A DNA stretch of 64,000 nt. Source: Mytilus edulis (Eukaryota). Shown here piece after piece: positions 1 through 64,000 of the stretch. Within the stretch, counting starts at the first letter, position 1; each line of letters begins with the position of its first letter. Position numbers and translations under genes: made by a program. The DNA is taken from assembly GCF_963676685.1 (NCBI RefSeq), contig NC_092352.1, forward strand, positions 43,338,001 through 43,402,000. Direction: 5' to 3'. The notes under the pieces were generated by a model. That model worked only from the letters and a program-made list of their open reading frames with translations. It did no database searches and had not been told where the DNA came from.

Positions 1-2004
1 ATGTATTGAAATTTATTAAAATCCATCTATTGATATACGTAAATAATTTTTGAATTGTATTTAACTTCTTATTTATTTGAGCATTTAAGATTGCTCATCT
101 AAATCAATTGTCTATTGTTATATAAATGTATTAATAGGCACACTTGAGGAATTGCGCTTAACGACTGTTTTATCGTGTGTTGCATGTACTGAAGATCACA
201 GTATTATGATATCAATGGTTGATTTAATAAGTGTATTTACATATTGTTTTATTATAAACAACTTAAAAATTGGTTGAATTATGAATAGCTTAGAACAGTC
301 AAACACACATTATACTGTAATGTTATATACCAAATTTTTTGGTTTCAAAAGAGGAGCATACTGGTTTGCCCTTGTCCATTCATCTGTCTATCTGTCCATT
401 ACACATCATCTGTCTGTCTGTCTGTTACACATTTCTTTCTTTTTTGAATTGGAGGAGTAGTTTTTAGGCCCAAATCAGATGTTTCCTTTTATTGTCATGC
501 AGCTTCTTTAAAAATAAATGTCTTCAAATTTTTTTTAAAGACATATTATATACTGTTGAGTTATGAAATTAGCAACTTATTCCAGATGGTGGTCCCAAGG
601 ATACTTCATTTATGGATACTCGGGCATGTACTTCTACAAGACTGTATGCCCAGTAATACAATTGCTACATTCTACATTCTGAAATACCCAAACATTGAAA
701 TTTAAGCATCTTGTTAAGTCAGTGTTTTTCATATAACAGGCTATTACTTTAATTATGGAATTTGCATAATTTCTTGTGCTTGAAATTTTTAAATAAATTC
801 CATGTTTATTTGGTATTATAATTTTTTGAGCGGTGCATAACACTTCCCATACAAAGTATTTTGTATAGATAGTGTTGTGCGCAGCACAGTACATTCCATT
901 GAAAATGTACTATTTTCTTCGTAATAGAAAGTGTTGTGGGCATCACAGAACATTGAAGTACAAAATAAAGATGGAATTTATTAAAAATTTCAAGCTTAGA
1001 AACTATGCAAATTCCATAATTAAAAATATTTCCAAGTTTAAATAATAGCCTGTTATATCAATAATCTTTGTTAGATCTATACAAGATACAAGATTGAAAG
1101 TTATTGTTGAACTTTTTTTTCAAAACTTATTACAAAACAGAGATGAAGTTATTAGGTACATATAGACTAGCATTATCAAATTGCATTCCAGTGCTATGAT
1201 TACTTCTCATCTGTAAAGATAACAGACTGTTCCCCTGTTAACTGTAATAGAATCTGGTATTTGTAGTTATTACATAATATACACTTATTATGCGACCATT
1301 TAAGTAGTGTTAACAAACAAAAATCATTAGGACTGTAACTAGAATACGTAGATATGTATTACTGTAGAATTCTAATGAGTTAATTTGATATGTATGCATG
1401 CTTTAGATTATATAAGTTAAGACATGAAACTATGGACTGAAATTTAAGAACAAATGTTTTTGTTTTTTATCCTACTTTTTAAAGAAGATAGTTTAACCTA
1501 TATCCCCCATGAAGAATTTGAATTACAGGTTTATACTCTTCACAAACCTGATGTTTGAAGATTTTTAAGAGAGAAAAGTTTTATGCAAATTAAATTCATT
1601 TTCATTTTAGTAATAGGAAACTTAAGAACTATCTTTAATCTTTCAATTTGATGCATTACCTATACTTAAAAAGTAGACCATAAAAGGTTAAGGTACCTTT
1701 TAGGCTGGTACCACCCGATTTTAATACCCCTGAGCAGTATATCATATAATTTATCTATTTTGGCAAAAATGTACAAATACCTCTATGCATGAGAGACGTC
1801 TATCTTCTAGATGGGAAGTTTGGATGTCTTTTAGGCCAAAGTGGTATCAGAAAAACCCAACAATATCAATTTTTGTTAAAATGGCACTGCAAAACTTAAA
1901 GCACTCACAGAGTTGCAGCCAGTGAAGCATGGTATAAGACAACTATTGAGTCAGAATGAATTGTAAAAGTTTGACTTAAGTAGAAGGCAAACAAGTCTTT
2001 TCCT

Positions 2005-2258
2005 TAGAGCTAATTTCCTAATGCACGTAGATTAGGACTTTGGTTGGCCTGCTTGCTTTGTTTGTACAAACATTGAATTTGGTTATTTGGTTATGTATTA
2101 ATGTCCATTAAAATCTAAATAAGATACTGGTTTAATTATGCTTAGTTATATTGATTGCAGATGTCAATCTTAATAACAATGCTTGAGCTAATGTTTATAC
2201 AAACAAAGCAAGCAAGTCAACCAAAGTATTAATCTACATGCATTAGAAAATGGCTCTA
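2005..2258. repeat. Foldback inverted repeat, ~70-bp arms (MITE-like)
   Basis: TAGAGC...TGCTTGCTTTGTTTGTACAAACATT vs AATGTTTATACAAACAAAGCAAGCA...GCTCTA. Confidence 0.75.
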
Positions 2259-2477
2259 ATCAGAATAGTTTTTCCCCCTTCTTAATCTGAAGTTGGTTGT
2301 CACTGGTTGCATGAACAATTGACTAATGTAGCAATGTTGTGAGAGTTGTAATCTGAAATAAGAACTTTTCATAAGATTTGTTTGCATCCATGCTATGGTG
2401 GTCTCGATTTATTGCAAAACCATTTCATCCAGAGTTTGATAAAAATAAATTACATGTTTTGCATTTTTTCTTTCCAG

Positions 2478-23751
<21,274 letters not shown>

Positions 23752-26700
23752 TGATGAACAGCAATCAAAACCAAATCTGACCTCAGGGATAACCTTCATT
23801 ATATCAGTGATTGGTCAGCAAAAGCTTTTTGTTAACAGTATATAGCATATTATATATACTGTCAGAAATTCAGAATACAAAAAGTGAGCTTGATGAGACA
23901 CTTCATCAGTTATCATCAGCTAGAGAATTTTGATACAGTAATATCTGTTCTAGTGATAGAAAAACTTCAGGACAACATACGTTCTTAAACTGATATCAGC
24001 CCATGTTTCAAAAAGTTATTTAAATTTTTGACTTGTTCAATTTTTTCCCTCTGAAATTTATAAGTAAAGGTGCCAAAAAGCATTTCAAGAGGTGACAACT
24101 CTACTATTTGAAAAAGGGAGATAATATGAATTTATGAAGATTTCATTCTGACAGTTTCATGGTTTACTGCTTATACTGGAATCATTGTCTTTATTTACTT
24201 TTTCACTATGTTCCTGTGAAGTAGATAAAAACAAATTTATATTGGCCAAATTATTGAGGATTATTGCATGTTAATTATATCAACTAGTTTATATGTCAGA
24301 TATCTTTAATATATATATATATGATAAGTACTAATTCATGTGATAACTGTATATGTGCCAATTATACTCAGTCTTCTTTTAAGTTTGCATTTATTTTTAT
24401 TGTATGTAAAGCTATATGCATTTTGAAATTTAAAAAGCATAAATAAGTATTCTGCATTTTCAATTTCATAATGAAATATGGAGAGCATTTTCAGTATTAT
24501 TTGTAAATTGTCCAAATATTAATATATGCACTTTATTTTTATATTCCATGTATTGAGTGTTATTCATATCATTTCTGATATCATATCCCAAGGTCCATAT
24601 CAGTTCAAAAAAATATTTAAAGATGTTTGCTGGTCTTGTATTTGACTTTTTGGCATTCTAGTGTTTTATCCATGTAGTGCTATTTATAGATTATTGTTGA
24701 TCATCTCAACGAAATTGATTTTCTCACTTGAGCCGGTACTGCGAAAGCGAGAAAAGCGATTGAGTTGAGATGACCAATGATTATCTGTTAATCGCTATTT
24801 TACCTATGACGACGTATGAAATGTATGGCTAAAGAATCATTTCCCCCCCAAATTGTCAATGACATATATCTCAAATACATTGAATCTGACCTTTTATTTT
24901 TTTTCTGTTTTTTAGTTCCTTTCTTTATATGCTATCCTTTTAAAAAGTTTGTTATTTTGGAACAGATCAGCTCACATCCTTAAAAGCCTGTAATTGTCAG
25001 TATTTCTATTGAATAAGATAATATTTTATTTGCTGTTTAAATGTGTATGAAACACATAGCATTCATAACCATTGCTGTGCAGATATGCAGAAAAAAATAT
25101 ATCTATGATATGAAAATAGTTTTGACAATTCTGTTACCTATGAATATATCTTTGTATGCCTTGCCTCCAGTTGAAATAAGTTCATTCGCTTTGGATCAAA
25201 ATCCATGCCTCATACATTATGGGATGTATAATATTGGAAATTCTCAAAAATATATCTTTCCTCAATCCACAGTCGTTTATTTGAAAAAGAGACAAACTTT
25301 GTATATGTTATGCAATGGTTTTTTCAATGGTTTTTTATTTGATAGTGCCAAGGATCTATATAGTAATATAAATCCTTGATAGTGCATTGTACATTAGCTA
25401 TTTATTTATTAAATGTAAATAGAGTTCTGTTACTAACTGAATGTAAATGTGCAATTCTAACAAACTTTGTAATGATATATTGCAATAAATATAATCTTCA
25501 TCATCTAAAATTGCTGTTCCAAGTTTTATTTACAAATTATTGAAAGTAAAATTTGGGAAAAAGAAACATTCTACTGAGCTCTAGTAGAAATGCAACAAAA
25601 CTAAAGTCAATTCTCTTGGACACGGTTCATCTGACAATACAAAATTGTTCTTATATTGCTTTCTTAGTCCGTCTTTCTGTCCTGCTTCAGATCTAAGATT
25701 TTGTTCAAGGTAATTTTTGATGAAGTTGAAGTCCAAAAAGTGTGTATGTGTATGTTTCTTAATTATGAAAACAATACTAAATCCCATTGTTTCTCTTTCT
25801 CATCATTTGTGTATTCATGCTAGAGATTTACATTAGTATTTTTTTTTATTGTGCATCAAATTGCCATTTCATGATCAGAGAAATGTATTATATCTGTGAA
25901 CAAGGCTTTCTGTATTAACTGTAAAATAAATCAGTATTACACATTTTACCTATGATAACTGTTATTGCAGTATATGAAAAAATATGCTCAGCTTTGTTTT
26001 CATGTTGAAAAATGGCATATGATACCAAACTCAAATTATACCAACATAGTCTAGATGTTTTTATCAATTCATGGATGCTTAGTTTTATAGAGTCTGAAAT
26101 AAATACCAGTATTTCAAAGTATATATACAAAGTGTTATATAAGCATTTAACATATATCATTTATTTTCAATAGCATATGTAATATTATTTTGAAAATGCT
26201 TATTTTAATTAACGTCATTTGTATGTATAAAATAAGTGTGTACTGTAAGGCCAACTTTCTGTGATTTTATGTTTGAAAGATTACTCTGTGAGATTGTGAA
26301 ACCTATATATCTGTATTATTATATTACATTAGTAATCAACGATTTAAGCATTGGTAAGAATCTTGAATTGTGATAAGGTATATTTAGTTGATTATTTTTA
26401 AAGGTAACTACTATATTACATTCACCAGATATATGTATATGTTTCCTTTCAAAATGAAATGATAACAGAGAAATGAATAAGTGCATGAATTAATTTGAAA
26501 ATTTACTATACAAATTTAGATGTCAGTTATCTCATCAGCTAGTAAATTTTTCATTCTTTTCATTCTTTGAACATTGAATCATTTTAACATGTTTGAATTT
26601 TAGAGAGAATACGGAAACATTCAAATTTCAGTTTTAAAAATTTAGCCACTTCAGGTGGCGGTATTTTTCATGTTTCATTTTGTTGCCAAGAACCCTTACT

Positions 26701-26968
26701 GTTTACAAGTTTTTGTGATTTGGGTGTGTGAATGATTTTTTTAAGATAGTTTATTGTATGTGCCAAGCGTATTTATATGTGAAGATATTTAGTATTGTTT
26801 TGGAATGAATCGTACTACTCATTTTGCATAAACATATTGTTATTTGTTTCATTTCTTTTGAAAATTATTGTTCACAAAATATCACATGTTTATATAAAAT
26901 GTTGTTTTGTTGAAATGAGAAAAAACTCATGTTTTCAGAATATTGGGTGATTTCTCAAATGAAGAAAG

Positions 26969-26974
26969 AATAAA
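26969..26974 (+). terminator. Candidate CDKL polyadenylation signal (another candidate at 25484-25489)
   Basis: AATAAA followed by GT-rich tgtttgttgttttt; AATAAA is common in AT-rich DNA. Confidence 0.3.
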
Positions 26975-29386
26975 AACTGAACATCCATGTTTGTTGTTTT
27001 TATACTGACTTATACCTCATGTTTACTCAGGATTCATTATTACACATTGGATACCAATTTTTTGGGATTTCGTGGGAACAGGTGAACACTGAATTTAATG
27101 TTCAAGGAATAACGAAATTTTAATTGGACAAAACCATGATATTAAATGTCCACAAAAATGCAAATTTTCATCAATCCACAAAAAATTTGTACCCACAAAA
27201 ATAAATGAATCCACAGATATATTCATGAAAATATTCGAAAGACTATGTGTTTTAGAAGCCTTTTTGCTTTTTGTTGAGCCTGCAACTTTTGTCGCAGAAA
27301 GCTCGACAGGGAAAGTGATCCGGCGGCAGTGGCGGTGTTAGCTTACTACTTAAAAGCTTTATATTTTAGCAAATGAACTAGCAAAGGCTCCTAGTCATAT
27401 TAAAATCAAGATGGGAGCAATGAAACATAAGGTGTCTATCAAAAATATACTCATTCTTGTTCAACTTATTTCGATGTACAGTAGAGATATTTTGAGGAAT
27501 CAGCAGTTAAGTCATCTATCCAAAATAAACGAATTGTTTCGCATTTTGTAACTCTGGACCTGTGAATGTGTTTCTATGCAGAATAAATCTAGGCCATTGT
27601 TGAAGTCCATATGTTTACATAAGTTTTTAAAAACATACCAGATAAGAGAATATATTACATAAATTTTATATATTCTAACATTACCGCAACAATTAAATAC
27701 AACCCAGTCAGAAAAACAATGACAGAATACACATGGAAGAGAATCTTTAGCTAAAAAGTATACATCCACAACCCAATGAATAGAGAGAAACACCATGTAT
27801 AAATAAATATGAGTTTATTTATATCTTTATATTGATATATATTTAGTTTGAACACAGTGAGCAGAGTTGTACACATACAACCAATGAATTTCTTTCAACA
27901 AAATCAGTCTTCAGGTAAAATTCCTAGAAACAAATTGACAAATATATATCTTTCCGAAACACATAAGAAAAAATAACAATAAACATGTGCTTAACCTGCA
28001 GCCTTCATAAAAAAGAAGTCTTTACAAAATTAAAATATTTCCAGTCTTTTATAATAAATGCTGCTCTTGACTTCAATTTGTTTCATATCTACTATTTGGA
28101 TTACTGTATTATTGACATGATCTCTATCATTACAAATTTACACTGGAATACTGGCATAAGTGCATGACAAAAAATATCATTAACCATGTATATGTCCATT
28201 TTATCATAACATTTCCTGAACTGATAGATGTGTTAAAGTTAAAGCTTGGCATTATGTATTCAATTCATTTCTTATTATGTTTATTAAAAAGTTAGCAGCA
28301 TAATGATAAAACCTGAAGAAATTTAGCTCTTACTTTTTAACGAAACTTTAAGATAAGAATGGAATTGCCATTCTAACATCTAGAAAAGATCCCTTTAGAA
28401 ATTGGTAATTTTCTATATAAAGTCACAAAAAAGACAATAGATCATTCTGATCAAACAAAGAATATCCAAATCAAGATACTGTTAGGAATAAATTAATGAA
28501 CAAAGCAACAAAATACAATTTGAGCAAGAGATCTTATAAATCTGAATTAGACTATTTTCATATTACTGAGTTTTGACTCTAGATAATAAAATCTTTTTGA
28601 CAAGTAACCTACTCTATGGTATGACACCCTGGTACTTGGTTAAGGAAGAGCAACCAAAAGAAGTAAAATGAAACGTAATTGATGCAGTTTTGGCGCAAAG
28701 TTAACTGTTTTCTGATCGCTTGTCATGTAAAGAAAACACAAAACAATTGAATTTATCCCCCAAATTGTAACAATTGCAAGTTTAATTTAAATTGCTCTAA
28801 CATGACTGAGAACCAGGATGTCCAACAACAGAAAAGACACCTGTTGAAAAAATAAACTCCAGTGAAAAGTCAGTAATATGAAAATAGTCTATTGTGAATG
28901 TATACTGAAGCTGAATGCTTAAATGGTTTATGTTATAAACAATGATTTATACAGAGTCCTAAGTTTTAGACTGAGGCAAGAACATAATAAGTGAAGGAAA
29001 TTTTATAATGTCAATTTTTGTGTGTGAATTATTTTTTTTTAGCAATTTCAGATAAAAACTAACATGGTTTTCAAACTTAATGCTATTTCTCTGTTATTTC
29101 TATACATTAAAAAATATTTACATAATACATAGCAAGAAGAATTTTACATTCAGAGATATCTTTCAATCACTGCTATTTATATATCACTTAGAGACTAGTT
29201 TTTTATCACTTCAATGCTGCTTAAAAACATTCATTTACCTACTACTGATCGGACATAATTCTCTCTCTAATGTTCATGTTATAAAAAAAGAGAAAGTACA
29301 CTGAAGTCTTGTAGAAATGCTTTCATTCAATATTCTGATATTTTCTAGTTGAAAAACATAACCAAGAAAATCCAGCAAAAAATATA

Positions 29387-31380
29387 AACCAGATGCTCCG
29401 CAGGGCGTAGCTTTATACGACCGCAGAGGTTGAACCCTGAACGGTTGGGGCAAGTATGGACACAACATTCAAGCTGGATTCAGCTCTAAATTTGGATTGT
29501 GATTAAATAGTTGACACAGCATAGGTTTCTGACACAGAATGAATGTGTTCTAATGAACTTAAAATTTTTGTTTCTCTTAGAGCAATTCACTATGCTGTTG
29601 AATATTAATCCTCTCAAAAAAATGTTTGAAGAAATTTTCTTTTTTATTTATGAAATTTCAAATGAGAAAAATTGAACCCAATTTTTTTAATCACATCCCC
29701 CTTTCCCTTATTCCAAAACTAATCTCAATTAAAATTTCTAATGGAGTTTGCAACAATAACTACTCATCTAAATACATCATAAAATATTAAGATGTAAAAA
29801 AACTGCTTGTTATCACTGAATGGTAAAGATTATTTTAATTTATCAGTTGGTAGTAAAAAGTGAATATAGATTGTATATTGTATATAACAAAGATTTAAGT
29901 TGATTCTGGACAAAGAAAGATAACTCCAATTAAAAAAAAATCTTGCTATTGCACAATATTTTGCAATTAGATATTTCTTGCTTACTATTCTGGACAAAGA
30001 AAGATAACTCTAATTAAAAAAAAATTTGATATTTCACAATATTGTGCAATTAGATATTTCTTGCCATTGCGCAATACTGTGCAATTGAAAAGACTTGCTA
30101 TTACACAATACTTAATATAATAATTTTAGATCCTGATTTGGACCAACTTGAAAACTGGGCCCATAATAAAAAATCTAAGTACATTTTTGGATTCAGCATA
30201 TCAAAGAACTTCAAGATTTCAATTTTTGTTAAAATCAGACTAAGTTTAATTTTGGACCCTTTGGACTTTAGTGTAGACCAATTTGAAAACAGGACCAAAA
30301 ATGAAGAATCTACATACACAGTTAGATTTGGAATATCAAAGAACCCCATTTATTCAATTTTTGATGAAATCAAACAAAGTTTAATTTTGGACCCCAATTT
30401 GGACCAACTTGAAAACTGGGCCAATAATCAAGAATCTAAGTACATTTTTAGATTCAGCATATCAAAGAACCTGACTGATTCATTTTTTGTCAAAATCAAA
30501 CTAAGTTTAATTTTGGACCCTTTGGACCTTAATGTAGACCAATTTGAAAACGGGACCAAAAGTTAAGAATCTACATACACAGTCATGACAGTTAGATTCA
30601 GCATATCAAAGAACCCCAATTATTCAATTTTGATGAAATCAAACAAAAGTTTAATTTTGGACCCTTTGGGCCCCTTATTATGTTGGGACCAAAACTCCCA
30701 AAATCAAACCCAACCTTTCTTTTATGATCATAAACCTTGTGTTTAAATTTCATAGATTTCTATTTACTTATACTAACGTTATGGTGCGAAAACCAAGAAA
30801 AATGCTTATTTGGGTCCCTTTTTGGCCCCTAATTCCTAAACTGTTGGGACCTAAACTCCCAAAATCAATACCAACCTTCCTTTTGTAGTCATTAACATTG
30901 TGTTTAAATTTCATTGATTTCTATTTACTTAAACTAATGTTATTGTGCGAAAACCAAGAATAATGCTTATTTGAGCCCTTTTTTGGCCCCTAATTCCTAA
31001 ACTGTTGAGACCAAAACTCCCAAAATCAATCCCAACCGTTCTTTTGTGGTCATAAACCTTGTGTCAAAATTTCATAGATTTCTATTAACTTAAACTAAAG
31101 TTATAGTGCGAAAACCAAGAAAATGCTTATTTGGGCCCTTTTTGGCCCCTAATTCCTAAAATGTTGGGACCAAAACTCCCAAAATCAATACCAACCTTCC
31201 TTTTGTGGTCATAAACCTTGTGTTAAAATTTCATAGATTTCCATTCACTTTTACTAAAGTTAGAGTGCGAAAACTAAAAGTATTCGGACGCCGGACGACG
31301 ACGACGACGACGACGACGCCGACGCCAACGTGATAGCAATATACGACGAAAATTTTTTCAAAATTTGCGGTCGTATAAAA
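29387..31380 (-). mobile_element. HINE-like element with (GAC)n tract and two internal tandem-repeat blocks
   Basis: IR TTTATACGACCGCA / TGCGGTCGTATAAA, terminal hairpin, (GAC)n at ~31295-31325, repeat blocks 30125-30670 and 30680-31275 (~160-bp unit). Confidence 0.85.
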
Positions 31381-31897
31381 AAGTAAAAGCTTGGTTAGTT
31401 TATTCCTAATTCTACAGAATATAACTTGATTGAATAATTTTTCTGTTCCTTACACAGCAAAACAATAAATATATTCTGGAGACAAGAGCCTATTACTCTT
31501 TAAAAAAAACATACAGTAAAAGAATATTTCAGAAATTATTGCTATGTCCATATTAACATGATTAATAGGAAAATGTGGCAGTATTAGGTCACAATGGTAA
31601 AAACTTACATTGACAACCTCTTAAGCAATTTCTCTTCATGATTTTTTTTGTGATTGCATTAATTTATTAGATTTTACATTTTCCCCAATTGTCAAAGAGT
31701 TCCATTAAATGCAAAATGTTTTTAAATATTATTAACAGCAAATAGATCTTATTAAGATTTTGTCTTTTCTTTTTCCAATTACTAACTAAAATATAATAAG
31801 TCTTAGGAAGTGTATTTTTTTCTTGTATGTTTTTTTTTAATACAAAGAGCTGCAGACTAGTATTTATATTAATCACAATCTGCTTATCAATGACTTT

Positions 31898-32428
31898 AGG
31901 AGGCTCTATGGTATAAAAATTTCAGAAAAAAATAAACATTTTTTTTTTCATTACAAATTTTATTTCTTACTTTATTAGTTGTTACTTTATCAAAAGTCCA
32001 AAAATCATTCAAATAAATTAATTCGTTTTGGCCCCAGATGACTTTTAAAATGTATGTATCATTGAAAAAGCTCCAAATTATCTCCCTTAGGTGCGAAATT
32101 GCCATTTTTTTGTATTAAAATTGAAATATCTTTTTTAAATCATTGGTGATCTATATTTTTTTATTATTATTTTCAAATAAGCTGTACTTTGACTAAACTA
32201 TTGTAAAATTTTAGCGATTTCTGTAATTTAGTTCTTTTTTTATTTCGATATACCTCATTTTGTCCTATCAGTTCAACAGAAAGTAAGTACTTTTACAAAA
32301 ATGTATGCTTCTTTCTAAGGCAGATTGTGAGCATAAATGGACGGTGACCCCATTTTTTTATTTAATTTTTCTATCAAGTATAAGATAAAGTGCATTCATT
32401 TTTTGTTTTTTTTGCATCCGAGCCTCCT
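31898..32428. mobile_element. Degenerate Kolobok-like MITE
   Basis: AGGAGGCTC...GAGCCTCCT termini. Confidence 0.55.
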
Positions 32429-35012
32429 TGAGCGTCAGACTGAATAGTTGTTGTGTAGTGAAATTATCACAAACCTATTATAACAACATCAAGTTCAGTG
32501 GTGCTCAAAATTCAACAATATATCTCACATCTCATGTATTACTAAAGAACCAGAGACAAGGCATAATTATCTACATTCTCCTTAATCTTTTTTTTTCTAT
32601 AGTCATAAAACTTGACATTATGAGCAAACTTAGAAATTAACTTTTGTTATTTAGTATGGAAGTTAGTATAATATTTATTTAAAAAAGTTTCTTTGTTTTT
32701 CCTTTGTTTTTCAAATGTTACTATAAAAATGCTTCCTTAAAGCATATATACAGACATATATCTTTTTTTTTTATGACTGCTATACGGTAAGTGAATTGTC
32801 TGCCATCCTTTTAATTTAAAAACATAATGCATTTTGTACAACTAATTCATAATGTATTTACAAGTATGAAAATACAATAATAATCTGTACAATAAAATGA
32901 ATGCATGTTGTGAGATTCTTGTATCAGATATTTTTTACAAAGATTATTTTAAATGTGATGCAATAAGCATGAACATAGAAACAATCCCAGAATCAAAATC
33001 TTGATTGAAACTGTAAGAAACAATGCAAAATTAATCTAAATTGATGACGGCATCTAATATTTTTCTAATATGATGATGTTTGACTTATTTCAACAGTTTC
33101 TGTTTCAACAATACTTTGAATTATGTATACTATAAAAAAAAAAAATCCATGATCCTATTCTTATTGTCATTATTAAAATAGAAATTTATGTATCAACAAC
33201 ATATTATTTTTTCAGATGATTTTAAGACAAATGTAAGATTGTATGAGCTCTACAAATGTTTACATAGTTTGAAAGAATTCAATAAGAAATATATCAGAAA
33301 ATAGAGTCTATACACTATTTTTTTTAAATTTCAGTTCTACTTCGACAAGCCAAATCTGTACGGAATATTTAACAAAAATTTGTGACATAGGCATTTCCTA
33401 TCCTTTGACCTTAATAGTAGCTACATAATTTCAAGGTCAATCATGAAAGTGACAATAAAAAATCATTATTCAATCTTCTATCAAAACAAATATCATAAAA
33501 ATTTGACTAACTGTCAATTCTGTTTTAATACCAGTCCATGTACATGTACAATCTATGACAAAACATAGGTGGATAGAATATTTTACAAAATCCTGACAGA
33601 AATATATAATACTATCACTAACTCAGTTCTGTATTGCACAGTCAAAAATATCATACAAAATTATTAAGTACATTACAAATTTATAAAATGGTTTTAACAA
33701 TATGAATATAAAAATATCTATTTTCTACAAGTGATATGAAGCATTTTTGAACAGCATTATCTGATAATATTGATTGGGCATGCCAAGTCTTGAGAAAGAA
33801 TAAAAATTATATTTTATGTCAAAATTAAAAAAAATATGGTATCTTTGATCTGGATCATCGTTAAGTATAGTTTCATCAATCAAAGTTTATCAAAACACTT
33901 AATAAATTCAGGTTTTTTTTACTGCTATTGTTTTTCCTTTATATAAATATTAGAAATAAAAGTTTGCAAAAATTACTAGTGATTACCTCAAAACTTGCTT
34001 CCATTGCACAAAAATATAATGATATGTAAAAAGTATCAATTTTTGCAGAAGTACACCTGCAATTCTAAATTATTCTTGGTAATTTAATAAGCTAGTTTCT
34101 TTCTGTCTTTTCTATTATCTGAATGTAAAAAAAAATTCACCCAAAAAGTCAAAAAAAATCAAAGCAATGTTTGAAATTAAACTTTCCACTGATACCTAAT
34201 TAGATAATATCCTCTTGTATAAGGTGAACAGGTATAAAAGTGAATATGCATACCATAGATAATAGCTCTGGTTAGGTGGAGTTGTCCCTAACCTATTTAC
34301 TTTTTTTGAATACTCAATTATTTATGAAATGCACAGGTATCAGAATTTTGCATAGATATACAAATATGAAATAGCATATATTTACATGTATCACATAATG
34401 AACTAAAAGATTTCCCCAATATGGGAATGCATATACTGTATAAAAGTTTACAACCGTAACTGATAAAGCAAATTATAGCACTAACCGTAACTAAAACAAG
34501 CCCTTCAAATCACACAACTCAAAAACTTGTATAGCTATTTATATATACTGAATATACCCTGATGTCCCGACCTTGTTTTATGTCATAAAATATCAATTGC
34601 ATACTTCATAATCAGCGTAATACACACCGATGATATTTCATAAATTATGATTTCAATGTGAAATTTGATATAAAATTTACCGGTATCAACCATATATGAA
34701 AAACATTAAATAATGGCAAATTAAAGCTATATCTAATTATCAACTAAGTAGAAAAAATTAGAAAATCTTATTCTTAACTCTCTTCAAATTATTATTCTGA
34801 GATGTAAAACTGCTAACCTGACTACAGATTTTCTGACTTCTTATAAAAATAACTATTCTTCCTTTGCTAAATTAGTTCAAAGACTATAAGCATCTATAAT
34901 TTAGCTCTATATAAAGTTCTTGTATGTTATATTATGCTTTTTTGACTAAACAATAACAGGTGATGAGTTGTCTGATTTGAAAGGTATTACTGTAACAAAA
35001 TATAATGCTGTG

Positions 35013-35132
35013 TTACAATGATGTAGACTCTGATCTTCTGTTTTTAAATAGATCGTAATAATCCGGTGGTGATTTTATCTGTCCTATTGGTTTTAATAGC
35101 ATCTCTTTACCTGCTACTGTTATGTGGTGATT
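35013..35132 (-). CDS. SH2D4: SH2D4 last coding exon (NHHITVAGKEMLLKPIGQ...DYYDLFKNRRSESTSL*)
   Basis: ttttcag| acceptor, phase 0, TAA stop. Confidence 0.92.
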   Translation of the reverse strand, partial: NHHITVAGKEMLLKPIGQIKSPPDYYDLFKNRRSESTSL

Positions 35133-38100
35133 CTGAAAATACAAAATAATAACTGTACGTTATACAGTAAATTAAGAAATAATTTTGTAGAATGGACTAT
35201 TTGTTTTTCGTTCATTTTTTTTTTTTTTACATAAATAAGGCCGTTAGTTTTTTCGTTTGAATTGTTTTAGATTGTCTTATCGGGGCCTTTTATAGCTGAC
35301 TGTGCGGTGTTGGCTTTGCTCATTGTTGAAGGCCGTACGGTGACCTATAGATGTTAATGTCTGTGTCATTTTGGTCTTTTGTGGACAGTTGTCTCATTGG
35401 CAATCATACCATATCTTCTTTTTGATATTAAAAATGTGAGATTAATAATTGAGATTTCAAGAAAATCTGCATACAGTTATCAGATATACAAATGCAAGTT
35501 CTTATTATTGCAAAACTGTTTAAGTCGCATTATTCACATTAATAAAATCCTCACAATCTTTTTAGAACTTACAGTATGCTAAAAGAAAAATAAATATGAA
35601 TTAAAATTAGGGTCAAAGAGACAATACAATGACTCAGAAACATTATGACATTTAGTGGTTAACATAAATAGTTCATTTACATCACTTTATTTTTACATGA
35701 TGTTTCAGAGTTATTAAATCTATCTTCTTTTTCACCAAATAGTGATACAAACAAATTTTACAATGTATTAATCACTTATTTTTGTATTGTGAAACTACTT
35801 TTTTATGTATTTTTCAATGCTATCTTTTTCATATACATGATATACTAGTGGGAAAGAAAGTAAATTTCTCAATATGTGACAAATATTTTATACATAAACT
35901 TTATATCTAAGCCATTAGGAAACTTCATCAAGTTTATGCTTCAAATATGTTAGAGTGTGCAATTTCTCTATATAAACATTGTTTTGTACATTAACACATG
36001 CTTGTGTAACGTTAGATGACATTATAATGCCCCTGCTATTGCTAAATTAAAGTTGGTCTTGTTTGACTTTTGGTGAGATTTTGATATCTGCGACAGTGTC
36101 TGTTAGAAAAGTTCTGAGTAACTTTAGCCATCACGCTTTAAATTTCAAATTAGAAATGACTGTGTCATTAAAAAAAAATCCTATTCTTTAAATTTTTTGT
36201 ATTACTTTACTTACCACATGATATAAGATAAGATCTGCTAAAGTTGCATGTTTGATTTGATTTGTTCCAAAGAACTGGTATCCGTTCTCTGTTGTATCAA
36301 CTAGGAAGTGTTTACATCTGTCTGATGCTCGGTAAGATATCGTATAACCCCAAACTCTCTCACTAACTCGGACTAAGTAACTACCGGTGGGTTCATTGAT
36401 TAACATAGTCTCAGCATCCATTCTAGGAATAATACCTAAAAGTATAGACATTATTTTTTTATTTTTAAATATTTCAGTTTGTCACAGCAATCTGTAAATA
36501 ATTGTCAATAATAATTCTATATATTATCTAGTGCCTGATAAGAGTAGACTAGTCTGACAGATAACCAATATATATGTCTGTAGAAGTAGACTACTCTGAA
36601 AGGAGAGTAGTTTACCTAACCTTATAATGACTTCATGGTTTAGTTAACAAGCAAGCTAACTGACAATTCTAGGACCTTTACCTAAACAATCAATGCATTC
36701 TGCTGTAACAGTGTAGTAATGTGACCCTATCCCTAAATGAGGCATAAAAATTTAAAACATTCCATTTTTTTCCAAGACTTGGTGTGTAGTATTACATCTA
36801 GCACAGCCAGAATGTTAGCACTTCAGCATGGGTCTTACAGCTTTTTGGTAGTAGTCCTAATGAAAAATTTCCATACCCCTTTATACTTATCATATAAGTA
36901 GATGCAAGGCTGCAGAAGAAAAGGTAGTAAAATTTCAATAGCGGTGTAGCAAACCAATCAAATTCTTTCACTATTGTTTTCCCCCCCCTGTTATTTTTCT
37001 ATTGTCTGATATGTGTAATCGAAAACATGAAGATGTAACTGAGTTATAAGAAAATGTTATGTGTATGTACATCTTTTTAACAATTCAACCTATCTACCCT
37101 TAATAATTTACCGTTCATATCAAGGGTGATGGAAATATAATTTATTCTTCTAAATTATTCAAAACTTGAATTTATTTTCCCTAAAAAATCATGTCTTAAA
37201 AGCACTTTGCTATTACCAGACAGTAAAATACTGTCAAAAATAATTAAAACGTAACCTTTATGTTTTCGAGAGAAAAAACACATCATTTTGTGGTAATAAA
37301 AACATCATAAAGACTTATGCCTTTACAGTATAATGTATGAAATCCTCAATATGTATAATTTTTTTTTTTTACCATGGAACCATTCTGCAGGTTTATTAGT
37401 TTGGGGATCTAGACCAGCACTCCGTTCTCTTTCTTCATCATGAAACCAAGCAATTATTGCATCTCTGTTTTGAGGTCTTGGTGGTCTACTCTTCCTTTTA
37501 TGTGCTTTAATTTTTTCTGAATTTCTGCAAGAAAAATATTATTTATTAATTTGCACTATATCATAACTATAAAGGAAGTCAAATAAAAGGACTTTCTATT
37601 ACATCTTAATGTTTGTTTATGATTTTTTATATAAAGAAATGTTACATGACATAGTTGTACTTCTTGTACCAGAAACATTGTTGCAATGTACTTAAAACAA
37701 ATTGTGTTTGACATTTGTCTAAACAAATATTGATGAGTGTAAAAAATTTGCTTTCCAATGTTCCCCAACTATGCAAATGTCATTTCTACAAGAGCAATAA
37801 CTCTAATATTTGTTTTATAATTCTATCATTTTTTTTCATTAATATTCTAAAGATATGTAGGTGTGATATTGTTACAATGCATATCTCGATACAAACAGCG
37901 CTTATAATAAAACTTGTTCAAAACCTAAATGCCTATCTTAACATTTCTTTTGAATTTTTAATCAAAGTGCAAAAGTGCTGGAAAAGGTACTTGATATATA
38001 CTAAGCAATATGTGCAGGTACTCCACTTTTTGGAACTCAGGCGCAGATCCAGAGGGGGGGTTCCGGGGGTTGGAACCCCCCCTTTTTTTTTGGCCGATCA

Positions 38101-41100
38101 ATGCATTTGAATGGGAGCATATAGCTGGAACCCCCCCTTTTTAAAATGGCTGGATCCGCCCCTGGAACTAGTACGAGATAATATCCTTTAACACAAACAT
38201 TTCCTGTATCAACAGTTATCAATTATGTTTTAAACACTGTTACCATTATGAATATAAAATACAATGATTAACTTTTAATTTATACAGTCAAAAGAAATAT
38301 GGTTCATTATTTATAATATTATTGAGAAATTTTCATTCTGTATTTATTGTCTCATACCCAAGTATCATGTAAATTCAAGCACAGCTGTCATCAATATTAT
38401 TTCAATTTTAATCTGTCAAGTCTATTGCATTTAACAAATCGTTATTACCATAAACAAGAATGTGTCCTCAGTACACGAATGCCCCACTCGCACTTTCATT
38501 TTCTATGTTCAGTGGACCGTGACATTGGGATAAAAACTCTAATTTGGCATTAAAATTAGAAAGATCATATCATAGGGAACATGTATACTAAGTTTGAAGT
38601 TGATTGGACTTCAACTTCATCAAAAACTACCTTCACCAAAAACTTTAACCTGATGCGGGACAGACGGATGAACAGACAGGCGGACAGACGGATGAACGGA
38701 CGAACGGACGCACAGACCAGAAAACATAATGCCCCTCTACTATCGTAGGTGGGGCATAAAAAAGTCTTCCAATAATCAATATAAATGTATACTTAGCACA
38801 CTCTTTTTTGGAATAAGAAAACAGCAAAAAAACTCAGGAGCCTGTAATTCAGTGGTTGTCGTTTGTTTAATGTGTTACAAATTTGTTTTTCGTTCATATT
38901 TTTATATAAATAAGGCTGTTAGTTTTCTCGTTTGTTTTACATTGCCATTTTGGGGCCTTTTATAGCTGACTATGCGGTATTGGCTTTGCTCATTGTTGAA
39001 GGCCGTACGGTGACCTATAGTTGTTAATTTCTGTGTCATTTTGATCTCTTGTGGAGAGTTGTCTCATTGGCAATCATACCACATCTTCTTTTTTATATTG
39101 CCAAGTAATATGGTGGTAATTTATCTTAAGAGCTTCAATGATAAAGATAACATGTTAACTAAGACCAAATTTAAACTCTTTATAAGATTTATGATTCTTT
39201 AGATAGATATAAGAAGATGTGGTATGAGTGTCAATGAGACAACTCTCCATCCAAATAACAATTTAAAAAAGTAAACCATTATAGGTCAAAGCCTTCAACA
39301 CGGACCATTTAAATTTAACATCATTTATCATTGCCAAGTATTCAGTCCAGAAGCCCCAACCTCCTTTTTGACCTTTTATTTTTATTGAACAACATGAAGA
39401 GGATACAAGTTACTTCTAGACTAAAAGACTACATAAATACAATTAAGCGGTTAGAGAAATATTGTGAAAGTGACTTTTTGTGATGAATTGATTTATATGA
39501 ATACAATTGTAGTACACAACAAACTTTTTTATATATATTTTTTTTTGCTTGCCTCTTTCAGAAGCTTTTTATAGAATTGAGAGACGTATTGAAAAGAAGA
39601 TATTTGAAAACAAGAATGTGTCCCCAGTACATGGATGCCCCACTCGCACTTTAATTTTCTATGTTCAGCGGACCGTGAAATTGGGATCAAAACTCTTATT
39701 TGGCATTAAAATAAGAAAGATCATATCATAAGGAACATGTGTACTAAGTTTCAAGTTGTTTGGACTTCAACTTCATCAAAAACTACCTTGACCAAAAACT
39801 TTAACCTGAGGCGGGACGAACAGACGTACGGACGGACGGACAGACAGACAGACGAACGCACGTACAGACCAGAAAACATAATGCCCCTCTACTATCGTAG
39901 GTGGCGCATAAAAATTGATCTCATGCAAGTAACTAGCAGCTATGACTTTTTAGGCATTACTTTCACATATGTAAGCTAAATGATGGATCACCCTCATTGA
40001 TGAAATGTAAATTTACTCTTATGCCCAAGATGTCAAAACAGAGAAATGCATTATTTAGTCCAAAAAAAATTACTATCATATAAAAGAACAGAGTTAAAAT
40101 GTATCCCACATGTTGCACACATTTTATCTATCCAGGACAATAATTAAAACTTTTTTTTGTTCTTTTAAACAATGTATAAATGTTTTAGAGGAATGAAGGC
40201 TTCAAAGTAAATGCAATGTGATTTTCGTTATAATTAATTTATGTGATTTTCGTTATAATTAATTTTTCAAAGGGGCATAACTAATTAAAAATATACAACT
40301 GATCAGCACTTATTTAGAAAAGTGTCAAAGACATGGCTGAAATAAAGCTATGATATAAGTTTCCTAAAATTCATGCAAGAATTGTACACATGAAAGCGGT
40401 AACAATCTAATTTTCCATATAATTAATGTTTGCAATGGGCATCACTCTTTTACAAATAATTAATCAGCACTGATTTTTGAAATTTGTTAAACACATTGCA
40501 AATATAAACCTATGATAAAAGTTATAAGTTTTATAAAAATCAGGCAAGAATTGTACACAATAGAACTTATGATGCAATTTTCAGAATGATGGACATTATT
40601 TCTAAGTCCTCAGTAACAAGTTTGTGGGGGAACAACTAACTGGTTAATACTGTTTTGGATCTGAAAACAACACCTCTTGTTCCTTTGTTAAAATTAATAA
40701 GTAGCCATCCAAGAACCAGTACATTTATATGATCCATAATTTTGAATATGCTATTAAATGACTAAATTCAATGAAGTGAAACTAGCAGGTGCGTAGCTAC
40801 GTTTACGTCAAAACGCCCGGGCGTACACTTGAATTTTGTTAATAAAATATTTTAATGTATAGAAAATAAAAATAAATTGTTAGAAGCACATCAGCTTTAT
40901 AATTCTTTCTTCGTTGGCTTGTAATTGCAGATCAAATTGACGAAATTTACTTTACAGTCAAATGGTATCATATCATTTATTTGTTCATTTTCTGTCAAGT
41001 CTGAAGCTACTGTGAGTTTTATACTCCCTTCCCTTTTGTTTTAAGCAATCCTTTATCTCTTTAGATTCGTTTTGTGGTTTACAGTTTTGTCGAGCCTGTG

Positions 41101-44100
41101 ACATACATTTGTTTTTAGGACGCCAAAGCGATCCTAAATTTCGTCGGCGGCGTCAATATCTAGGTTTAGTATGTTGAAAAACTTATTTTTTAAATAATAA
41201 TAAATTTGCCAAACCTTTGTGAAATTTTCCGGAAGTTGAACAGAAACTGTTTATGGTCAAAAGAGTAAACTGACTGAGAGCATAATATTGAAGTTAGTTT
41301 TCCTGTGTTTTTCGGACAAAATTAACAGGTATTAAAAGTTAAAGTGTGGGGGTTAAAAAAAAATTACACAACAAATTCATTGTCAAAACTTCATCGAATT
41401 ATATAAATGAAACTTCAGTAGATTCCAAGCATTTTATACAATTTTTGTCTGAAGCAAAGTTTTGAAAGTAAATTATTTGTTTATTCATTTTTCAGTATTA
41501 TACTGATAGACTGTATGGCTTTTTTATAAATTATCAATGCATCAATCTCCATAAATTGTCATGAAACTTGGGCCGAAACTAGTACTCCAGATCAAGAAAA
41601 AATATCTAAAGAAAATGTTGAATTTTTTTAAAATCCTGTAATGGACTGATAAATGGATTCACTTTTTGCGGGGGGGGGGGGGGGGGGGGGGGGGTATCCT
41701 CGACAAAAAAAATCAGGGTTCCACAGAACCCTTTACGATATCTAGCATTGCACCTGAACATTTCTGAAGATTAATGTTCATTTACGAAATTTGGAAATAG
41801 AAAGGTGATTTTTGTTGGTTAATTGCTTTACCCTCACAGCTCTTTTAAAACATATTTAAAAGCTACTGGTTTTGACATTATCTCTGAATCCAATGACCAT
41901 TATATTTCAAATTATCTTAATGAATAATTTAACATAACAAATAGACCATTTAGATTCTAAAGTATGTTGCTACTGATGAGTTTTAATGACAGGAATGGTA
42001 TTCATTCTCAACAAATCGTTAGCTTCTGGGGGCCTCGCTCCCTAGATCTAATCCACTACCAGAAATTGTTTGACATGGATCAGCGTGGGGTCCTCAGAAA
42101 TAGGACCATAAACAGACCCCACACCAAGGTTCGGGCGTACACGTAAAAATGACCTAGCTATGCCACTGACTAGTAAATAATCAAAACTCTAGATATCAAA
42201 AATGCATTTCGCCACACTTTCAGATGTTTGTGTAGACAGAATTTATGAGGTTTTGTGCAGAGTATCACTAGCAAAATTAAGTAAATTTTTTGAAAAGAAC
42301 ATCCTGGTTTGCCTTTGGAATGGGGCTGGTATGATATTTAATTTTTTTTCAAACATGCCCCTTCCAAATATGTGGAAGAATATAGAAGTATTCAGTGAAT
42401 AGGGAGTAGATAATCACTGAGTCTGAAAATGCATTTTCAGGTAAAGCATGCTTGCATGAAGGTTGATATAAATTTCAGGAAGATCTGGTTTGTAATTCCT
42501 GAGAACAGTTTGACTAAGAATTTAAAGGATATATGGGCAGACAGACACAATAATGGAAGGAAGGAAAGACATAAATCATGATATATATATTAATAAAATA
42601 ACCAAAAGAAGACCACTACTATTTCTAGGAAATACAGAAACCCTTAAAAAAAATCTGTTAATTATTTAGAAATTTTTGAAAATTGAATCTTTATATTTGT
42701 ATAGGTTTGAAAACTGAATTTCTATGTCTATAAGTTTGTTAGGAAAGCAAAAGTTTTTCAGAATTATATAAATTTTTTGATGTGTGAAAATAAAAGTATT
42801 AATATGAACTTCAAGAAGGAAGTAAAATGTCTACCATAACCTGTGTACACACTTGACTTACCCGTTGTCTTCTCTAATAAATAAAAAATATATATACTTA
42901 GCATACTTAGATATTTTCCTTATAATTATTTAAATTTTGAACTGAATAGTTGCGAAATAACATTATTACAGTACACAAAAAAAATAATTTAATTCTTTTA
43001 TCATTTAACTCATCAAATTCGCAAAAAGGATTGATCTGTCGTTCCTAAATTAATTTTTCAAAACCATCATCAATTAATATAAATTATATTAAATCTATCA
43101 GAAAAACAAACTGTACTTTTAATTCCTTTTGCAAACTAATAAATTATTTAATTGTTAACTAATATGTTTTTCACACCACAGCTTCACAACCACCACACTA
43201 AATTACTATGAAACTAATTAAATAAAAACAAAATGGATGATAACTTTTGTAAAGTGGTATTAAATCAAAAATTATTCTAGCAAAATAAGTCATGCCAATG
43301 CAGCCATGCTTCCAAATAGAACAGAAATATAAGAGTTTTAAAAAAATGCATTTTTGCTATTTATTAGTGATTTGTTGTTAATCATACTGGTACTCTATTT
43401 GAACAAATACCTATATCCAGAGACTTAATAAATCATTTAATATGCAAAAGTCTAGCAGTTTCCAGTCTTAAGCGAAAATCAGAAATTTTCTAAAAATATT
43501 GACAACTTTACCCATTTTTACAATCATATTTACTCTATAAATTCACAACAGCTGATAAAAAATTCATGGTTCATTAAAAAAAATAATCTAATTTAAATTC
43601 TATGTACTAACATGTGCAAAATATTATGCATTACTAAAAAAAACTGATGGTGTAGGACCCTCATGGGTAATCAAGATTGTTAAAAAAAACCTTCTCGATA
43701 TAAAAAAAAAAGGTTGAGATTCTATATCGAAAAAATAGAACTGGTCACCGTTCAAACCAAAGAATACATCATTCTCTTCAGCTATACTGTGAAAATATGT
43801 GATGAAAATTCAAAGTTCATTCAAAATACTGAAAAATTCAAGGACTTGTCTGACTGATAAGTGGCAACATGTTACAAGTCATCACTGTCAAGCTTTTTAC
43901 TAAACAAGGCATTCAGTTTGTTTGGTAGTTTGATGAGAGAAAAACTTTAATCAAGTCACTGTTAATGACCTTTAAGAACAGTTAGATATGCAAAATAAAG
44001 TCTTTAAGTTTTGAAAAGATAAACAAAATGAGATTACTGGAGAGATGGACCTTGCTGTCAAAAATAAGTTAAATGCTATTTTTTTTTCAAAGGCAAGTTA

Positions 44101-47100
44101 TACTGAGGTATCTAAATATAAATACAACATTTTTTTTTTCTGAATACAATTCTCGTGTTTGAATAATTTTGTTATAGGAAATATTTTGACAGCATGGCAA
44201 AAATCATTAAATAGAAGATAAGGATGAATGTGTATGTTAGCCTCATTCTGAATTAGAAATGGTAGGTCTTTTTTTTTCTGCATGTCTGGTAATTCATGAA
44301 ATCTCTAGTTAACTTTTGGTTAGAATAATTGCAAATTATGGAGTTAGCTCCCCTATAATATTAATTTCTAGTGCATTTCAACCAAATTATATCTTAAAAT
44401 AACCGAAAAGGAAAAGGAAACAAAATTATATTCGTGCACCATTATATATTTTGAACTTTAATTAAGTTAACTTGAGCAGGTTTTTTTTGTCATGTTTTCA
44501 CCAATGTCTGATTCTAAGCCAGATTGGCACTTTTATAAACATAAATTTGTACTATAATCCCTACTCCAAAGTCTTCTCCACTTTTTCAAAGAATATATTT
44601 GTTCCTGAAAAACGAGTTGATAGTCATTAATAAAAAATAATCTGCAGCCCAAACTTAAAAAAAGCAAACATACTTTGGAGGTAAAGGAGGTTTATCTTTG
44701 CCTGAAGCAAAAGCAGAAACTGCAGTCAAATTTCGAGCCACATGCCTAAATGAGTTTCTGACTTCCTCCCTGGCATCACGTGCCAACTGTCTCATCTGTA
44801 CTTCTGCATCTTTGGCTCTCTTTTCTAGAGAAAAAGAAAGCATGGTATTGTCAGTAACATACATGTTATCATACATATACAACAATAAGATAACAAAAAT
44901 TAATGTCAAATGAAATATGATTTAACAGTTTTATGGTTAACAGTCCAATTTTTGATGTGTTAAAATATCATGTATTAAGAACAATCCTGACTGAGCCATC
45001 ATTTCAAATTTCCGTTTTTAATGGTGTTTTAAACCTATACCAGGTAATCATGATAATGGTGTCAATAGCAGGCTCTTGCTATAAATTGTTATATTTAAAA
45101 TAAAAGGTAGATATTCACTTAATCACAGGACTGTGCTGCAAGCTTTCTGTACATGCATACACAATACAAATGCAATGAAAGCTCATGCTTATTAAAGAAA
45201 TGAATCTTTTTGTAAATAATACTTCAGATATATAGATTACAAAATTCTTTGTTACATTTTATTAAATTTATTAGTCTGTGTACTGAAAATTAATGTACAC
45301 ATTTAGTAATAAAGTGTATCATGAATTCATTATTAATAGTGGGATACCAGATTTCAGGGATTTCATTGAAATAAGTGAATCACGAAATCTAATGTTCAAA
45401 GAAGATCAAATATTCTAAAATTAATATACAAACATTGACAAAATCATGACTTTAAAATTCAGGGCTTCCAAAAAACATTTGAGCCAGCCGGACATTTTAT
45501 ATCTGATCCCCATTTTAATCCCTTAAGACTTAGTCACAAAAGGCAATTATGGTAATCAAATGGCCATTCCAATGATAATGACATTAGATTAAAAAACGAT
45601 TTTAAACTTTACTTTGATATGAATTTGATGTTAGGATGTAAACTGTTAAATGGGCAGTGGTGCATCATTCAAAGTGTGCACATCAGTGTGCTCATATCTG
45701 CCATAGACTCTTTATTTGTGCAAAACGACATGTCAAAAACTTTATTTTCGTTTTTAAAATCATGTTTTTCTAAACCGGATGTTGCCTTGACAATGGTAAA
45801 ACATGGACCATAAACGGATACGTAAAATCCGTGTACGTTTACATAGCATGACTGAGTGAAGAAGCTCTTTCCACGTTATTTCTTCAACAAAATACTTGAA
45901 ATGAACGTTTAGATACAGGTATCAATGATAATTTTAGCATTTTGAAGAAATAAAGGATGCATAATTAAATTTCCCACCTTTGCACATGTGCACACATGTT
46001 CTAGTTCATTCAACGTAGTTCTGACGATTTTCATTTAAACCTTTTAAAATTTCTCATCAAATCATGTAGACAAACTAATTTCTTATAATTTTAATCTTTT
46101 GGACTAAATCAATGAGCTACAAACCGCTGAAATGTAAGAAAATAATTGTGAATAGACCGATCAATTTGTACGATGTCCGGTACTGAACATAGTTTACCTG
46201 TCACCTGAACAGGTAGATATCACCTGTCCAACAACTAATTAGCCTTGATTAAAATTAGAAAGTATTGAAGTAGGGGTTGTTTTGATAGTAATTAATCATC
46301 ATGTCACTTTTATGACCGGAAATGTGTGGATGTTAAAGGCAAAAGGTTGGGTCAAAAAGATCGTGAATTATGTTAAAATGACAGAAAAAGCCTTGAAAAC
46401 TAAAATGTATATGACCGTTTCATGCTTTGCCCAGCAGGACTTTTACCGGACATTACACAAATGTCCGGAATATATGACCGTTTTGGAAGCCCTGCTTTAA
46501 ATATCCCTACATCCAAGAAAATTTGTACCTATGGAAGTAAATGAATCCACTGTATATGCTTTTATTATTTTATAGTGTGTCTTCCTATGTTGTGATGTTT
46601 TACTATTGTTTCAGGTTATGATGAAGGTTGTTTCCTAAAACACTAAAACCTGCTGCATTTGATTGCATCTGTCCTAAGTCAGGAACCTGATGTTCAGTGG
46701 TTGTAATTTATTGAAGAAGTTCATAAGTGTTTCTCTTTTTTTAATACATAAATTTCACCTTTGGTTTTCCTGTATGAATGGTTTTAAACTTGTCTTTTTT
46801 GTGGCCCTTTATAGCTTGCTGTTCGATGTGTGTGTTAGCTATAACAGTTTACTTTTACAAATTTTGATTGAATGAAGAGTCGTCTCATTGGCACTCATTC
46901 TATTTACATATAACCAACCTTGTTCTTTCCAAATGGGTTCTACTTCTTTACTCGTTTCTAATGCTTGTTTGTCTATAGAATCTCTCATGTGCTTCCATTT
47001 CATATAAAGTTCACTACTTCTACGTTTTTTATTAGTCTCTACTCTCTCCATTGATTTACGTCTTTCCACAGCAAACTTTTTCTAAAATATTACAAATGTA

Positions 47101-50100
47101 TCCATGTAATAAATAGTTAATAGTTGTAAAGTGTGTTAAAAACAGGAAAATATTTCCTCAAATGTTAGTCCATTGAAAACAATAATCTCATTTAATCCTC
47201 AAATATTACAAGTTTGTTATAGGAGGGTTAGGTGCCTGCTAACATGATAAACCCATCCACATTAGATATGTGCCTGTTGGAAGTAATTATAGGAGCCTGT
47301 AATTCATAGGTTGTTATTTGTAGGTGTAAATTATATTTGTTTTTGTTTATTGTTTTGTACATAGACAGGCTGTAAGTTTTCTAGTATGAATTATTTCAAA
47401 AAGTCATGTCAGGGCTTTTTATAGTTTGATACTAGAACACACCCGTGATATCGTGGGTCTTTGGATTTTAATCAACAAGACCTTAAAAGACCTAGAATTG
47501 TCTAAAGTATGTTTGTTTATTTAAGAATTGAATGCTTATTTTTGTAACTTCATTGGGGTGTAAAAGCGTTGACCGAAGTACATTCTAAAAATGTGCGCAT
47601 GGTCAACGCTTTTACAACCCTATGAAGTTACAAAAAGAAGCATTCAATACTTATAATTACATTTTTTAGCTATGATCATGGAAACATGAATTTTATATTT
47701 GTTTTATTTAATTGACCTGTGCACTTTATTGTGGGACCACGTGTTATCATGAATGATAAGTTTTATTGAGTAAGGCAATTGCTTAAATAATAACATGTGA
47801 TGTGCAGTTAGCCAATCAGAATAAAGTATTATAATGAAATATACATCTAATGTAATTATTTGGTAATAGTTTTGTCCTCAGGTGTTTTTGTTTTCTCTTG
47901 ATATGAACACACACAATAAATTTTTATAATTTAATTTGGTTGATTATTAGATAGCAAATTTCTGAACAGAAAATAATATTTGTGTTTATCTTGTGAAAAA
48001 ATAAAAATGATCCACAAAAAAATATATAACCAAATAAAAAAATAAACCTGTGACAATTCTACTTCTGTTGGTATCAAGTTGCTTAAAATCAAACCAAAAA
48101 TGACCCCAAAATTTTTTTTTTAAAAATGTAGTTTTATATACAATATATAGGGGAAAATCTCAAGTGACGAATACTTTTGGCCACACTCTGTACATCAAAT
48201 GTCTTGTATTTACATGCTAGTAAATCATGATTTTTTAGTTCTTTGCAGAATATATATATTTTTTTTTAAAGCAAACCAAAAATCCTTGACTTTAAGCGTT
48301 AAGTTTAGGCAGTTGAAAAACTCTTTAGGTTATGGCCATTATTTTTGTACTTTTCATCATATAATTTGTCAGTAAAAAACAAAAGCTGTATACTGTCAAA
48401 AAGTTCTGTTTAACACCATTGTATTGAACAAATAGACAGTTATAGAGAATATTTTTTTTATTTACGAGGGGGGCACTTCAAACTTTTTTTGGTAGGGGTG
48501 AGCAGCTGAGACATCAAGTACCCCACCCTTTTCATATATTTTGTTTATCAAAAATATATACCTTGTCGTATATCAATTAACAAAAAAAAAAAAACCTTTT
48601 GATATATTTGAATATTTAAAAAACAAAAAAAATTCAAAAGACAATTAAAGATTTTTGGTCAGATAAGTGTAGTAACACTCCAGAGAGAAACACTTTCACT
48701 GAGTTTAATATTGAAAACTAATCAAAAGTTACATTGCCGTTCCCTCTCATAGATGACACAATGGAATTTCTTCAAATAATTGTTATCATGAAACACAGAG
48801 GCGGATTAAGGGGGGAGGGGCCAGGGGGCCCAGGCCCCCCCCCTTTTCTGGGAAAAATTTGGTTGCTTATATAGGGAATCACTGAAGCATGACCGGAGCG
48901 GGCCCCCTCGTAGGCAGTCAACGAGCCCCCACTTATGAAAATTTCTGGATCCGCCACTGCTTTCATGTAAACAAACCTTTGAAGGTTAATTAGGTGCAAA
49001 TGTCAAAATGATGAGATTTACAGCATCTATACTAGCATCAGTTGAAATACTACATTGGATTACATAGAGTTTAATTTGTTTGACAAGTAGCTTATGCATT
49101 TACTACTGTGGTTTAACCCCATCACAAAATAATAAGGACATCTGATTAATTTCAGATACTTATGATATAATCAAGCAAGTGAAAATATCAACCTATTGAG
49201 ATATATAAATCTGAATTTCTCACCCTTTTGATATATCATGGAGCATGAAAAAGTGATCTATTCAAGTGGCTCATCCCTACCACTCATTACATAATTACAT
49301 AGTAAGAGTTTGTAGTCCTTTTTAGTATGTGTTTTTTTTTTTTGTTACTCTCCACTAGTTTTGAAACTTTATAACTGTAAGTGTAGGTTTTTTTTTCGAT
49401 GTATTTATTATCATGAAAATTGTGACAGAAAGTTTTCTCAATAATATAAAAGTTGAATTCAAATTGTAATACATGCAGCGTTATTTGTATCTAGCATTTT
49501 GCAATAATTATCTTTTTCATATGTCCATTCTTGAAAAATTGCAATAATAAATACCGACAGAATTTACAGTATTTGGTTTACAGATAGAAATATATTTTTG
49601 AAATATACATGTGGTGCATCAACTTAAAGTTGGTATCTTGTTAGTTTGTATAATATAAGTTGAGACTATGACAATAATTTTGCATACAAATAGTAAAAGT
49701 TGTTACTGCAAGTATATGTATATTTTATTTCAAGAACATTCAAAGAATCTGTGCAAAGATAAATCCATGCAGAAATTCAAACAGGAAACTGATATATAAA
49801 AGGTATATGAAAAGTCAAACACACCTATTGAAATGCTATATGGAACAATGCTTTGGGGTAAATGAATAAACATTAACAAAGAACTCATATTTTGTCAAGC
49901 TACTAAAAGCTACACCCGAAACCAAAGCTTTTAAAAAACAAAATAAATATAAAACTGTAATAACTTATAAATAATTAAAATCAGATTTAAATTACAAACT
50001 GTGAATTTCGCATTTATTCTTTTATTTTAATAAATTACCAATTTTCATGGATATTTACCTTTATTTAATTATCTTATACAACTGTTTCAAAAAAAAAATA

Positions 50101-53100
50101 ATAGAAAAAATGCAAATCCTTCTTGTTCAAAAAGCAATGCTGCATTCCTTTCATATGCAGTAACTAGGAATAATCTAGATCTATTCCAGCTTTGTCTATA
50201 GTAGCTTAGAACTTTCCATTTTGCAAAATTAATTATAAAGCTCTTAAACCATGGGTTTTGGGTGCTAATTTTTCAAAGGGAGATGATCTAAACATGTGCT
50301 TTTTATCTCCCTTGATCAACACGTGCTAATAGCAAAGCCTTAGTGGTCAATCTCGCATGAAAATTGGTTTTGACAACATTCAGTATGGTTCACAGTATGT
50401 GTTAATGAAAAATAAACAAGTCCTGCATGCTACCTTATTTTTTACACATCGTCATGCAGTATTTTCATATCAATAAAAGACTGGAAACACTTGTGTCAGC
50501 AAGTTTTAAAATGGAATATTTGACTGCTTATTTTTTGGCAATGTAGGTTAAAAAAGTGGCAAATTCAGATGCCTAAGATGGTAACAACTTTTCAGAAATT
50601 CTACACAATAAATTACCTGGAAATATTTGTATGAAAGGGAGACAAACAAATATTTGTATAAAAGGGAGATAAACCTGATTACATAAGGGAAGTGTGGATT
50701 CAGAAAGACGACAGGATCACTATATGTGCCAATACATTATTACAATATGTGAGTACCGGTATAAATTTCATTACACACAGAACATGTTTTAGTTGTTTTA
50801 GAAATTTATTCATGAGGTCATTTTAGTTCTATCAATAAATGATTTATTTTGTACAATTTCGTTTGAGAATGGTATAAAATTTAAAATTGTGTCAGTTTTA
50901 GAAATTAACCCTTTCGCCGACGAGTCCCGGTTTACCGGGATTCACGCTTCAGACAGCTGACGATGAGTCCCGTTTTACCGGGATCGGAATACCTCTTTTA
51001 TGTTTCCCGCTCAAACAGTGCAAACATGGGTTATCTTTCTTTGATGAGTAACCCGGATAAAAGTGTAAACATGGCGGTTCCGTTTGTTGAAAACCGTGTC
51101 AAAATCAGAGGAAATTTACGGAATTTACGAGAATTTGAAATGAGGGAACATTTTTTTTGAAAGAATATGGAAAAATTGAAGCCAAACTAGTATAATTTTT
51201 TTACATAAAATGTCGTTTTATGTACAAAACAGTTGGAATGGACATCGATCAGTGTGAGGAATTTGTACAGCCTCATAAAATTTTTCAAAATTTTGCCGTT
51301 TTGGGTTAAAAAATTACGATTTGGGGTGAAAGAGTCGAATTTTGAGAATTTCACCTAGATAATGCCGAAAATTTGAAAATTTGAATATTTTATGAAGAAA
51401 AAAATGTCAAAACATGAACAAAACTGTGAACATGGTGTTAGTGAATAAAAGAAATACACAAATAACTATAAACAAGTTTTTATTGACATTTATTATGAAT
51501 ATCTCCCTCTTGAGTAATAGTAGCCAGGGAAGCCATCGTCTCAGAGTAGCTTCTGTCTGGGCAGCAATCGGTGAAAGGGTTAAGCATTCATGATTGTATG
51601 TCAGTGAAAATATGAGATGAAACTAAATATGTGACTTTTCTTATCAATTTTATAATGTCTCACTTACATTTATTTCTAATCAATTTATTCTCCTGATATG
51701 GACAGTGATTACCCACCATTCAACAGATATTGAAATATTTAATTATTATGGGTAAGGGAAAAAAACATTTTTATTTTTTTCGAGGTTGACACAAGAGTTT
51801 CAGTCATACATACAGTTACACAATACCTGAATAATTTGTTGACAATCATTTACTCCGTTAAGCTGTGGAACATTCAGACACAATGATAAAACAACAATAT
51901 ATAAACTTACACTTAAATGTTTTGAACAAATTTCTGAAATTATGATTTAACTAAAATATTCAATAATTCACCACCAAACTGTATATCATCTTTCTTTAAT
52001 GAATCAGTTATAAATAATATCACCAAAAAATCAAAAAAAATCTAAAATTTCAGGGTGCAGAAAAATGGAGATAGAGACATGCCCTTATGAAAATGATGGA
52101 CCGACAAGTAGTACATCTGATAAGTGACATGTCCTTGTAAACATGACAGACAGACATATAGTACATTCCATAAGTGACATGTAAAATATGCCTTTGCGAA
52201 CATGAAAACCAACAAATAGTGCATCTGATTAGTAATATTTAAAAAAATAAAAAATTATAAACCCCATACATTTAAATGTTTAAATTTTTGAATTTTCAAC
52301 CTACTGCAAAGTGGGACAATATTCTATCCATTCAGATTTCTAATAAGTCTTCCTTTCAGCAAAAGAAAGTTAGTGCCTTGCATTATAAATTTTAAATCTC
52401 CTCCATTGACACCTAAAGGGGAGATAAAAACCTCAAAGACACAAATAAGAAAGATACACCCCTCCCCCCTTTTTGGCAAGAAATTACTCCTATTTTCACA
52501 CTCTTTTATCATTTGTTTTTTGTATAAAGTATTTTCTTAAGTTCACAAAAGGTTAGAAAGAATAGTATGCTATCTGGCTATTGAACACAACCAAGACAAA
52601 ACAATATGTATTTACACAACTATGTATATATACATTAAAACTTACTCTTAAGTCATTGACTCTTAATGTGACTTCTTCTTGAGATCGCATTTTTTCTTCC
52701 TCTATCCTCTTTGCTGCCTCTCGAGCCTCTTTAAGTGAGGCATATAATGCAGCTTCCTCTTCTTTTCTCCTGAAAAATACAAACACATTAACTCACTATA
52801 TAAAATGTAGTAATAGTCCTTATCATCATGATCATGTCATATAAGTTTTTTTTTAATTTTTCTGAGACTTTTTCTGCCTCCAACAATATTCTGTATTATT
52901 CCTAACTCAAATTGTTAAAGAAAACCAGAAAATTTTCTTGTCTAGGTAATTATTTTTATAACCACTGAATTTAAAAAGAATTCATATTTGTTTTTACACA
53001 AATATATATTTTTTTTATGTAAAAGGTCTTTTTTTTATAATTTGCAAAACTGGTGAGAAGAATGTTCTATGAAATGAAAATAATCTTATATCTGAAATAC

Positions 53101-56100
53101 ATTTATAAATCATTAGATTCAGTAATCAATATTTACAATTTGAGATATTAAATATAATACAGTTATTTTGATACATTCACCATAACCACTTTACACATAA
53201 AGGAGTAAAAATGAAAGTGGCCACATCCGTGTTCATCCTCAACCTTTATATATGTTATGTATTATCATCAAATACAACTTACATTTCAATATTATGAATG
53301 AACACGAATGCGGCCACTTTCATTTAAGACGGAAACCGTCTGAAATTTAACTAAAATGCTAAAATTGTGAAGATTTCAGTAATTAAGCATGACTTAATGA
53401 TAGTACTACCCGATATATGTGCATTGTATTGTCAAAAACAGCCCATATTTGTGTAGCAGAAGCATTCTGCTTTCCAATAAATAGCTAAAAGATTACATTT
53501 TCACAATTTTGTACAACTGCTATATTTTGGGGCCAAAAAGGGTTCTTACTGAACCTACTCCATTAATACTGAAGATGTTTCATTTCATTTGTGCTGATTA
53601 ATAAAGGTTTTCATTGACAAATTGCTCTTAAATATTATGATGAAACAAAATTGAAATTCTAATATGACGTTCTTCTTTAGCTTTGGTATGGGTTTTAATA
53701 TGGGTAGGCATTATATTTGTCAACATTTAATACCTCGCTAGCACTCGGCATTAAAATATAGACAAATATAATGCCTATATAGCTACCCATGTTAAAATGA
53801 GCATAGAGCATGGCATGAAAGAATTTATTCTTAAATACAACAAGTGAAACTGCGAGCTACTGCTCACTGATGATACCCCAGCAGCAAGTGGATAATATTA
53901 ATAGTGTAAAAATATGCAAGTGTTCGGTAAACAGGAAGTTGTCGAGTGATGAATCTGAAAACGCATCACACGGTATAGCTGATTTATATAAATCCTGAAA
54001 CCAAATTTCAGAAATCCTTGTATTATAGTTCCTGAGAAAAATGTGACGAAAATCTTCACCTTGGCTATCATGTGTAAAATCATACAAGTGTCGGTAAACA
54101 GGAAGTTGTCAAGTGATCAATCTGAAAACACATCACACTGTATAGCTGACTTAGATAAACCCTGAAACCAAATTTCAGAAATCCTTGTATTGTAGTTCCT
54201 GAGAAAAATGCAACGAAAAATATTCATGGGACGGACGGACGGACTGACTGACGGACTGACGTAAGGACAGACAGAGGTAACACAGTATACCCCCCCTTTT
54301 TTAAAGCGGGGGTATAATTACTAGACTGTCACATATACTTCATAATATTTGTTTATATCCCTTTATTTTTAATACATCTTCAATCTATCAGATTTAAGAA
54401 ATCATTTTAGACAAACCACCGACCAATATTTCATTTCATGCTTTATGCCTAATTTATACACTGTTATAAACTAACTTGAGTTCTGCTTCTCGTTCAGCCT
54501 TCTCTCTTTCAAATCTTTTTTGTTCTTCTTCCATTTTCCTTTGAAATTCTTGTTCTTCACTTCTCCTGATTTACAGAGTAAAATCGAATTAACAAATTTA
54601 TTGTGAATGAAATTCATATGACATCCTGTTAGTATGATAGCCTCATTAGGAACCAATTTTTTCATTGACACGTACTACATGTGCTTGGGTATAAGTATGT
54701 GTTATATTTTGGTATCTATATGTGCATATACATGTAGGTACCAAATATTCTGTGTTAGCTACTTTACTGACCTATATTTTTTTCTGTGTGAGCTACTTTA
54801 CTGACCTATATTATTTCTGTGTGAGCTACTTTACTGACCTTGTTTCTTCTATATGAGCTACTTTACTGACTTTGTTTTTCTGTGTGAGCTAATTTACTGA
54901 CTTTGTTTTTTCTGTGTGACCTACTTTACAAACATTATTTTTCTGTATGAGCTACTAAACTGACTTAGTTTTCTCTATGTGAGCTATTTTACTGACTTTG
55001 TTTTCTCTATGTGAGCTACTTTACTGACTGTTTTCTCTATGTGAGCTAATTTACTGAATTTGTTTTCTCTATGTGAACTACTTTACTGACTTTGTTTTCT
55101 CTATGTGAGCTACTTTACTGACTTTGTTTTTTCTATGTGAGCTACTTTACTGGCCTATATTTTTTCTGTGTGAGCTACTTTACTGACTTTGTTTCTTCTA
55201 TGTGAGCTACTTAATTGACTTTGTTTTCTCTATGTGAGCTACTTTACTGACTTTGTTTTCTCTATGTGAGCTACTTTACTGACTTTGTTTTGTCTATGTG
55301 AGCTACTTTACTAACTTTTGTTTTGTCTATGTGAGCTACTTAACTGACTTTGTTTTCTCTATGTGAGCTACTTTACTGACTTTGTTTTCTCTATGTGAGC
55401 TTATTTACTGACTTTGTTTTCTACATGTGAGCTAATTTACTGACTTTGTTTTCTCTATGTGAGCTACTTTACTGACTTTGTTTTCTCTATGTGAGGTACT
55501 TTACTGACTTTGTTTTCTCTATGTGAACTACTTTACTGACTTTGTTTTCTCTATGTGAGCTACTTTACTGAATTTGATTTCTCTATGTGAGCTACTTTAC
55601 TGACTTTGTTTTCTCTATGTGAGCTACTTTACTGACCTTTGTTTTGTCTATGTGAGCTAATTTACTGACTTTGTTTCTTCTATGTGAGCTACTTTACTGA
55701 CTTTGTTTTCTCTATGTGAGCTACTTTACTGACTTTATTTTCTCTTTGTGAGTTATTTTACTGACTTTGTTTCGTCTATGTGAGCTACTTTACTGATTTT
55801 GTTTTGTCTATATGAGCTACTTTACTGACTTTGTTTTCTCTATGTGAGCTTATTTACTGACTTTGTTTTCTACATGTGAGCTAATTTACTGACTTTGTTT
55901 TCTCTATGTGAGCTACTTTACTGACTTTGTTTTCTCTATGTGAGCTACTTTACTGACTTTTGTTTTCTCTTTGTGAGTTATTTAACTGACTTTGTTTCGT
56001 CTATGTGAGCTACTTAACTGATTTTGTTTTGTCTATATGAGCTACTTTACTGACTTTGTTTTGTCTATGTGAGCTAATTTACTGACTTTGTTTTCTCTAA

Positions 56101-59100
56101 GTGAGCTATTTTACTGACTTTGTTTTCTCTATGTGAGATATTTTACTGACTTTGTTTTTTCTGTGTGACCTACTTTACAAACATTATTTTTCTGTATGAG
56201 CTACTAAACTGACTTTGTTTTCTCTATGTGAGCTATTTTACTGACTTTGTTTTCTCTATGTGAGCTACTTTACTGACTGTTTTCTCTATGTGAGCTACTT
56301 TACTGAATTTGTTTTCTCTATGTGAGCTACTTTACTGACTTTGTTTTCTCTATGTGAGCTACTTTACTGACCTTTGTTTTGTCTATGTGAGCTACTTTAC
56401 TGACTTTGTTTTTTCTATGTGAGCTACTTTACTGGCCTATATTATTTCTGTGTGAGCTACTTTACTGACTTTGTTTCTTCTATGTGAGCTACTTAATTGA
56501 CTTTGTTTTCTCTATGTGAGCTACTTTACTGACTTTGTTTTGTCTATTTGAGCTACTTTACTAACTTTTGTTTTGTCTATGTGAGCTACTTAACTGAATT
56601 TGTTTTCTCTATGTGAGCTACTTTACTGACTTTGTTTTCTCTATGTGAGCTTATTTGCTGACTTTGTTTTCTACATGTGAGCTAATTTACTGACTTTGTT
56701 TTCTCTATGTGAGCTACTTTACTGACTTTGTTTTCTCTATGTGAGGTACTTTACTGACTTTGTTTTCTCTATGTGAACTACTTTACTGACTTTGTTTTCT
56801 CTATGTGAGCTACTTTACTGAATTTGTTTTCTCTATGTGAGCTACTTTACTGACTTTGTTTTCTCTATGTGAGCTACTTTACTGACCTTTGTTTTGTCTA
56901 TGTGAGCTACTTTACTGACTTTATAAATATAATTAACACTTATTGTATGAATTCGGGATCTGAAATTTGAAAAAAATAAGTAAATCAAAAGATGCATGTG
57001 TAGGACTTAGGTGGAAGGGTAAACCCTGTTCTTATTGTTTTTACATGTAAACAGCACTTATGTGACGAGACTTGTGATTAAATAATAACATGTGTTTATC
57101 CACGGAGGCTTCCATTGTGTTGTGTGGTTGTAGCAGAACAAGACTATAGAGAGATTCCGAGTATCCAAATGTTTACATTATGAATACACAAGACTCCGCC
57201 TACAGGAATGTGAAATGTACAACTATGCCACACCCACTATTTACGTTAAAAAAAGTTAATACTGAGAGGAGAACTCACGATTAACACAAATAGTGTTACA
57301 TATAATTTTGCCTGGCGCAGTACAAAACTAAATAAAGAGAAAAGGTACATTTAAAATAAAAATATAAACAAGCTAACAAAAAAAGTAACTAAAGGTGAAA
57401 AAAAAAGAAAAAGTAGCATCATTTTTATTACAATGTTCCAATAAGTCTTGTGAGCGATAATTATTCGATTTTCAAAACGATCTCTATACTAGACGCGTAA
57501 TGTTTACGATCTTTTCTTTACGAGTTGGACGAAAGGTGGATCTTTCAAGTACACAAGTATGAATTTTCTTTTTTCCTCATTGGACATCTTGCTTCTCTCT
57601 GCCAGGAGTTCACCGCGACGAGCTGCAAGTGAGGGTGGGAGGTCCGGTACCACACTGTATCCGCACCCCCTAGGCAGTTTTGTGGCAGCACTAAGGATAT
57701 CATCCCTATCTATCAAGTTTGATAGCCTAAGGATTATATTGCGTTTCTTTTCAGGACCATTCGGCAATCTATGTACTGCTGTAAATAGCATACCTTTCAC
57801 CTGCGGAGCAGTAAACCCAAGCCCCTTTTTGTCATTATGCAACCATATACGGACGATGTTTTCAGTGACCTTAGGGGATTCACCGACTTTCCCCTCAATC
57901 CCACGGATAACCAAATTCCATTTTCTTCCCCACACCTCCAATTTCAGACGTTCATTCGCCTCCTCGGCAATGAGTGACTCCAAGTTGGGGATTTTAGAAT
58001 TGTGAATATCATGGAGCTCACCATTGGCAAACTCGGCCTGGTTTTCAAGAACTTTAACCCTCTCGTCGATCTGTTCTTGTTTTTCTTTTAGTTTCTCCAC
58101 TTCAGTATTTATATAAATATGTAGTTTCTGGAAACATTTCCCAATGTCGGCAAAATCTTTGCACTCATAATCAGCCATTGTTATTGTTTAAACAGGTAGA
58201 GGCGGGAATCGCCGATTAAAGACTGGTTAGTTAAGAAGATAATTGAATGAAAGTCACCTCGTTCAGTGTAAAAAGGAAATCCTATATGAATATTACGCTC
58301 TGTGTATTACTCTGTTTAATTGAAATGTTAAATATAAGGCAGATACAAACAATTTACCAGGAGCAATTTTTCTACACGTCTCACAACATGGCTGTCACCG
58401 GAAGTCTCTAACTTTTGTTTTGTCTATGTGAGCTACTTAACTGACTTTGTTTTCTCTATGTGAGCTACTTTACTGACTTTGTTTTCTCTATGTGAGCTTA
58501 TTTACTGACTTTGTTTTCTACATGTGAGCTAATTTACTGACTTTGTTTTCTCTATGTGAGCTACTTTACTGACTTTGTTTTCTCTATGTGAGGTACTTTA
58601 CTGACTTTGTTTTCTCTATGTGAGCTTATTTACTGACTTTGTTTTCTACATGTGAGCTAATTTACTGACTTTGTTTTCTCTATGTGAGCTACTTTACTGA
58701 CTTTGTTTTCTCTATGTGAGCTACTTTACTGACTTTTGTTTTCTCTTTGTGAGTTATTTAACTGACTTTGTTTCGTCTATGTGAGCTACTTAACTGATTT
58801 TGTTTTGTCTATATGAGCTACTTTACTGACTTTGTTTTGTCTATGTGAGCTAATTTACTGACTTTGTTTTCTCTAAGTGAGCTATTTTACTGACTTTGTT
58901 TTCTCTATGTGAGATATTTTACTGACTTTGTTTTTTCTGTGTGACCTACTTTACAAACATTATTTTTCTGTATGAGCTACTAAACTGACTTTGTTTTCTC
59001 TATGTGAGCTATTTTACTGACTTTGTTTTCTCTATGTGAGCTACTTTACTGACTGTTTTCTCTATGTGAGCTACTTTACTGAATTTGTTTTCTCTATGTG

Positions 59101-61813
59101 AGCTACTTTACTGACTTTGTTTTCTCTATGTGAGCTACTTTACTGACCTTTGTTTTGTCTATGTGAGCTACTTTACTGACTTTGCTTTTTCTATGTGAGC
59201 TACTTTACTGGCCTATATTATTTCTGTGTGAGCTACTTTACTGACTTTGTTTCTTCTATGTGAGCTACTTAATTGACTTTGTTTTCTCTATGTGAGCTAC
59301 TTTACTGACTTTGTTTTGTCTATTTGAGCTACTTTACTAACTTTTGTTTTGTCTATGTGAGCTACTTAACTGAATTTGTTTTCTCTATGTGAGCTACTTT
59401 ACTGACTTTGTTTTCTCTATGTGAGCTTATTTGCTGACTTTGTTTTCTACATGTGAGCTAATTTACTGACTTTGTTTTCTCTATGTGAGCTACTTTACTG
59501 ACTTTGTTTTCTCTATGTGAGGTACTTTACTGACTTTGTTTTCTCTATGTGAACTACTTTACTGACTTTGTTTTCTCTATGTGAGCTACTTTACTGACTT
59601 TGTTTTCTCTATGTGAGCTACTTTACTGACTTTGTTTTCTCTATGTGAGCTACTTTACTGACCTTTGTTTTGTCTATGTGAGCTAATTTACTGACTTTGT
59701 TTCTTCTATGTGAGCTACTTTACTGACTTTGTTTTCTCTATGTGAGCTACTTTACTGACTTTATTTTCTCTTTGTGAGTTATTTTACTGACTTTGTTTCG
59801 TCTATGTGAGCTACTTTACTGATTTTGTTTTGTCTATATGAGCTACTTTACTGACTTTGTTTTCTCTATGTGAGCTTATTTACTGACTTTGTTTTCTACA
59901 TGTGAGCTAATTTACTGACTTTGTTTTCTCTATGTGAGCTACTTTACTGACTTTGTTTTCTCTATGTGAGCTACTTTACTGACTTTTGTTTTCTCTTTGT
60001 GAGTTATTTAACTGACTTTGTTTCGTCTATGTGAGCTACTTAACTGATTTTGTTTTGTCTATATGAGCTACTTTACTGACTTTGTTTTGTCTATGTGAGC
60101 TAATTTACTGACTTTGTTTTCTCTATGTGAGCTATTTTACTGACTTTGTTTTCTCTATGTGAGATATTTTACTGACTTTGTTTTCTCTTTGTGAGTTACT
60201 TAACTGACTTTGTTTTCTCTATGTGACCTACTTAACTGACCTTTGTTTTTTTCTGTGTGACCTACTTTACTGACCTTTGTTTTCTGTGCAAGTTACTTAA
60301 CTGATCTTTATTAATTTTTGTGTGTGAGCTACTTAACTGACCTTTGTTTTTTTCTGTGTGACCTATTTTACTGAACTTTATTTTTTCTGTGTGACCTACT
60401 TTATTGACCTTTATTTCTGTGTGACCTATTTACTGACCTTAGTTTCTTTCTGTGTGACCTACTTTACTGACCTTTGTCTTTCTAATTCAATATCTGCCTG
60501 TGTATCAGCATTTCTCTGAGCTTCATCATCCAATATTTGTTGTATTGTTCTATCATTTCTGTGGTCTCCCATTACCCATACCCATTCTTTTCCATCCTTT
60601 CCATGCATGAAGCATACATTTTTCGTACCTGAAATTGCAAAATAATCTGAAACTGAGCAGATCTAGGATTGAAGGAAAGAAGTGTGTCATTGTCTGTAAT
60701 GGTAAAAATATCAGACAACCTAACCAGGTCATATTTTTATTGATGATTTTATGCTAGAAAATGATAATACAGAATATCAAGCAATTTTCTATGTGCAAGA
60801 GCCACAACTACCAAAGAATTCACTCATTTGGAAATAAATTCAAATCTGATCTGTATGATATAATCATAAACCAAATACTGTAAACCGACTTATTCTTATG
60901 GATACTTTTTTTTTATGTTTAGCTTTCCTTTTGAAGCTATCATGGCATCCATTTAGTTTCTTGATTTTTAAATCGACTTGATGTATTTAAATCCACATGC
61001 CCTACATTTTATATTTGCTTAATATTTCTACACACAAAAGTTGCAGTATCTAATCAATTCATTCAGAAATTATAGAAAATAGTGTGGTAAGTTGAGCACA
61101 CAGATGACAGACAGTGCAAACCTAAAATACCCTACAGCTTCTCCAGAAGTGTACTAATAACAATCTCTCAAATAATGAAACCATAGTACATGGGTTTTTC
61201 TGGATATTTTAGGGAAAAAATATCTTTGAGTGTTCTGATTAAAATATTTCCTGTTTCTGCTATATTTCATACATGTATGTCCTTTTTTTTAATTCAAGGT
61301 TTTTATCTTACAGCTTTATTTTGTCCCCTGCTGTGAGTTTTTAAAAATTTATTTATTTGAATTGGATCGGCAAGCCCTGGATAAACTTGCTTCCTGAATC
61401 TGGTATTGCATAAGTGTACATTTGTCAAAGTTGTTTTTGTCAGTCAGATATGATTCTAATCGGTTTTTACAAATAACTTGTTGTGGATTTTCAACATAAA
61501 AGTTTGTGGTAGAACAAAATGAGCATCGCTGTCATGAATTATGTAGTTTTGAGATAAATCAAAATTTAGAAAATTTAGGGGGGTATTTCCATTGGGAATG
61601 GGTCCAAATACCAGACCCTGTGGAATACCAGATAAATCCATGAAGTATAGCATAGTATTTCATTGGACTGTTGCCAAATATACAATAAAATACACCTTAC
61701 GTCTCCCACTTTCCTAAAACAAATATCAAACCTGGTTTTGATGGTTTTGTTGGTTTCCTTTTCTCATCTGCCTCTCTCTTATCTTCTTCCTGTTTCCATC
61801 TTCTCACTTGTTC
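35013..61813 (-). CDS. SH2D4: SH2 domain-containing protein 4 (SH2D4A/B-like) gene, multi-exon; first coding exon beyond window end
   Basis: Exons 61732-61813, 60472-60628, 54476-54565, 52646-52769, 46919-47081, 44674-44824, (42862-42873), 37373-37524, 36215-36435 and 35013-35132 join in frame. EQVRRWK, KEWVWVMGDH, IIAWFHDEE...AG and the C-terminal SH2 (WFHGII...YLVRVSE...CKHFLV) match the SH2D4 architecture. Confidence 0.92.
35198..35423. repeat. SINE-like repeat copy inserted into a TACTGTAAATTC-type MITE
   Basis: Core matches 38834-39093; host MITE ends at ~35162 and ~35575. Confidence 0.8.
36215..36435 (-). CDS. SH2D4: SH2D4 SH2-domain exon
   Basis: [47 protein letters not shown]...LILYHV; tttag| and |gtaagt. 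Confidence 0.96.
37373..37524 (-). CDS. SH2D4: SH2D4 exon (NSEKIKAHKRKSRPPRPQNRDAIIAWFHDEE...AEWFH)
   Basis: cttgcag| acceptor, |gtaaaa donor, phase 2-1; contains the start of the SH2 domain. Confidence 0.92.
38038..38164. mobile_element. Short GC-rich MITE, 5-bp TSD GAACT
   Basis: GAACT|CAGGCGCAGATCCAG...CTGGATCCGCCCCTG|GAACT. Confidence 0.85.
38453..38760 (-). mobile_element. ~300-bp HINE-like element
   Basis: AACAAGAATGTGTCC...GACGGAC tract...ATGCCCCTCTAC/GTAGGTGGGGCAT hairpin. Confidence 0.85.
38834..39093. repeat. Abundant SINE-like interspersed repeat (other copies ~2710-2875, 5449-5590, 35198-35423, 39210-39300, 46570-46900, 47238-47425)
   Basis: Shared core GGCCTTTTATAGCTGAC...GAAGGCCGTACGGTGACCTATAG...TTGTCTCATTGGCAATCATACC in both orientations. 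Confidence 0.85.
39609..39913 (-). mobile_element. ~300-bp HINE-like element
   Basis: Close copy of 38453-38760. Confidence 0.85.
40786..42168. mobile_element. Non-autonomous TIR transposon, 5-bp TSD ACTAG
   Basis: ACTAG|CAGGTGCGTAGCTA...TAGCTATGCCACTG|ACTAG; CGGGCGTACAC near both ends; contains a decayed HINE fragment and poly-G. Confidence 0.8.
41670..41694 (+). repeat. Poly-G run (~25 nt)
   Basis: Direct reading. Confidence 0.9.
42862..42873 (-). CDS. Candidate SH2D4 12-nt micro-exon (EDNG)
   Basis: tttattag|AGAAGACAACGG|gtaagt; phase 2-2, frame-preserving. Confidence 0.5.
44674..44824 (-). CDS. SH2D4: SH2D4 exon (EKRAKDAEVQMRQLARDAREE...KPPLPPK)
   Basis: ctctag| acceptor, |gtatgt donor, phase 1-2; PPLPPK is an SH3-ligand-like motif. 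Confidence 0.9.
45460..46494. mobile_element. hAT-like non-autonomous element nested in an older MITE
   Basis: Perfect TIR CAGGGCTTCCAAAA/TTTTGGAAGCCCTG; CTTTAAA on both flanks. Confidence 0.8.
46919..47081 (-). CDS. SH2D4: SH2D4 exon (KKFAVERRKSMERVE...PIWKEQ)
   Basis: ttttag| acceptor, AAG|gttggt donor, phase 0-1. Confidence 0.88.
47528..47648. repeat. Long hairpin within a ~330-bp palindromic MITE-like element
   Basis: TTGAATGC...TTTGTAACTTCAT..GTAAAAGCGTTGACC / GGTCAACGCTTTTAC..ATGAAGTTACAAA...GCATTCAA. Confidence 0.75.
48796..48959. mobile_element. Short GC-rich MITE
   Basis: CAGAGGCGGAT...ATCCGCCACTG termini; TSD not clear. Confidence 0.75.
50909..51579. mobile_element. piggyBac-type MITE
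   Basis: TTAA|CCCTTTCGCCGA...TCGGTGAAAGGG|TTAA; subterminal direct repeat GAGTCCCG.TTTACCGGGAT x2. Confidence 0.9.
52646..52769 (-). CDS. SH2D4: SH2D4 coiled-coil exon (RKEEEAALYASLKEAREAAK...VNDLR)
   Basis: ttttcag| acceptor, |gtaagt donor, phase 2-0. Confidence 0.9.
53200..53562. mobile_element. Degenerate Kolobok-like MITE
   Basis: GGAGTA...TACTCC termini; internal IR AATGAAAGTGGCC/GGCCACTTTCATT. Confidence 0.5.
53839..54318 (-). mobile_element. HINE/pearl-like element with two internal tandem units and ACGG/ACTG microsatellite
   Basis: Terminal hairpin, ATACCCC/GGGGTAT IR, duplicated core at 53910-54220, GGAC tract at 54228-54270. Confidence 0.8.
54476..54565 (-). CDS. SH2D4: SH2D4 coiled-coil exon (RSEEQEFQRKMEEEQKRFEREKAEREAEL)
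   Basis: atcag| acceptor, |gttagt donor, 90 nt, phase 2-2. Confidence 0.85.
54748..56922. repeat. 32-bp minisatellite array, left arm (~68 units)
   Basis: Consensus CTTTACTGACTTTGTTTTCTCTATGTGAGCTA repeated in tandem. Confidence 0.98.
57504..58178 (-). CDS. LINE-1 ORF1p-like protein (coiled coil + RRM + CTD; Transposase_22-like), 224 aa
   Basis: Intronless and intact. N-terminal heptad-rich segment, then RKWNLVIRGIEG (cf. RRxNLRIxGIPE), AVHRL (cf. RAHR), RNIILRL (cf. RPIIVRF) and VVPDLPPSLAARR (cf. DLSxExxxxR). Confidence 0.82.
   Translation of the reverse strand: MADYECKDFADIGKCFQKLHIYINTEVEKLKEKQEQIDERVKVLENQAEFANGELHDIHNSKIPNLESLIAEEANERLKLEVWGRKWNLVIRGIEGKVGESPKVTENIVRIWLHNDKKGLGFTAPQVKGMLFTAVHRLPNGPEKKRNIILRLSNLIDRDDILSAATKLPRGCGYSVVPDLPPSLAARRGELLAERSKMSNEEKRKFILVYLKDPPFVQLVKKRS
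58385..58405. promoter_or_regulatory. YY1-like (CAACATGGC) and ETS (CCGGAAGT) motifs at the element 5' end, candidate internal promoter
   Basis: caacatggctgtcaccggaagt lies at the element terminus. Confidence 0.5.
58408..60480. repeat. 32-bp minisatellite array, right arm (~65 units), running into the SH2D4 exon donor
   Basis: Same unit as the left arm; the terminal unit overlaps the exon 60472 boundary. Confidence 0.98.
60472..60628 (-). CDS. SH2D4: SH2D4 exon (GTKNVCFMHGKDGKEWVWVMGDH...IELERQ)
   Basis: tttcag| acceptor, AAG|gtcagt donor, phase 1-2; conserved WVWVMG motif. Confidence 0.93.
61732..61813 (-). CDS. SH2D4: SH2D4 exon (EQVRRWKQEEDKREADEKRKPTKPSKP)
   Basis: tttacag| acceptor, CAG|gtttga donor, phase 0-1. 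Confidence 0.9.
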
Positions 61814-63600
61814 CTGTAAAGAATACATATAATTTAATTCAGAAAAAAATTTGCCTTCTAATTGAGGCTAAATAAAACCAAACATTATAAGTAAATGACA
61901 GTCATTACAATAAAATAGGTAATCCATTAATACAAGGATCTCTGAGTTTCTTAAATTATCTCTTTAGTTTAAAAACTAGCAGTTATCATTTAACATGTTC
62001 AAACTAAAGAGAGGCTGCAAATACCATCAAAACAATCATATATTCAAATGTAAGGCAGTCATTGGCAGTGTTCTCCCCAGAAATTTTGGATAGCATCACA
62101 TTTGGCGTAAAAAAAATAAACTGTATTTTTTTCAATGTCATTTATCGTGTCGTGGCGATGCTCTATTTCCTTTACGTTATATATGTTATTGTTTGATGAA
62201 TAACATATTCTATTCCATCCTATTCTGAGTGTTTATATTGTTGAATTCTTTACTGAGAATACAATTAAACTATTACCATAATAACAGTATTTTCAGTTTA
62301 TGTTTACTATATTCATTTATAGTTACTTAATTATTTTTCACCTCTTGGGCCAAATAAAAATATATATGTTCAAGTTACCCTACCTACCCAACTAAATGAA
62401 TGAATGGGTTATCATTATTATAGAGCAAACTGTATAGATACAATTACACTAAATATCTAGGGAAAAAATGGTTCTTATCAAAAGAAAAAAAAGGGAAGAG
62501 AAAGTCTCATATGGCAATAAAATTTAAATTCAAAAACGTTTTCTTTATCATGTCTATGAAATATATTAGTTGATGTAACTCAATGAATTAGTCCCAGTTG
62601 TTTCTTTTTATCAAAATGATATATATTTTTAACAAAGTTATCTAACAAATAGTCTGTTAATGCGTGGTTTTCTCTTTAGGTTTTATTTTTTCTGTCTACT
62701 GTGCCATTTGTGCATCTGCAGCTATTATCATAAAATGCGGATTTTTGTTATATGGGCGTTTTTCAATAAAAACGTACTTTCTTGTCCCAGCCACTTTAAA
62801 AAAAATGTGTTTGATCTTTGCAAGTAATTTTTTGTGCAGTCAGTACATTGAATTAGATATAACATTTTTAAGTAAAGAAACAGTTTATTTTTTAGAGGGA
62901 TTGATAAGATATTGATTCCTGAATGGTCCAAAACAACCACAATGGCATGTCCCTAGACCGCCTGTTCAACATTCATACTCTCAAATATCGTAAAAAAATG
63001 TAGAAATAAATATTAATTTTACTTAATATAAGTTCTTTAATAATTCAAAAGTATGTTTAGAGCCAACATATTTTAATAAACAGCTTTTAACATAGGATTT
63101 TTTATTTTTAGAAGGTGTGTCCCTAACACAATGTCCACTACGAAACAAAGTCATTAAAACTTGCTTATAAACAGTTTTATAAAATCAATGTAATTTTTTG
63201 TTTGCAAGAGATATAAACATTAGGGTCTTACAAAAGAAATGATGCTTTTATAACGGCAATTAAACTGTTGGTAAGAAAAATTGAGCACATCAAATGGACC
63301 AGAGTGATACCGTATTTTTGTAAATGTCCACTACGAAACGGGTCAAATCTCCTTCAGTAACTGGTTTTAAAATTATGAAAAAAATATCAGTGTACAGCTT
63401 AATAACGCTTTGATGAATACAGTCAGTCTTGTTACTATTGCAATATTGGGGTTGTGAGAAAAAAATAAAACATGTGAATACGTCCCCTACGAAACGGTCC
63501 CCTACGAAACAAGTTTGGGAGAAAAAACGTTTCGTAGTGGACACTACCACTACCATGCAGTCTTTTTTTACTCTTTTTTCAATTATATTCGTGCAAAGCA

Positions 63601-64000
63601 AACAAGAGGCTCTCAAGAGCCTGAATCGCTCACCTTAATTTTTTTGGTTAAATCTCTCATCAATGATTATTTTGGCTTTTTCAATTTATTTAAATGTTCT
63701 TTGAATCGTCCTATTTTCTTCAAAAGCAAAAAAAAAATCATTTTCTCCTATGTTCTATTTTAGCCATAGGAGCTATGTTTCTGACATACAAGGAAATGAA
63801 ATATAAAATTTATACTAGATACTCTGAAACTCATTTAGCCTAAGTTTGGCTGAAATTGATACAGCAGTTTCAAAGGAGAAGATTTTTTAAAGTAAGTCAA
63901 CATGATGAACAAATTGCTAAATTATCTAAATGCTTTTGTTTTTGAGATATAAGCCAAAAACTGCATTTGACCCCTATATTCTATTTTAAGTAACAGCGGC
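63601..64000 (-). mobile_element. 3' part of a related HINE element (runs off window)
   Basis: AGGCTC..GAGCCT hairpin plus GCTCACCT; 63930-64000 resembles the reverse complement of the 9625-9695 repeat unit. Confidence 0.8.

Follow-up and report, generated by a model that had tools for sequence, protein, structure and literature searches.

A junction-spanning minisatellite in an SH2D4 intron of Mytilus edulis reiterates the donor site of its host exon

In our study, an intron of the SH2D4 gene of the mussel Mytilus edulis was found to contain a tandem array in which the 5' splice site of the preceding exon is repeated. We consider it very probable that this array is a locus-specific minisatellite spanning the exon/intron junction, that the first donor is the one used in the mRNA seen, and that the other 131 copies are silent DNA which drifts neutrally. 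The window, which is the whole stretch of 64,000 nucleotides analysed, belongs to contig NC_092352.1, and the positions given below without a contig name are those of the window.

Results

The peptide encoded by the exon at the head of the array was 100% identical to a Mytilus edulis protein named SH2 domain-containing protein 4B-like, and relatives were found in four other Mytilus species. The downstream SH2D4 exons were placed on the - strand by tblastn, and the host gene and strand named in the original prediction were thereby borne out. The first coding exon (residues 1–32) was looked for in a further 10 kb past the window without success, and the array intron is therefore left unnumbered. 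The intron (60471–54566) was 5,906 nucleotides long, about 4.2 kb of which consisted of repeat units. The array head was located 12 nucleotides inside the SH2D4 exon, and the donor was repeated through the 5.9-kb intron. The first unit contained 12 exon bases and 20 intron bases and the period was 32 bp. An AGAA word was present at either array end.

Two 32-bp arms, of 64.3 and 67.8 copies, were detected by TRF (Table 1), and anchoring on the core gave 132 units. These fell into 48 unit types, the most frequent of which, the modal unit, accounted for 34 units. Shuffled sequences led to an expectation of 0.02 matches to the 18-mer core in the window, where 130 were present. One array of about 130 copies had been described earlier; the copy number stands, whereas the span was found to be split by a 1,485-bp retrotransposon fragment. 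Tandem repeats were common in the window (34 TRF rows), and other intronic or intergenic ones with periods of 126–499 bp were located at 53904–54219, 30141–31274, and 9497–10993. High-copy dispersed repeats were present in the introns upstream of the exon (61430–61650 and 62023–62600), with a depth in the thousands in the DNA-like runs.

Table 1. Positions of the features of the SH2D4 array and its surroundings in the window.
Feature	Position	Strand	Evidence
SH2D4 coding exon, 157 nt, GTKNVCF...ELERQ, phase 2 end; repeat unit 1 begins with its last 12 nt	60472..60628	-	P0001 match
True 5' splice site AAG/GTCAGTAA with its GT beginning at 60471; used donor	60464..60474	-	Spliced contigs
Second donor-like GT in unit 1, AAA/GTAGGT, G at 60462	60457..60465	-	20/20 protein records without its use
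5' minisatellite arm, 64 units; first 8 diverged, nearest to the exon-junction sequence	58414..60483	-	TRF, anchoring
5' fragment (1,485 bp) of a 6.9-kb element, putatively an L1-type non-LTR retrotransposon, on the gene's strand; 3' 5.4 kb missing	56923..58407	-	
First ORF of the element, 227 aa from stop to stop, 226/227 identical to two full-length copies	57504..58187	-	
Candidate 73-nt pseudo-exon: acceptor-like CAG within the L1 fragment, paired with an intact AAG/GTCAGTAA at 56886	56887..56959	-	Predicted
3' minisatellite arm, 68 units; G/GT kept in the last 3; AGAA end	54749..56922	-	TRF, anchoring
Next SH2D4 exon, 90 nt, RSEEQEF...EAELK; donor CAA/GTTAGT (54475) without -1 G, used	54476..54565	-	tblastn, spliced contigs

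The unit was searched for elsewhere in the 1.37-Gb genome, as had been suggested. All of the exact 19-mer matches (47/47) and all of the 25-mer matches with up to 3 mismatches (117/117) were found in the SH2D4 array, by which a dispersed satellite family is ruled out. As judged from these matches, the array appears to be a minisatellite born in place and not a dispersed satellite. An assembly artefact is unlikely, since the repeat units were present at both array edges in the DNA-like runs X15, X16, and X17, and one X16 contig on the repeat unit had a depth of 78.6 vs 3.1 on the flank. These short-read contigs collapse the array and show units at its edges only; X16 and X17 belong to one study, which may be the source of the window, and X15 belongs to another study and contained two units only.

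The units were found to be arranged in a higher-order repeat of about 40 units, in which rare unit types recur at lags of 39, 40, and 79. Within the array, a block of 1,285 bp was repeated at 98.4%. The unit order to the left of the L1 insert resembled the last block and that to the right of it resembled the first block. The unit order suggests four blocks, followed by an insertion and then by one later deletion. Three internal units (59212, 56436, and 55154) contained TAG/GCCAGT, the GC version of the terminal TAG/GTCAGT units, and so edge-like units appear to have been carried inward by block duplication. Neither the higher-order repeat nor the L1-type fragment was part of the original prediction.

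By its sequence matches, the insert appears to derive from a young L1-type retrotransposon, of which it represents the 5' end. It had 34 matches in the genome, the best of which showed 98–99% identity over the full insert length and continued beyond the break. Five copies that were fetched aligned over up to 6.9 kb at 97–99%; a poly(A) tail was present in four of these five and a clear target-site duplication in one (L034). Copies of the family were located at G000:C13:30150405, C9:7356817, C13:54853125, C14:53756633, and C3:65585345, and the flanks of the copies inspected showed no sign of target specificity. One full-length relative contained an uninterrupted ORF2 of 1262 aa with PF03372, PF00078, and PF13966 over the cut-off. 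The ORF2 domains, an N-terminal endonuclease, a reverse transcriptase, and a zf-RVT, are missing from the window fragment, and its poly(A) tail and target-site duplication have been lost. The 227-aa ORF, in which no Pfam family was found over the cut-off, was called ORF1 by its position. The family is young and its ORF1–ORF2 spacer is unusually long (about 1.6 kb). The full-length relatives resemble L1/Tx1-type elements in their two ORFs, their ORF2 with endonuclease, reverse transcriptase and zf-RVT, their poly(A) tail, and their target-site duplication, and by this architecture the insert is a putative member of the L1/Tx1 clade. Truncation of non-LTR elements usually removes the 5' end. The window fragment shows the reverse, as its 5' end is kept and its 3' end is missing, which indicates a later deletion.

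Eight of 24 runs were examined for the donor in use, of which five were RNA-like (three with cover) and three were DNA-like. The RNA label is a guess, as none of them is on record as RNA; for X2, X14, and X18 it is backed by exon-only cover and spliced ends, whereas the RNA-like runs X1 and X10 had no cover on the exon and were uninformative. X2, X14, and X18 each contained one exon-only contig on the acceptor exon, with the same loose end behind 54567, and this end maps to 60474–60503. This interval closes the upstream exon, which makes the donor of the first unit the one in use. The first donor was joined to the 54565 acceptor in 3/3 RNA-like runs with cover, which came from three studies, and the real donor is therefore the first unit of the array, as had been expected; a different donor for the array exon is ruled out by the same contigs. 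An origin of the array from the donor of its own host exon, which was the central claim of the original prediction, is supported, because the array is locus-specific, its first unit is the used donor, and AGAA is present at both ends.

The RNA evidence consists of assembled contigs with a depth of 3–5, from which rare and NMD-degraded forms are dropped. Within this limit, no cryptic junctions from array donors were found in the contigs of the three RNA-like runs with cover. The plain junction was present in 20/20 protein records, with no altered junction at the array exon, and splicing at the second or third unit was seen neither in these records nor in the contigs. Two differences were present among the SH2D4 protein records (51826–51880 and 44673–44825), namely a micro-exon of 12 residues (LNGVNDCQQIIQ) and a stretch of 23 residues ahead of the PPK donor. 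SH2D4 is thus alternatively spliced elsewhere and not at the array junction.

Reading through the first donor gives R-S-V-K-stop, and every unit copy gives a stop, which agrees with the earlier claim that use of any downstream copy would create a premature stop; the exception is the second donor-like GT of unit 1, at 60462, splicing at which would extend the peptide in frame by Ser-Val-Lys. Early in-frame stops are usual in SH2D4, the stop being reached after 4 codons in the array intron, the shortest of 9, and after 6–30 codons in the other 8. A special design of the in-frame stop was ruled out, as 9/9 introns checked stop within 4–30 codons.

The contrast between edge and internal units was confirmed, the G/GT being present in 6/8 first units and 3/3 last units vs 5/121 internal units. 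The GT was intact in 115/132 units and GTCAGT in 103/132, and the exact donor 11-mer had 8 further copies in the array, the nearest of which was 34 nucleotides downstream (unit 2). Donors were scored with a crude U1-pairing energy model, for which the U1 end was taken from the M. edulis genome and which was not trained on mussel donors. By this model the true donor scored -8.1 kcal/mol and the modal AA/GTCAGT site -3.1 kcal/mol; crude as the model is, the modal site was stronger than two of the 9 real donors of SH2D4 (-1.7 and -1.8). The -1.7 donor is the AA/GT at 54475, in the next intron, and is in use according to the spliced contigs. Among the 1,004 GT sites in the gene's downstream 19 kb, 11 had a U1-model score at least equal to that of the true donor and 161 at least equal to that of the modal site. 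The U1 snRNA genes were found to be arrayed in tandem, with one repeat about every 1,353 bp (G000:C8:42702771-42728200, C1204, and C1405).

The modal unit differed from unit 1 at 4–5 places. With 4–6 changes in a 32-mer, the probability of at least one change in the 9-nt donor motif is 0.75–0.89. The two AG/GT words of the founder (-1 G and +14 G) were both lost in the modal unit, which accounts for 2 of the 4–5 changes. The loss of both words is in the direction that would be favoured by selection, yet it represents two events only. As the internal units descend from the modal unit and from higher-order duplications, the -1 G was lost once or a few times and not 110 times.

Discussion

Donor-spanning repeats are a class already in print, with human F7, IFI6, CBS, and LMNB2 as examples (PMC1557585). 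The SH2D4 array has the features of a donor-spanning minisatellite, namely a head-to-tail unit within 10–100 bp, a first monomer spanning the boundary, a reiterated donor, a used first donor, and a single locus. Neither the SH2D4 locus nor donor-spanning arrays in Mytilus were found in the literature searched, which left most subscription papers outside. According to the same paper, the identical downstream donors in intron 7 of human F7 are functional and yet unused, only the most upstream one being used; even stronger downstream sites do not compete, the second donor is activated when the first is mutated, and oriented scanning of the F7 donors was shown in mammalian cells (PMC1557585). The SH2D4 array is similar to the 37-bp VNTR of F7 in its boundary-spanning first monomer, its reiterated donor, and its use of the donor lying furthest upstream. 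In F7, a mammalian gene, there are 5–9 copies, which share one donor sequence and include 4 exon bases, whereas SH2D4 has 132 copies and 12 exon bases in a mollusc; in contrast to F7, the SH2D4 copies are mostly without the -1 G, follow a higher-order period, and contain an L1-type fragment.

Intron 2 of human 6-16 (IFI6) and intron 13 of CBS contain 15–25 pseudo-sites, of which the two nearest are used (PMC1557585). They share a donor-spanning minisatellite with SH2D4, but no SH2D4 pseudo-site was seen in use in the contigs, which drop rare forms. In LAMIN B2 (a 100-bp unit, 10–15 copies) and PDGF intron 4 (an 81-bp unit, 16–18 copies), use is reported for the authentic donor alone (PMC1557585). 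The exon/intron junction is reiterated there as in SH2D4, with longer units and far fewer copies. By analogy with F7, the dominance of the first donor by position may be carried over to the mussel.

The original prediction went further and proposed an array selected to tune SH2D4 through donor competition or sequestration of U1, its internal units being weakened by selection, a reading to which we give almost no credence. The -1 G contrast between edge and internal units is real, and tandem repeats linked to splicing variation are reported in humans (PMC10078293), but a single event or a few, through amplification of the modal unit, suffice to give the contrast. There is no support for selection against mis-splicing, because most units keep their GT, the eight exact 11-mers include the nearest copy, and a weaker AA/GT donor is used in the next intron. 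Intact donors at proximal positions, where human cases report use, are the opposite of what purging would predict, the strong copies being retained where they would be most harmful. A retrotransposon fragment and block rearrangements were tolerated in the array, and tuning through competing donors and NMD found no sign in the contigs of the three runs, from which rare forms are dropped, or in any of the 20 protein records. A milder possibility is that the proximal donors are leaky, 60437, 60274, or the in-frame 60462 being used at a low level with a small share of transcripts going to NMD, in which case SH2D4 output would vary slightly between array alleles with different edges. The 60437 site has the 11-mer of the true donor, 34 nucleotides downstream of it, the exon would have a normal length of 191 nucleotides, and a TAG lies four codons past the donor. 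Since human IFI6 and CBS also splice at their two nearest pseudo-sites (PMC1557585), some use of 60437 is plausible. However, no such forms were found in the contigs of the three runs, which weigh little here as rare forms are dropped, or in the 20 protein records, and there is no sign of regulation or selection; we regard leaky use as improbable.

Considerably less probable is a two-part poison exon in the insertion alleles. The deletion that cut the L1-type element would have put a pyrimidine-rich CAG 73 nucleotides upstream of an intact donor copy, and the 3' splice site of the fragment at 56959 together with the satellite donor at 56886 would form a 73-nt pseudo-exon. Its inclusion would cause a frameshift and a stop early in the next exon, by which insertion alleles would lose SH2D4 mRNA to NMD. 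The CAG at 56960 has 17/22 pyrimidines vs 13–14 at three true acceptors, the donor at 56886 is identical to the true donor over 11 nucleotides, and only 5/410 YAG sites in the intron reach 16 pyrimidines, all 5 of them in the L1 fragment. The acceptor-like site was, however, chosen by eye and after the fact, and the pseudo-exon was absent from the RNA contigs of three runs, which may come from animals without the insertion. In addition, pseudo-exons that fit the consensus far outnumber used exons (PMC1557585).

Under the preferred reading, in which the first donor is used and the other copies drift silently, the array would have begun when slippage duplicated 32 nucleotides between an AGAA word lying 12 nucleotides inside the exon and another lying 20 nucleotides into the intron. 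The AGAA at both ends fits such a first duplication between short direct repeats, which is the general model of minisatellite birth (PMC2820488). A search with the junction pattern for the orthologous intron gave 0 matches in metagenome contigs; as no orthologous intron was seen, we only infer a single-copy ancestor of the array. Slippage and unequal exchange would next have enlarged the array; during this growth a variant without the -1 G would have become the modal unit, with the edges staying closer to the founder, and blocks of about 40 units would then have been duplicated. A full-length L1-type element would later have been inserted into the array, and a deletion would have taken the 3' 5.4 kb of the element and probably some units too. 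The most upstream donor would win by position, either through exon definition or through oriented scanning as in human F7, and so the copies would need no purging. Rare use of a copy would run into a TAG four codons later, and NMD would be likely to remove such transcripts.

The SH2D4 array is one more, large, example of a class known in human genes since the 1980s–90s and carries little weight as it stands. It extends first-donor dominance to a mollusc gene with over 100 GT-bearing copies, and the steps of its history, from array growth and block duplication to the L1 insertion and the deletion, can still be read from it. If it is true that the proximal copies or the pseudo-exon are used, the array alleles would be natural splice and expression variants.

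What the first reader, a model, noticed from the sequence alone, without database searches (positions are those of the whole stretch)
56923..58407. ORF1-only, 5'-complete L1/Tx1-like element sitting inside a minisatellite
Seen: a 1.48-kb insert with sharp junctions, an intact 224-aa ORF with coiled-coil and L1-ORF1p-like RRM/CTD motifs, a short leader and a ~580-nt tail. There is no ORF2 and no poly(A). The flanks overlap in satellite register by 8 bp (CTGACTTT left, CTAACTTT right), like a target-site duplication with one mismatch. Known: target-primed reverse transcription usually truncates the 5' end, so keeping the 5' end and ORF1 while lacking ORF2 is the opposite pattern. ORF1-only 'half-L1' (HAL1) families are described in mammals, and several Tx1-clade elements target repeats. 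Inference: this is either a young non-autonomous ORF1-only retroelement family in an invertebrate, or a full element whose 3' part was deleted during array rearrangement.
Basis: partly seen in the sequence, partly recalled or inferred. Interest (0 to 1): 0.78.

Follow-up and report, generated by a model that had tools for sequence, protein, structure and literature searches.

The report
Lone 3'-truncated mussel L1 copy
This is a single copy of an ordinary, recently active mussel LINE-1-type jumping gene that has lost everything after its first gene, and it is not a new family of ORF1-only elements.

Summary
Window 56923-58407 (minus strand) is a 1485-bp insert with sharp junctions inside a 32-bp minisatellite. 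It has a 229-nt leader, an intact 224-aa ORF and a 581-nt tail, with no ORF2 and no poly(A).

The ORF folds as an L1 ORF1p (coiled coil, RRM, CTD). The 11 best Foldseek hits are all human L1 ORF1p.

The insert is positions 1-1485 of a ~6.9-kb L1-clade LINE of Mytilus edulis:
- The full element has ORF1, a 1.6-kb spacer, a 1262-aa APE/RT/zf-RVT ORF2, a 3'UTR and poly(A).
- All 14 other loci in the genome that hold position ~1485 run on past it.
- The family otherwise shows the usual 5'-truncated copies with a common 3' end.

There is therefore no HAL1-like family, and no target specificity: flanks of other copies are unrelated and the satellite is private to this locus. The 8-bp "TSD" is no more than register chance.

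One oddity remains. The insert lies exactly between two 99.8%-identical copies of a 1.3-1.6 kb block of the array. Whether the 3' part was lost by a later deletion (my preference) or by a one-step aberrant integration with a kb-scale duplication cannot be settled without other alleles.

The scan had not noted this element before on other DNA.

The parts
56923..58407 (-). 3'-truncated copy (element positions 1-1485 of ~6900) of an L1-clade LINE of Mytilus edulis
   Evidence: It is 98.9-99.2% identical to the 5' part of full-length copies. The other copies continue 3'. It carries 4 private substitutions in 1485 bp.
58179..58407 (-). 5' UTR, complete to the family's 5' terminus (within 0-2 nt)
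   Evidence: The 5' ends of 8 other copies begin at AGACTTCC, GACTTCC or ACTTCC next to unrelated flanks.
57504..58178 (-). ORF1, 224 aa, intact; an L1 ORF1p-type protein (coiled coil, RRM, CTD) with a private R207I change
56923..57503 (-). First 581 nt of the ~1.63-kb non-coding ORF1-ORF2 spacer; the copy stops here
   Evidence: Alignment to the full element L031:501-7402 ends at its position 1490.
54749..56922 (+). Left half of the locus-private 32-bp minisatellite
   Evidence: TRF; unit listing; pattern search, 71 of 71 matches at this locus.
58408..60483 (+). Right half of the same minisatellite
55311..56922 (+). Left copy of the duplicated array block that abuts the insert
   Evidence: 55311-55521 equals 58408-58618 (0 of 211 mismatches). 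55843-56922 equals 58619-59698 (3 of 1080 mismatches).
58408..59698 (+). Right copy of the duplicated array block; it lacks 10 units (321 bp) present in the left copy
   Evidence: Other long alignments within the array are only 97.0-98.4% identical.

Best explanation
The insert is one solitary, young copy of an ordinary autonomous L1-clade LINE family of Mytilus edulis. It retains the 5' UTR, ORF1 and the first 581 nt of the inter-ORF spacer, and it lacks the remaining ~5.4 kb (rest of spacer, ORF2, 3' UTR, poly(A)).

Shown: it is a fragment of a 6.9-kb element, and no other copy has this shape.

Inferred, most likely history: a full-length copy entered the minisatellite by normal target-primed reverse transcription, which gave the exact 5' end. 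A DNA-level deletion in this unstable array then removed the element's 3' part together with the adjoining array units. On this view the two near-identical array blocks now touching the insert are neighbouring copies of a regular kb-scale super-repeat whose intervening part went with the deletion.

The ORF1-only state is thus an accident of this locus. The locus cannot move by itself and has no 3' end that the family's machinery would recognise. At most it could still express ORF1p.
For: The full element:
- The full element is defined by two copies that align over 6.9 kb at 99.4%.
- It has ORF1 at 229-903, ORF2 of 1262 aa with Exo_endo_phos, RVT_1 and zf-RVT, and a common 3' end plus poly(A) of 9-26 A.
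- The window copy aligns to positions 1-1490 of it and nothing else of it is in the window.

This copy is the only one of its shape:
- All 14 of the 14 other loci holding position ~1485 continue beyond it.

The family behaves like a normal LINE:
- There were 674 first-look candidates. Of the 44 scored pieces, 29 end at positions 6897-6902 with varied 5' truncation points.
- TSDs of about 7-13 bp were seen in 3 copies.

Deletions are common in this family. Internal deletions occur in L008 (1304-2005), L012 (1195-6665), L015/18 (595-1007) and the C14 copy (3566-4094). A deletion with one end outside the element is therefore unsurprising.

The array has a regular higher-order structure of about 39 units (1249 bp between marker units) with older kb-scale duplications at ~97%. 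A super-repeat from which a middle part was lost is therefore plausible.
Against: - No allele with the full element or with the postulated lost array segment was seen.
- The history needs three recent events: the array duplication, the insertion and the deletion. The copy has only 0.27% private divergence.
- The 3' breakpoint lies immediately after a T-run (CTTT/G on the priming strand). By my count on the TRF consensus, only 4 of 32 positions in the unit follow a run of three or more T. That is what an endonuclease nick, rather than a random deletion end, would favour.
- The joint between the two identical blocks is out of the higher-order register. That is not what homologous unequal exchange produces if nothing was lost between them.
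Confidence: 0.55

Rival explanations
1. One-step aberrant retrotransposition. Reverse transcription started not on the poly(A) tail but at position ~1485. This could be internal priming at a nick or break in the array, or a template RNA that was 3'-truncated or oligo-adenylated there. It then ran to the RNA's 5' end. The cDNA was joined to a DNA end 1.3-1.6 kb away (a widely staggered second break, or a sister-chromatid end), giving a kb-scale target duplication with the L1 fragment at its joint.
For: - The insert sits exactly between two blocks with 3 mismatches in 1291 bp, while other array alignments are ~97-98%. Removing the insert and one block leaves a perfectly regular higher-order array.
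- The exact 5' terminus implies an RNA-length cDNA.
- The 3' junction follows CTTT/G, and the three A's after the element could be the target's own A's paired to a T-run primer.
[quoted passage not shown] L1 insertions at the joint of tandem duplications, through bridging to a break on the sister chromatid (PMC7058536). Duplications at L1 insertion sites (PMC11702581).
Against: - Such events are rare. Sen et al. retained 21 loci genome-wide, and 18 of them came with target deletions, not duplications (PMC1920257, passages).
- There is only 1 nt of possible microhomology at the 3' junction.
- There is no canonical AATAAA upstream of position 1485; the nearest lies ~25 nt downstream.
- No second copy ends there.
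- PMC1920257 itself warns that random deletions of L1 3' ends mimic this architecture unless the pre-insertion site is reconstructed, which I could not do.
Confidence: 0.3
2. A young HAL1-like, non-autonomous ORF1-only retroelement family that is mobilised in trans.
For: - ORF1 is intact and the 5' end is complete.
- HAL1 families exist in mammals (PMC5753468, passage).
- One other copy, L012, has an ORF1-plus-3'-end architecture with poly(A) and a TSD.
Against: - Only 1 of 15 loci stops at ~1485, and it has no poly(A) and no family 3' end.
- The L012 junction is unique: 1 of 40 scored pieces spans it.
- L012 is an old copy, 91-92% identical.
- The ORF1 region of L012 did not pass my start-motif check.
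Confidence: 0.02
3. Assembly artefact: a false join or haplotype duplication in a heterozygous satellite that placed an L1 fragment between two haplotype versions of the same array block.
For: - The two flanking blocks differ by 3 substitutions and one 321-bp indel, as two haplotypes might.
- No listed Logan contig from 4 runs crosses the 56922 junction.
Against: - The whole structure is 5.7 kb, within one long read.
- A string-graph join between satellite and L1 interior would need shared sequence, and there is none.
- A 62-bp contig of run X15 (58376-58437, no mismatch) crosses the 5' junction with 32 and 30 letters on the two sides, one letter short of the tool's bridging rule.
- The copy has 4 private substitutions not seen in other copies. 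Its reads are therefore not simply those of another copy.
Confidence: 0.05

Closest known systems
L1-clade LINEs (human/mouse LINE-1; 'L1-Tx1' elements reported across molluscs, PMC10294476 passages)
   Same: - Two ORFs. ORF1p has the coiled coil, RRM and CTD fold of human L1 ORF1p.
- ORF2p aligns over residues 5-1167 with human ORF2p, covering APE, RT and the C-terminal zinc region.
- Poly(A) tail, short TSDs, and mostly 5'-truncated copies.
   Different: - The ORF1-ORF2 spacer is ~1.63 kb. My recollection of tens of nt in mammals comes from no call.
- ORF1p is not recognised by Pfam Transposase_22.
- Placement in L1 proper versus Tx1 was not tested by a tree.
HAL1 (half-L1) non-autonomous elements of mammals
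   Same: Encodes only ORF1p (PMC5753468, passage).
   Different: HAL1s are families with their own ends and many copies. Here there is a single copy without a 3' end, poly(A) or convincing TSD.
Endonuclease-independent / non-classical L1 insertions (Sen et al. 2007, PMC1920257)
   Same: 3' truncation and absence of poly(A).
   Different: - Those loci lack TSDs and mostly delete target DNA. Here the flanks are duplicated over 1.3-1.6 kb, and the break follows a T-run.
- The pre-insertion state, which that study required, is unknown here.
L1-mediated tandem duplications in human tumours and L1-expressing cells (PMC7058536, PMC11702581)
   Same: An L1 fragment lies at the joint of a direct duplication.
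   Different: Those carry the L1 3' end with poly(A) at an EN motif and are somatic and kb-Mb in size. Here the fragment is 5'-complete, 3'-truncated, germline and inside a satellite.

Membership tests
L1-clade LINE (the family this copy belongs to) | ORF2 with N-terminal APE-type endonuclease | tested here: met
   In full copies: PF03372 E 1.7e-9 over residues 8-227; L1 EN structures at E 2e-21. Absent from the window copy.
L1-clade LINE (the family this copy belongs to) | Reverse transcriptase plus C-terminal Cys-rich region, collinear with L1 ORF2p | tested here: met
   RVT_1 E 1.4e-31 and zf-RVT E 7.4e-9. Residues 5-1167 align with 9-1158 of human ORF2p at E 4.6e-90.
L1-clade LINE (the family this copy belongs to) | ORF1p of the coiled coil, RRM and CTD type | tested here: met
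   Profile versus PDB: 2yko at E 2.8e-4. Model pLDDT 86.4. The 11 best Foldseek hits are human L1 ORF1p, E 6e-7. Pfam itself gives no hit.
L1-clade LINE (the family this copy belongs to) | Poly(A) tail, short TSDs, 5'-truncated copies sharing one 3' end | tested here: met
   For the family: (29 of 44 pieces end at 6897-6902). Not met by the window copy itself.
L1-clade LINE (the family this copy belongs to) | Phylogenetic placement of the RT within L1 rather than Tx1 or another clade | not tested
   No reference set of clade RTs was available; only PDB sequences were compared.
HAL1-like ORF1-only family | Several copies with the same ORF1-only structure and the same ends | tested here: not met
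   1 of 15 loci with position ~1485 stops there.
HAL1-like ORF1-only family | Own 3' end with poly(A) and TSDs showing retrotransposition of the short form | tested here: not met
   There is no A-run at 56923. The 8-bp register overlap has a mismatch and is expected by chance in a 32-bp array.
Tx1-type target-specific LINE | Copies inserted at the same target sequence | tested here: not met
   Flanks of 11 other copies are unrelated. The satellite occurs only at this locus, 71 of 71 matches.
Endonuclease-independent L1 insertion (criteria of PMC1920257) | 3' truncation and no poly(A) | tested here: met
Endonuclease-independent L1 insertion (criteria of PMC1920257) | No TSD, and a junction unlike the EN consensus | tested here: inconclusive
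   The junction follows CTTT/G. The flanks are duplicated over 1.3-1.6 kb.
Endonuclease-independent L1 insertion (criteria of PMC1920257) | Pre-insertion site shows that the 3' flank starts unchanged (this excludes a later deletion) | not testable with these tools
   No other allele or assembly could be reached.

The most novel reading that the evidence does not exclude
A germline, one-step, 5'-complete but 3'-truncated L1 integration in a mollusc. It was primed inside the RNA (or on a truncated RNA) at a nick or break in a private minisatellite, and it was resolved with a 1.3-1.6 kb duplication of the target. That would be a natural example of L1-driven tandem duplication and of non-classical priming outside mammals.
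Probability: 0.3. Interest if true: 0.45.

Novelty: new member of a known kind. Interest (0 to 1): 0.2.

Why it matters
The main value is as a correction. An apparent "ORF1-only retroelement family in an invertebrate" turns out to be one damaged copy of a normal L1-type LINE.

Useful by-products:
- The full 6.9-kb structure of a recently active L1-clade family in Mytilus edulis.
- Structural confirmation that its Pfam-invisible ORF1p has the L1 ORF1p fold.
- One locus where population long-read data could show whether L1 integration itself can duplicate kilobases of a satellite in a germline.

Tried and rejected
- Pfam on ORF1p gave nothing usable, and single-sequence PDB search gave nothing. 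Only the profile and the fold search worked.
- I tested whether L009 (which appeared to end ~40 nt further on, just after an AATAAA) was a second 3'-truncated copy made by premature polyadenylation. Rejected: it is interrupted by nested insertions and continues to at least position 3705.
- I tested whether L008, L011, L014/L020 were truncated. Rejected: they have an internal deletion or a nested insertion and continue.
- I tested whether L012's ORF1-plus-3'-end form is a family. Rejected: its junction is unique.
- I looked for a second haplotype of the locus in the assembly with 2 kb of each unique flank. Only dispersed repeats matched.
- I looked for displaced pieces of the element elsewhere in the window. 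None.
- Reads. All four runs were Logan contigs. In 4 of 4 the contig reaching 56922 continues into the full-length element, so these are other copies. One 62-bp contig of X15 crosses the 5' junction. None of the listed pieces crosses the 3' junction, 33 pieces were not listed, and absence in contigs proves nothing.
- A divergence clock does not separate the models. There are 4 private changes in 1485 bp, against 3 differences in 1291 bp between the blocks.
- The earlier-findings index had nothing by sequence or by words.
- Supplementary files of the papers were not consulted. The supplementary tables of PMC1920257 and PMC7058536 may list TSD and duplication sizes that bear on how unusual a 1.6-kb duplication is.
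- I did not search for a paper naming this Mytilus family beyond (9 papers, none on it). I therefore make no claim that it is unpublished or absent from repeat libraries.
Full report
WHAT IS THERE.
- Reading the window confirms a 1485-bp non-satellite insert at 56923-58407 inside a tandem array. The array has period 32 bp, not ~40, and about 68 + 64 units at 54749-56922 and 58414-60483.
- On the minus strand the insert carries a 229-nt leader, an intact 224-aa ORF (57504-58178) and a 581-nt tail.
- It has no second ORF and no poly(A).
- The left flank ends CTGACTTT and the right flank begins CTAACTTT. These occupy the same eight positions of the repeat unit.
- That overlap is real. But any two breakpoints in a 32-bp array give an overlap of 0-31 bp, so it carries no weight as a target-site duplication.

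THE PROTEIN.
- Pfam sees nothing in it. A single-sequence search of PDB sees nothing either.
- A homology search found 55 proteins with E <= 0.001 among 768 candidates. The best is 100% identical and named by its source as Mytilus edulis. Others come from M. coruscus, M. galloprovincialis and Pinctada.
- A profile of 34 of these (alignment A1) hits human LINE-1 ORF1p (2yko) at E 2.8e-4, across the coiled coil and RRM.
- The AlphaFold model built on A1 has mean pLDDT 86.4. It shows a long N-terminal helix followed by two alpha/beta domains.
- Its 11 best Foldseek matches in PDB are all human L1 ORF1p (E 6e-7 to 6e-5, TM 0.33-0.69). Generic RRM proteins follow at E > 3e-3.

THE DECISIVE TEST.
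- A search of the window's own genome with the insert scored all 28 first-look candidates.
- Orienting the near-full matches showed the following. Seven copies (L002-L007, L010) have a shared sequence running on at the point where the window copy meets satellite. Six of these align with the seventh over 1230-1500 bp of 3' flank at 92-99% identity.
- Extending four copies to 10 kb defined the whole element. Two copies align from their first base over 6.9 kb at 99.4% identity.
- The element has ORF1, then a ~1.63-kb spacer without long ORFs, then a 1262-aa ORF2. ORF2 carries Exo_endo_phos, RVT_1 and zf-RVT domains, and it aligns over residues 5-1167 with human L1 ORF2p at E 4.6e-90.
- A ~580-nt 3' UTR follows, ending in a fixed motif and poly(A) of 9-26 A.
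- The window copy equals positions 1-1490 of that reference and stops inside the spacer.
- Fifteen loci in the genome include element position ~1485, and the 14 others all continue:
  - L002-L007 and L010.
  - L013/16, L015/18, L028 and L030.
  - L009, after nested insertions.
  - L014/20 and L011/23.

THE FAMILY IS ORDINARY.
- A search with the full element gave 674 first-look candidates. Of the 44 scored pieces, 29 end at positions 6897-6902, with 5' starts scattered from 1 to 6775. This is the classic 5'-truncation pattern of target-primed reverse transcription.
- Short TSDs of about 7-13 bp are visible in three copies (L012; L034; L044).
- Flanks of 11 other copies are unrelated to one another. 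The 32-bp satellite exists nowhere else in the assembly: 71 of 71 matches with up to 2 mismatches lie at this locus. There is therefore no repeat targeting.
- The family looks recently active. Contigs of four public runs end the element's 5' terminus in different flanks, and the best copies are 98-99% alike.
- The window copy has four private substitutions in 1485 bp, seen both in the copy comparison and against all four runs. One of them gives R207I in ORF1p.

OTHER ORF1-ONLY SHAPES.
- L012 is an older copy (91-92% identical) in which positions 1195-6665 are missing. Its 3' end, poly(A) and a TSD are present.
- Its junction is unique: 1 of 40 scored pieces spans it. It is a single internally deleted copy, not a family.
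- Internal deletions are frequent in this family (L008, L015/18 and the C14 copy).

HOW THE 3' PART WAS LOST.
The array has a higher-order structure of about 39 units (marker units recur at 54915, 56164 and 58940).

The first 1291 bp of the right flank (58408-59698) match the last 1612 bp of the left flank (55311-56922):
- There are 0 of 211 and 3 of 1080 mismatches in the two aligned parts, plus one 10-unit gap.
- Other long alignments in the array are 97.0-98.4% identical.

The insert thus lies exactly between two near-identical blocks. I see three readings.

(a) Two-step.
- The array was a regular super-repeat, block - spacer units - block.
- A full-length element inserted normally next to the right block.
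- A later deletion removed its 3' 5.4 kb together with the spacer units.
- This needs no unusual mechanism and fits the family's many deletions, but it needs three recent events.

(b) One-step.
- cDNA synthesis began at position ~1485 and ran to the 5' end.
- It was joined to an end 1.3-1.6 kb away, duplicating the target.
- This is favoured by parsimony of events and by the regular array that results when one block and the insert are removed.
- It is also favoured by the 3' junction lying right after a T-run (CTTT/G). By my count on the consensus, only 4 of 32 unit positions follow three or more T.
- Human precedents exist for its parts:
  - 3'-truncated, poly(A)-less insertions (PMC1920257, passages read).
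  - L1 at the joint of tandem duplications (PMC7058536 and PMC11702581, passages read).
- Such events are rare, there is only 1 nt of microhomology, and no polyadenylation signal lies upstream of the end.
- PMC1920257 itself notes that random deletions mimic this architecture unless the pre-insertion site is known.

(c) Conversion.
- Out-of-register conversion between the two half-arrays, bounded by the insert, would explain the blocks but not the truncation.

I put (a) at about 0.55, (b) at about 0.30, an assembly artefact at about 0.05, and the family idea at about 0.02.

WHAT THE READS SAY.
- Only Logan contigs were available.
- In 4 of 4 runs the contig that reaches 56922 runs on into the full-length element, so it derives from other copies.
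- One 62-bp contig of run X15 crosses the 5' junction without mismatch (32 + 30 letters, one short of the tool's bridging rule).
- No listed contig crosses the 3' junction, and 33 pieces were not listed.
- This neither confirms nor excludes the truncated junction in other samples.

COMPARISON WITH KNOWN THINGS.
- The element is a member of the L1 group of LINEs by ORF2 collinearity, ORF1p fold, poly(A), TSDs and truncation pattern. L1 proper versus Tx1 was not tested by a tree.
- 'L1-Tx1' elements are reported as among the most widespread LINE types across molluscs (PMC10294476, passages).
- The element is not a HAL1-like element. HAL1 is defined as a non-autonomous L1 derivative family encoding only ORF1p (PMC5753468, passage).
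- It shares two of the four criteria of endonuclease-independent insertions. The other two are inconclusive, and the key control is not available.

VERDICT.
- The thing is ordinary. The only point of interest is the kb-scale duplication around a 5'-complete, 3'-truncated copy, which population long-read data could resolve.
- An earlier first-stage note on the same stretch (s1-832424) concerns the satellite itself. I confirmed its period and copy number, but I did not test its splice-site origin.

Noticed in passing
L012:1502-2897 (G000:C9:58747779-58749175): A single older copy (91-92% identical) with an internal deletion of element positions 1195-6665. It keeps the 5' UTR and ORF1 region plus the last 236 nt, poly(A) and a ~10-bp TSD. 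This is HAL1-like architecture, but the junction is unique in the genome.
   Followed up: yes
L031:1404-3035 (full-length copy): The ORF1-ORF2 spacer is ~1.63 kb and has no ORF over 58 aa except a 102-aa low-complexity ORF. That ORF overlaps the ORF2 start by 4 nt (ATGA). It is open in 3 of the 4 copies checked and has no Pfam hit. This is a long spacer for an L1-type element.
   Followed up: partly
window 54749-60483: The 32-bp satellite has a higher-order repeat of about 39 units (~1.25 kb) with marker units at 54915, 56164 and 58940. It is private to this locus (71 of 71 matches). Another first-stage note (s1-832424) reads it as built from an exon's 5' splice site. I did not test that.
   Followed up: partly
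window 53833-54320: A ~485-bp dispersed repeat with 7239 first-look candidates in the genome, at 93-97% identity. It overlaps a 167-bp tandem duplication found by TRF at 53904-54219. It is probably a high-copy SINE- or MITE-like element.
   Followed up: no
window 62066-62500: Another dispersed repeat (1011 first-look candidates, 75-83% identity) lies just right of the array.
   Followed up: no
window 58385-58407 (element 5' end): The first ~25 nt of the element hold a CCGGAAGT-type and a GCCATGTTG-type motif. They recall ETS and YY1 sites, and a YY1 box near the start of human L1. That recall comes from memory and no call; nothing was tested.
   Followed up: no
loose ends at 58405-58409: Contigs of four public runs continue from the element's 5' terminus into different flanks. 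One is the L005 locus and the others are not among my loci. This suggests insertion polymorphism of full-length copies among individuals or species.
   Followed up: no
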